Translations under genes and position numbers: made by a program
The notes under the pieces: generated by a model
Told to the model about the DNA's origin: nothing
The model's input: the letters and a program-made list of their open reading frames with translations, nothing else
The model's database searches: none
Assembly: GCF_006345805.1 (NCBI RefSeq)
Contig: NC_043001.1
Span: 76,880,001-76,944,000, forward strand
Direction of reading: 5' to 3'
Source: Octopus sinensis
Lineage: Eukaryota
DNA length: 64,000 bases
Part shown: piece after piece, positions 1 through 64,000 of the stretch
Layout of the letters: every line of letters starts with the position of its first letter
Position numbering within the stretch: the first letter of the stretch is position 1

Positions 1-860
1 ACTTAAACCTTGTGAGTCAAACGAAGAGAATGGAAACTATGTGGAAGCCTGATAGATGGATTGTACATGTAATTCGAAAGGTATGACCTTGTCTCACATT
101 GTCATACTCTTTCTGTGTAGGACTTACATTAAGGGTACCTACATATGTCTGTAAAATACTCAGCCGCTTACACATAACGTTTGTCAAATAATTAGAAGAC
201 TCTTGTTCAAAACCAATGGAGATCCAGGTATGTGCAGGTGTGTGTCTTTTTAAGCTAAATCACATGCCATAAATCAGGCAGGGGCATCCTTTTTCAAGAA
301 CTGGGCCCCATGAGACATGGCTCACTATCAGATGGGATGCACTGCTACAAAAAAGTTCATGTTAATTTTTCATTAGGTGTGCCGTTCAGAAAGTCCTACA
401 GGTTATAGTTTGTCTATGACTGTTTTTAATCTTGGCTTTTTATTTCTACAACATCTGCATGTTTATTTTTTTTATTTGGGTGGTGTTGGTGATGGTGGGG
501 CTACATTTCTTTTTTTTTTTATGTTTTCATGTTTTCCCTCCTTACCTTCTGTTTTGTTTACTTGGTTGTCCAGTCTTATAGGGTTCTGTCCAAAGTTCAT
601 TGATTCTGCTGTAGCAACTTTACTGGAATATAATTGTAGCCTAAACAAACATTCCGTTTGTTGGTATGCTGACAATTTCAAAGCTAACAAAACTGAACTC
701 AAGAAATCATATTGAAGTAAGAATAGTAAATAAAGCTAATCTTTTGTGTAAATATAAAAAACAAAATCCATACAACAAATATAATTTTGTCAAGGTATAT
801 AATAGGTTTGGGGAAATGGAAAGAATTCCTTAATGATGCAAATAATATTGGTTCAAGGAA

Positions 861-1230
861 AGGTGGCAAGCTGGAAGAAACGTTAGCACGCCGGGCAAAA
901 TGCTTAGCAGTATTTCATCTGTCTTATGTTCCGAGTTCAAATTCCACCGAGGTCAACTTTGCCTTTCATCCTTTCGGGATCGATAAATACCAGTTGCGTA
1001 TTGGGGGCGATCTAATCGACTGCCCCCCACCACCTCCCCAAAAATTTCGGGCATTGTACCTAGATTAGAAAAGAATATTGGTTTATGGAAATTTTGGCAC
1101 AAAGCCAGCAATTTCAAAGGAGAGTGTAAGTCGATTACATCGACCCCCAGTTCTCAACTAGTACTTATTTTCTCAACCCTGAAAGGATGAAAGGCAAAGT
1201 CAGCCTCGGTTGAATTTAAATTCGAATGAT
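861..1230. mobile_element. Two tail-to-tail copies of tRNA-derived SINE family A
   Basis: Head GGTGGCAAGCTGG..., B-box GAGTTCAAATTCC, central GCCTTTCATCCTTTCGGG.TCGAT..TACCAG (recalled as Meta/MESC-domain-like). + copy 861-1075, - copy 1090-1230. Confidence 0.8.
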
Positions 1231-1369
1231 GCAAATACTATTAGTAAGAGAGAGGAGTTTTAGGAGCATCTTCGGTCATTACATCTGTACTTTGGGAAGT
1301 TCTGGTGTGGAAAGTTATATTATTATGAATGTGTTTGTGCGTATGAATGTGTTCATATATATGTGTGTG

Positions 1370-1410
<41 letters not shown>

Positions 1411-1654
1411 TGACATAATATAATGTCTAAAAGTTGATGAACTACCTATTGATCCCCTCTATTTTCTTATTGCTCTATAAATTAATGGTAAAATAACTCT
1501 TTACCGTCACCCATTTAGTACACTTGGTAATGTAATTGCAATGCAGTAAAAAGCACATGTGTATTAATAATTGAGTATTCTACCAGCAGTATATTGGATA
1601 GATATTATCCCATAATTGGTTGAATTCGCAACCACTAACTTTCTTGGAATATAT

Positions 1655-1840
1655 ATAGATCGTTAGCTACTACACACATTTTTTTCTCTCCTTGTTTTTT
1701 CTGTGTACCTTTCTGTAGAAGAGCGTAGGCTCGAAATGTAAAAGACTTTTTCTATTCCTGAGTGCTATACTAATACATCTGTTTGTTTGTACACCACCTG
1801 TTTTCGTCTTTTGTTTATTTTCGTAAACTTTCCCTTTATA
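1655..1840 (+). mobile_element. Penelope-like terminal fragment with a degenerate hammerhead (1709-1744)
   Basis: cttt CTGTAGA a gagc-gtag-gctc GAAA t GTA aaag, between TA runs. Core position A6 is mutated. Confidence 0.55.
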
Positions 1841-2984
1841 TATATATATATATAAATGAGCACATGAGTGAGGGAACAAACAGAAGAAAATGGCTCTCAA
1901 CACATTTGATAGGAGCTACATATATTTTCAATAAGTTTGACTCAGCTCCATATAACTTAGTTTTATGAGTGAAATAAGACACACCCACCCATCTATCCAT
2001 TTATCAATCAGTCTACCTGTCTATCTATCTATCTACCTATCTATCTATCTATCTGTCTCTCTCTCTGTTTATCTATCTATTTATCCGGTCATACATGCAC
2101 CCCTATACATGTACACACATGCACCTCAAAGATTTGGTCATTCATTGAGTTTCATGATCTGGGGTCATTCAGGTGATTCAAGTCAAATATTTTAAATGGT
2201 TACATTCCATTGCCTGAGTATTATTCTCATTGTTTAATCTTTTGTTCTGTTTGTCTCCACTATTCAACCAGTTTTGGTAGTTGGCTATGATATTCAGTGT
2301 AGTTGGTTGTTATTTACTTACTGCTGTCCACTCTTGTCTTAGGATTTTATTCCTGTCAGTAACTCTGTTCAATTTTTCATCATGAATTGATTTTGATGCC
2401 TGCCTTAGGATAATACCACTTCTTGTATTGAATAAGCATTTTTTTTGCATGATACTGTAGTTCCCTGCAATGCATAGTGTGCACTTACTGGATCCATTTG
2501 TACAGGATTCACCATTATCACTTACTGCCCTACATATATTTGTATTTCCTCCTTTAGATTCTGAACCATTATATTCCTTGAACATTGATCCATTAATTTA
2601 TTGAATGTGTCTTTGTAAATATAACGATTCAGGTTTATAAAATACTTGGAAACACAAACTTGAGCATAGTCACTACAACCTTTCTAGCTGCTGAACAGCC
2701 AAAGAAGAATATATGACAAATCACCACACTAAAACTCAAATATGCAGACCCTTATAGCTAAGTAAGGAGTCTTTCTAAGCATAATAATTGCAAGTAGTTT
2801 AATGATATTGTGAGTTAAACTAAAGTTCAAATTAATAAAAAGGGGGAAAAAAAAGATAGAGGGATAAGAGATTAGTTTAAGATTTAATTACAGAAATTGT
2901 GGAGACAGCCAAGAAAAACAAAGAGCTTCCAGTTAGAGCAAGACACAGGAACCTGTTGAGTAACACTGGAGTAATAATTAAGAG

Positions 2985-3830
2985 GCATGGCTGTGTGGTT
3001 TAGAAGCTCTCTTTTCAACCACATGGTTTCAAGTTCAGATCCACTGCATGGCATCTTGGGCAAGAGTATTCTATATAGCCTTGGACCAAATAATTTCTGG
3101 TGAGTGAATTTGGTTGACAGAAATTGTGTGGAAGCCAAAAAGGTGGCGAGCTGGCAGAATTGTTAGCACAGCGGATGAAATGCTTAGCGGTATTTCGTCA
3201 ACTGCTACATTCTGAGTTCAAATTCCGCCGAGGTCGACTTTGCCTTTCATCCTTTCGGGGTCGATTAAATAAGTACCAGTTACACACTGGGGTCGATATA
3301 ATTGACTTAATCCGTTTGTCTATCCTTGTTTGTCCCCTCTGTGTTTAGCCCCTTGTGGGTAGTAAAGAAATAGGTATTTCGTCTGCCACTACATTCTGAG
3401 TTCAAATTCTGCCGAGGTCGACTTTGCCTTTCATCCTTTCAGGGTCAATTAAATAAGCACCAGTTACACACTGGGGTCGATATAATCAACTTAATCAATT
3501 TGTCTGTCCTTGTTTGTCTCCTCTGTGTGTAGCCCCTTGTGGGCAGTAAAGAAATAAGAAACTGTGTGGAAGCCTATCAGCTGTGCATGTGCACCTGTGT
3601 TGGTGTATATTCCACCACTGCTTGACAATTGATGTTGGTTTGTTTACATCCCCCATAACTTAGCAGTTCAGCAAAAGAGAGCAATAGAATAAGTACCAGA
3701 CCTCAAAAAAAAAATAACTAAGTACCAGTATCACTTTGTTTGACTAAGCCCTTCAAAGTAGACTAAATCCTTAAGGGTGATGTCCCAACTTGGCTGCTGT
3801 CCAGTGACTGAAACAAGTAAGAGATAACAG
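2985..3830 (+). mobile_element. CORE-type SINE (family B) interrupted by a dimeric family A SINE (3137-3556)
   Basis: GGCTGTGTGGT..AGTTCAGATCC..CTTGGGCAAG head/core. The insertion is flanked by an 18-bp TSD AGAAA(T/C)TGTGTGGAAGCC (3119-3136, 3557-3574). Confidence 0.85.
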
Positions 3831-4747
3831 ATAAGTTAGCTATTTCAGTCAATATCTTAGTTTCTGCATAGAGAGAAGGAGAGACAGTGAGAGGGGGGAG
3901 AGAGAGAGAGAGGGTGTGTGTGTGTACATGCATGAGTGTAACAAAAGTTCTTTCTTGTGGTGGTTAATGTAGCCAGTCTCTCTCTCTCTCTGTCACAAAG
4001 TAAAACTAGAACCTGCGATGTGATTTCAATCCCAGTTTATAGCCTGCTATTTCACTAACGTCACAGCTAACCTTGTGGATGATGTGAACGACACAACAGC
4101 AATATTCCACCTTCCCATCTTGAATGAGGTCATTGTTTACGACATTGTCAAGCAAAAAAAAAATACGTTTGATGCTTCAGCACACACACACACACACACC
4201 CATCTGCTTGTGAAATGAGCCTATGTTTGTTGTGTGAGGGTGGTGAAATAAATACATAAAAATACATAAAAATAGATTTATCTTGATGTATGTGATATTA
4301 CCACTTGCCTGTTTGTGTGTGTGTGCATATGTGTGTGTATGCATACATGTGTGTGTATATGTATGTGTAATGATATCCTGACGTTCTTCCTTTCTTGCTC
4401 CTTGTCTCTTTCTATCATCTATATACATAAAAAATATCACACACACACACACATGCATGCACATATAGAGAGAGCTGTGGACAGAAAGACACTGTTATAA
4501 GTGTGTGCGTGTGTGTGTGTGGAGAGAGGAAGAGAGAAACATTACTATACATACACATGTTTGTATTAATACCCCTATTTTTCTGACACATGGCGAAGAT
4601 GTGAATGTGTGTGTGTGTGTATGGTGAGAGTGGAACATACATAAACAAACACATTTTCCATGTTGTCTTTGTGACACTTTGGGTAGATGTGTGTTTGTGA
4701 ATGAATGTCAGTGTTTCTGTACGCATGTGTATGTGTGTGTGTGTAAT

Positions 4748-4783
<36 letters not shown>

Positions 4784-5169
4784 TGTGTGCGCATTTAGGG
4801 GTTAAATGAAGAATAATGGAAGCTATCTGAAGCTCAAGATTATGGGTGGATGGGTAAATAAATCGAAAAAATACAAATAATCAAATAAGAACTACGTCTT
4901 TAAAGCTTATTCCCCTGAGTCAAAATATGATATTCTGGAACCAAATCGCAACATTACAGAATTAATATAGCATTGCATCACAGAATTACATAGCGTGCAG
5001 AAGAACTACAAAGCATCTGGAACCAAATTACAGAATTAGAGAATTAATATAGCAATCACATCACAGAATGACTGAGAACAAAATAATTGTGTTGTCATTA
5101 ATAGCAAACGTTGCCCAGGTGGAAAAGTATCAAATTATCATAGAAGACATTTAAAGGTGTTTGTTTATT

Positions 5170-6000
5170 AGAACTGTTTGCACATCTGACAAAATGCTTT
5201 GTAGTTTTTCTTCGAATTCTTTGCATTCTGAGTTCAAATCCTGCTGAAGTCAATTTTGCCTTTCATCTTTTTAGGGGTAGATAAAATAACTCCCAGTTGA
5301 GCACTGTAGTTGATGTAATTGACTTACCCTGTCCCTCCGAAATTGTTGGCCTTGTGCCAAAATTTGAAACCATTATTATTATTATTATTATTATTATAAA
5401 AGTGGCAAGCTGGTACAATGGTTGGAACATCAGGAGCAAATGCTTGGTGGCATATCTGCTGTCATTTTTTTACATTTTGACTTCAAATTCCACCATGGTC
5501 AACTTTGCTTTTCATTCAGTTGGTGGATAGGGGTTGATGAGAATAAGTACCAGTTTAGCATTGGGGTTGATACAATTGATGATCGTCCTCCCGCAAATTA
5601 GAAACAATTATTATTATAAAGGTGATGCACTTGCAAAATCGTTACCATTCCTGATAAAACTGTTAGCAGCATTTCTTCTGGGTTCAAATTTCACTATGTT
5701 CAACTTTGACTTGCATCATTTCAGGGTTGATAAAAATAAGGACCAGTTTAGCACTGGGGTTGATGCAATTGCCTACCCCCATTTCCAAGCTAGCTCAATT
5801 GTTAGTGTGCTAGGCTAAATGCTTAGTGGTATTCCTTCTGGCTTCAAATTCAGGAAGATCAACTTTATTTTGCATCATTTCAGAGGTGATAAAAAAATAA
5901 GTACCAGTTGAATACTGGTGAAAGTAATGGGGGTGGTTGTGTAATTCACTTCCTCCTCCTGCTAGATTTGCTGGCCTTGTGCCAAAATTTGAAACCATTA
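5170..6000 (+). mobile_element. Head-to-tail array of old family A SINEs
   Basis: About four CpG-decayed copies, mostly separated by (TTA)n. Confidence 0.75.
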
Positions 6001-6604
6001 TTTTCATCATCACCTGGTAGAATTGCAAGTAACAGGTGTAAGCAGATTCATACACCAGCAAACAGAATGACGACACTTGAACTGTTTTGTACTGACACTT
6101 TATATATTTATATATTTTCTTTATTTACCATCTTTCCCCGCTTCCTTCCCTCCTTCCTTCCTAGTTTTCTTTTTTGTTTGTTTGTTTTCCTTTGATGTAA
6201 ACTTTCCTAGTCGTTTCATTACATTTGCACATCTTACAGAGTGAAGTGGATCACCGTTGCCAAAGCTAGTGTTGCACTGTGAGAATGGAGTTTAATGGTT
6301 GGGATTGATTTACGGTTATTTCAGGGCTTACGTCATGGGATTTTGTTGTTCATTAGTCAGTAGTCAGTTAACTTTTTTTCCCCACCATATATTTGTTGAA
6401 ATACAATGCCAATGCAATTTTAGCATGTGATCTACCTGGCTATTTACACTTTAGCATGCAGTATAACACTAACCCTTAACCTCTAATCCTAACCTTTAAC
6501 CTCTAACCCTAACTCAGATCCTTAACTTAAACACTAACCCTAAACCTAACCCAGAATAAGTCATTTTAGAGTGTAGACCGCACACTAAAGTAACACCACA
6601 CCAC

Positions 6605-7043
6605 CTTAATTTCAGTTAATTTTGATGGAAGGTTTTAATGTAAATCATTTCATCTGTTTTGCTACCATAATTCTGTTTGAAATACACTGCCTTTTATTTT
6701 TTATTTATTTTATTTTATCTAGTTTCAGCTCACGAGCTCTGGCCATGCTGGGGCCAATTAATTTTGAAATTAACGAAGAATTTGGTAAACTAACTTTGTC
6801 ATTATGAAGCTAATATTTGGAACATTAATTAACGTGAGATTTTGGTGGAAGGTTTTGCTTTAGATAACTTTAACGCTTTTGTTACAATATTTCTTTGTTT
6901 CAATTATTTTGAAATTAATGAATAATTTGGCAAATTAACATGAAATGTTGATGGGGAGAAAAGTTTTAATTTAAATCATTTTAATACAAGAGGTCTCTAT
7001 CGTGGACCTGGGGTTGGTCTCAGACAAGTTGGTATTAGAAGGG
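6605..7043. mobile_element. piggyBac-like MITE remnant, same family as 38195-38412, interrupted by a short SINE-tail fragment
   Basis: Similar to the reverse complement of 38195-38400; terminal AGAAGGG|TTAA. Confidence 0.45.
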
Positions 7044-7451
7044 TTAATGAGGGACAATGTTTATTATGTTTTGTGGCATTAATACTTTTGATATTGGTGT
7101 AGTTGATGATCACCAACTTTGTCATTAATTATTAGTTAATTGGAAATCCATCCCTGTTTATTTTGAACACATGAAATTTCTGAAAAGAGAAGTTACAGTG
7201 TTGAGAGGAATAACTGGATAAAGTGTTTAGTGAGAGTCTGGAGATGAGATTTAGTTAGGAGGGTGAGATGGGTAGTGGTACACAGCTTACTAGTGTATAT
7301 CACTTCTTGGGTTGATGTGGTGCAAAACTTACTACTAGTTCAGAAGCGATTTATAGCGACAGAAAAGGCGGAGAGAAGAAACAACTCTCTGTGGTCCAAT
7401 GGTTTGTTGGTGTGTGAGATTTTACCAGTCTAGAGCCAGGGTAACCAACCA

Positions 7452-7600
7452 CTGGGCTGCAGATCAGTATTGAACCATAGAACAGTATCGGGCTGAAAAC
7501 TAGTACCGAACCACATACCAGTGTCAGGCCACAGACCAGTGTTGGGCCTTAGACCAGTATCAGGCCACAGACTAGTACTGCACCATTTGCTACCAGGCCA
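7452..7600. repeat. 18-bp degenerate minisatellite
   Basis: Consensus CCAGTATCAGGCCACAGA, about 7-8 copies. Confidence 0.8.
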
Positions 7601-9725
7601 CATACAAAGAATACATTTTTGAATTTTATTGGCTAACACAATCTGCACTGTTTTAATTTGAACAACTGCCACTTCTGTTGGTGCATTTTTCCTGCACTTG
7701 TCCAAGTCACAGTTTTCTGAAGGCACCTCAAGCTAACTGCAACAAAAGTGTTAAATTCTGTTTTTTATTTACATCTTTTCTAGTGTTTATTAATGATTAT
7801 TTTGTAGAAAATTGGTTTATTTAAGTATGATACAATTTTCTTAGGATGAGAACTTAGTTACAGTACCCTAATTCTAGCAAAAATAAGTAAAAACACAAAA
7901 ATTGCTGGGAATCTTCTTTGGAAGAAAGGGAAACCAGTTTAGGGCTCTCATTGATTCTGCATTATGGTAAGTTGTATTACATCTATTAGTAGGTGACAAA
8001 AAGAGAAATAAAGTGCGTAATACATAATACAATAATTAAATTATTGTACTTTTTTGAATATAAGGCACACTTTTCTTTCCCAAGAATTCCTCCTAAAAAT
8101 ACCTCTGGAACTTATATGCTTGGGGCTGCAGTAGAACACAATTGTGCAAGGTGTCACACAGTGGGACTGAACTTGGAAGCATGTGGCAGGGAAGAAAACT
8201 CCTTACCATACAGCCATGCCTGCACCTTTATCATCATTATCATCATCATTCTTTTTCCATGCTGGCATGAGTTAGACAGTTTGACCACAGCTAGCAAGCT
8301 TGGAAGCTACTCCAGGTTCCAGTCTGATTTGGCTTGGTTTCTGCAGCTGGATGCCCTTCCTAATGCCAACCATTTTACAGTGTGTGCTTGGTGCTTTTAA
8401 CGCCCTACTGGCATGAGTGCTCCTATGTGGCACTGGCACGAGTGCATACTACATGGCACGGATATGAGTGGTTTTTACATGGTAACAGTACAAGACTCTT
8501 ACTGGCCGATCCTCTTCACCAGGGGATGCAACCTTAGCACTTGCACTATGGAGGATGGGTCCTCTTGAGTACATCTAGGTGCCAGGTATTTCGGTCCTTT
8601 TCCCTCAACAGCAAATAATTTCAATCATAATATTCTTCTACAAAAGATTGATTGGTACATAAAAGGTAGTGAAATATTTGGTAGATATCTGATTTCAGCA
8701 CTGAAAGTGTTACAATGCAGTTTTACTGTTTTAAAGCAGTAGAATGTACTTCGAGGTTGATTTGGTTGCTACTTCAAGCAGACTGAACAACTACATAGAG
8801 GCTATCACAGCTTGTAGAAAATATATGAGCAAGTTATATTAATTTCTTCTAACCTTGTAACCTTGTTCTGTGAGTGGCTATTAACAGAACAGTTTCCTTC
8901 TCACAACTTCCTGGTCGGTCTTAAATTCGTCACTGAAAACGATCTGCTGGTGAGTGAATCATACATCTCCTCTCTCTCTCTCTCTCTCTCTCTTGTAATT
9001 TCAGCTCAGACATGTATGTATTATGTATGTGTATATATATATATATATATATATCATCATCATCATCATCATCATCATCGTTTAACGTCCGTTTTCCGCG
9101 CTAGCACGGGTTGGACGGTTTCGACCGGGGTCTGGGGAGCTCGGGGCTGCCCCAGGCTCCAGTCTAGTCTGGCAGTGTTTCTACAGCTGGATGCCCTTCC
9201 TAACGCCAACCACTCCGCGAGTGTAGTGGGTGCTTTTTACGTGCCACCTGCACAGGTGCCAGAGGGGTCTGGCATCGGCCACGTTCGGATGGTGCTTTTT
9301 ATGTGTGGGGGGGGTGCAGAAATAGAGGGGAGCACCAGTGGGGAGGGGTGGTTCAGAGAAATGATGACAGGTTCTAGGCAAGTAGAATGTAGGATATCGA
9401 GAGAGGGGTAATGCATGGTGAAATAGCGTATTGAAGAGGGGGGTTCGAAGAGTAGACACCTATAATGGTGGTGGGAGAAGCGACATCCGGTATAGATGGA
9501 GCAAAATATAGAGATATCCGGTATTGGTGGTGGGGGTGGGAGGGCGGGCGCACCGCGCATTGGGAGATGAGGTTTTAGGCGGCAGAAAGAAGACAGGATT
9601 GAGATGAAATGCTTTGCGGTGGTGTGAATAAAGGAAACAGGTCGGGAACTTAGCTGATGTTTTTTCATCCTGCGGAAGCGAGTGAAGGTGAGATATATAC
9701 CGAGAGGGAGAGAGAGAGAGAGATA

Positions 9726-9761
<36 letters not shown>

Positions 9762-10069
9762 CAGTGAAAACAGAGGGAGAACCGACACCACATAGCGAGA
9801 GAGAGAATTGGGAGATGAGGTTTTAGGCGGCAGAAACAAGACAGGGTTGAGATGAAATGCTTTGCGGTGGTGTGAATAAGTTTTTGTGAGTGAAAGTTTT
9901 TATGCTTCAGCTAGCATTTGAGACGAAAGACAACGATAACGCTATTAGATGGGGATACAATAATAATAAGGCTTGCAAAAACAATAAAAAGAGGAAACAG
10001 GTCGGGAACTTAGCTGATGTTTTTTCATCCTGCGGAAGCGAGTGAAGGTGAGATATATACCGAGAGGGA

Positions 10070-10107
<38 letters not shown>

Positions 10108-10310
10108 TATATATATATATACATATATACATACATATACATACATATACACATATATATACATATATACACATATACATATATATATACATATATACAT
10201 ATATATACATATACACACACACATACATATATATACATATACACATATATATACATATACACATACACATACATACATATATACACATATACATACATAC
10301 ACATACATAC

Positions 10311-10344
<34 letters not shown>

Positions 10345-10426
10345 ATATACAATATTACATCATATAATACACATATACATATATATATATATACATATAC
10401 ATATATATATATATATAATTTAATCC

Positions 10427-11300
10427 AAACGGAAACAAAAAAACAACAACAATGGAACAATACAGTATTATTATTAATAGGCGCTCAGGAAATGGAAGCA
10501 GGAAGGTTATGACGTTTCGAGCGGAGCTCTTCGTCGGAAACATAAAGAAGGAAGAGAGAGGAAGAAAAGATCCCCAAGCGGGCAACAAGATGGAGAAAAA
10601 AACGACTGGTGTTTACGAAGTTCACATGGTGAAAGGCGGAAGTTTACGATAACAAGAACAAAGTAGGTTTTTAAAGCCAAAAGAGTGGAGACAGGGTTGG
10701 TAACGCAACAGATGTGTGTGTATGTGTGAGTGTGTGCGTGTGTGTATGTGTGTGTGAGGCGAGATAAAAAAACAAAAAATATATGTATGTGTTAGTGTGT
10801 GCGTCTGTGTGTAGGCGTGTGAGGTAGGGCGAGACAGTAGTAGGCATAGCAGACAGTGGTCAGTAGTAAGAAAATGAAGGAAGGAGGAAGGGAGGGAGGG
10901 GAAGGGGTGGGGGCGTATGTAGCGTGCCAGCGTGTGTTGAGTAGTAGTGTGTGTGTGTCCAGTGTCGTGGTAGTATTAATGGCGAGTAGATTGAATGTGT
11001 GTAAGAGTAATGTATATATTTAAGCAATGTGTGTGTGAGTGGGTGTGTATATGTGTGCGCGTGTGTGTAACAAAAAAGGGGGGGTTAAGGAAAAAGGACT
11101 CCAGCTGAGGGGAAGATGGAAGAGTGGTCCCGCGGAGACGGGCGTGGGAGAACCCAACGACAAGCGACGGTCCCAGGAACGAGCGGGAGGTCTCGTCGGG
11201 TCCAAGAGCGAGGTGCATGCAGCGCGTATGCGTGCGCGAACCGGCGCAAGCGCGTGTGTGCGCGCGCCTGCGAGTATGCGCGTAAGTATGTATGTGTGTG
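10427..11300 (-). mobile_element. Penelope-like 3' region with a minimal hammerhead (10506-10541), ending in (TA)n
   Basis: Minus strand: gttt CCGACGA a gagc-tcc-gctc GAAA cg TC^ ataac. CpG-rich upstream part (11070-11300) and CA-rich spacer. Same family as 32540-32755 and 23404-23601. Confidence 0.65.
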
Positions 11301-11778
11301 GATGTGTGAGTGTGTCTGTGTGTATGTCTGCGTGTCAGTGTGTCCGATGAATGTATGTGAGTATGTGTGTATATATGTGTGTGCATAGATGTATGTCCGT
11401 GTGTGTGTGTGTGTGTGTATGTGTATGAGTGTGTATGTATGTACGTGTGGGTGTGTGGAAGTGTGTGTATGTGCATGTGTGTGCGCGTACATACAGGTGT
11501 GTGAGTGTGTGTGTGTGTATGTATGTGTGAGTGTGTATGTATGTGTGTGTAGGATGCATGTATGTGTATGTATGTGTGTGTGTATGTATGTATGTGTACG
11601 TGCGTGTGTGTGTGTGTATGCGTGTAGGTGTGCGCGTGTGCATGCATGCATGCATGTGCGTATGTGTGTGTGTGTGCATGTGTGTGGGTATATATGTATG
11701 TGCGTATATGTGTGTGTATGTGCGTACATGTGTGTGTGTGTATGCATGTGTGTGTATGTAGATATATATATATATATA

Positions 11779-12188
11779 CTCTTTTACTTGTTTCAGTCAT
11801 GTGACTGTGGCCATGCTGGAGCACCGCCTTTAGTCGAGCAAATCGACCCCAGGACTTATTCTTTGTAAGCCTAGTACTTATTCTATCGGTCTCTTTTGTC
11901 GAACCGCTAAGTTACAGGGCCGTAAACACACCAGCATCGGTTGTCAAGCGATGTTGGGGGGGGGACAAACACAGACACACAAGCATACACACACACACAC
12001 ATATATATATATATACACATATATACGATGGGCTTCTTTCAGTTTCCATCCACCAAATCCACCCACAAGGCTTTGGTCAGCCCGAGGCTATAGTAGAAGA
12101 CACTTTGCCCAAGGTACCATGCAGTGGGACTGAACCTGGAACCATGTGGTTCATAAGCAAGCTGCTTATCACACAGCCACTCCTACGC
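11779..12188 (-). mobile_element. Young full-length family B (CORE) SINE; further copies at about 22455-22828(-), 26505-26900(+), 34606-34995(-), 56800-57070(-), 60520-60720(-)
   Basis: tRNA-like head, CCTTGGGCAA core, internal TA/CA microsatellite and 3' ATGACTGAAACAAGTAAAAGAG tail. Confidence 0.85.
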
Positions 12189-12588
12189 ATATATATATAT
12201 ATATGTATGCATATATAATGAAGAATTTGATCATTATTAAGCTGGTGGTTGAAACATAAATTGATTTCAAATTTGGGTTCAAGGCCAGCAATTTCAGGGA
12301 GTGGGATCAGTGAATTACATCGACCCCTGTGTTCAACTAGTACTTATCTTATCCACCCCATGCATGCATGCATAAGTTTCTCTGTTTCTCTCTCTCTCTG
12401 CTCAGACATGTATGTATTATGTATATATGTATCCATGCATACCTGCATAGTTCTTCTCTCATTCATTCATGCACACCTGCATGAATGAATGAATGATTAG
12501 ATGAGTGAGGGAGAAAAATTTTTTTGCAGAAAGCTGGTCACTAACAGAGTGACAAGTCTTCTTTTGTTTGAGTTCCGTGCGTGCGCGC

Positions 12589-12623
<35 letters not shown>

Positions 12624-13576
12624 TGAGTAGGTGTATATTTATCTAAGAGCCATATTTAGGTATACATGCACTCTAGTAATGGTTGTGTTTGTCTGTACAT
12701 GACTGCTTATATTTGATTACTCTTTATGTGTTTATGTGCATAGGCCTATGTGTCCTTATGTATTGCATGTGTGTATGTGTGTACAGCTTGCATGTATGGC
12801 TTGCCTGTATTGCCTCTGTTATATTTAGTCCAAGTATTAGACAGTATTTGGTGCCAATCCCTTCTCTTAACATGGCAGCAATATATAATGTGTTACAGGA
12901 CAGTAAAATTAAACCAATGAAATTTCCCAATCACAATTAGATATCCGTTTCTTTTGTACGTTCAAGCAAACATAAACTTAACTTCCTATGAGTTTAGCTA
13001 ATTGCTTGCATGCCTTCTTTGTTCATCTCTCACCTTTCAGATACCCCCACCAAGCATCATCATCATCATCACCATCGTTTTAATCTTCACTTTTAATGTC
13101 CTGGGTATGACTTCGAACTTCTTCTGGTGATGAGGCCCTGGTTCAGGACTTCCAGTGTTTGGAGAAGTGTGGAGTCACTTCTTAGCCATTTGTGTTCCGA
13201 GATCTACTCTGACGTGGAGTAGTAGCTAGCATTTGTCAGAGTCCTAGCTATGGGTTTAAGTAGCATGTAACCATATGAGCCAGGATACATTGAAATTATG
13301 GGACACAACATGAATCTGTTGAGTCTGTACCTGAGCTGATGAACACACAACAAAGTGTTAATAGCCATGATCAACCAGTTCTAACTTGGCTCCACCTGTA
13401 AGATCATGCACTGTTTATCTTGATATGAGATCACCATGTCACGCACTTATGGTTGTGATGCATGTGCCTTATCAGACGGGTAGTCATGATGGGTATACTG
13501 GGCTTCTTATATTTTACCCCATTGCCACTTTGACGGCATGCACTGCTCTCTCACTCAATAATAATAGTAATAATAA

Positions 13577-14024
13577 TCCTTTTTACTATAGGCACAAGGC
13601 CTAAAATTTTGAGGAGGGAGCTCATCAATTACATTGACCTCAGTTCTCAACTGGTACTTGATTTATCCATCCTGAAAGAATAAAGGGCAAAGTCAACCTT
13701 GGTAGAATTTGAACTTAGAACATAAAGACAGATGAAATACTGCTAAGCATTTTCCTGGAGTGCTAACGATTCTTCTAGTTATCTGCCTTAATAATAATAG
13801 TAATAATGGTTTCAATTTTGGGGACAAGGTCCGCAATTTTAGTGGGAGTGGATTAGTCAATTACATTGACTAATCCAATGCTCAGCTGGTACTAATTTTA
13901 TCCACCCTGAAACATTGAAAGGCAAAGTTGACCTTGGTGGTCTTTGCACTCAGAACATAGAGCTGTTAGAAATGCCACTAAGCATTTTGTCCAAACTCCC
14001 TAACAATTTTTCCTGTTCACTGCC

Positions 14025-14056
<32 letters not shown>

Positions 14057-14790
14057 CATTTAACATCTGTTGTCCATGCTGGCTTGGGTTGGATGGTTTG
14101 GCCAGTGCTGATAAGCTGAGGTGCTGCACCATTTTTCCAGTCTGATTTGACATGGTTTCTATGGCTGGATCATCATCATCATTGTTTAACGTCCGCTTTC
14201 CATGCTAGCATTTCTGGGTGCTTTTTACGTGACAATGGCACAGGTGTCAGTTACATGTCACCAGTATTGGTTGCATTGCCTCTGTGAGGCCCAGTGCTTG
14301 AATAGTGCTTTTTACATGACAGGTATCGGCCACATTGCCTCTGTGAGGCTCAAATAATAATTTTAATAATATGCCTTAATAATTCTTCCTACTAGAAGCA
14401 CAAGACCTCAAATTTGGGGAAAGGGGTTAAGTCGATTACATTGACCTGAAAGGATGAAAGGCAAAGTCGACCTCGGTACAATTTGAACTGAGAATGTAGC
14501 AACAGGTGAAACGCTGCTAAGTATTTTGCCCGGTGTGCTAACAATTCTGCCAGCTTGCCAACTTAATAATAATAATAATAATAATGATTTCAAATTTTGT
14601 CACAAGGACAGCAGTTTTGAGGGTGGGGCTAAGTCGATTACATTAACCCCTGTATTCAGCTGGTTCTTATTTTATCAACCCCAAAAGGCTGATAGGCAAA
14701 TTCGACCTGGTGGAATTCAGAACATAGTGACAGGCGAAATACTGCTAAACATTTCATCCAGCACGCTAACAGTTCAGCCAACTCACCACC
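13577..14790 (-). mobile_element. Array of family A SINEs separated by (TAA)n, with an embedded family C copy
   Basis: Repeated GAAAGGATGAAAGGCAAAGTCGACC..GAATTTGAACTCAG motifs. Confidence 0.75.
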
Positions 14791-14838
<48 letters not shown>

Positions 14839-15120
14839 TAAATGCTATCATAATAATGAATTGATTCTATTTTGGTACTGTATATCTGGTTAGTTATTTT
14901 GGTTTTCTTTGTTTCTCCGTTGATCAAACCTTTACAATGTGTTTCCATTCTGATCTTTGGACAAATTCTCGTCAGACCAGTGAAGACTCGTTAAAGTTGC
15001 CATTAAAATTTACATCTTTGTTAATGTTGATGCATTCTAAATACATAATGAAAAAATATGTTTTGAGTGTGTTGCATTATGAATACACATATGCATATGA
15101 GTGTACGAGAGTATGCATGC

Positions 15121-15153
<33 letters not shown>

Positions 15154-15695
15154 TATATATATATGTATTTATGTGTGTGCATGGATGTGTGTGTGTGTTT
15201 ATATGTATACATGCACACACACATATTTATATATATCATATACATATGCACTGGCAACCACTTATAACCACAGCTAATGTTATTGACCAATTATTAGAAA
15301 TGAAAAGACTTCATTTCAAAATGATTACAATAAACGGCTTCCACTGTGTGTGTGTGTGTGTGTGTGTGTAGTTATGTATGCAATGTAAATATGTATGTAT
15401 TGCTGGCCAAGAAACAGGCTCTCTCATTCATGTGTGTGTGTGTTTGTATACAACATAGACTTATGTACATACATACATATAATCTTGAAGCTGTAAAAAT
15501 GGCTCAATAGTTTACTTGTGGAACTAGATCTTCATGTGGAAGCATTTAAAGAGAGGAGGAGATGCAGGTACACATGGTAGAGGAGGACCCATCTGTAGGT
15601 GATGATGGCATCAGAATAAATTTCTGTGGTTAGTATAAATAATATTTCAAAGTATGAACATGTCTTCAGATAGTTACTGCATTTCTTAAGTTGCA

Positions 15696-15866
<171 letters not shown>

Positions 15867-16559
15867 TATCTGCTGCACCTTGAGCAATGTATATATGTAT
15901 AGGTATATATATATATGTATATATATATGTATGTATATATTTGTGTATGTATATATGTCTCTCTCTATATATATATATGTGTGTGTGTATGTATGTATAT
16001 ATGTATGTATGTATGTACGTATGTATATATATATGTGTGTATATATGTAGTATATAGGTATGTATATATATATTTATGTATGTATATTTTTACAAATTTG
16101 GGATTTTACCAATAGAACCACAACTCTTAATGCAGAATAACCTTATTGTATGAAATATGCATAAAAATTTTTATTCAATAAAATAATGCAAGCATGTAAA
16201 ATACCTACTATAAAATACAATAAAATTATTTAAAAAAATATAACTTACCTGTTGAGAGTTTTCTTAGGTTTAGCATTTTCTGTATATATCAGTATTGTAA
16301 TTTTAGGTGTTTAATTTTTTTAAATTTAAAAAAACTTTTAAAAATATATTTGTAATTTATATATTTTTATTACATTTTTATTCATATTTGAATAAAATTT
16401 GATGTTTAAAAACTAGTTTCATAGACACTTCTTTCAACGTTCCTATTTTGTTTTTCACACATTAACTCATGTAGGTTGAACCATGTAAAATGTTAGAGAA
16501 AGAAACCTAGATGTTTCTTGCACTACATACCAATACATACATCTAAAGCAAAATATTTT

Positions 16560-16654
16560 CAGAGGTCCTTAAAATATTATTGTGAATCCCCAATTTACTA
16601 TTTTTTTGCATAGACTCCCAAAAATTTTATATGGACCCTGATTGAGAACCACTG
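16560..16654. mobile_element. hAT-Charlie-like terminal remnant
   Basis: Ends in TTGAGAACCACTG, the reverse complement of a CAGTGGTTCTCAA TIR. The partner TIR was not found. Confidence 0.4.
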
Positions 16655-16827
16655 GTCAAAGAGAAGGAAATTCCCAAAATAACACCCACCTCATTGCAAA
16701 GCCAAGATCTTGCTCTCATTTGTTTCTTTGGCTTTGAAAGTTAGAGTTGTATAAGCTGTTATTGATTTTAAATTTCAGCATAGGTGTAGCTGAAAGCCAT
16801 TGTCTTTATATATGTATAGTATATATA

Positions 16828-17726
16828 TTGGGTTGGTAACTACATTCCCACCGCTTTTTTAAATTTAAATTTTTAAAAGGTTTAATAAAAAATAACAACT
16901 AATTAATCAATAATGTATTCACCCTTGTTGTTTACAACTTCTTCCCAATGTTCAACAAGATTTTCAATACCTTGTTGGTAGAAATCACCCGATTTCGACT
17001 CAAAAAATTGATCCAACTAAGCTCTCAATTCTGCATCAGTATTGAACGAAACTCCGCGCATAGGATTTGAAAGAGATTGAAAGAAGTGGAAATCTGTTGG
17101 TGCCAAATCAGGAAAGTATGGCGGGTGTGGCAGCACTTCCCAGCCATGCGTTTGAATGGCTTCCTTGGTCATATTAGCGGTATGAGGGCGGGCGTTGTCG
17201 TGCAACAGAAGAACTCCATACTGCTGATTAGGTCTTTTCTCTTGAATAGCCGTGTTGAGTTGTTCCATGATCCATACTTCTGAACCTTTCTCATCAAGTG
17301 AAGATACTTCTCTGTAGCAGTGTGGAAGCATTCCATTTTCTCTGCCAGTTCCCTTGTCATTTGATGAAAATTTTCGCACAAAAGTTGGTTTAATTGCTCT
17401 TCATCGAACTCAACTGGACGGCCAGAACAAGGTGCATCTATGAGGTTAAAATTTCCACTTTTGAACTTGGCATACCAATCACGAGCAGTCCTTTCAGCTA
17501 TGGCATCCTCTCCATACACAGCACAAATGTCATGAGCAGCTTTTGCGGCTTTAGAACCTTGATTAAGAGCAAAAGGAAGGTGTCGAAAATGCTTGTTTTT
17601 CTTAACATGACATTCCTTTTTAAGAATTAAAATTAGCTAGAAAGAAAACAAAATAGATTCCAAAATTTAAAAACGCAATAAATTCCAAAATTTTAAAAAA
17701 TGGCGGGAAATTAGTTTCCAACCCAA
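16828..17726 (-). mobile_element. Internally deleted mariner (DD34D) transposon, mellifera-like TIRs
   Basis: TIRs TTGGGTTGG.AACTA at both ends, TA flank on the left. N-terminal transposase KHFRHL...ICAVYGEDAIAERTARDWYAKFKSG...SGRP (start codon decayed). C-terminal LLLHDNARPH...HPPYFPDLAPTDFHFF. The middle is deleted and frameshifted. Confidence 0.93.
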
Positions 17727-18045
17727 TGTATATATATATATATTAAAGATTGTGGTTCAATTCCCAAACCAGGTGGCATATTGTGTTGTTGAGTAAAACA
17801 CTTCATTTCATGTTGCTCCAGTCCCTTTTCAATCGTAGGTGAATGTTGGCCTGCTCACTGAGCCAGTAGGGTGGCCTCATTCACTGGCTAAAACAGTGCA
17901 TAGCACATTGTGTCCAATGTCGTGTAACATCTGATAGTTTGTTCAGTCATGTGTTCACATGATATATATGTGCATGTGCACACACACAATACATGTTTAT
18001 ACAGAGAGAGAAGTGAGATGTATGTTATGCGTGTGTATACATATA

Positions 18046-19282
18046 TGAGGGTTAGCTGAAAAATTCACAGTCTGACCAAGAAACTCTCATGGAATGTCAC
18101 CAAATGATGTCTATTTTTCAACATAGTTCCCCTTGTGGTCCACACATTTCTTCCAGCAGTGTTACAGTGCTTGGATGCATTGGTGAAGAAGCTTTCATTC
18201 TATTGGTCAAAAAATTCATCAACAGCAGATATGACCTCATCACTGGAATATTGGTTACCACCCAAGTGCCTTTTCATGTTGAAGAACAGATGATAGTTAG
18301 ATGGGGCCAAACCAGGAGAATAGGGAAGGTGCTAAAGTCACAGATACACACAGCCACCATCAAAACCAAGCCCTAGTGTGCTGGAGCATTTTCCTGATGA
18401 AACAAGGCACGTTTCATCTGTTCTCCTGAGCATTTGGTCTTGATAACCCTTGGTAACCACCTCAACAAGTTGGCATAGTACTTTTTGTTGATAGTGTAGC
18501 CCTTTTGAAGATAGTCAATAAACACAATACCTTTTATATCCCATAAAACTGAGGCCATCACCTTCCTTGCAGAAGGGGTGTTTCCATTGCATGAATTGCC
18601 TGTGTCTCTGGCTCAAAGTTATGAATCTAACACTTAGCCTGGTTAAGGAAACCTTCAAGGAAACCAGCTGGATCTGCCTGAAATAATGTCAGATTTTCTT
18701 ATGATGTGATCAGCCTGGTATGCTTTGATCTGGTATCAGGTCTGGCATCCAATGAGCAGAAACCTTCATCATGCCAAGTTTATTGTGTAGAAAAGTCTCA
18801 ACTCTCTTACAGGATATGTTAATAGCATTGGCTATTTGATTTATAGTCAGTTGCCTGTCATCCGTCACCATGTGGTGAACACGATCAATGTTTTCCTTGG
18901 TGGTGGCAGCTGCAGAACATCCAGACCTTGGGTCCTCTTCAACACTCTCCCTTTCCCTCCTAAATTCAGCTGCCCACTTTTGCATTATTGATAAAACGGG
19001 AGCATCGTCCCCTAATGTAGCAACTATGTCAGCATGAATGTCATTGGGGACTAAACTCTTTTCCTGCAGGTATTGGATAACATCACGGTGCCAAATTTTG
19101 TCCATTTTCAAGAGAATTTGCCACTAGTCACTTTTGAAATGTTCTTTGAACAGTCAGATGTCAGTTTAGCTGGAAAGAAACAATGCTGTTATTAATAAGA
19201 ATATTTGAAATTAATGCAAACAAGATTTCACAGCTCTAGTATCACTCTTTCATAGTCGGCCTATGAACTTTACACCTTCTCA
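18046..19282 (-). mobile_element. Decayed near-full-length mariner, irritans/Hsmar2-like
   Basis: TA-flanked imperfect TIRs (TGAGGG..TGAAAA.TTCA.AG.C.GAC). Broken ORFs MDKIWHRDVIQYLQ...KWAAEFRR...EEDPRSG and MASVLWDIKGIVFIDYLQKGYTINKKYY...FHQENAPAH. Confidence 0.9.
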
Positions 19283-19431
19283 TATATGTATAGTCACTTA
19301 GCTGTACCTCCTTTTGAGTTTGTTTATATATCAGTTAATCTTAAAGGCTACCAAAAACCATTTCATTCACTAACCTTTTCATTGGAATTCACATTACAAT
19401 AAATTCTCTCTCTCTCTCTCTCCATATATAT

Positions 19432-19477
<46 letters not shown>

Positions 19478-19969
19478 CTCTTCTCCTATTCCTCTCCCCC
19501 TTTTCCTCTATCCCCCTCTTCCTCTACCCCTCTCTTTCTCTTCACCATTCTTTACATTGTATTTTGCTGCTCTCAATCCTATCTACACAACTGTGTTGTT
19601 TACATGTATAATATGTATGAATACATTTGAGTATAGGTATTTGTGTATACTTCTACCTGTATTTGCATGTGCGATTTGTTTGAACATATGTATTATGAAT
19701 GATATATCAAAACATACATAGGTACATTTGGGGATGAGTGCTTTTTAGTGCTAATCACTAATTTAATTTAATTTTAAATAATAATTACCTTTGAAGGTTT
19801 CTATTCCCATGCTAACCACCTGACAAGATCAGTATTTAAATATCGATCTTATCCTTATTTATATAAATTTATATATCTATATATTTATTTCGTTGTTATA
19901 TTCACTGGTTGTGTGTATACGTTCATATATATGTATGTATACATTCACCCATGTAAGTATATCATATGT

Positions 19970-20010
<41 letters not shown>

Positions 20011-20031
20011 ATTTATGTGCTATCTGAGTAT

Positions 20032-20090
20032 ATTCCACTGATGAAGGCAGACCATTTCTTATGCAGAGCCAGAAATCCGGGATCTGGAAT
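20032..20090 (+). ncRNA. Type I hammerhead ribozyme with canonical core
   Basis: attcca CTGATGA a-ggc...gcc-a GAAA tcc-g-gga TC^ tggaat. Stem I is a perfect 6 bp, stem III is AUCC/GGAU with a 1-nt loop, and the predicted cut is after C20084. Confidence 0.85.
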
Positions 20091-20311
20091 TAGCCATTAA
20101 TTTTTTGCTAGTTTATTTTGTCTCTTTGTCTTCTCTCTTGGTGCTGTATGAACATTTAATGTGGTTTTAGAGTCAAGTTTTGACTGCTATTTCCAGCATG
20201 GCGGTATCTCTTAAATACCCTAAATTATAATTTTAAATAATTATTATTTTTGAAGGTTTTTATTCCCATGCTGGCCACCTGATAAGATTGGTATTTAAAT
20301 ATCGATCTTAT

Positions 20312-20345
<34 letters not shown>

Positions 20346-21109
20346 TGTATGCAATGTCTTACCTGCTTGAGCAAATGCTCCTAATAGAAAAATTCAACAG
20401 AACCATTTAACAACTTAGTCAGACTATAAACTGAAGAAGATAAAACCTGTGGATGAGAGAAATTTGGAATTTTTATTGTTCTACAGATATATTCCTCATT
20501 CATCAATGAATGCAGTGCCATCTGTTCTACTCTTCAATCACCCCTTGTTTTTTATTTTATACAATTTTTCTCAAACAAGGCTTGATCGCTGTAGCATAAC
20601 GAAGCAGTCCCAACCATTTATGTACTACAGACTGGTTTTACACTACATACTTACATACACACACACACACCACACACACACACATACACACAGGACATGG
20701 TTTTAACTGACTGGTTATAAGTCAGTTTGAGTCTAAGTCCACCTGTAGGCCTATATAGCTTTGTTTTCTATTTTTACATTCTTAAGATACATTCTCAGGT
20801 AAGTCACACACAGCATTCCGTATTATACTATTACACTGGTGTTAGTCTCAAGCTGTCGGCTTATAAACAATTATGAGGTTGCCTCAATGTCTCTGCGGCA
20901 GAATATTCATCCAGCAGTTGGGATAACCACAGTGGTGATTGATAACCAAAGCTAGGGGAAGCATTTGTTAGCTGATATCCGTAGACGGGTTAATTTCTAA
21001 GAAATTAAACCCATTAGATTTCAACTGAGCTATTTATTATTGCTGCTGGGAGCTGGCGCGCCAAAAGTCATAAAGTCAATTGGTTGTAAGTCAATGACGA
21101 CCTGTATAT

Positions 21110-22065
21110 ATATATTCGTGTGGCATTGTCCGTTTTTCTGTCCTTGTTTCGTATACATTCGATCCTTTTTCCAAGAAATCTAATGCTGATAGCTTAGTTT
21201 TTCCTTGGGGCTGGCCGGATCGGAGCGATCTCAAGATTAATCAGCTGAAATTGTGAGGATGATCCGGTTCTTGACTGAAGATTAGAGGCTTCGAATGACC
21301 CGTCCGTTTTTTGTATCGTCTATTTGAATGTTTTGCGTTCTTGTCCCATTTTGTATTTTTATATATATTTTTTATACATACATATATTCCCTCTCACTCC
21401 TCCTCATCTCCCTCACGGCTGAGCCGACCTTACTTCCTTTTCACTCCAGCCTGCTACAAGTCAAGATGACTTATTCCTGCGCTCTGAATTTTTTTTCCTT
21501 GTCTAGGCTAAAAAAGGCCCTCAATGTTTGTTTTTTTTGTCCTGTTTTTATTCTTTATGTGTACTGTATTTTTTTATATTTGTATTTTTATTTTGTATTC
21601 GTATTTTTATTTGTATTGCTTTTACGTCCTGTTCTTGTCACATTTTTTTCTTTCCTTGTTTTTACCCCTTTGCAAGGGAATTTTATTTAATTCCCTCACA
21701 GGAAGGACCGGTCCGACGAGCGTGTCCTGTCCTTACCTTCGAAACACACATGGAGTCGAACCGGGGACAGCTGATGAAGGGGAGTGTTCCTTGTGTTGTT
21801 TGTCCTGTGTTCTGTTTTTTCGTTGTTAAAAAAAGTCCGTTCCCTTGTTTTTATGTTTTCGTTTCTCGTTGACTTCTACGTCTATTTGTGGTGTCCTGTA
21901 CTCACATATATATATATTTATATATGCATGTATATCTACATGTAGATGTAGGTACGTACATATATGTATGTATGCATATATTTTATTTATTACATTATTG
22001 TATGACTGAGCGACCTCGCGTTGTTTCGTTTCATTTCTTTCCTTTCTCCCAGTATGCTTTTATAT
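21110..22065 (+). mobile_element. CpG-retaining, T-rich insertion between TA runs; probable Penelope-like tail with hammerhead remnants
   Basis: ggggacag-CTGATGA-agggga at about 21763-21783, with complementary GTC-ctgtcc (about 21724) and GTC-ctgtac (about 21893). No correctly placed GAAA. Confidence 0.4.
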
Positions 22066-23333
22066 ATATATATATATATATATATAATAGGTACATATAC
22101 AATGGGATTCTTTCAGTTTCTGTCTACCATATTTGCTCACTAAGGCTTTGGTTAGTCCAGTGCTATAGTAGAAGACATTTGCCCAAGGTAGCATGAGGCA
22201 GGTTTGAATCCAAGACCACACAGTTGAGAAGCAAGCTTCTTAACAACACACCCTCACCTGTGCTTTTCTGCAAGAAGTCTTTATAATAAGGCAAAAGCTT
22301 GGGCATGAATCCAGGTTACAGAATCAATTGACTGACAGAGATAGTCAATGAGGATAATAAGGGAGTTACAAGAAATTGAACTCGGCTAACAAGAATATCA
22401 TCTGAACATCTCAAATATAACTGCTGTATGTCTGTCTCCAAGAGTAAACAAATTCTTTTGTTTCAGTCATTTGACTGTGGCCTTGCTGGAGCACCACCTT
22501 TAGTCGAGCAAATTGACCCCGGGACTTATTTTTTGTAAGCCAAGTACTTATTCTATCAGTTTCTTTTGCCAAACCACCAAGTTACGGGGATGTAAACACA
22601 CCACTATTGGTTGTCAAGTGACGTTGGGAAGACAGACACAGACACACAAACACACACACACACATATGACGGGCTTCCTTCAGTTTCCGTCTACCAAATC
22701 CACTCACAAGGCGTTGGTCGGCCCAAAGCTATAGCAGAAGACACTTGCCCAAGGTGCCATGCAGTGGGACTGAACCTGGCACCATGTGGTTGGTAAGCAA
22801 GCTACTTACCACACAGCCACTCCTGCGCTTATGTTTACCAGCAAATAGAATCACCATCATCATCATCATCACCACTACCACCACCATCATCAGTTTGTAG
22901 CTATTTTACCATGCTTGCATAGTACAAACGGAATTTGTTGAAACAGGCTTTTTCAGCATCTGGGTTGTGTAGCCTTTTCTTGTCGCCTTGTTTCCAAGCA
23001 AGGTAATATTTTCCCTCACGGCCAGAACATGATTTTCATAAAAGACTGGAAATGAATGACATTGCTTATATGACAGTGGTTGTTTATAGTGATTACATGT
23101 CAAGAGTACTTGCAAACATGTGCACACAGCTGGAATTTTCAGAAAAAGAAACCAAACCAACTGGCTTGCACATTACCAATACAATCTGTAAGTGGAACAG
23201 TAAAACTATGCTAGGCTTTTCTCAAGTTTAAAATGTGACATTGTTTTCATTATCCACATTCCAATGACGGAGCTTTGTATTTTTGTTAAAAACCAGCTAA
23301 AAAATAGAAAAGAACAATTATCTCTCTCTCTCT

Positions 23334-23402
<69 letters not shown>

Positions 23403-23403
23403 T

Positions 23404-23601
23404 GACCATGCGCATATCGTTGGCGATTTTCTTTCTCCATCTTTCCTTCCTTGGACCTTTCCTTTTTTTATGTTTCTGATGGAGAGCTCTGCTTGAAACG
23501 TTAAATCCTTCTTTCTTTCCTTTCCTGCGCATCTGATAACACTATACTTGTCCCACATGCTTGCGTTGTTGTGTTTTCTCTTTGTTCATGTTTGGATTAA
23601 C
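23404..23601 (+). mobile_element. Penelope-like terminal fragment with a decayed minimal hammerhead (23472-23506)
   Basis: gttt CTGATGG a gagc-tct-gctt GAAA cg TT aaat. Flanked by (TA)n on both sides; homologous to the reverse complement of 32540-32755. Confidence 0.65.
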
Positions 23602-23632
<31 letters not shown>

Positions 23633-24092
23633 GCACACACACAGACATATTATGATGGACTTCTTTCAGTCCGCCAAATCCACTCAAAAGGCTTTGGTTG
23701 GCCCAGAACTATAAAGTACTTCACAGTGGGACTGAACTCAGAACCATTTGGTTGGGAAGCAACACCTGTGCCTCTTAGTATAAATACAGCATAAAAAATA
23801 AAATAGGGAAAATATAAATTATATTTCATTGCCTAATATTCATGATTCACATATTACTATATAATATCGCCTGATTTGATAGTCACATGATGAGTACTAT
23901 TTGACAGGGTCACCAATTTGATGAAGGGTTCTTTGGTTATGATACTTGTAGATTCTGTGGGTAAAGGATCCTCTTTCAACTTTGGTTTTGCTTGGATAAA
24001 CTCTTTACAGTGATACACAATTAGTATACTTGAGTTAGCACATTACCTGACACATTGTCAGTGTATGTGCATACACACACACACACACATAC

Positions 24093-24322
24093 ATCATCAT
24101 CATCATCATCGTCGTTTAACGTCCGTTCTCCATGCTAGCATGGGTTGGACGGTTCGACCGGGGTTCTGGGAAGCCAGAAGGCTGCACCAGGCTCCAGTCT
24201 AATTTGGCAATGTTTCTACAGCTGGATGCCCTTCCTAACGCCAACCACTCCGTGAGTGTAGTGGGTGCTTTTTACGTGCCACCTGCACAGGTGCCAGGCG
24301 GGGCTGGCAACGGCCACGGTCA
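24093..24322 (-). mobile_element. Family C retroposon (RTE-like tail, (TGA)n end); close copies at 9055-9303, 31386-31580, 41382-41620 (-) and 32970-33210 (+)
   Basis: Shared GGCGTTAGGAAGGGCATCCAGCTGTAGAAAC...CCCATGCTAGCATGG..CGGACGTTAAACGATGATGATG. Confidence 0.8.
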
Positions 24323-24323
24323 G

Positions 24324-24425
<102 letters not shown>

Positions 24426-24476
24426 CACACACACACACACACACAATATATATATATACACACACACACCACACAC

Positions 24477-24578
<102 letters not shown>

Positions 24579-24959
24579 TATATGTATGTATGTAAGTATA
24601 TGCATGCATACATGGTTGTGAGTATATGTGTGTAACTGTGTTTGTATCTGAGATGGGATGCAGGGAGAGAGATGAAGAAAAGTGAGAGTGGAATTTGGGA
24701 ATATGGGAGGTAGCAGTTGTGAGCATACTGCAGCACAGAAAGAGATAAGAGTGAGGAATCAGAGAGATGTGGCAACGAAAGAAGAGAAAGATAAAATGTA
24801 TGAAGTAAATTGGTGGCGGCGAGGAAGAATTAAAAACGATCTGCTGCTGTTTGTTGAAGTGTCTTGGTGCTCACTGTTCTATTATGGTTGCAGCAGTAGT
24901 AACAACTCGGCATTTTGTTGTGAAACTATTGGAGTGGAAGTGAAGGCTTTCTTCAAGTG

Positions 24960-25604
24960 AAGGATGTGTGTGTTGGCAGCAGATTTGGATTGAGTGGAGT
25001 ATAGTGAGTGAGCGAGTGAGTGAGAGTGAATGGTAGAGAATGAGTGAGAGAATGTAAGTGGTTGAGTGAGGAAGAAATACAAAGATAAGGCAAAGAATGT
25101 GAGTAGAAGAGAGAGAAACAGTGAGGAAGAAAGGAGAAATACAAAAGTAGAGAGAGGGGAAAGGAGAGAAGTAATGTGAGTAGGAGAGAGAGAGAAATAC
25201 AAAGAGAATGAGAGAGAAGTAATGTGAGTTGTAGAGAGAGGGAGAGAGAGAATGAAATAGAAAGGCAAAGAGAGGAAGGAAGAGAGAATGTGAGAGTGGT
25301 AGAGATGGTGGAGTGAGATTGTGAGAGAATGAGAGAGAAACAGACGTTGAGTGAAAGTGAAAGTATGAGAGAGAAATAGGTAAGGTGACAAAAAGGAAGA
25401 GAGAGAGAGAAAGAAGATCAAATAATGTGTGATGAAGATGAGATGGAAGAGAAATTGGTACATAGAAGAATTGAAAGGGGAGAAGGAGAAATATATATAT
25501 CTGTATGAGAGAGAGAGAGAGAGAGAGTTGGTCTGATAAATGAACAGAAATGCAGAGAGGAAGGAGAAGTTGACAGAGTAACACAGAGAGGAGAGAGAAA
25601 GAGT

Positions 25605-25640
<36 letters not shown>

Positions 25641-26480
25641 AGGAGAAATAAAACATGAAATTTAGAGTAAAAGATTGATAGAGAGAGTGAGATAGAGAAA
25701 GATGGTCTAATAAATAAATAGAAAGAATTAAAGAGAGGAAGAACTATACAGAGAGAGAGAGAAAGAAAATTGAGAGGGAGATAGAGAAGTAAGTGAGAGA
25801 GTGAAAGATAAAGGCTCAGTGAGAATGAGGGAAAGAAGGGATTATTGTAACCCTTTAGCATTTAAACCAGCTGTCTGGCTCATCTATTTGTTTTATGTTT
25901 GAACTAACCAGATCCAGCCTCTCACACTTATCCTACAATGTCATTCTAAAAATCAACAATCGCATTATCAAAATCTTGAAGTTAGGAGATAATGCATGAT
26001 TAAATTGAAAGAATGCGATTAATTCGAAAGAATATGCATTACATTTGACAGAGCAATCTCAATGCTCAAGGGTTAAACATAGAGATTAAGAGAAGTAAGA
26101 GAGTGGTGAGGGTGAGGAGGAAGAGCAGAGTTGGAGAAGGGAGGGAAAGATTGAAAGAAGAAGAAGAGGGAATGAGACACGAAAAGGGAGAGTTGAAGAG
26201 GAAAAGTAAGAGTAGCCATATGGAAGAGGAAGACAGAAGAGAGTCAAAAGTAGCAGGAAGAGCTGAGAGATGGAGGGAGAGGAGGAAAGAAATAGTGAAA
26301 GAGTGAGGAATAAAAGAGGAAGATGAAAAGAGGAGAAGATAGAAAGACTATTGAAATTAAAAGTAATAGAATAAGAGGAGAGAAGAAAAAGAGTTGGAAC
26401 AAGAGAGAGAGAAAGGAGTGGTGAAAGCCAAAGATGAAGAAACATCACAGAAGGAAGAAGAGGAAGAGGAAGGGGAGTGA
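24960..26480. repeat. Polypurine (GA-rich) low-complexity tract
   Basis: About 1.5 kb of degenerate (GA)/(GAA), interrupted by a piggyBac-like MITE. Confidence 0.85.
25851..26072. mobile_element. piggyBac-like MITE
   Basis: TIRs CCCTTTAGCATT / AATGCTCAAGGG flanked by (G)TAA and TTAA. A partial second copy lies at 28332-28439. Confidence 0.7.
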
Positions 26481-27836
26481 ACTACCTTTGAATAACAAAT
26501 ATGGTTGCAGGCATTGCTTTATGGTAAGACGTTTGCTTCCCAACCACATGGTTCTGGGTTCAGTCCCAATGCATGGCAATTCAGGGAAGTGTTTTCTACT
26601 ATAGCCTTGAGCCAACCAAAGCCTTGTGAGTGGATTTGGTAGATGGAAGCTGAAAGAAGCTGGTCGTACATTTATATGTATGTTTCTATGTGTCTGTGTA
26701 TTTGTCCCCCCCCCCTCACTGCTTGATAACAAGTGTTGGTTTGTTTATGTCTCAGTAACTTAACAGTTCAGCAGAAAAAGACCGATAGAATAAGTACCAG
26801 GCTTAAAAAAAAATATTAGTATTGGGGTTGTTTGTTTGACTTGAACCCTTCAAGGTGGTGCCCCAGCATGGCTACAGTCCAATGACTGAAACAAGTAAAA
26901 TGTAAGCCATACTGCAGTTGTTTATTTATTACTTACCCATGGCCACAGCCTTAGGGTTGAAACATGTAAAAAAAAAAAAGTAAAAGAATCCTGCCATTCT
27001 TCCCCACTCATTTTCACACCTCTCCTCCCTTCTCCATCTCATGGATCAGTGGTCATCTATCACTACTCTCTGTCCACCCTTCAATCCTGCTCAATCTTTA
27101 AAGTTGTCTACTTCCCATCCTATCTTCTCCACCACCAACCTACCTGTACGCCTAGTTCCACTTGAGACACACCCACTACTCACCTCTTATCTTGAGGAGA
27201 TACTTGGACTCACAGCTCCTACTTAATCATCCTCACTCATTCTCTCTCTCTCTCTCTTTCTCCCAAAGGTGAGTAACCATGTAGTTCCTCTGCAGGAACC
27301 TGATTGTCCCTCCTTCCTTCCCTCCATGCTTAAATGCTAATGCCATTGCCCCACTCCTCTCATAAATGTTACACCCTGCCTCCTAATTGAGTTTTGTAGT
27401 CTCACAAGCTGCTTGATAAACTCACTAGTGGTGATGGCATGAAAAAAGCCACACACACCATAAAATGTTTGGCATTAGGAAGGCCATCCAGCTGTAGAGA
27501 CTATGCCAAAACACACTGGAACATGATGAGGTCTTTGGACCCATTGAATCTTGTCAAACCATCCAACTGATGGCAGCACAGAATGCCAACATTAAATGAT
27601 GGTGATGTTCTAAATATTGATGCTATGAATTGAACAATATCAAACTGAGGAGGCAACAGCCATATAAGTATAAAAATTAAGGTAGTTGGGCCTCACTATA
27701 TTTACTATATGTATGGCATTAATTAATTACCAAAGAATAATGCAGAAAAAAATCTCAATGGAATTTGAACTCAGAACATGAAGCCAGAAGAATTGCTGCT
27801 GAACATTTTGTCCTGCAAGTCTACTAGCTCAGCACC

Positions 27837-27870
<34 letters not shown>

Positions 27871-28579
27871 TAATAATAATAATAATTATTATTATTATTA
27901 ATTATTAATAATAATTAATTGAGAGTGAGATAGGTAGAGAAGGAAGTGGGAGTGTGAAAGATAAAGGTTCAGTTTTATTATTATTATTATACATACATAC
28001 ATAATAATAATAATAATAAGTAGGTGTAAACACATGAACAAAATAAAAATAAACAAAAACAAGTTACACAAACATATATAAACAGGAGATACAAATATTA
28101 TAGGCACTCCCCCCCCCCCACACACACACACACTAACTAAACTCTGGCTGAAATAAGATTAAAATTAATGTAAAAAATAACGCTGAAGCAAAGTAACACC
28201 AGATATATAGTGTGTGTTTTTATTGGCTAAACTGGCAAAATGACCATTCCTAAATACAACAATATCTGTTTCAACACACGATTTCTCATCAAAAATCTTG
28301 CAAAACAAATATATAAACGTAAGAATTTTAATCCTTTAGCATTTAAACCAGCTATGTCTGGCTCAAATATTCTATTTGTTTTATGTTTGAGCTAGCCAGA
28401 TCCAGCCTCTCACACTTATCCTACAATGTCATTCTAAACATAAATGTTACACCCTGCCTCCTAACTGGGTTTTGTAGTCTCACAAGCTGCTTGGTAACCT
28501 CACTAGTGGTGATGACATGAAAGAAAGCATTCAAACACACCATAAAGCGTTTGGCATTAGGAAGGACATCCAGCTGTTG

Positions 28580-28880
28580 AAGGCTGGATATAGTAACCTT
28601 TAGGAGCGACAAACAAGAGTGCCTCAAAATTTATGCGGCAGTGCCCGGAGATCAACATATCATCATGAAAGAAAAAGGGTTGATAAATATGGAGACCTGA
28701 GAATTGAGATTGCTAAGATGTGGCTGCTATGAGAGTCAAACATAAAGGTTATCCTATTGTTATCGGAGCATTAGATTCTCTGAGGTCCTTGTTGTGACTT
28801 GACAAACAGTACAAACCCCTGGTAGGCACAATATCTTCAATCAACAACCTCATGGTATTGTATACTGTGTGATGTCTATA
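28580..28880 (+). mobile_element. 3' fragment of an R4/Dong-like non-LTR retrotransposon (REL endonuclease)
   Basis: Translates with frameshifts and stops as RLDIVTFRSDKQECLKIYAAVPGDQHIIMKEK.VDKYGDLRIEIAKMW..ESNIKVI.IVIGAL, a PD-(D/E)xK REL motif. Ends in (TAA)n. Confidence 0.8.
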
Positions 28881-28894
28881 ATAATAATAGTAAT

Positions 28895-29368
28895 GGTTTC
28901 AAGTTTTACTGCAAGGGTAGTAATTTTAGGGGAGGGGATGAATCGATTACATCGACCCCAGTGTTCAACTGGTACCTTTTTTTATCGAACCCCGAAAGGA
29001 TGAAAGGTAAAGTCGACCTTGGTGGAATTTGAACTCAGTGCAAAGACTGACAAAATGCCACTAAGCATTTCTCTTGGCGTGCTAATGATTCTGCCAGCTC
29101 ACTACCTTAATAATAATAATAATAATAATTATGATGATGATAATCCTTTCTACTATAGGCAGAACGCCTAAAATTTGAGGGAGGGTGATAAGACAATTAC
29201 ATTGATCCCCTAGTACACAACTGGTACTTATTTTACTGACCCCAAAATGACAAAAGCTAAATCAACTTTGGCAGAATTTCAATGTAAGGACAGACAAAAT
29301 GCCACAAAGCATTTTGCCCAGTGTGCTAAGAATTCTGCCAGACTGCTGCCTTAATAATAATAATGATG

Positions 29369-29406
<38 letters not shown>

Positions 29407-29590
29407 CCTTTCTACTAAAGGCACAAGACCTGAAATTTTTGGGTAGGGAGCCAGTCAATTACATGAACCCCAGTTCTCAACTGGTGCTTATTTTATCGAC
29501 CCCGAAATTTGAACTCAGAATGTGAAGATGGACGAAATGCCGCTAAACATTTTGTCCAGCATGCTAACAATTCTTCTAGCTCACCACCTT
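28895..29590 (-). mobile_element. Three tandem family A SINEs in (TAA)n
   Basis: Same motifs as the other family A copies, with (TAA)n spacers. Confidence 0.8.
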
Positions 29591-31743
29591 ATGTAATAAT
29601 AATAATAATAATGGAGCTGGTCATAAGAAGTATATTTAATGGTTGGACTTCAATAACGAGGTGAATATGGTTCATTAAATGTTCTTCAGAATATCTAATG
29701 TCTCCTGTTTCATTGATATTGTATTTTTTTTCTTTTTTCTTTTTTTTTTATGGTCTTTCTTTTTTGGTTCTTTTCTGCTTCAGAAACTGATTTTTTTTTT
29801 TCTTTTTCCTTCCTTCATACCAAAACATTAACGTTTGACTTAAAAACTTGCACAATCTATTCCATATTAAATTGTAATAAGTCTACTTGAAGGCCTTATT
29901 CATCTTTTAATATATATTTTGTTTTTCAAAGAGGTTTATATTGCCTGTGTTTTGTGGTTCTTTAAATTGTGAAGAACTTTTAGAGATATGTCAAACCAAA
30001 AGCTTGAATTTATTTCATAGAAAAACCAAAAATGAATTCCGTTGATTATATATTCTTATTATTTTGAAGAAGAATTATAAATCAGATTAAATTTATTGAT
30101 TTATTTTTCCAAAATATTCTTCAATATTTAGTTCATTTTCTTTACAGTCTCTTTTCTTTTCTTTTTTGTCAAGAAGATTGTGTGCACTGGTGAAAAAAAA
30201 ATTATGCATAAAAAAATACATACATAAACAAGTATTTGCATGTGTGTATGTATGTGTGTGTCTAAATACACACATGCATAAACAAATGAATATTTGCATG
30301 TGTATATGTGTATTTGTGTGTGCAAATATGTAAAGGAATATTTGCATGTGTGTGTGTGTATAAATACATAAGTGAATGAATATTTGCATGTGTGTATGTA
30401 TGTGCCTATCTATGTATGCATGTATATGTGTGCATGAATTTTTATGTGTAAATATATACAAACAGATACACATATACATGCAGTTATGCATAGTCATGCA
30501 TATAGATACACACAGTTGCACAAATACATACACACAGTTGTTACACTGATATCCACAGTTTCTCAGATACACAGCAAATACACGGTTACACTCCTAAATA
30601 GATATACGCATAGTTACAGAATCACATGCATTACAGATACATATATGCACAATTATGCAAATACATTTATACACACAGTTACTCAGTTACTCAAAAACAG
30701 TTTCACACACAGATACACATACACACACAATGACACATATATAAACACATACAGCTACACATACATATGCACATTTACACGCAGATAAACAGCTCTAATT
30801 GTTGCCATTCAAATCCTCCAAGAGAATTATAGGAAATGCATTAGAAAACTACAATGTGTATATAATGGGTGTGTATATTGTGTGTGTGTGTGTGCAGATT
30901 CATATGTATGTATGACACATACATGTCTCTGTTGTATGTTTATGCCTTTTTATTTAGTTTATTTTGTCTTTGCACTAAAGAGATTATGGAGCCTCTGTGT
31001 TTCTACATATTTAGTACATAAATACCTATACTTACACACACACACACAGATACACACAGACATGCATGCACACACACACACACACACAATGCTAGTGCTT
31101 GTGGGTGTGTGTATGTGCGCATGCATTCACAATTGTTTAGACTGATTATATGTACAAAGATACAAGATATATAAGATATATTTCTTATATAAGAAATATA
31201 TGATATATTCCCTGTTATATGTAAACATTTCTCTATAAAATAAATTTTCTGTTTAAGATATAAGTATATATATATATGTATGTATATGCATATATGTATA
31301 TGCATATATGTATGTATGTATATATGCATATATGTATGTATGTATATGCATATATGTATACATATATTTATGTATGTATATGCATATCATCATCATCATC
31401 ATCATCGTTTAACGTCCGTTCTCCATGCTAGCATGGGTTGGACGGTTCGACCGGGGTTCTGGGAAGCCAGAAGGCTGCACCAGGCTCCAGTCTAATCTGG
31501 CAATGTTTCTACAGCTGGATGCCCATCCTAACGCCAACCACTCTGTGAGTGTAGTGGGTGCTTTTTACGTGCCACCTGCACACATATATGTATACATATA
31601 TGTATGTATGTATTTATGTATGTATATGCATATATGTATACATATATGCATGTATGTGTATATATATATATATATATGCATGTTGTATGTATGTATGTAT
31701 GTATTTATGTATGTATATGCATATATGTATACATATATGCATG

Positions 31744-31781
<38 letters not shown>

Positions 31782-32091
31782 TGTTGTGTATATATGTATA
31801 TATGTGTATATATATGTGTATGCATGTATGTATATGTATGTAAATATATATGTATATGTATGTATGGTATGTGTATCTATGTGTATATATATGTGTATGT
31901 ATGTTTGTATTTATATATTTAATTATGTATATGTATATATATATGTGTGTGTATATGTGTATATACACAATCACTAATATTTCTTTATAATATTTATTTC
32001 CTATTTTTCCAGACTCTTGCACTTGACGTCCCTCAACACACATTTGGATTTTAACATTTTTTTTTTTTGGCCAAATAAGCGATGCCTGAAG

Positions 32092-32167
32092 ATGTCATTG
32101 AATTGTTCTAGAATCTTCATCAAAATGTTGATCCTGTCTCTTCTCTTGCCAGTTTTGGTTTTCTCAG
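32092..32167 (+). CDS. First coding exon (signal peptide) of a CUB + LDLa domain secreted/membrane protein
   Basis: Acceptor tttttccag|32013. ATG at 32092 gives [25 protein letters not shown], a hydrophobic signal peptide. Donor CAG|gtgaga is phase 1 and joins exon 56440 in frame (G+TC=Val; ...LVFSVNS-QAVAP). A second in-frame ATG lies at 32125 (caaaATG). Linkage across the 24-kb intron is inferred from phase and signal-peptide fit. Confidence 0.72.
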
Positions 32168-32265
32168 GTGAGACAACAAAATTCATTAATATCTATTTCT
32201 AACTTCCGCTTCTGAATAATTTGGTTCACATTGCGAATTATATGGTTGTATTGTATAAGTGCTTG

Positions 32266-32305
<40 letters not shown>

Positions 32306-32539
32306 ATCAGTCATCCACATGTGCAGGCATGTCCTTTGCTGGTGCCATGTAAAATGCGCTCGTGCTGATGCTGTGTAAATGCACCTATACCAGTGGCACA
32401 TAGAAAGCGCCTGGTACACTCTGTTGAGTGGGGGAGTCTGGACATCTTCCCGGTTGACCAACTCCTGTCAAGCTGTCCAATACATGCCAACATGGGTTGG
32501 ATGAATGTTAAATGACGATGATTGTGATATATATATATA

Positions 32540-32755
32540 AAGTTAATCCAAACATGAAAACACAAAGAGAAAACACAACAACGCGAGGACGTGGAACAAA
32601 TATAGTATTATTGGATGCTCAGGAAGGAAGGGAAGAAGGAGGGTTTAACGTTTCGAGCGGAGCTCTTCGTCGGAAACATAGGAGAAGGAAAGATCCAGAG
32701 AAGGGAATACAGAGGGAAAAAAAAATCTCCAATGGTACACACGCGGTCACATTTT
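32540..32755 (-). mobile_element. Penelope-like terminal fragment with a minimal hammerhead (32643-32677)
   Basis: Minus strand: gttt CCGACGA a gagc-tcc-gctc GAAA cg TT^ aaac. The 3' end TTTGGATTAAC joins (TA)n. Confidence 0.7.
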
Positions 32756-33929
32756 GAGAGCAGTTGTATACTCTGAACTTAACATGACAGTCCCATAGAG
32801 GGAATTACACCACTGCTATTTAGCCCTAGGAAGCATCAACACTTCTTGTTGTCGGCCTTGACACATTTCCTATGTCCTTATGTTTACAAAGGGGAGACAA
32901 GCACCCCCAACAGCTAGGCCTGCATCCAGAGACATGACATGTTTCTGATCTTGCTCGTCATCAATCTGGAACGTAAAAAGCACCAACTGATTGTGGCTGT
33001 TGCCAGCCTCCCCTGGCACCTGTGTCGGTGGCATGTAAAAAGCATCCACTACACTCATGGAGTAGTTGGCATTAGTAAGGGCATCCAGCTGTAGAAACAC
33101 TGCCTGATCAGACTGGAGCCTGGTGCAACTTCCTGGCTTCCCAAACCCCGGTCAAACCGGCCGACCCATGCTAGCATGGAAAACGGACGTTAAACGATGA
33201 TGATGATGATATCATTATCATCATCATTATTGTCATTTATTGTCCATGCTGCATGCTGGCATCAGCTTGTTGGTTTGACCAGAGCTGGCAAGTTGGAGAG
33301 CTACACCAGACTCTAGTCTGATTTAGCATGGTTTCTATGGCTGGATGCCCTTCCTAATGCCAGCCACTTTATAGAGAGTTCTGGGTGCTCCTATGTGGTG
33401 CTGCATGGGCGGTTTTTACATGGAGCTGCATGGGTGCTTTTACATGGTATCATATAGGTGCTTTTATGTGGCACCACATGGGGTCTTTTCAGTTAACTAT
33501 ACCCTGTCACCTATTCCCTTTCTCTTGTTCCCTGCTATACTCACCTCCCTCCATTAGTGACTAATACTCTGCTGCTCTTTCCACTGTCACCCTATCATAA
33601 CTATAAGTCTGTTCCTATCACCTTATTTTCTTTACCTCATCCCCCACCAAGCATCTCTCTTTCATTGTGCCTCAGTTATAGGGGCTAATTTAGTCCCTTA
33701 GCCTTGCAAGTTATGGTGGGAGAAGATCTTCACTAGTGTTGGTACCACAAATAAAACACTCAGTACTCTCTGTAAAGTAGCTGGTGTTAGGAAGGGCATA
33801 TTGTCATAGAAACCCTGCCAAAGTAGGCACTGGAGCTTGACACAGTCCTGTCTTCTGAGTGGAGACACACAATTATTTTTTCTTTCAACAACTAGAAGCC
33901 ACAAATATAACTCATATAAAAAAAAAACA

Positions 33930-34440
33930 TCTTCTCAAACTTTTCTTAGCACAAGCCGCACACATCTGGAGTCCTATTTGTTCTCCTGAAGAAATCACAT
34001 CTTCAACATAACTAGGACCACTTCTCAATGACTGGCCCTTCTTCTCATGAACGAAAGATTCTTCTTTTCCCAACAATTATTGATATTCTACAAAACCCTC
34101 ACAATGGAGTATTGCTCCTGCATTTGAGACATAGCTGCTGCTGTATTCAGTTATCCTTGACCATATCCAAAAAATGGTCACTTGACTGATATGCCTACTG
34201 TGTCTTCTATGTGCTTGTTTTTGCTGCAACTATTATGGCCCCTGCTCTTCAAAACTGACATGTTCATGGTACTTCCACTCAGGTATTCCCAATCCACTCA
34301 TCTCTCCTCTATCTGTCATCAGCCATGTTATTGTGTTGTCCAACTACCAGGCCAAACACTAGCCACTACATTTAATACTTTCCTCCTTGGTACATCCACC
34401 CTTTGTAACTACACCACCCCATGTTCATGTCTTTCCTCCA
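33930..34440 (+). mobile_element. Decayed CR1/Jockey-group LINE 3' fragment
   Basis: NHIFNITRTTSQ.LALL...FFFSQQLLIFYKTL.TMEYCSCI resembles the post-RT LYK...R..MEYCS.IW motif. Confidence 0.6.
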
Positions 34441-34790
34441 GGATATGTAGAATAAACGATTCTTTGGTTATTAAATATATAAAATTGTGTGTAAATATCA
34501 GAAAAAAAAATTTAATTATCATATATCGTATGAGAATAGACATATGAATGGTATAGATTATAGGTATTATAAACTTATGTAATTGTTAGTTTATAACACA
34601 TAATACTCTTTTACTTGTCTCAGTCATTTAACTGCAGTCATGCTTGAGCACCACCTTTAGTTAAAATAAATCAACCCCAGGACTTAGTCTTTGTAAGCCT
34701 AGAACTTATTCTATCAGTCTCTTTTGTCAAACTTCTAAGTTACAGATATGTAAACACACCAACATTAGTTGTCAAGCGATGGTGGGGGGA

Positions 34791-34830
<40 letters not shown>

Positions 34831-34999
34831 TATGATGGGCTTCTTTCAGTTTTTGTCTACGAAATCCACTCACAAGGCTTTGGTTGGCCCAAGGCTGTAG
34901 CAGCAGGCACCTACCCAAGGTGCAATATGATGGGACTGAACCCAGAACCATGTGGTTGGGAAGCAAGCTTTTTACCATACAGCCACACTGGCACCTGTG

Positions 35000-35378
35000 T
35001 AACAAAATTATCCCATGTCTTCTTAGGTCTCTGTCTTCTATGAGTTTCATTCACTTTAAGAGATTAGCACTTTTTATGGAGCTGTTGGTATCCAACCACA
35101 TCATATGACCAAACAAGTGCAGTTTTCTCTCTTGTGCACTCCGTCTAATTCCTCGTATGCCTAACTTCTCTCTCACTACACTAACATACTGTCATTACAC
35201 ATCCAGAAGAGCGTGCTAGCCTCATTCCTCTCTAGTATATCCTCTGCATTCAGGTTTTATGTCTCACTATCATGTAAAATCACTGTTTGTACACATGCAT
35301 CATACAGTCTTCCTTTCACACAGAGAAGGAGACCTTTGATTGCTAGCAGAGGTAAACATTCTCTGAATTTTCTCCATA
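35000..35378 (-). mobile_element. RTE LINE fragment (C-terminal to the RT domain)
   Basis: WRKFRECLPLLAIKGLLLCVKGRLYDACVQTVILHDSET matches the RTE motif KGRLY.A.V....L.GSETW. Confidence 0.8.
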
Positions 35379-35412
35379 TATATATATGTGTGTGTGTGTG
35401 TGTTGTGTATGT

Positions 35413-35952
35413 GTGGAGGCACAATAGTCCTGTGGTTAGGGCAGCAGACTCACAGCCATAGGATTGTGGTTTCAATTCCCAGACCGGGCGTTGCGAGTGT
35501 TTATAGAGCGAAAACACCTAACACTCTGCAAGGCTCCAGCAGGGGGTGGTGGCGATCCCTGCTGTACTCTTTCGCCACAACTTTCTCTCACTCTTTCTTC
35601 TGTAGGCCTGCTTGCTTAGCCAGCAGGGTGGCGTCATTTGAAGACTAAAACAATGCGAAGTGCATTGTGACCAGCGATGTGCAGCAACATCTGATAGCCT
35701 GGTCGGTCACGTGATATATATTTTTTTTTTTTTTTTGTACTTGTTTCAGTCATTTGACTGTGGCCATGCTGGAGCACCGCCTTTAGAGTGGTGAAAGAGT
35801 ACAGCAGGGATCACCACCTCCTGCCGGAGCCTCGTGGAGCTTTTAGGTGTTTTTCGCTCAATAAACACACACAACGCCCGGTCTGGGAATCGAAACCGTG
35901 ATCCTCCGACCGCAAGTCCGCTGCCCTAACCACTAGGTCATTGCGCCTCCAC
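35413..35952. mobile_element. Two family D tRNA-SINEs in inverted orientation (35413-35715 +, 35786-35952 -)
   Basis: Heads GTGGAGGC.CAAT..CCT.GTGGTTAGGGCAGC.GACT..C..GGTTTC.ATTCCCAGACCGGGCG. Confidence 0.8.
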
Positions 35953-35964
35953 ATGTTTATATAT

Positions 35965-36008
<44 letters not shown>

Positions 36009-38194
36009 GACATACATATGTACATATACATACATACACACACACATGCACGTAGATTGAGAGCTAACTAGATATGTACTGTGAAGCACAACACAATGAA
36101 AGATCAGACTCAGTAGAGGGTTCCACTCTCCATTCCTATATCCAGTGCAGTATGAAGCAGGCATCAAACTTCAGGATAAACAAGTGTGCAGAATACAAGC
36201 CAAGCTACAGAATTAATAACAAAAGCATTGAACACCATACCTGTTTTCTGAATTATATCAAACATATACAGACATACACACACATATATATATGTGTATT
36301 TATATATATATATATATATAATTTTCCATGATACAACCCATATATAATAGCATACATATTTAGCACTGGTTACCAAAATAGTTAATAAGCAGTTTAAAAA
36401 TGTATATGTTGGGGGTGTTTTCTTTACACATCTGACCTGAAGCTGTTACTAACTGAAACGGGGCCTACAATACACATTTGGTCTAGTCTTACTAACAACT
36501 TTGTACAGAGCTGCCTGACACCACCATATTAACACCAAACAATGATTCCTTAGTTTGGCATGAAGCCACGAATGTATGGAAGGAGAGACGGAGTCGATTA
36601 AACTAATTCCATTGCGTCACTTACCATATCGACCCCGAGAAAGTTGACCTCAGCAGAATTGAAAATCAAACAAAGCTGGTGGGGAGAAAAAAGAAAGGAA
36701 GAAAATATGTTTGCTATTTAGTCTGGTATTTTACTGTTTCTATCGCCTTTTTTTTCCTAGCTTTGAGACAATGTGAGAGCCTCAATGTGGTTGCTTTATC
36801 TGCTAGAAATGGCAACCAAATCTCCTAATCACATCCTGTCATTTTAAAAAAAAGGAGGAAGGACATCTTTATTAATATAGTCATGAATGCATTGTAATGT
36901 CTGTGTATAAGGTGGTAAGCTCGCTGAATTGTTAGCATACCAAACAAAATGCTTGACAGCATTTCAACTGTCTTTATGTTCTGAGTTCAAATTCTACCAA
37001 GGTCAACTTTACCTTTCATCCTTTCGGGATCAATAAATTAAGTACCAGTCAACTACTGGAGTCAACGTGATTGGCTATCCTCTCCCCCATAAATTTCGGG
37101 TCTTGTGCCTATAGTAGAAAGGATTATTATGTCTGTATATGAGGTGGTGAGCTGACAGAATCATTAGCACATTGAACTTGAGCAAAACGCTCAGTGGCAT
37201 TTCATCTGTTTTTACGTTCTGAGTTCAAATTCCATCGAAGTTGACTTTGCCTTTCACTCTTTCGGTGTTAATAAAGTAAGTACCAGTTGAGTACTGGGGC
37301 TGATGTAATCAACTTACTCCTTTCCAAAAAATCGTTGGCCTTGCATTAAAATTTGAAATCATTGTTTTGTTTGTATATGAGACAGGATGGTCATGGCTGA
37401 AGCACCTTTGATCATAAGTTTATTTGATCACAAGCTGACCTGGGGCTAAACCACAACAAAAACCTAGAATATCCACAATCCTGAGCTTGTAGGTTTCACC
37501 AGATGCTCAGCACCCCACTGTCCCCTTCCTTACTTTATATATTATAAGTCTGCTCAAACTGAACTCTTTGGTGACAACCAGCACTACCACCATCATTACA
37601 AGAAGACTCTTCTGCTGGAAGTTATTTTCCAGTCTGAAATCATGAAGCATCTTGTCAGTTTAATATCTATTTCTCATTTCTTGACACCCAATGAAGAACA
37701 GAAAGCAGTAAGCTGGCAGAATTGTCAGTATAGCATTTCGTACTTAGTGGCACCACTTCCAGCTCTTTACTTTACATTCTGAGTTCAAATCTTACCAAGG
37801 TCAACTTTGCTTTCTGCTCCCTTCATGGTTGATAAAATAAAGTATCAGTCAAGTATTGCAATTGATGCAATCAGCTTTCCCCACTTCCCTCAAAATTACT
37901 ATCCTTGAACCCTGCAACAAACCAAAAGTAGGGGTGTGGAGTAGCTGTGATCTTGATCACTTATGTGTCATGGAAGCCAAATAATGAGACCTAAGACCTG
38001 AGAAAGAGAAATAAATAAGAAGCATGGACTGCAAAACCCTTGTCTTCATATGCACTAACCAACATATCAGTCTGGGTTCTCCATATGTTTTGTGACCCTA
38101 TGAATCTGTACCTGGAAAGTTTTGTTTTCCTTATGGTACAAGCCCAGATAAAGTTTATATTTTATATGTGCAAGTGTGGCTATATGGTTCATGC

Positions 38195-38412
38195 TTTCAT
38201 TACCAACCTGGCTGAAACCAGCTCTGGCTCTGTTGTACAAATGTCTTGTTTTCTTAAGGTTTTAATTAAAATCTTCCACCAAACCTTAGTCATAATTTAT
38301 GTTCCTAACAGTAGCTGAATGATAAATAAGTTATTTTACTAAATTCTTTGTTATATTTAAAGTAATTGAAAGAAACACAGAGCATCTCAAAATAAATACA
38401 GTAACAAAAGGG
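38195..38412. mobile_element. piggyBac-like MITE remnant (second family)
   Basis: Ends AAAGGG|TTAA. A related sequence in the opposite orientation at about 6605-7043 also ends AGGG|TTAA. Confidence 0.5.
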
Positions 38413-39214
38413 TTAAGGAGTTTGTTTCCCATCCACATAGTTGTGGCTCAAGTCTGAATGCATGGAACCTCTGGCAAGTATCTTCTGCTATAGAACTAGA
38501 GGGACTAAATGCTTTGTGAGTGCATTTAGTAGATGGAAACTAAAAGAAGCCTGCCCTAGTATGGCTGCAGTCCAGAGAGTGAAACAACTAAAAGATAATT
38601 CAAAAAAAGATGTGTGTGTGTGTGTGTGTGTGTTTCCTTGTCTTGACATTATATGATAGATGTAAATGAACCTCACTGTCATACAAGCAGTGATCATCAT
38701 TTCCAGTCATCTGTGAAAACATGTCCGGCCTTAAGGAAACATCACCTTACTTGGAAACAGGTGAGGGTTAGTGACAGGAAGAGTTCCAGCTGTAGAAGAT
38801 GTGCATCAACACATTCCATCTGACCCATGCAAGCATGGAAGAGCAGACATTAATACAACGATGAGGATAGACCACAAATAGTTTATGCAAGTGAACTTCC
38901 CCTCTCATATGGTCACTGATGTTGTCCACTGGAATGGCAAGGACCTATGTATTTAGGCACCAGTGACATCACAGGTATTACTATCAGAACATGAAGAGCT
39001 GGAACGGATATCTCACTTCAACTCAGCTCATCCAACATGTGAACAATTCCACCAACTTGGTACTTTATTCATTGACCTTAGCAAGATGAAAGCTAAGGTT
39101 GACTCAGAAAAATTTGAATTCAAGGAACATTCTATCCGCTGTTCTAATAACATTGCCATTCAGTACCTTTGACTATCAATATCAATCACTGTTGTAATTG
39201 TGTATCAATTAATT

Positions 39215-39390
39215 TATCTATGGACTCTACTAGTCCAACCTGGGCCTCCAATCTTTCCACTATGGACTCTACCAGTTCAATCTGGACTCTTCCCCCAATC
39301 TCTCTATTATGTAGTCTACCAGTCCTACCTAGACTCTTAGTCTCTCCATTATGGACTCTACCAGTCCTGCTTGGGCCTCCAATTCCTCCT
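39215..39390. repeat. Degenerate tandem repeat of about 40 bp
   Basis: TATGGACTCTAC(C/T)AGTCC...GGGCCTCCAAT, about four copies. Confidence 0.75.
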
Positions 39391-40168
39391 TGGCAAACCA
39401 CAATAAACTACAAACAATGCAAAACAGTAAATGAAGTAACATAACATGTTGTAAACAGGCTGAACTAATCAAAAATGCATAGAAGAAGGACCACCTGGAT
39501 GTGTGAGGGGCACAGTTTGTTGCCACAGTAAACTTTGACTTTCTCACTTCACCAACCAGTCTTTGTCACTTCATAAAAATCCACCTCCAAACACACAAGA
39601 GCTATTACTCCAACATCCTATATTCATCTTAAGCACAGATGCAAATTCACTAAAGTCTAACTGGCCCCAAATATCATGTAGAGATGCTCATCATAAATAT
39701 ATTTTTCTCCTCCGTTGTGGCCACCACAAAAATTTACAGGCGTACAGCAGTAGACTGGACCATAGAAAGACCTTACACTGTGTCCAGACTGCTGGCTGCT
39801 TACTATACACTGTAATTCAATACTGCATGCCCTCTGTATGGTCCTCAGTTAAGTGGAGATATGATATCATGAGGAATGATGAGTCTCAGGGTCTCACTTC
39901 ATTGTTCTAGAGCTGACCTGAGTTTATATAACACAGAATGAGACAACTGGGACACAACCGTTTGGATGCTGACGATTTGGCATAGCTGACTTTGATATTC
40001 AGTCTGTTTAGGTGACACTACGTTTTAGAACTGGAGGCAAACACACACACACATATGTGTAGATGCAGAAACATACATACAGATAGATAGATAGATAGAT
40101 AGGTAGGTAGGTAGGTAGGTAGGTAGGTAGGTAGGTAGGTAGGTAGGTAGGTAGGTAGGTAGGTAGGT

Positions 40169-40187
<19 letters not shown>

Positions 40188-40204
<17 letters not shown>

Positions 40205-40400
40205 TATTGGCCATGCGGGGCTAAACACAGAAGGGACAAAATATAAAGTAGAGCTTTTCTTTTTGGGAAGAGGCGAAGGGGAAAAAAACCCCTAAAAAGT
40301 GGGGGCGAATTCCGATCAAAAGGGATCGTGAAAAGAAGAAAACAAGAAAAAAAGGGGGAGGACGAATTCCGATCAAAAGGGATCGTGGAAAAAAAAGATA
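40188..40400 (-). mobile_element. Retroposon 3' end with (GAAA)n tail, inserted in a GATA/GGTA microsatellite
   Basis: Minus strand ends TGTCCCTTCTGTGTTTAGCCCCGCATGGCCAATAAAGAAAGAAAG. Internal direct repeat GAATTCCGATCAAAAGGGATCGTG occurs twice. Confidence 0.55.
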
Positions 40401-41343
40401 GATAGATAGAGAAGTATTACAATGTATTAATTGAACACGGTTGACATAAACACTTATTCTTCTCCTCATACACATGAAAGGAAATATGGTCACACACATG
40501 AAGAGATAAGGAGTAGTGGAGCAGGGACAGAGGGAGAGAATGAGCAACATTGAAACGTCTGATGTCAAATCAGTCAGCATCAAATCAGCGACGCCAGACG
40601 AACGGCACCAAAATGGCTGTGCCAAAACGTTTCATACCCCATAAACAGTAACCATAACATTGCCGGAGTGATGCAGGCATGGTATATTTGGATTACGTGA
40701 ATCGCACCTGGTCGTTTCACTAACCAACAGCCAACGTTGTTATAAGTCTAATCAATCAGGGCTGCTAACCTTGTACTATATAAATCTTCAAAAGCTATCA
40801 ACACAGCTAAATCTATAGTCAACAACAACAAGAGGAAGAACGTATTAGATAATGTAGTCATAGATACATATCCCCTCCTCCACAAAAAAAAAAAAAACGG
40901 GATGGTTATGGCTGGAACAACAACAGTAGAGTGGCTGAGGATGGGCAGTTCACACTAGGTGACGGCTGTTTTGGGTCTCCTGTATAGGCCTGTACTGAAA
41001 TAAATGTATTTTTAATGGTACACAAGCTGATTAATACTCATTATACATACATAAATACGTGTACACACACACACGGAGTAAAATGTGACATAGGATGACG
41101 ACGGAGGAACTTACAGAAAGCAAGAAGAAACACAAAAAGACGTGGACACGCTCAACATTCGACAGCGATCAAAAATCATCAGAATTTCGATGTCATGTAT
41201 GTATGTATGTATGTATGTGTGTGTGTGTGTATACATGGCCTGCTTGCTTAGCCAGCGGGGTGGCGTTATTTGAAGGCTAAAACAATGCGAAGCGCATTGT
41301 GACCAGCAATGTGTAGCAACATCTGATAGCCTGGTCGGTCACA

Positions 41344-41384
<41 letters not shown>

Positions 41385-41652
41385 TCATCATTTAGCGTCT
41401 GCTTTCCATGCTAGCATGGGTTGGACGGTTAAACTGGGGTCTTGGGAAGCCAGAAGGCTGCACCAGGCCCAGTCTGATCTAGCAATGTTTCTACGGCTGG
41501 ATGCCCTTCCTAACGCCAACCACTCCGTGAGTGTAGTGGGTGCTTTTTACGTGCCACCGGCACAGGTGCCAGATGGGGCTGGCAAACGGCCACGGTCGGA
41601 TGGTGCTTTTTACGTGCCAATATATATATGTGTGTGTGTGTATGTGTACATA

Positions 41653-41970
41653 GAAGGTGATTCAAAAGTCTCCATACATAGGAAACAGTTTATAAGATCC
41701 CCCTGATATGACCCCTCTTGATTTCTATCTTTGGGGACATTTGAAAGGAATGGTGTATCGCGGAAAGATAAAAGACATAAATCATTTGAAAGAACGCATC
41801 ACCAACTCATTTGCACACGTATCACAAGTTGTGCTATTACGAGTTCACAACGAGTGGGGTTAACGTATTGCAATGTGTATTCAAAACAATGGTAACCATA
41901 TACAGCCTGTTAAATAAAAAATAACTGTTCTTATAAACTGTTTCCTATGTATGGCGACTTTTGAATTACA

Positions 41971-41973
<3 letters not shown>
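41653..41973 (+). mobile_element. Tc1/mariner (DD41D/rosa-like) non-autonomous deletion derivative
   Basis: About 40-bp TIRs (ATTCAAAAGTC.CCATACATAGGAAACAGTTTATAAGA) in a TA context. The interior encodes only the transposase tail (S)PDMTPLDFYLWGHLKGMVY...LKERIT...CIQNNGNH. Confidence 0.85.
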
Positions 41974-42010
<37 letters not shown>

Positions 42011-42280
42011 ATCCAAGGATCGAGGTGTAGGAAGAAAGTTAACTTCAAGCAATCCGTAAATAGAAAAAAAAAAACAACTTTTAGGAACAATAGCGGTTTA
42101 TTGAGATGAAAGGTTGTGTATTTTTTTTTCTTATCGAAGTATGATAAATTGGGGAAAGTTCTTTATATTTAACGGTAGGGAAACCAGGATTGCCGGTTAT
42201 ACGAATGAGAATACAAGAGTTAAGGAATGGAGCAGCCCGGATCTTATCTACTCCATTCCTTAACTCTTGTATGTATATAT

Positions 42281-42436
42281 CAGGGGCGGACTGAGAGTAT
42301 TAAGGGCCCTCGGGCATAACTGTTTACCGGGCCCCTTAGCATTGATATCAGTAGAGTTAACATGTAGAGTGCGGGCCTCTCAGAGCTCCGGGCCCTCGAA
42401 CAGTACCCGATTGACCGACGGTTCAGTCCGCCCCTT
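42281..42436. mobile_element. hAT-type MITE (156 bp)
   Basis: TIRs CAGGGGCGGACTGA / TCAGTCCGCCCCT(T) and an 8-bp TSD GTATATAT on both sides. Confidence 0.85.
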
Positions 42437-43799
42437 GTATATATATATATATATGACTTTGCCTTTCATCTTTTGGGATCGATTAAATAAGTACCAGTTA
42501 GTCATTGGAGTTGATGTAATCCACTTAATAGCTGTCTGTCCTTGTTTGTGATCTTTATGTTTAGCCAGCTGTGGGCAATAAGTATATAAATGTTATATAA
42601 GGTTGCTCTGAGTGACACACACTTTAGCTAAATCACTGCAGCAATATTCTCAGTACGACACGCCCATTACACCTAACGCCACTCAACAATACCATCAACA
42701 CTAAAGCCGAGACTAAACAATACGATCGGTAACAGACGTCGTCACCATCAACACAAGCAACACAACCACACCATCGACATCGCCAACGACAACGCCTTTA
42801 TCGCAACAACCAACAACACTGACATCAACTCGGCCATCACAGCTGATACCACCAGCTATATAATACCATTGATAATAGTCGACGTTAGCATCAGCGCCAC
42901 AACTAACGTCACCAACCAACAATAGGCACTAATAACATTGAAAGCACGACCGTCACAGCTAACTCGAACAGCAACCGTCGACAATAACAATACTACAAAC
43001 GACAATACTATTGATGCCGTTATCGTCACTAGAACACCGTCAAGAATGCCACAGCCGACTCCACCATCAACGATAGTAATTACTTCCACCGGTAACACCA
43101 TCACCGGCGCAATTAACACCACCAATACCGCTAACGAAATCGCCGACAACCAGCAACAATAACAAAACAAATAACGATAACAGATACCTCCCACCATCAT
43201 CAACAACGTATGACAAAAGCATCTAGACAACACAAACATCACAACCAACAACTGCCAAGAAATCTCAGTTGTTCCTATTAGTAACGTGATATATAGATAT
43301 ACTGTACATAGGTGATGGTGGAAGGAAGCGTGTGATAGAGGTAAAAAGAGAGGTGGGGAGAGGAGAAAGCGACTAGGTTATTTCACCTGTGTTGGTACAC
43401 CACCACCACCACCACTACCATTTGTTGTCGTCAGCTGTTTTTTCAAAGATGGACTCACCGAAACTCGCCTGCCTTACTCTCTCTCACTCACACGTATTAC
43501 TCGTATTCTTCTACTCTCTCTCTCTCATCGTTCATACTCACCTACTCTCTCTCTCTCTCACACACGCATGCACTAAGCTCTCTCTCTCTCTCTTTTTTAT
43601 CGCTCGCTACTCACACACACACACTATGTAACTCTCTCTGTCTTTCTCTCTCTCTCTCCCTTTCTCTCACACACATACACTCCAAGTCCCACTCTCTCGC
43701 TCTCACACACACACACGCACAATGCTTTTTTCTCGCTAATATATCTATTCACACACATGCGCACAAAGTCCCTTCTCTCTCGTGTACACTAAACCCGCT

Positions 43800-43835
<36 letters not shown>

Positions 43836-44108
43836 TATAGTCTACTTTCTGTTTTCTTTTCTTCCAGTTTTCTCTTTTCTGTCACTTCTTATCTCTTAAC
43901 CTTTCTTTTCTTTCCTCCACCTTTGTCCTCTCTTATTGTATCTCATTTTCTTTCTTTTTCTCTCTCTCTCTCTCTCTGGCGTGGCTGTGTGATCTTTGGT
44001 TCAGTCCCTCTACGTGGCCCCTTTGACGAGCGTTTTTCTCCTATAACCCCGGACTGACCAAAGTCTTGTGAGTGGATATTGTGGACAGAAACTGTGTCGG
44101 GGCCTCTG

Positions 44109-44209
<101 letters not shown>

Positions 44210-44253
44210 TGTGTGTATGTATGTATGTATGTATGTATGTATGTATGTATGTA

Positions 44254-44285
<32 letters not shown>

Positions 44286-44640
44286 AGACAGACGGACAGA
44301 CACCAATACTGCTTCACAGCCTGTGTTGGTCTGTCAACGTCCTCGAAATACATCGGTTTGACTAAAAAGAAACTAATATAAATAAGGACATCCAAGGGGC
44401 GGACGTCAGGGATAGGTCGCCCACATAAGTTGAAATTTATCCATTTTGACAGGGATTTTTCAGATTTGTTTTTCACGATGCCTTTGGAAATGATTGGGGG
44501 CATCTTTTTAGACTTAAAAAGCATGAGTATTGAGATCGATATGTTCGACTAAAACTCTCCAAGGCAGTGCCCGTGCGTCGTTCATAGCCCAACAACTGAA
44601 ACGATAATATGACTTTGTAACTAAGGCAGCTCACCGCCTT

Positions 44641-45305
44641 AGGCGAGCTGGCAGAAACGTTAGCACGCTGGGTGAAATGCTTAGTGGTATTTCGTCTGCC
44701 GCTACGTTCTGAGTTCAAATTCCGCCGAGGTCGACTTTGCCTTTCATACTTTCGGGGTCGATAAATTAAGTACCAGTTACGCACTGGGGTCGATGTAATT
44801 GACTTAACCCGTTTGTCTGTCCTTGTTTGTCCCCTCTGTGTTTAGCCCCTTGTGGGTAGTAAAGAAATAGGTATTTCGTCTGCCGCTACGTTCTGAGTTC
44901 CAGTTTGGATCTTTTCCTTTAGAATTCTGTCTATCTAAAGGAAAAGATCCTCAATTCCGCCGAGGTCGACTTTGCCTTTCATCCTTTCGGAGTCGATGAA
45001 ATTAAGTACCAGTTACGCATTGGAGTCGATCTAATCGACCCAATCCCTTTGTCTGTCTTTGTTTGTCCCCTCTCTGTTTAGCCCCTTGTGAGCAATAAAG
45101 AAATAAGAAACATTAGCACGCCGGACGAAATGCTTAGAGGTATTTCATCTGTCTTTACGATCTGAGTTCAAATTCTGCCAAGGTCGACTTTGCCTTTCAT
45201 CCTTTCGAGGTCGATAAATTAAGTACCAGTTGCGTACTGGGGGTCGATGTAATCGATTGGCTCCCTCCCCCAAAATGTCGGACCTTGTGCCTAGAGTAGA
45301 AAAGA
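44641..45305 (+). mobile_element. Young (CpG-intact) multimeric family A SINE
   Basis: Three tandem cores, with a ~50-bp hairpin inserted in the second B-box. Confidence 0.85.
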
Positions 45306-45468
45306 ATATGACTTTGTAACTCACTCTTTCGCGAACACACCAACTTTCGCTTTATTCTCATTGATATGTGTGCGCGTGCTCGCGTGTATTCTCAGTCAGT
45401 GTCTGTAACTTGTTTCGATAACTCTTCCTCCACTTTCACTTTTCCACTGTCTCTTTCTTTTCGTGTCC

Positions 45469-45499
<31 letters not shown>

Positions 45500-45962
45500 A
45501 ATTTCTTGTTGATTGACCTCTCTCTCTCTCTTTCTCTCCCTATCTATCTATCTATTTACCTGTATGTGTGTGTGTGCAAGTGAGCGAATGTCTCTTTCTC
45601 TCGTATTACGATGAAATATGTTGGCCTTTATACATGCGTGCCTATACAAGGTGTATTGATAATGGGAAGTGTGATTTATGTATGTATACTGTTGTGTATA
45701 TATGTACTTGTATGTGCGTGATGCCTCTAAATGCTAGTTAGGGTATATAACTATATATAAACACGTGTATATGTGTTTGTACTTTAAATGATTTCCAGTT
45801 GATCACATCCGATCTCACTACATATCCCCTGTCTGGTACTTGTTTTATCGATCTCTATTTTATCGCGTGGCTAAGTCACTTTTTGACACAAGCATCACCA
45901 AAGGTTTTATTTCAAACCTGCAGTGTCGTATCAAACACAACACAGACACATAAATACATATA

Positions 45963-46000
<38 letters not shown>

Positions 46001-47584
46001 ACTTTATGCTCGCTTTTTCTTGAGAAGACGAACATCTTATGGTCTCTTCGACATCAACAACACTAGATCTCTCCCTCTCTCTCCGCCTTTTCTTCTCTCT
46101 TTCTCTCCGACTCTCTCCCTCTTCTCTGTCTTTATTCCTACCTCTTTTTCTACACCTTCCTCTCTTTCTTCTCCTTCCTCTCGATGTTTCGTCTTCTTTG
46201 TGACTTGCCAATACTGTTTACCCAAAACGAAGCCTGACGCAAGCTAGATTACTGTCTATGAATGACTATATGCAAGATTGTATGTCACAACATTTCATAC
46301 CATGAGAAAAATTTGGCCAGACATGTTTCCACAGAACATTGGAAATGAATGACATTGTTTGTGTGACAGTGACTCTCATTTACAACCATTGAAGTATCAA
46401 GGCAAGGAGGCACATTTTCACACACACACACACACCACACACACACATGCCATTCTGAACCTAGAAACAAAACAAACATCATCTACAGCAATCATGTGAT
46501 GTCAATACGAGGTTACATACATACATAAGCAAACCCATACATACATACATACATACATACATACATACATACATACATACATACATACATACAACATACA
46601 TACATACACTGAACTATTGAGAAATCTGCTGTTACTCTATCCAGGTTACAAGTTCAGGTTTATACCTGTAATTACTGAGACACTGAATATGTGACACACT
46701 GCCTAAATACCAATCTTGAGAAATTAGGTTTCTCAAAACCAGAAAGGAGAAAGCTGATCTGAAGACTACAGATCAAAGCAATCACTGGAACTGTAAAAAT
46801 CTGTAAAACTTTCCAGAAATTTATCATTTGAGTATATATGAGCATGTCTAGACATGTAACTATATGCATGAGAATACATACATAAAACAAAACATACAAA
46901 TCTGCACATCTACATACATACAAAAAATATCCTGTTGATGTTGAAATTCCAATGAAGGAGCCTTGGATCTAGGTTAGATACCACCTCTTTTTCTATTAGC
47001 AAGCAATTTTTAAATAAAACTGAATAATAATAATATATATACTATAGGCTTCTTGCAGTTCCATCTGATTCATGGAGGGATGGAAAAGTAGATGCTAAAT
47101 GAAATGTGTATGTGTGTGTTTGTGTGTGTATATATATATAGACTAGTTACAGGATTAACTAGAATTTAGGCACATCAACAAGACTGAGTAGGTACCATAA
47201 TATTGAGTCCACAGTAAGGTAAAACAACCATGAGGTATCATTTGTTGGTATTATACTGTGGGCATGCATGTATATAGGTACCAAATCCAATATAAATCAT
47301 AGATCCAACTCAGGATTGGTTCCAAGTGTAGCATAGGTATAAAAAAGAACACAAATAGGGTATAAAATTTACTGCAGCTGTTTCGATAGCATTTTATTGA
47401 TGCATTCAAAGATTACATCACAACATAAAGCCACCATCTTCAAATAAAATTTTAAACATTTAAACAAGCCAGACAAAACCTAGATGACCAGTTCACCAAC
47501 TAGCATGATAAATAATTTATGATATTAGTTGGTGAATAGGTCATCTGCTAGGTTTTACCTTGCCTGTTAGTACATGTTTAAAAT

Positions 47585-47662
47585 TTTGTCTGAGGATGTA
47601 ATTTATGCTAGGATGTAATTATGAATGCATCAATAAAATATCACTGAAACAGCTGTAATAAG
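47585..47662 (+). ncRNA. Type I hammerhead ribozyme (diverged) in the right arm of a palindrome
   Basis: tttgt CTGAGGA(47590-96) tg...ca ct GAAAC agct GTA^ ataag, with palindromic stem III ACAGCUGU. Stems I and II are weak. A decayed mirror copy (TTGAAGA...GAAACAGCTGCA) lies on - at about 47368-47447. Confidence 0.65.
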
Positions 47663-48669
47663 TTTAAAACCTCATTTCTGTTCGTTTATATGTATATATA
47701 CCATCATCATTGTCATTTAACGTCTGTTTTCCACACTGGCATGGGTTGGATGGATTGACAGGAGTCAAGCAGCTAAAGGGTTGTTCAGGCTCCATGTCTG
47801 TTCTGGCATGGTTTCTACAGCTGGATGCCCTTTATAATGCCAACTACTTTACAGAGTATACTGAGTGCTTTTGTGCAACACCAGCATGGGTGCTTTTTAT
47901 GTGGCACCAGCACCTTTGAGCCCATGAGATTAGGAATGCTGAGCTGGAATGGGTGGCAGGGGGGCGAGCCTTTGTTGTCTGTTCATCTGCTCAGCATCTA
48001 GGGATATTTGCCATTGACTCAATAAATTCATTTGCTGAAATACACACACACATAACTTTATGATATGCATATGTATACATACACATACTTAAATGCATAC
48101 ATCCATATGTATGTATGTATGTGTGTGTGTATAAATATGATAGGGTGCAGTTTGAAGGGCTTAGAAACTTTACACATCTGAACTAAATACAGTTTTGATA
48201 TGACTTCAAACTGCATTCAGTTGTGGGGCTCAGGTTCATGAGTTCCAGAGTTTCTAAAAAGTATAGAACCATCTCTTAACCACTATTGTCCCCAGTTCTA
48301 CTCTGTCAGGGACCCAACAATTGGTTAATTAGCATAGTTGGGCTTGCTTCCCAGTGGATGTGAAGATAGGATTGAGCAGGACTCTGCAGAAGAAACCTTC
48401 ATGGTTTAAATGAGGGGAAGGTGGCTGCTTCAACACATCCTGGAGTGCAAAGAGCAGGGTGAAGTAAACAAAACATCTTGGTTATCCATTGCTGCTGTTG
48501 TCTCCATTCCAAGTCATTGAGGTCTGGCCTTGCCTCTGGTTTAAAGAGGGTCACAGATGAAAGGGTGAGGTTGATGAGGTGCAAATCATCTACTTCATAA
48601 TTAAAGTCACCACACAAGACATCAAGATGATTAAGAAGATCCTCATCATTTCTGCCTGCTTACCGCCTT

Positions 48670-49395
48670 AGGTAAGCTAGCAGAAACGTTAGCACGCCAG
48701 GCAAAATGCTTAGCAGTATTTCATCTGCCGTTATGTTCCGAGTTCAAATTCCGCCGAGGTCAACTTTACCTTTCATCCTTTTGGGGTCAATAAATTAAGT
48801 ACCAGTTACGCACTGGAGTCGATGTAATCGACTTAATCCGTTTGTCTGTCCTTGTTTGTTCCCTCTGTGTTTAGCCCCTTCTGGGTAGTAAAGAAATAGG
48901 TATTTCGTCTGCCGTTACATTCTGAGTTCAAATTCCGCCGAGGTCGACTTTCATCCTTTTGGGGGTCGATAAATTAAGTACCAGTTCTGCACTGAGGTCG
49001 ATGTAATTGACTTAATGGAGGCACATAGCCTAGTGGAGAGTGCAGTGGATTCGCAGTATAGAGATCGCGGGTTCGAATCTCAAACCGGGTGATGTGTGTG
49101 TTTATGAGTGAAACACCCAAGCTCCATGATGCTCCAGCAGAAGGTAATTGCGAACTTCTGCTGACTTTTTCGCCACAACTTTCTCTCACTCTTTCCTCCT
49201 GCATCTTGCAGCTCACCTGCGACGGACCGGCGTCCCATCCAGGTGGGGAACCTATATGCCAAGGAAACCGGGAAACCGGCCCATTATGAGTCGGGCATGG
49301 CTTGAGAAGGAACAAACAACAATTGACTTAGTCCCTTTGTCTGTCCTTGTTTGTCCCCTCTATGTTTAGCCCCTTGTGGGCAATAAAGAAATAAG
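48670..49395 (+). mobile_element. Dimeric family A SINE with a nested tRNA-SINE of family D (49015-49320)
   Basis: The nested copy has head GGAGGCACATAGCCTAGTGG..GGTTCGAATC, an (AAC) tail and TSD AATTGACTTA (49005-49014, 49321-49330). Confidence 0.85.
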
Positions 49396-49611
49396 AAGGT
49401 CCCCATCGTTCCAACTGACGAACATGTGGACTAAATACAGTTACATGTACTTACCCACTCTATGCACATAGGTTTGTGCATCATTCATTCATACTTTATA
49501 CACACTTACACACAAGTACATACTGCACACATGCACATATACATGTGTTCACATAGATTCATACTTTACATCTTCATACATCATACTCATGCATACACAT
49601 ATGTATATACC

Positions 49612-49649
<38 letters not shown>

Positions 49650-51046
49650 AATCATGCAGTCTGTCAGACCACACATAGTGCATCACACATAGACATAATT
49701 CAAACAGAAAAGATAAATGCACACACACACACACATAAAAGCATATACACACATGTGCGTGTGTGTATATACAAGTCGCAGCACTAGCTTCATCAAATTC
49801 TAGTTTTCTTACAAACCACATACACAACATTTACACACACTCACACTCAGCACACACACAAATCACGTCACTACTTTCTTCACATTCTAGCTTTCAAACC
49901 ACATACACACATACTGCACACAGACACTGCACTCATGCATAACACACACACACACACGGCATCTCCCTCCCCATGCGCACACACATGTAGATTACCTGGG
50001 GACATGACCTTCCATTTGTAGCCAGAAAACTGCACTTTTTACGCTTATTTTATAACACGATTTGACAACCAAACTCACTCTCTCTACCCCCCCTCTCTCT
50101 CTCCACATTCACCCTCTCACTTTCCTTTGCTCTACTGCCTTTCTTTCTCTCTCTCTTTTATCTATAACGTGTACGTACCAGTCTTCAGTTCAGTCTATTT
50201 ATCTCCCACTCTCTAACAAATCTTCTTATCTGTATAGCTATATGCCTGTATATTGATTTGTCTGTCTGTTTTTGTATCTGTCTGTCTATCTCAGTCTATC
50301 TGCCGATGTCTCTGTGTGTCTGTCTGTCTCGCTGTCTATCCATGTCTGTCTGCCTCTCCCTCTCTGTTTATCTATCTGTCTCTCTCTCTCTCTCTCTCTG
50401 TTTGTCTGTTCATGTATCTCAGATTATGTGTTATTTTAAAGATTTTGTCTGGAGAAATGCACGTAGTTTATATTGAAAGATATATTATTTATATTATTAT
50501 ATGAATTCATTTATATTCATACTGATATTTATATTCATGGCATGTATTTCCTGTGTTGTGTAGAAACGACTGTAATTAAAGAATGTGGTATATGCATGCA
50601 TATATGTGTGTATGTACACACATACACACACACACATGCGCGCGCGCGCACACACAGTCCACTCTGCTCGTTGGTTGGTTGGTTGGTTGGTGTGAGGAAG
50701 GGCATCCAGCTGTAAAAATCCTGCCAAAACAGTCACAGAAGTTTGGTGCAGGCTTCTGTCTGACCGGCTCCTGTCAAACCATCCCACCCATGCCAGCACA
50801 GAAGCCGGATGTTTTAATGATGATGTTGATGATGATGATAGTGATGTGTGTATATATATATATATATTAATATAATATATATAATATATATATATATATA
50901 TATAATGTATGTATATATAAATCTTTAAAATGTTTCAGCCCAAAGGCTGCGGCCATGCTGGAGCACCACCGCTGAATATATATATATATATTTATGTATA
51001 TATGTATGTATGTATGTATGTATATATATATATATATGTATGTATG

Positions 51047-51078
<32 letters not shown>

Positions 51079-51297
51079 TATATATATGTATATATATATA
51101 TATGTATATACTAAGCAATAAGGGTTTAGCAACGAGTTGCCTTACCACATACCGAATTTAGAAATAGCAGTCAAAGGGTTATAGCTATTTCTTCTACAAA
51201 AAAGGGAGATCTCAGTAAAAACAGCATTTGGAAGGCAGACACAAAAAGGTAAGAGAGAATGAATTGACTGCAATCTATCATACATTTTTTTAGTTAT

Positions 51298-51409
51298 CCA
51301 CGGACGTACGTTTCGAAATCAAGTTTTAAGGAAAGCATAAGAATTAGATATTAAATATTAAATAATAAATAATTCTATCTTACCGAAACTTCTTTTCTCT
51401 TCAGCGTAG
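51298..51409 (-). ncRNA. Type I hammerhead ribozyme, unit 1 (repeated at 51900-52010, 52501-52611 and 53105-53216, all on -)
   Basis: CUACG-CUGAAGA-[83-nt stem II: GAAA/UUUC, AAGUUU/AAACUU, AGAAUUA/UAAUUCU]-GAAAC-GUAC-GUC^-CGUGG. Stem I is CUACG/CGUGG and stem III is the palindrome ACGUACGU. Confidence 0.85.
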
Positions 51410-53742
51410 AATACTATAATCATAAATGATTATATATTGAATTTTGAGATACCAGAAGGCACCAACTCCACTCAGTATCAGAGCGAGCTAGAATCCGCAA
51501 CTGGTATCACCGAATTCATTTGTGAATGAAACGATTGTGTCAACAGCCCCTTCCCACCCGCGTGTAGCCAAAACAAGATGCTGTGGTCATCTACTGAGAT
51601 AAAATATGGTTATCCGTAATAATGAAGGGTGAAATTAATTAATTTGGAAAAATTATCAATTACACCAAGTAGTCTTGCATGTAAAAGCCTCATTCGAGGA
51701 AAATTTAAGTAATACTAAGCAATAAGGGTTTAGCAACGAGTTGCCTTACCACATACCGAATTTAGAAATAGCAGTCAAAGGGTTATAGCTATTTCTCTAC
51801 AAAAAAGGGGGATCTCAGTAAAAACAGCATTTGGAAGGCAGACACAAACAGGTAAGAGAGAATGAATTGACTGCAATCTATCATACATTTTTTAGTTATC
51901 CACGGACGTACGTTTCGAAATCAAGTTTTAAGGAAAGCATAAGAATTAGATATTAAATATTAATAATAAATAATTCTATCTTACCGAAACTTCTTTTCTC
52001 TTCAGCGTAGAATACTATAATCATAAATGATTATATATTGAATTTTGAGATACCAGAAGGCACCAACTCCACTCAGTATCAGAGCGAGCTAGAATCCGCA
52101 ACTGGTATCACCGAATTCAATTTGTGAATGAAACGATTGTGTCAACAGCCCCTTCCCACCCGCGTGTAGCCAAAACAGATGCTGTGGTCATCTACCGAGA
52201 TAAAATATGGTTATCCGTAATAATGAAGGGTGAAATTAATTAATTTGGAAAAATATCAATTACACCAAGTAGTCTTCGGCATGTAAAAGCCTCATTCGAG
52301 GAAAATTTAAGTAATACTAAGCAATAAGGGTTTAGCAACGAGTTGCCTTACCACATACCGAATTTAGAAATAGCAGTCAAAGGGTTATAGCTATTTCTTC
52401 TACAAAAAAAGAGATCTCAGTAAAACAGCATTTGGAAGGCAGACACAAACAGGTAAGAGAGAATGAATTGACTGCAATCTATCATACATTTTTTTAGTAT
52501 CCACGGACGTACGTTTCGAAATCAAGTTTTAAGGAAAGCATAAGAATAGATATTAAATATTAAATAATAAATAATTCTATCTTACCGAAACTTCTTTTCT
52601 CTTCAGCGTAGAATACTATAATCATAAATGATTATATATTGAATTTTGAGATACCAGAAGGCACCAACTCCACTCAGTATCAGAGCGAGCTAGAATCCGC
52701 AACTGGTATCACCGATTCAATTTGTGAATGAAACGATTGTGTCAACAGCCCCTTGCCACCCGCGTGTAGCCAAAACAAGATGCTGTGGTCATCTACTGAG
52801 ATAAAATATGGTTATCCGTAATAATGAAGGGTGAAATTAATTAATTTGGAAAAATTATCAATTACACCAAGTAGTCTTCGGCATGTAAAAGCCTCATTCG
52901 AGGAAAATTTAAGTAATACTAAGCAATAAGGGTTTAGCAACGAGTTGCCTTACCACATACCGAATTTAGAAATAGCAGTCAAAGGGTTATAGCTATTCTT
53001 CTACAAAAAAGGGAGATCTCAGTAAAAACAGCATTTGGAAGGCAGACACAAACAGGTAAGATAGAATGAATTGACTGCAATCTATCATACATTTTTTTAG
53101 TTATCCACGGACGTACGTTTCGAAATCAAGTTTTAAGGAAAGCATAAGAATTAGATATTAAATATTAAATAATAAATAATTCTATCTTACCGAAACTTCT
53201 TTTCTCTTCAGCGTAGAATACTATAATCATAAATGATTATATATTGAATTTTGAGATACCAGAAGGCACCAACTCCACTCAGTATCAGAGCGAGCTAGAA
53301 TCCGCAACTGGTATCACCGAATTCAATTTGTGAATGAAACGATTGTGTCAACAGCCCCTTCCCACCGCGTGTAGCCAAAACAAGATGCTGTGGTCATCTA
53401 CTGAGATAAAATATGGTTATCCGTAATAATGAAGGGTGAAATTAATTTTGGAAAAATTATCAATTACACCAAGTAGTCTTCGGCATGTAAAAGCCTCATT
53501 CGAGGAAAATTTAAGTAATACTAAGCAATAAGGGTTTAGCAACGAGTTGCCTTACCACATACCGAATTTAGAAATAGCAGTCAAAGGGTTATAGCTATTC
53601 TTCTACAAAAAAGGAGATCTCAGTAAAAACAGCATTTGGAAGGCAGACACAAACAGGTAAGAGAGAATGAATTGACTGCAATCTATCATACATTTTTTTA
53701 GTTATCAAAATTCAATATATAATCATTTATGATTATAGTATT

Positions 53743-53857
53743 CTACGCTGAAGAGAGAGAAAAGAAGTTTCGGTAAGATAGAATTATTTATTATTTAATA
53801 TTTAATATCTAATTCTTATGCTTTCCTTAAAACTTGATTCGAAACGTACGTCCGTGG
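53743..53857 (+). ncRNA. Type I hammerhead ribozyme in the inverted copy
   Basis: ctacg CTGAAGA(53748-54) ... GAAA(53841-44) cgtac GTC^ cgtgg. Confidence 0.8.
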
Positions 53858-54136
53858 ATAACTAAAAAATGTATGATAGATTGCAGTCAATTCATTCTCT
53901 CTTACCTGTTTGTGTCTGCCTTCCAAATGCTGTTTTTACTGAGATCTCCCTTTTTGTAGAAGAAATAGCTATAACCTTTGACTGCTATTTCTAAATTCGG
54001 TATGTGGTAAGGCAACTCGTTGCTAAACCCTTATTGCTTAGTATTACTTAATTTTCCTCGAATGAGGCTTTTACATGCCGAAGACTACTTGGTGTAATTG
54101 ATAATTTTTCCAAATTAATTATTTCACCCTTCATTA

Positions 54137-54176
54137 TATATGTATATATGTATATATATATATATGTATATATGTA

Positions 54177-54210
<34 letters not shown>

Positions 54211-54660
54211 TATATATGTATATATGTATGTATATATATGCATATATGTATGTATATATATGCATATATGTATGTATATATATGCATATATATATGTATG
54301 TATGTATGTATATATGTATGTATATATGCATGTATATATGTATATATATGTATATATGTATATATATGTATATATGTATGTGCATATATATGTATATATG
54401 TATGTGCATATATATGTATATATGTATGTGTATATATATATATGTTTATATGTATGTGCATATATATGTATATATGTATGTGTATATATATATATGTTTA
54501 TATGTATGTGTATATATATATATGTTTATATGTATGTGTATATATATGTATATGTTTATATGTATGTGCATATATATGTATATGTATATATGTATGTGCA
54601 TATATATGTATATGTATATATGTATGTGTATATATATATATGTATATATATGTTTATATG

Positions 54661-54697
<37 letters not shown>

Positions 54698-55104
54698 TAG
54701 TAATACCAGCGATTATAATTATTTTTATTTTATCGCAATTTGATTTGTTTATATATATATATTATATATATATATATATATATGTTTATATGTATGTGTA
54801 TATTATGTATATATGTTTATATGTATGTGTATATATATGTATATATGTTATATGTATGTGTATATATATGTATATATATGTTTATATGTATGTGTATATA
54901 TATATGTATATATGTATTTGTATATATATATGTATATATGTATGTGTATATATATATATGTATATATGTATGTGTATATACATATTTGTATATATATATA
55001 TGTATATATGTATGTGTATATACATATTTGTATATATATATATGTATATATGTATGTGTATATACATATTTGTATATATATATGTATATATGTATGTATA
55101 TATG

Positions 55105-55145
<41 letters not shown>
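54137..55145. repeat. 1-kb (TA)/(TATG) compound microsatellite
   Basis: Read directly from the sequence; source of the long Y/I/C/M pseudo-ORFs. Confidence 0.95.
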
Positions 55146-55147
<2 letters not shown>

Positions 55148-55149
55148 TA

Positions 55150-56130
55150 TTTATCATCATCATAATCAACAAGATCTGTGTCCTCTTTCCTTGCTGGCAT
55201 AGGTTGGGTCACCACCACAATCTTAGTTTGCACATATTTGCACAATTTTAGTTTGCACATCTAGAAGGGTCAGAGGAGTGCATCCCACATGTGTGTCTCA
55301 TACTGGACAGCATCACTCCAGCTTCTCTGGCATACATTCTATGTTTGCAGTTTCTAAGTATTGTTTCCTCTCAATGAGTCAATCTAGCTCTTCTTCAAAA
55401 GTCACAAACTGCTAGGCTGTGTTGAATAGTATCCACGTCACCAGGGAAGGTCTTAGGAGTTCATAATCACCTATCTATAACTTTCCTGGTGAGTAAGAAG
55501 TCTGTTTGGCTTCTATTTCATGTAATTAGGAAGCAGTTATCTTGCTTCCTGATGTTGGTGTCCAAATAGGTTATTTGCATGATAAGAGCCAAAGAGCCTT
55601 GATTTTTCATCATTCTGTGTACCATGGCCATATCCTCCGTAGTGATGCTGTCCAATACAATTGTTAAAATAATCAAACAGATAATGTGACCACTGTGGTT
55701 TGCTTCTGATGAGTCTACAGAAATATTTCAAAGATGCAGTCTTTTGCTCATCTGCCGGTCTTGAGTGACGTTTATGAGCTAAGGTAGATGTCATTGTTGT
55801 ATTGTCCAAGACTAGCTAGACCAAGCTTAATAACCTATTGCATGTTCAAACCACATTGATTACCTCATCTATCCATTTCTTTGCTAACAATATGCCAGCT
55901 CCACCTACCCTATCTCTCTGACCTATCCAGAAGAATTTGTACTTTCGTTCTTTGCTTGTGAGAAATCTAGTTGAGGATCCCTTCCATCTCACTTCTTGAA
56001 CACATCATTCATCAAGTCTCCTTCGTTCCAGCATCTTCACAATCTCTCCTGACCTACCTTTCATCGTACCAGTGTTAATTCTGACTGTCCTTAAGTTTAT
56101 GTCCTGAAAAAGAGGTGGTTGAGGGTCTTT
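55150..56130 (-). mobile_element. Decayed RTE LINE, APE endonuclease region
   Basis: Minus-strand translation LRTVRINTGTMKGRSGEIVKMLERRRLD..CVQEVRWKG...FWIGQRDRVGGAGILLAKKWIDEVI...HHYGGYGHGTQNDE, with many stops. Confidence 0.8.
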
Positions 56131-56439
56131 CTGAAGTGGGTTTCTCTGGTTGATTGTAGTTTTCTGTACTTAATCAGAGGGCTGTCACACATGGTTAGAA
56201 CTTCTACATTATGTTACTGTGGCTGAACCTTGCACTATATTAAATCATCAATAACAAATTGAACTCTCAAAGAGAACCAACAGGAGCAACCTTATTACAG
56301 AAGTTACATGATGAATTGATATTTAGAAGAAACATTACCCTGAGAATTAGATGTGATGAGCTTGAAAAACCACCACTTCATCTACTCCCCACAAAAGTAA
56401 TAAAATAAAACACTCTTAAAACTTCTCCTTTTTTTTCAG

Positions 56440-56728
56440 TCAACTCACAAGCAGTGGCACCAGATCAACAAGATGTGGTTTCTCTTCCAGAGAGCAGTAC
56501 AGGAGCACTGACAGCAACCAGATACATGTTGTCTTATTGCAAACATCACATTAAAACGCTACAACTCAATGGCAGCCTAATTTTAGAGCTCAGCAACAAT
56601 GTGCTTGGTTCACGCCGGGATGTTAGCTATGAACACTGTGAACTAAAGGTTCGTGTGGAGTCCTCAAAACATATTTTACTCCAGTTCTTCAGACTTCAAA
56701 TAGCTGATACACATGGAACACCAGACAG
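56440..56728 (+). CDS. Exon: N-terminal half of a CUB-like domain
   Basis: Polypyrimidine acceptor ttttttttcag|, open frame NSQAVAPDQQ...YCKHH...HCELKVRVESSKHILLQFFRLQIADTHGTPDR (CUB-like C-x-L-x-V...I-L-L-x-F pattern), donor CAG|gtgaga, phase 2. Confidence 0.85.
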
Positions 56729-57434
56729 GTGAGATTTTTTATTTACTTTATTTTATTTTATAATTTTTGTTTGCTTCTTTTTTGCGACTTTTTACTTTTT
56801 TACTTGTTTCAGTCATTAGACTACGACCATGCTGTGGCACTTCTTTGAAGGGTTCACTCAAACAAATTTATCCAGTGCTGTTTTTTTTTTAAGCCAGGTG
56901 CTTAGTCTTTTGATCCCTTTTGTGAAACTATTAGTTTGGTGATGTAAATAAATCAACATCTGTTGTCAAGTAGTGGTGAGGGATAAACAAAGACACACAC
57001 ACACACATGTATGATGGGCTTCTTTCTGTTTCCATCTATTAAATCCACTCACAAGGCTTTGGTCAACCCAGGGAGTTTTTAGCTTTCAATAAAATTAAAT
57101 AAAATTTCCAACCACTGTGCATGTAATTAGTGATTCTGTTATTGTACCTTTTGTTAATATAGTGAAGGCTATACTTCATCAATGAGGTCATAATAAGACT
57201 GAAATATGCCCACTGTTATCTCCCATATCCATTGAATTAATATATTATTTGTCATTTGAAGGTAGTGAATAACCAGAACTGTTAGCACATTGGACAAAAT
57301 GTTCAGTGAAATTTCTTCCAGCTGTTTATGTTCTGAGTTCAAAATCCACAATGGTTGACTTTGCTGTTCATTCTTTCAGGGTCAGTAAAATAAAGTACCA
57401 GTTGAGCACTTGGGAGATTAATTTAATAAATTTA

Positions 57435-57484
<50 letters not shown>

Positions 57485-57493
<9 letters not shown>

Positions 57494-57660
57494 AAATCCG
57501 TTCTGTCTGTCTGTATGTGTGTCTTCTAGGATCTCGGGCATCCTCCATCCAATTTCACTCAAATTTGATATATAAATACCGACGGTATCAGAGTGTGTAT
57601 AAGTCTTGAAAAAATTACAAAAATTGATTCCAGGTGAGAATGCAATCGATAAAGCTGTGG
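57485..57660 (+). mobile_element. Possible Helitron 5'-end fragment
   Basis: TATAATATAAAA..(CTGT)n..CCAATTTCACTCAAATTTG layout recalled as typical of non-autonomous Helitron starts. No 3' CTAG end was seen. Confidence 0.35.
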
Positions 57661-57922
57661 GAACATGCGTTTGTATGCACAAGTACATCAGCTCGACTAA
57701 AGGTGGTGCTCCAACATGGCCACAATCAAATGACTGAAACAAGTAAAAGAGTAAAAGAGATATGCATCTCCTACCAAATGTTTCGAGTGCCACTTTCTTT
57801 CATTTGTCCTTTCACTTGTATATAAGTATATGTGTATATATAAATATGTATCTATATCTGATGTTTATAAGCCATTTTATGAAACACACAAAATCCGTTA
57901 GATTCACTTCAGCATTTAAATT

Positions 57923-57980
57923 GAATTTGTCAAAATATTTTCGTCGCTTTCTGACCGCAACCTGTTCACTGACAAAATTC
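57923..57980 (-). ncRNA. Hammerhead-like motif with G3-C8 swapped core (left arm)
   Basis: GAAUUUUGUCA-GUGAACA-g-GUUGC-ggucagaaa-GCGAC-GAAA-AUAU-UU^-UGACAAAUUC. Stem I is 10 bp, stem II is 5 bp and stem III is palindromic. Confidence 0.7.
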
Positions 57981-57999
57981 TGTGCTGAGTTGCAGCATG

Positions 58000-58057
58000 G
58001 AATTTCATCAGTGAACAGGTTGCAGTCTCAAAGCAACGAAAATATTTTGACAAATTC
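58000..58057 (+). ncRNA. Hammerhead-like motif with G3-C8 swapped core (right arm)
   Basis: gaatttcatca GTGAACA(58011-17) g gttgc agtctcaaa gcaac GAAA(58038-41) atat TT^ tgacaaattc. Confidence 0.65.
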
Positions 58058-58205
58058 AATTTAAATGCTGAAGTGAATCTAACAGATTTTGTGTTTCTTA
58101 AATGGCTTATAAACACCTTCCATGCTGCAATTGTTTTCGTTCCAGCTCAAGATTTCAGATCAAGTCACTTGCTATGCAAGTACATCTCCATAATATCTAT
58201 ATCTA

Positions 58206-58272
<67 letters not shown>

Positions 58273-58358
58273 ATATATGCTTTTGTGTGTGTGTGTCTAT
58301 AGCCCTGTCTATGTTCATTTAAATATTCTTCAATCTGTCCCCTTTGTTTCCATTTCAG

Positions 58359-58555
58359 ATTAAAAGTTTTTGACAATCTACCAGATATGTCGGTACTTCT
58401 TACCCCTAAACATGGGGCTTATGGTTACTTCCCTGGCGGCATCTATCGTGGGGTTCGAGACTACAACTCAACATACAACGAACTGAAACTGAATTATTTT
58501 GGACAACCAACACGAAACGCACCAGGGTTCAAATTGTTACTGACACCCTATAAAA
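58359..58555 (+). CDS. Exon: C-terminal half of the CUB-like domain
   Basis: Acceptor catttcag|A completes AG+A=Arg. Reads LKVFDNLPDMSVLLTPKHGAYG...DYNSTYNELKLNYFGQPTRNAPGFKLLLTPYK, with the CUB-type D-x-L-x-V-F-D start and GFKL end. Donor A|gtaaat, phase 1. Confidence 0.85.
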
Positions 58556-58585
58556 GTAAATCCTTATCAGATTATTATTATTATT

Positions 58586-58623
<38 letters not shown>

Positions 58624-58707
58624 TATCATCATTATCATCATTATCATCATTATCATTATTATCATTATTATTATTATTATTATTATTATCATCATCATCA
58701 TTATTAA

Positions 58708-60515
58708 AAGGTGACTAGCTGGCAGAATTGTTAGTGTGCCAGGCAAAATGCTTTGCAGTATTTCATCTGTCTTTATGTTCTAAGTTCAGATTCTGCCGAG
58801 GTCAACTTTGCCTTTTATCCTTTTGGGGTCGATTAAATAAGTACCAGTTATGCACTGTTGTCGATGTAATCAACTTGATCTCCTTCCCCTAGCTGCACTT
58901 GTGGCAAAAGTTTGGAATAATAATAATAATTACTATGATTATTATCATTATCATGAGAAGGCAGTGAGCTAGCAGAATCGTTTGCACGCTGGATGAAATG
59001 CTTAGCAGTATTTTGCCTGTTTCTATGTTCTGAGTTCAATTTCCACCTAAATTGACTTTGCCTTTCATCCTTTTGGGGTTGATGAAATAAGTACCAGCAT
59101 AGGGATCTATGTAATTGACTAGCCCCCTTTCCCCCAAATTTTCAAGGCCTTGTGCCTAAGTACCAGTTACACACCAATGTAATCGACTTAATCCCTTCCC
59201 CCAAATTTGAGGCCTTGTGCTTCCTTCCAGTAGAAAGAACTATTACTATTATTATTATTATTATTATTAAAAAATGCTAAGCTGGCAGAATCGTTAGCAT
59301 GCTAGGCAAAATGCTTACTGGCATTTTGTCCATCTTTTACGTTCTAAGTTCAAATTCCACCATAGTTGACTTTGCCTTTCATCCTTTTGAGATCAGTAAA
59401 ATGAGTACCAGTTAAGTACTGGAGTTGATGTAACCAACTAACCTCCTCTCCCAAAATTGCTGGCCTTGTGCCAAAATTTGAACCATTGTTTAAGGTGGTG
59501 AACTGGCAGAATTGTTAGCGCATCATAGTGATATTTTGGACATCTTTACTTTCTGTGTTCAAATTCTGTCACGGTTGACTTTGCCTTTCATCCTTTCAGG
59601 GTCAATAAAATAAATACCACTTGAGTACTGGGATTGATGTAATTGACTCATCCCCTTCTTCAAAACTGCTGCCCTTGTGACACAATTTGAAACCGTTATT
59701 ATTACCTCTGCCTTACAAAGGCGGAGGTATTGTTTTCAGTCGTGTTTGTTTGTTTGTCCATGGACAAAATATCTCAAGAACCATTGGATGAATTTGGATG
59801 AAACTTTCAGGGATGTTTGGCTTTATGGCTGGCATGAACTGATTAGATTTTGGGATTGATCCAGTACTGGACAAAGATCTAGATTATTTTTCCTGTTTTT
59901 TAACTTAATTTTTGAGAGCGGTTAGGTTCATTTTTAGTATTCTCCTTTGTGAGAGCAGTCAAGTTTATTTCAAATATTCTCATTTTAAAAATTATCTCTG
60001 GCTAATCGTTGAGAGGATGTTGGTGTTGCCTCGGTGGAGGTTTACACTCTATGAGTGTTCTTATTATTAAAAGGCGGCAAGCTGGCAGAATCATTAGCAC
60101 GCTGGACAAAATGCTTAGTGGTATTTCATCCGTCATTACTCTCTGGATACAGATTCTGCCATGGTTGACTTAGCTTTTCATCCTTTCCGGGTTAATAAAT
60201 TAAGTACCAGTTAAACACTGGGGTCAATGTAATCAACTAGTCCCCTCCCCATAAATTTTAGGCCTTGTGCCTATGGTAGAAAGGATTATTATTATTATTA
60301 AGGTGGTAAACTGGCAGAATCATTAGCATTCAAAGCAAAATGCTTAGAGGCATTTTGTTCATCCTTACATTCTGAGTTCAAATTCCACCATGGTTAACTT
60401 TGCCTTTCTTCCTTTTGTGGTTGTTAAAATAGATACCAGTTATTCACTGGGATCAATGTAATCGATGTACCCACTCCACTGCATTTGCTGGTCTTGTACC
60501 AAAATTTGAAATCAT
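58708..60515 (+). mobile_element. Head-to-tail array of about six family A SINEs separated by (TTA)n
   Basis: Repeated head/core/tail units in the intron between the CUB and LDLa exons. Confidence 0.85.
59703..60062 (+). mobile_element. Helentron-associated (HINE/DINE-1-like) non-autonomous element
   Basis: 5' hairpin ACCTCTGCC-ttacaaa-GGCGGAGGT, (GTTT)n, 3' subterminal repeat GGTGGAGGT and terminal hairpin ACACTC-tat-GAGTGT. Inserted in a (TTA)n SINE tail. Confidence 0.6.
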
Positions 60516-60987
60516 TATTACCAGTTGTTAAGCAATAGTGGGGGACAAACACACACACACACATGACAGGTTTCTTTCAGTTTCTGTCTACCAAATCCAC
60601 TCACGAGGCTTTGGTTAGTCTAGAGCTATAGAAGAAGACACTTGCCGAAGAAGACACTTGCCCCAGAACTGTGTGGTTGTGAAGCAAGCATCTTACCATA
60701 CAGCCATGTCTGTGCCTACTTATAGCCTACGTTTTTGACAAAGTTTTCTGTCTTTATGTTTTTTTATCATATTTTCTGTCATGCAAGTTGAATTTTACAG
60801 CCAACAAAGGTCAGACTGACTTATACACCAAAACAACTTTGGATGACCGAAAATTCCATGTGAAATGCAACAGGATTTGAAAAGATAGTCATAATGTTTG
60901 AATGTTTCCGCTACATGTTTATGCTATATGCTGAAAAATGCAGTACTTTTCTGTTTTTATTTTCATTTTCTATTTTTCCCTTTCCAG

Positions 60988-61152
60988 GAGAAATTGCTCG
61001 AAATAAGTGTCCCGAAGGTTTTTTCCATTGTTCCATCCGACATATTTGTATTGATTCTTCTCTGGCATGTGATGGCTACCCAAACTGTGGCAGTAAAGAT
61101 GAAAGTGATGAGGGAAAATGCAGCTACTATGCCGAGGCACAGAAGTCAACAT
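60988..61152 (+). CDS. Exon: LDL-receptor class A (LDLa) module; gene continues past the window (CUB-LDLa, Neto/CULD-like architecture)
   Basis: Acceptor tttccag|, phase 1. CPEGFFHCSIRHICIDSSLACDGYPNCGSKDESDEGKC has six Cys and the acidic D-x-S-D-E motif of LDLa. Donor T|gtaagc. Confidence 0.92.
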
Positions 61153-61781
61153 GTAAGCACCAACAACTTATTTCAAATGCGCTCTTGAATGCACACTCAC
61201 ACTTGTGCATGCACACACACACACAATTGTGCATGCACACACACACACACACACACACTCATGCACACACACACACACTCATGCACACTCAGATGCATAA
61301 TCAAACACACACAATTTCACACATGCATGCACACACCAGCATGTACTCACATACATAAACACATATATACACACACAAAACATACATGTACTCACATAAT
61401 CACACACATACACAAGTATGTATTGACATACACACACACACACACACACACACATAAGCATGTACTCACATAATCACACACACACACGTTTATATAATCT
61501 CACATATACATACAAGCATATACTTGCATACATAATCACACACACTCATACACATGCACTTGTACATACACATACTCACACACGCACACATACATATATA
61601 TATACACACACACACCTATTTTGACTCCTATTTTTGCCTCTAAAACATTTGTCACTTCCACCATCACTTCTACCTCCTCTTCCTCCAACTACCACTTTCT
61701 TTCACTCCAGTCTGGAACTACCCCATACCAACCCTGTACGTGAAATATGGCCAAGTGTGTGCATGTTTGCGCTTCCACACA

Positions 61782-61818
<37 letters not shown>

Positions 61819-62109
61819 TACAGAACTGTTAGTTCTTAATAAGTCTTAACACCACATCCATCACATCTCTCTCTCGTTATATATTTGAGCAATAGGTTTA
61901 CTTAAGTCTGCATTTTTTCATTTCTGATTGGATATTAGAGAATTTAGAGTGGCTTACATTTTGGAAATGTAATTTTTCAGTAAACTGATGCCCTGTCCTA
62001 TTAGCATCATCTGCATCCTCCCCCTCCCCCTACAGATCCACATCATACTAGCCACATTACATTTCTTCATTACACCTCCTAACTCCAACAGTTCCACATT
62101 AACCCCTCC

Positions 62110-63035
62110 ACATAGCATTTCTACATTAACCCCTCCCCCACACCACATTTCCACATCAAACCCTCCCCACACCACATGTCCACATCAACCCCTCTCCCAT
62201 GCATTTCCACATCGATCCCTCTCTACACCACATTTCCACATCAAACCCTCCCCACACCACATGTCCACATCAAACCCTCTCTACACCACATTTCCACATC
62301 AAACCCTCCCCACACTACATGTTCACATCAACCCCTCTCCCATGCATTTCCACACCAACCCCTCTCCCATGCATTTCCACACCAACCCCTCTCCCATACA
62401 TTTCCACATCAACCCCTCTCCCATGCATTTCCACATCAAACCCTCCCCACACCACATTTCCACATCAAACCCTCCCCACACCACATTTCCACATCAAACC
62501 CTCCCCACACCACATGTCCACACCAACCCCTCTCCCATGCATTTCCACATCAAACCCACCCCACACCACATGTCCACATCAACCCCTCTCCCATGCATTT
62601 CCACATCAAATCCTCCCCACACCACATTTCCACATCAAACCCTCCCCACACCACATGTCCACATCAACCCCCTCCCATGCATTTCCACATCAAACCCTCC
62701 CCACACCACATTTCCACATCAAACCCTCCCCACACCACATTTCCACATCAAACCTCCCCACACCACATGTCCACACCAACCCCTCTCCCATGCATTTCCA
62801 CATCAAACCCACCCCACACCACATGTCCACATCAACCCCTCTCCCATGCATTTCCACATCAAATCCTCCCCACACCACATTTCCACATCAAACCCTCCCC
62901 ACACCACATGTCCACATCAACCCCTCTCCCATGCATTTCCACATCAAACCCTCTCTACACCACATTTCCACATTAACCCCTCCCCCACACCACATTTCCA
63001 CACAAATCCCTCCCCACATCACATTTCCACATTTA
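62110..63035. repeat. Compound C-rich minisatellite (27-29 bp units)
   Basis: Interleaved units ACATTTCCACATCAAACCCTCCCCACACC and GCATTTCCACA(T/C)CAACCCCTCTCCCAT, more than 30 copies. Confidence 0.95.
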
Positions 63036-63055
63036 ACATTCCTCCACATTGGCCA

Positions 63056-63127
63056 CCCCATGTGGTCTAGTGGTTAGGATTCCTGGCTTTCACCCAGGCG
63101 ACCCAGGTTTGATTCCCGGCATAGGAA
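63056..63127 (+). pseudogene. tRNA-Glu(TTC), probably a pseudogene
   Basis: 72-nt cloverleaf with A-box TGGTCTAGTGG and anticodon arm cctgg-ctTTCac-ccagg (TTC 63089-63091). It has two acceptor-stem mismatches, one T-stem mismatch and T-loop TTTGA instead of TTCGA. Confidence 0.85.
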
Positions 63128-63134
63128 CGCTTAC

Positions 63135-63142
63135 TTTTTTTT
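63135..63142 (+). terminator. Pol III oligo-T terminator after the tRNA-Glu copy
   Basis: T8 run starting 8 nt after the discriminator base. Confidence 0.6.
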
Positions 63143-63506
63143 AAATGGTGGTGCATCAGCATGGCTGCAGCTCTGAGCTGAAACTAGAGAGAAATAAAAA
63201 TAAAAATTAGATTCCATCATATTTCCACATCTTCTCCATCATATATATTTCCACATCATGTTCTTTCTTCCACATATCCACATCTCATTTCATCTTATTA
63301 CACTGTCCATTATAAGTTGTCACTAAACAAACCTTGCATTCGTGCACCTCTTACAACCAATGCTTTTCTCTCATTCTCTTTTCTCTTGAAGATATATTTT
63401 ATTGGCAACAGTGAGTTTTCAAAGATGTGCATTCACCCACAACTTCTTTCAAGGAACATTGTGGTTTGGTGTCAACTGAATGAAAAAATGTTAAACGGAG
63501 AAAATA

Positions 63507-64000
63507 TTGGGTTGTCTGGAAAGTTCATGCCGATTTTTAAAGTAAAGAAATAGGTCAATAAATACTTGCCGTTACATTTTTAATGAACCAAATATGAACC
63601 ATTTTGTTTCACAATGCGTCTCCATCTTTCCTTTAACTTGAAAATACCCTCTTTCCAGAATTGAGTGGGTTTCATGGCAAAGAATTCATCAAGATATCTT
63701 TTTATGTCATCCAAGGAATTGAAATTTTTACCATTAAGACTATTCTGCAGAGACCTGAATAAGTGGAAATCCGAAGGAGCAATATCTGGTGAATATGGAG
63801 AGTGGGGTAACACATCCCAGCTGAGCTGCAGCAATTTTTGTCTGGTTCCCAAAGCATCAAGTGCCGAAAATGAACTTTCTTATCTTCCATTTTAAAGGGT
63901 TACAAAATTAACACAGGTTATTGGAACATAAACCTTCTTCCACAAAAAGATAGCTTAAACTGTGTTCTAAATGGGGGTGTAGTCAAATCCTATTTTATGA
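63507..64000 (-). mobile_element. Mariner deletion derivative running off the window end
   Basis: TA + TIR TTGGGTTGTCTGGAAAG at 63507. C-terminus WDVLPHSPYSPDIAPSDFHLFRSLQNSL...LKERWRRIVKQNGSY is joined out of frame to the N-terminus MEDKKVHFRHLMLW. Confidence 0.9.

Follow-up and report, generated by a model that had tools for sequence, protein, structure and literature searches.

Head-to-head copies of a long hammerhead repeat in Octopus sinensis suggest that one RNA is primed twice in TA-rich microsatellites

Does the point at which an inserted repeat breaks off mark the place where a ribozyme cut its RNA? The question is raised by a locus in a stretch of 64,000 nucleotides of the Octopus sinensis genome, referred to here as the window, in which a tandem array with a predicted hammerhead in its units stops a few nucleotides from a predicted cut site and is followed directly by an inverted copy. 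The original prediction read this arrangement as the footprint of reverse transcription running to the end of a ribozyme-cleaved RNA, primed from both strands of a break in the microsatellite, and as indirect evidence that the ribozyme is active in vivo. The features of the locus are listed below with the basis of each in brackets. Throughout, monomer positions are counted from the base that directly follows the predicted GUC cut, which is position 1.

50976..51107, no strand, left (TA)n/(TATG)n target microsatellite (sequence)
51108..53706, minus strand, left arm of ~4.3 tandem units (sequence)
53104..53217, minus strand, predicted type I hammerhead in the final complete left-arm unit (sequence, fold, motif scan)
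53705..53706, no strand, head-to-head junction with 2-nt microhomology, TC (sequence)
53707..54137, plus strand, right (inverted) arm (sequence)
53742..53858, plus strand, intact predicted hammerhead within the right arm, its cut at 53852|53853 read through (sequence)
54138..55145, no strand, right TA-rich microsatellite (sequence)

The left arm stops at ...GTTATC at 53706, where intact units continue CACG^GAC, and the 4 nt up to the predicted cut are missing, as had been claimed. Because the TC at 53705-53706 matches both arms the distance to the cut is 4-6 nt; the inner (RNA 5′) end is position 5, or position 7 if TC is assigned to the right arm. The inverted copy does start directly at 53707, and the right arm extends to 54137. 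Both outer (RNA 3′) ends are joined to (TA)n, again as described, and both flanks are TA-rich microsatellite; target-site duplications are not resolvable inside (TA)n. The outer ends of the two arms differ. That of the left arm is position 193, in the short class defined below, while that of the right arm is position 286, in the long (‘tail’) class, the short-end site having been passed near 54044. Four intact predicted cut sites are traversed by the left arm (51302|51303, 51904|51905, 52505|52506 and 53109|53110) and one by the right arm (53852|53853), the inner end of which lies at position 458-460, ~143 nt from a cut.

The unit has a period of 602-604 at this locus and of 607 in the cleanest copies elsewhere, and units run head to tail without terminal repeats. 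Each contains a stem I (UCUACG/CGUGGA) that in extended form closes at position 12, the core CUGAAGA, an AU-rich stem II of ~90 nt, GAAA, and a helix III of one pair with a palindromic GUAC cap, followed by the GUC^ cut. The hammerhead was called from core motifs and stems, and the core motifs and stem I are present in every complete unit (sequence, fold and motif scan). The folding z-scores of the predicted hammerhead are weak (-1.1 and -1.8), and Rfam in gathering and E-value modes returned no hammerhead match at the focal repeat. In older relatives the core is kept and stem I is altered in pairs (CCTACG/CGTAGG, TCTGAG/CTCAAA and GTTGAG/CTCAAA). Metazoan type I hammerheads with a palindromic loop 3 have a short helix III, and efficient cleavage is expected of them only as a dimer in tandem repeats (PMC4209133, in its accessible part). 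With its short helix III and palindromic loop the octopus hammerhead would be of this dimer-dependent form, and activity is predicted; its helix II is much longer than in the hammerheads described there.

By its sequence, the focal repeat is to be classed as an animal non-LTR retrozyme with Penelope-type ends and an unusually long unit. There is a predicted hammerhead in each tandem unit, no coding for RT or endonuclease, and a dispersed series of copies from monomers to multimers; the inverted 5′-truncated copy, the one-sided tail and the AT-rich target are those of Penelope-type insertions mobilised in trans. The element contains no ORF for RT plus GIY-YIG, which sets it apart from autonomous Penelope-like elements, and a tblastn search with two RT+GIY-YIG proteins from the genome found no match in the window. 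Publications exist on non-LTR retrozymes, on their circles and on how they are connected with Penelope elements, and movement via circular RNA with Penelope-like helpers has been proposed for them (PMC7229834; bioRxiv 10.64898/2026.07.22.740005, both as far as their accessible text extends). Like those retrozymes, the octopus repeat is a non-coding, low-GC, dispersed tandem repeat with one type I hammerhead per unit; unlike them, it has a unit of 602-607 bp and the long stem II, the range of 150-450 bp reported in the same sources being descriptive rather than mechanistic. Both the class and the end architecture are already known, and the long unit makes this repeat a new member.

Units of one array differ by 0.20% in substitutions, whereas those of different arrays differ by 1.39% (165 units from 42 loci). 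Near-identity of this kind would suit a repeatedly copied circle, and also a homogeneous source array. A periodicity of the multimeric-circle kind was sought and rejected, edit distance by lag having no period in 11 long arms. In one 12-unit array (L058) a CpG C>T change in the hammerhead core recurs every five units exactly (G000:C10645:43549, 46574 and 49589), and the other differences in that array have no such period.

Which enzyme might move such a repeat? The genome holds young families with intact ORFs of 775-781 aa that encode RT together with a GIY-YIG domain at the C terminus, the RT scores lying just under the Pfam cut-off. There are 5029 GIY-YIG candidates, of which 150 were scored and 50 examined (30 loci and 20 longer stretches). 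The unit was absent from the own termini of all 50 of these loci, the only matches being separate insertions of relatives. It is because of the end pattern that we infer a probable mobilisation by a Penelope-like element. Three of the RT+GIY-YIG elements (L221:674-4375, L224 and L239) have a separate ORF of 470-479 aa that overlaps the start of the 781-aa ORF.

How general is the head-to-head form? In the genome of 2.72 Gb there are 1358 first-look candidates for the unit, and exact junctions of an end with (TA)n number at least 433 for short ends and at least 644 for long ends. In total 160 loci were retrieved, divided into three sets. The first, set A, comprised the 40 best full-unit matches and is biased toward long arrays, set B the first 80 short-end junctions outside set A, and set C 40 long-end-junction loci on contig C1 outside sets A and B. 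Arms of <89% identity or <25 nt were excluded before counting, together with six odd pieces (L045, L148, L149, L186 and two in L187), and L091 and L171 were counted as one insertion. The assembly carries 1-3% indel noise within these arrays. The 160 loci hold 166 young insertions with arms up to 12 units long; 102 are two-armed and head-to-head and 64 are one-armed, and head-to-head is therefore the normal form of the family. An older copy (L067, ~80% identity) has the same two-arm layout. Among the odd pieces, L149:506-2057 is a duplicated block with an insertion inside, and L186:7051-7498 and L187:504-910 have complex junctions with templated repeats.

The outer ends of these insertions fall into two classes, a short class at positions 187-203 (mostly 193) and a long class at positions 286-308 (mostly 294, 297 and 301), and both use TA microhomology. 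In the two-armed insertions one end of each class is normally combined: 94 of 102 are short+long, three are short+short and none is long+long, and of the five that are long+odd two in fact carry a short end masked by noise or a deletion, while a third has an assembly gap. The same holds for set A, which was not selected by end, where 25 of 27 combine short with long and no insertion has both ends in one class. Among the lone arms 55 are short, eight long and one odd, and one-armed insertions account for 40/80 short-anchored loci against 4/53 long ends on contig C1. Because lone arms are nearly always short, we infer that the short site (~193) is primed first as the primary event, and that the long site is used nearly only as its partner. 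That part of the original prediction in which both strands of a (TA)n break act as primers is well supported, both by the 94/102 short+long insertions and by the haplotypes common to the two arms that are described below.

We turn now to the inner ends. Plotted against the GUC site for the 160 loci, the inner truncation points are widely scattered. They occur across the whole unit, with hot spots at 12-17, 60-85, 96-115 and 440-475, and the hot spots at 51-125, away from the cut, are equal to or larger than the one near it. Of 380 passes that entered position 25, 27 stopped within 1-25, the other 353 continuing through the cut (the counts use 257 of 262 arms, five with odd outer ends having been left out). 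Because the inner ends are so scattered and 353/380 passes cross the cut, the single 4-nt distance in the focal array proves little. The plot also contains a one-sided step after the cut that is moderately favourable to the prediction, in that 2 of the 353 read-through passes stopped at 578-602 (Fisher p=1.6e-6, the arms not being independent).

The step persists in a set of 217 independent arms, from which both focal arms and the short arm of each of 38 coupled pairs were omitted. Here 23 ends fall at 1-25, where 9.2 would be expected, and 2 at 578-602, where the expectation is 8.8; the ends at 1-25 divide between sets A, B and C as 9, 10 and 4, against 2.8, 4.1 and 2.1 expected. The ratio of ends after and before the cut is 14:1 in the 153 arms fetched later (sets B and C) and 10:0 in the 95 arms longer than one unit. 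Among the 602 boundaries of the unit the cut ranks 2, 2, 2, 3, 3 and 1 for counting intervals of 15, 20, 25, 30, 40 and 50 nt, ranks that are not equivalent to p-values as the intervals overlap and their size was not set in advance. For the same six intervals the ranks are 1, 2, 10, 1, 2 and 1 in sets B and C only, and 2, 1, 3, 4, 6 and 1 in arms longer than one unit; with a 10-nt interval they are 49, 26 and 13 for all arms, sets B and C, and the longer arms, respectively. With all arms, and over intervals of 15-50 nt, the top boundary always lies at 599-1.

Immediately beside the cut the numbers are small: positions 1-8 hold 6 ends where 2.9 are expected (p=0.07), and position 1 itself holds 2 where 0.4 are expected (p=0.05). 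One insertion (L181) has both arms starting exactly at position 1 with a 4-nt insert between them. A genome-wide check for the exact pattern with a non-C before position 1 found 13 places, made up of four true arm ends in three insertions, seven single-C losses and two substitutions; two upstream control positions gave one true end in 10 places and one in four. One C is missing at a cut-site internal junction in L271, L272, L275, L277, L278, L280 and L282, and this loss at seven internal junctions may be either a ligation scar or a homopolymer error.

Might these ends arise on uncut RNA? In a twin-primed insertion the excess near the cut could come from stalling of RT at the foot of stem I or from slippage in an A-run, in which case the 4-nt distance would be coincidental. 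As extended stem I closes at 12, the A-run at 12-17 is its foot, and 14 of the 27 ends at 1-25 lie in this run or at its edge; a T-run at 99-104 holds 21 ends. The 353 of 380 passes that cross the cut point the same way, as does the in vitro behaviour of the element from Anolis, for which cleavage was dispensable (PMC11167929, in the part accessible). The position of the ends argues otherwise. The best boundary is at 599-1 and not at 12, and those ends closest to the cut lie at positions 1, 1, 1, 3, 5, 5, 7 and 8, while on the other side a single end lies at 600 and 580-599 is empty. Moreover three other A-runs have 1-2 ends each, and helix entries are generally without enrichment. Helix entry was rejected as a general cause of the hot spots (ratios of 0.85, 0.95 and 1.03) and kept locally for 12-17; among arms past the cut the ratio is 1.43, a value matched by 40 of 562 shifts. 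Stalling or slippage on uncut RNA thus seems an unlikely source of the step.

We consider instead that in about 1 pass in 15 the template likely ends at the ribozyme cut, 0-25 nt being lost in joining, and that most templates are likely to be ligated or uncut at that site. The pile-up of inner ends just past the predicted cut suggests that the RNA is cleaved in the animal. It follows that the claim of reverse transcription to the end of a cleaved RNA stands as a population trend (23 ends against 2) and is weak where it relied on the distance at the focal junction; similarly, ribozyme activity in vivo is suggested by the population step, a single copy being no proof. For the focal left arm, we rate the chance that its inner end marks a ribozyme-cut RNA as somewhat better than even.

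Were the two arms copied from one template? At 12 common polymorphic sites the minor alleles are shared and unshared in a ratio of 33:0 in the 38 coupled pairs and 65:4 in 55 uncoupled pairs, for which shuffling gives shared fractions of 0.24 and 0.12, respectively. Rare variants are shared in 9 cases against 0.3 expected, with 36 unshared. In pairs with both arms short the inner ends are ≤15 nt apart in 31 of 38, where 20,000 shuffles gave 10.5 on average and never more than 21, while in pairs with both arms crossing a cut they are as close in only 5 of 43. Of 93 junctions, 45 overlap by at least 1 nt, 13 are blunt and 35 have inserts. Two primings on one RNA fit the shared alleles and the geometry best. 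A shared haplotype cannot distinguish a single RNA molecule from a pair of RNAs derived from the same source locus, and for the uncoupled pairs two such RNAs may have been used in place of a single molecule.

Shared alleles would likewise result from fold-back copying, in which there is one priming, the cDNA folds back and copies itself, and the endonuclease resolves the hairpin at a second site. Such a process accounts for the coincident inner ends as well as for the shared haplotype, and several junctions are palindromic (L101, L150 and L152). Self-priming with nuclease resolution has indeed been proposed for Penelope elements (PMC3846280 and PMC8557442, in their accessible parts). The geometry required for one arm to be copied from the other is found in 62 of 94 pairs, including the focal locus, and a further 19 miss it by ≤15 nt. 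In the other 13, however, containment is violated by >40 nt and the process is impossible. It is more often the short arm that contains the loop: of the coupled pairs, 19 have a short arm that extends beyond the long one, 11 have the reverse, and eight have arms of equal reach. Lone arms are of the short class, yet a short-first cDNA (<193 nt) would have no template for the tail. We therefore regard fold-back copying as improbable, more so than stalling on uncut RNA, and retain two primings on one RNA as the better account.

An assembly or chimeric-read artefact at the focal junction, or a later rearrangement, might be suspected from the long-read-type indel noise in the arrays, but this is very improbable since the two arms lack mirror symmetry about the junction and differ both in their outer ends and in the flanks outside the microsatellites, and the locus follows the short+long rule kept by 94 of 102 two-armed insertions, each of which has a junction of its own. 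A fold-back read, the error that the original prediction had recognised as a danger, is unlikely for these same reasons of asymmetry, and the focal feature is confirmed as a real two-armed insertion.

Our preferred reading, to which we attach moderate confidence, is that the locus is a copy of a non-coding hammerhead repeat for which a Penelope-type enzyme primed one RNA twice, once on each nicked strand of (TA)n, and that the left arm stopped at or near the cut end of the RNA. The GIY-YIG nuclease of the helper would nick both strands of (TA)n. A first RT would start at ~193 as the primary event, and a second at ~286-301 on the same RNA. Both would copy upstream through ligated or uncut ribozyme sites, the template being either a circle or an uncut multimer, until each stopped at a stall, at a break or, in ~1 pass in 15, at a ribozyme-cut 5′ end, with 0-25 nt lost. 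The two cDNA 3′ ends would then be joined head to head by microhomology end joining. Deletion at the centres of the palindromes after insertion could blur the inner ends. A more specific version, which we offer tentatively as falling rather short of an even chance, is that a Penelope-type RT dimer would load one retrozyme RNA at two fixed sites, one per strand, the short site first and the tail second, and would roll through ligated hammerheads until the ribozyme re-opens the template.

LINE-1 elements provide a familiar case of twin priming. There a single RNA is primed from two nicks in the target, and the two cDNAs are then linked through microhomology in head-to-head orientation; the second site varies, and the arms have no overlap. 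The octopus repeat differs in having both sites fixed, with arms that copy the same sequence. Penelope-like elements form inverted 5′-truncated copies, with a tail of 30-40 bp often at one end, palindromes at junctions and microsatellite targets (PMC3846280 and PMC8557442, as accessible). The octopus repeat resembles the endonuclease-positive members in its head-to-head truncated copy, one-sided extension, junction palindromes or microhomology, and microsatellite target. It is unlike them in lacking an ORF and in its tail of ~95-108 nt against 30-40, and the pairing that is called ‘optional’ for those elements is near-strict here, with arms that are multi-unit arrays.

A biochemical comparison is with Poseidon of Anolis carolinensis, studied in vitro (PMC11167929, accessible part). 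Its RT, a predicted dimer, cuts and extends both strands of AT-rich DNA, and there are two internal RT start sites downstream of the hammerhead that bound the tail. No start-site difference between strands was reported, ribozyme cleavage was not needed, and according to the same part of that source there were no RNA-seq reads ending at the cut. In contrast, in the octopus genomic copies each arm uses a single site, and the ends form a step at the cut. In the accessible text of the retrozyme papers we found no account of arms in inverted orientation, of outer ends at fixed sites, of targeting to TA or of ends at the cut; the words ‘inverted’ and ‘microsatellite’ have 0 occurrences in that of PMC7229834, and are incidental only in that of bioRxiv 10.64898/2026.07.22.740005. 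Within a mostly freely readable literature, taken without supplements, we likewise found no paper that describes a strict pairing of short with long ends, a template common to both arms, or a step at the cut. A supplementary figure of PMC11167929 on genomic ends, outside that comparison, may bear on the novelty of these patterns.

The origin of inverted tailed Penelope insertions and the cleavage of hammerheads in vivo are both stated as open in the accessible parts of PMC8557442, PMC3846280 and PMC11167929. The focal junction matters little alone, but the family to which it belongs is young, with hundreds of near-identical copies, and so makes predictions that can be counted: a single start site on each strand, a template common to the two arms, and templates of which a minority end at the cut. 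It provides a sharp and testable model of Penelope-type twin priming. If the two-site dimer were to prove correct, genomic copies would record the rule that creates the Penelope ‘tail’, and also the in vivo hammerhead cleavage that was undetected in one in vitro study.

Relatives of the unit occur more widely. Older ones of 70-80% identity (L108:3147-3890, L074:1818-1870, L067:1870-2424, L155:1440-1820 and L113:903-1061) share chiefly unit positions 100-300, which are conserved at ~70% in older relatives, and the one in L108 repeats every 568 bp and carries a different hammerhead. A related short family (L213:2616-2838 and L241-L270) forms head-to-head stubs of ~250 bp in (TA)n with the same layout, and has 2480 first-look candidates, a number that is query-biased. 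In the flanks of L031-L260, unrelated repeats contained >30 additional, distinct contexts that resemble type I hammerheads. In the window itself, the motif scan found further type I hammerhead-like motifs on the plus strand at ~47584-47663 and, with an altered core, at ~50443-50580. A 25-nt match to the unit at 27896-27920 (E 2e-4) is probably an old relative. Finally, a tRNA-like gene lies at 63056-63127 on the plus strand (Rfam, 50 bits), with several broken pairs and an anticodon read as UUC, and is adjoined by a 29/56-bp minisatellite at 62032-63038.

What the first reader, a model, noticed from the sequence alone, without database searches (positions are those of the whole stretch)
57862..58200. 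Palindromic insertion carrying two hammerheads with a natural G3-C8 core swap (GUGAACA)
Seen: a ~254-bp near-perfect palindrome (57862-58115). Each arm reads outward as stem I - GUGAACA - stem II - GAAA - palindromic stem III (AAUAUU) - UU^ - stem I. Relative to CUGANGA, exactly positions 3 and 8 are exchanged. Stem II differs between the arms while keeping its pairing (GUUGC/GCGAC versus GUUGC/GCAAC). Known: C3 and G8 form a tertiary Watson-Crick pair in the active hammerhead, and the C3G/G8C double mutant partially rescues activity. Inference: a retroelement family using a non-canonical HHR that CUGANGA-based searches would miss. The UUU cleavage triplet is also atypical.
Basis: partly seen in the sequence, partly recalled or inferred. 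Interest (0 to 1): 0.85.

Follow-up and report, generated by a model that had tools for sequence, protein, structure and literature searches.

The report
Retrotransposon hammerhead with swapped core pair
This palindrome is two back-to-back end pieces of an octopus-type Penelope-like retrotransposon, and each carries a hammerhead ribozyme motif whose two paired core letters are swapped (G3-C8 instead of C3-G8); it likely still cuts RNA slowly, which would make it a natural variant that standard searches miss, but cutting is untested.

Summary
Observation confirmed: arms 88% alike, each with stem I, GUGAACA, one extra G, stem II, GAAA, palindromic AAUAUU, U^. The unit is the ~210-nt pseudo-LTR of an autonomous Penelope-like element (PLE; RT plus C-terminal GIY-YIG, Neptune/Nematis-type linker), found whole elsewhere in the genome; the inverted, one-tailed pair is the known PLE insertion form. 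The genome holds 4,930 exact G3-C8 motifs. The sister PLE family has C3-G8 at the same place (about 3,140), with compensatory changes in stems I, II and III. A search blind to positions 3 and 8 found Watson-Crick pairs in 20 of 23 related metagenome loci (C-G, U-A, A-U). So the swap is a real natural covariation in a homologous ribozyme. Corrections: the stem II difference between arms is CpG decay; UUU has precedent in PLE hammerheads; the two arms cannot act together, since read-through RNA folds into one hairpin. Against strict selection: unpaired G3-G8 copies are over-represented (188) and no copy starts at the cut. Natural U3-A8 is published; I found no natural G3-C8 in print, but could not read Lünse 2017. 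This scan noted similar motifs twice on other DNA (unchecked).

The parts
57987..58194 (+). Right arm: full pseudo-LTR unit of a Penelope-like element, from the G-AG-(A/T)TG 5' end to the tail end
   Evidence: Aligned with 29 other copies; same unit flanks the ORF in L220
57862..57987 (-). Left arm: inverted copy of the unit without tail, ending about 19 nt short of the usual first 3' end
58001..58057 (+). Minimal type I hammerhead motif, G3-C8: core 58011-58017, extra G 58018, stem II 58019-58023/58033-58037, GAA 58038-58040, palindromic stem III 58041-58046, U17 58047; stem I has two mismatches in this copy
   Evidence: sequence, fold, pair counts
57926..57976 (-). Same motif on the minus strand: core 57969-57963, U17 57933, 7-bp stem I intact
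58102..58194 (+). First 31 codons of the PLE ORF, ATG 54 nt after the predicted cut
   Evidence: read by eye against the N-terminus of P0001
58134..58194 (+). About 60-nt tail between the two preferred 3' ends (likely two reverse-transcription start sites)
   Evidence: 3' ends of 73 arms: 27 at +117..+131, 37 at +173..+185 from G3, 9 elsewhere
58195..58300 (.). TA-rich microsatellite flank, the usual neighbour of this family
58359..58555 (+). Putative host exon 165 nt downstream (AG/GT borders, phase fits the LDLa exon 60988-61152): the insertion likely lies in an intron
   Evidence: sequence, ORFs, Pfam PF00057 E 2e-06 for the second exon, no hit for this one

Best explanation
The palindrome is a tail-to-tail-ended, head-to-head pair of pseudo-LTR copies of a Penelope-like retrotransposon, and the motif in each arm is that element's minimal hammerhead with the tertiary 3-8 pair reversed to G3-C8, which likely still self-cleaves slowly in the master element. 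Shown: the unit flanks an RT plus GIY-YIG ORF, lies 54 nt upstream of its ATG, and is positionally homologous to C3-G8, U3-A8 and A3-U8 hammerheads of related PLEs. Inferred: the swap arose once, on the branch to this family, from C3-G8, probably through a G3-G8 intermediate, and was kept because the pair geometry, not the letters, is needed. Inferred: two motifs in a tandem transcript pair through the palindromic stem III (or are helped by the element's protein) and cut after UUU, trimming or down-regulating the mRNA. Inferred: genomic copies come from uncleaved RNA, primed at two sites on the two nicked strands and joined at their 5' ends, which gives one tailed and one tailless arm. This window's copy is a decayed fossil, and in the likely host pre-mRNA both motifs would be locked in one long hairpin.
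For: Parent: L220 is pLTR-ORF-pLTR with units 5.7 kb apart; L224 has a 1,042-codon open frame with TDKSG, YVDD, CX3CxxC linker and YQIKC..C..YIGE. Sister family B (57% protein identity, tree support 0.997) has CUGAUGC or CUGAAGA/CUGAUGA at the same place, with both-sided changes at 3-8, stem I, stem II and stem III. Genome counts for one pattern, n = 8,302: G3-C8 4,930, G3-G8 188, C3-C8 about 41 (hand count), C3-G8 about 3,143 by subtraction. A younger subfamily (L222, 84% protein identity) changed loop II in sequence and length but not the core or stems. Descriptor blind to 3, 8 and 9: motif on the ORF strand in 23 of 66 metagenome PLE loci (shuffles 0.4 per round), Watson-Crick 3-8 in 20 of 23, or 16 of 18 distinct (11 C-G, 4 U-A, 1 A-U). 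C3G/G8C partly restores cleavage in a PLE hammerhead, which needs protein and is bypassed in transposition (PMC11167929). 10 of 10 independent inverted pairs have exactly one tailed arm.
Against: No cleavage data. G3-G8, inactive as a mutant in vitro, is the commonest change at position 8 (188 of 338 non-C8 matches, some of them family-B decay), occurs with every loop subfamily and in a linked set of long copies, so a mismatched master probably transposed. 0 of 73 arms begin within 2 nt of the predicted cut; 53 begin upstream of G3. The commonest family-B core has C9 instead of A9, and L258 has G4, which suggests relaxed constraint. Two of 18 distinct metagenome motifs are unpaired at 3-8. The A-versus-B covariation is a single evolutionary event, and the A/B pseudo-LTR local alignment score alone does not beat shuffles (27 against a maximum of 38); homology rests on position, protein tree and structure. 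Metazoan minimal hammerheads are weak even with a canonical core (PMC4209133).
Confidence: 0.68

Rival explanations
1. Vestigial hammerhead: same PLE origin, but the motif no longer cuts; the stems are kept as a protein-binding or folding element and the G3-C8 pair is drift or weak structural selection.
For: G3-G8 copies over-represented and apparently mobile; no copies start at the cut; catalytic mutants do not impair insertion in vitro and no RNA-seq ends map to the cut in the anole PLE (PMC11167929); C9 in family B.
Against: All other catalytic letters (U4, G5, A6, A9, G12, A13, A14, A15.1, U16.1) are unchanged between subfamilies while loop II turned over; a second change that exactly restores the 3-8 pair has a prior of about 1 in 3 given one change there; four different Watson-Crick pairs in the clade.
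Confidence: 0.26
2. A non-autonomous retrozyme- or SINE-like element in which the two hammerheads of the palindrome work together to release a small RNA.
For: Thousands of short copies; 18 of 30 core-selected loci have an inverted partner; one palindromic copy was secondarily amplified (9 of those 18).
Against: The motifs lie on opposite strands; a read-through RNA holds only one in sense, with stem I and II pair probabilities of 0.0; junctions differ from copy to copy; the unit runs into a PLE ORF.
Confidence: 0.04
3. A MITE or miRNA-like hairpin in which the motif is chance.
For: Long hairpin; Rfam gives only a sub-threshold MIR6140 match and no hammerhead.
Against: Asymmetric ends, 12 of 30 loci with a single arm, parent RT ORF, canonical hammerheads at the same place in relatives; Rfam also misses those.
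Confidence: 0.02

Closest known systems
Minimal type I hammerheads (min-HHR) of metazoan Penelope-like elements (Cervera and de la Pena 2014, PMC4209133)
   Same: In the pseudo-LTR; extra nucleotide between 9 and 10.1; G10.1-C11.1; palindromic short stem III; NUH with frequent U17; opposite-strand pairs of motifs; natural 3-8 covariation (U3-A8).
   Different: G3-C8. All 56 rows of its Fig. S3 begin CUGA or UUGA. The extra nucleotide is G (consensus H; one row has G).
Poseidon PLE of Anolis (PAc; Frangieh et al. 2024, PMC11167929)
   Same: Hammerhead next to the ORF start; two reverse-transcription starts inside the ORF that define the tail; AT-rich targets; engineered C3G/G8C partly active.
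   Different: There the swap is a laboratory mutant and the cut is inside the ORF; here it is the natural sequence, the cut is 54 nt upstream of the ATG, the tail is about 60 nt, and the protein has the CX2-5CxxC linker that Poseidon lacks.
EN+ PLEs of the Neptune/Nematis type (Craig et al. 2021, PMC8557442)
   Same: RT, CX2-5CxxC linker, C-terminal GIY-YIG with CCHH, tandem and inverted 5'-truncated copies, one-sided tail, (TA)n targets.
   Different: Their hammerheads are described as canonical; that study's core descriptor was cuganga, which would miss this one.
Natural core variants of hammerheads (Perreault et al. 2011, PMC3088659)
   Same: Compensatory change of the 3-8 pair seen in nature.
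   Different: The passages read name U3-A8 only, as rare cases; here G3-C8 is a whole high-copy family.

Membership tests
EN+ Penelope-like element | Single ORF with PLE-type RT followed by GIY-YIG endonuclease with CCHH motif | tested here: met
   L224 frame of 1,042 codons with TDKSG, YVDD, YQIKC..C..YIGE, two downstream His, motifs read by eye; Pfam gives only weak RVT_1 (E 0.0019 family B, 0.029 family A piece) and no GIY-YIG
EN+ Penelope-like element | Pseudo-LTRs from tandem copies | tested here: met
   L220 unit-ORF-unit; unit reads into the ORF
EN+ Penelope-like element | Inverted 5'-truncated partner and a tail on one end | tested here: met
   10 of 10 independent inverted pairs one-tailed; tail about 60 nt, longer than the 30-40 nt in print
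EN+ Penelope-like element | Retained intron near the 5' end | tested here: inconclusive
   Branch point, pyrimidine tract and AG just upstream in 50 long copies; no donor or spliced exon identified
Neptune or Nematis clade | CX2-5CxxC linker before the endonuclease | tested here: met
   CX3CxxC in L224; definition from PMC8557442
Neptune or Nematis clade | Placement in an RT tree with named reference elements | not testable with these tools
   No named PLE references held; tree has unnamed relatives only
Minimal type I hammerhead | Literal CUGANGA core | tested here: not met
   GUGAACA
Minimal type I hammerhead | Watson-Crick pair between 3 and 8, other core letters intact | tested here: met
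   G3-C8; U4, G5, A6, A9, G12-A14, A15.1-U16.1 present
Minimal type I hammerhead | Stems I and II, G10.1-C11.1, extra nucleotide after 9, palindromic stem III, NUH | tested here: met
   58 of 60 cells paired in a five-row alignment
Minimal type I hammerhead | Self-cleavage after position 17 | not testable with these tools
   Only contigs were available
Rfam hammerhead families | Match to a covariance model | tested here: not met
   No hit here, nor for L222, L251 or the canonical-core L257: the miss is not specific to the swap
Retrozyme or MITE | Fixed non-coding unit with direct-repeat hammerheads, or symmetric terminal inverted repeats | tested here: not met
   Variable junctions, asymmetric ends, coding parent

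The most novel reading that the evidence does not exclude
An active natural hammerhead that uses C8, not G8, at the general-acid position, fixed in a retrotransposon family with about 5,000 near-intact motifs and invisible to CUGANGA searches; with the A3-U8 relative found here, one PLE clade has used all four Watson-Crick pairs at 3-8, possibly to tune cleavage rate down, and the G3-G8 copies preserve the evolutionary intermediate.
Probability: 0.45. Interest if true: 0.68.

Novelty: new variant of a known kind. Interest (0 to 1): 0.52.

Why it matters
It gives natural, phylogenetic support for the 3-8 tertiary pair with the combination so far seen only as a laboratory rescue mutant, and shows that fixed-core descriptors miss whole high-copy ribozyme families, which bears on claims that some PLE clades lack hammerheads. 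Sister families with C3-G8, G3-C8 and G3-G8 in one genome make the open question of what PLE hammerheads do directly testable: if cleavage matters, activity should track the pair. The element type, the palindromic insertion form and minimal hammerheads themselves are known.

Tried and rejected
Rfam: no hammerhead hit. First PLE family probed through a fragment beside L013 was a different family without this unit. Tandem hits on C2 were segmental or secondary amplifications, not parents. Second G3-C8 family with another stem II in this genome: 27 matches against 20 for the control, mostly SINE-derived or decayed family A; none found. Within-family conservation of core versus flank: no useful difference. 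Peak of 5' ends at the cut: none. Expression: no RNA holder listed on record; 20 runs of 8 studies and 4 coded organisms hold part of the unit, all as contigs, so no ends or strand can be read; in the four runs laid, no other letter at 5% or more was listed in the core, which does not prove sameness. Cofolding favoured loop II or stem swaps and does not model the stem III dimer: no evidence either way. tblastn of the L224 protein (which lacks the N-terminus) against the window: no hit. Literature for natural G3-C8: searches gave only engineered variants (PMC11167929, PMC8495972, PMC3884650); Lünse et al. 2017 and two other papers were not held, so their text and supplements may already list this variant. 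Supplement file 1 of PMC4209133 was not searchable.

Full report
Observation. The window holds an inverted repeat at 57862-58115, 87.9% identical over 257 columns. Each arm reads outward as stem I, GUGAACA, an extra G, a 5-bp stem II closed by G10.1-C11.1, GAA, AAUAUU, U, then stem I. G3 is at 58011 (+) and 57969 (-). The right arm goes on for about 80 nt beyond the palindrome. Rfam reports no hammerhead.

Family. The window lies in a 2.7-Gb genome; the best protein relatives of the element are named Octopus vulgaris, so I infer an octopus. A DNA search gave 82 matches from 40 scored of 5,345 candidates. A 35-nt core pattern matched 1,494 times and a 23-mer downstream of the cut 3,723 times, controls 0. 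Of 30 core-selected loci, 12 hold one arm and 18 an inverted pair; 9 of the 18 are one secondarily amplified copy. In all 10 independent pairs exactly one arm carries the last 60 nt. Among 73 arms chosen by the downstream anchor (amplified subfamily dropped), 3' ends fall in two clusters (27 and 37, 9 elsewhere), 53 begin upstream of G3 and none within 2 nt of the predicted cut. Junctions at the palindrome centre differ between copies. This is the PLE pattern of an inverted 5'-truncated partner with a one-sided tail (PMC8557442, passages), and fits two reverse-transcription starts (PMC11167929, parts 1-2 of 4 read).

Parent. Some copies extend upstream through a microsatellite-rich stretch ending in branch point, pyrimidine tract and AG. 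Following it led to RT and GIY-YIG coding pieces upstream and to an ORF that starts inside the unit (P0001). L220 is unit-ORF-unit; L224 has a 1,042-codon open frame with TDKSG, YVDD, a CX3CxxC linker and YQIKC..C..YIGE, the Neptune/Nematis layout. Pfam support is weak. The window holds only the first 31 codons (58102-58194, read by eye). Of 22 distinct short arms with AG before the ATG, 19 have G at -3, against C or T in all 50 long arms; I infer a copied cap at a start site there, but a very short spliced exon is not excluded.

Is the swap real? A younger subfamily (L222, 84% protein identity) keeps core and stems while loop II changed in letters and length. A sister family (57% identity; support 0.997) has at the same place CUGAUGC, or CUGAAGA/CUGAUGA, then G, a related stem II, GAAA, a 2-bp stem III and UU^. 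In a five-row alignment 58 of 60 cells pair and five pairs change on both sides: 3-8, one each in stems I, II and III between families, and one CpG double decay in the window's right arm. For one pattern with C or G at 3 and 8 (n = 8,302): G3-C8 4,930, G3-G8 188, C3-C8 about 41 (hand count of the 93 rows), C3-G8 about 3,143. These counts reflect one evolutionary event. Independent lineages came from 66 metagenome loci: a descriptor blind to 3, 8 and 9 found a motif on the ORF strand in 23 (2 on the other strand, 0.4 per shuffle round), with a Watson-Crick 3-8 pair in 20; among 18 distinct motifs 11 C-G, 4 U-A, 1 A-U, 1 U-U, 1 G-G. None was G3-C8. On the tree of 36 rows with at least 250 aligned residues, the nearest relatives are C3-G8 or U3-A8, so G3-C8 is derived.

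The stem II difference between arms is CpG decay, which breaks the pair more often than it compensates (12 C-A against 1 U-A of 100). U17 is common in PLE minimal hammerheads, and the Crassostrea row reads U-U-U (PMC4209133 supplement 2, parts 1-2 of 3, columns not preserved); relatives here have UUU twice among 18. The two motifs are on opposite strands; a read-through RNA of either strand folds into one hairpin (-174.5 and -189.4 kcal/mol) with stem I and II probabilities of 0.0. The insertion likely lies in an intron of a plus-strand gene with an LDLa exon, where this hairpin would protect the host transcript.

Mechanism. Shown: position, homology, covariation. From print: metazoan minimal hammerheads cleave weakly and as dimers (PMC4209133, parts 1-2 of 4); in the anole PLE the single mutants are dead, C3G/G8C is partly active, protein is needed, and uncleaved RNA is the main template; G8C costs 10^5-fold and C3G partly restores it (PMC8495972, one passage). 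Inferred: the master element's motif cuts slowly after UUU, 54 nt upstream of the ATG, in tandem transcripts, trimming or limiting the mRNA; insertions come from uncut RNA.

Against. G3-G8 is the commonest change at position 8 (188 of 338 non-C8; about one in six of the first 100 are family-B decay), several times the reciprocal C3-C8, and 14 of 191 local arms carry it, some sharing linked variants. Either a mismatched master transposed, or the site is a hotspot. Family B often has C9. Both suggest loose selection, so a vestigial motif remains possible (0.26). No RNA evidence could be had.

Novelty. Natural U3-A8 is published (PMC3088659, passages; PMC4209133). Six searches found G3-C8 only as an engineered variant (PMC3884650, two passages). 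Lünse et al. 2017, the largest PLE hammerhead survey, was not held. Other papers seen: PMC6765202 (passages), PMC2377424 (passages). Two earlier notes of this scan describe similar motifs behind PLE RTs in other genomes (unchecked); none matched this sequence. Verdict: new variant of a known kind, interest 0.52.

Noticed in passing
L273:1709 (+): PLE hammerhead motif with A3-U8 (AUGAAUA), a fourth Watson-Crick combination; single metagenome contig.
   Followed up: partly
L251:660-718; L259:2497: C9 instead of A9 in the commonest family-B core and in an unrelated U3-A8 motif: a second recurrent core variant.
   Followed up: partly
G000-wide; L173, L186, L204, L205, L208, L210: G3-G8 copies over-represented, some with a shared loop variant; possible retained intermediate between C3-G8 and G3-C8.
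   Followed up: partly
window 57987-57989 and many loci: Short copies begin with an extra G before AG-ATG (19 of 22), where long copies have C or T: possible copied 5' cap or tiny exon.
   Followed up: partly
L031, L033, L034, L043, L052, L055-L058, L061, L064: One palindromic copy was captured in another repeat and amplified secondarily, with identical flanks.
   Followed up: no
window 58359-58555 and 60988-61152 (+): Two putative exons of a host gene, the second an LDLa domain; the 254-bp hairpin in the intron could be an A-to-I editing substrate (inference from general knowledge of cephalopods).
   Followed up: partly
L086-L088: A different intact PLE family with 778-codon frames; no hammerhead found by my descriptor in those loci.
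   Followed up: no
window 57325-57410, 58700-59700: Several copies of a SINE-like repeat around the element.
   Followed up: no
L258 (downstream of ORF): Hammerhead-like motif with G4 (CGGACGA), closely related to the canonical one in L257.
   Followed up: no
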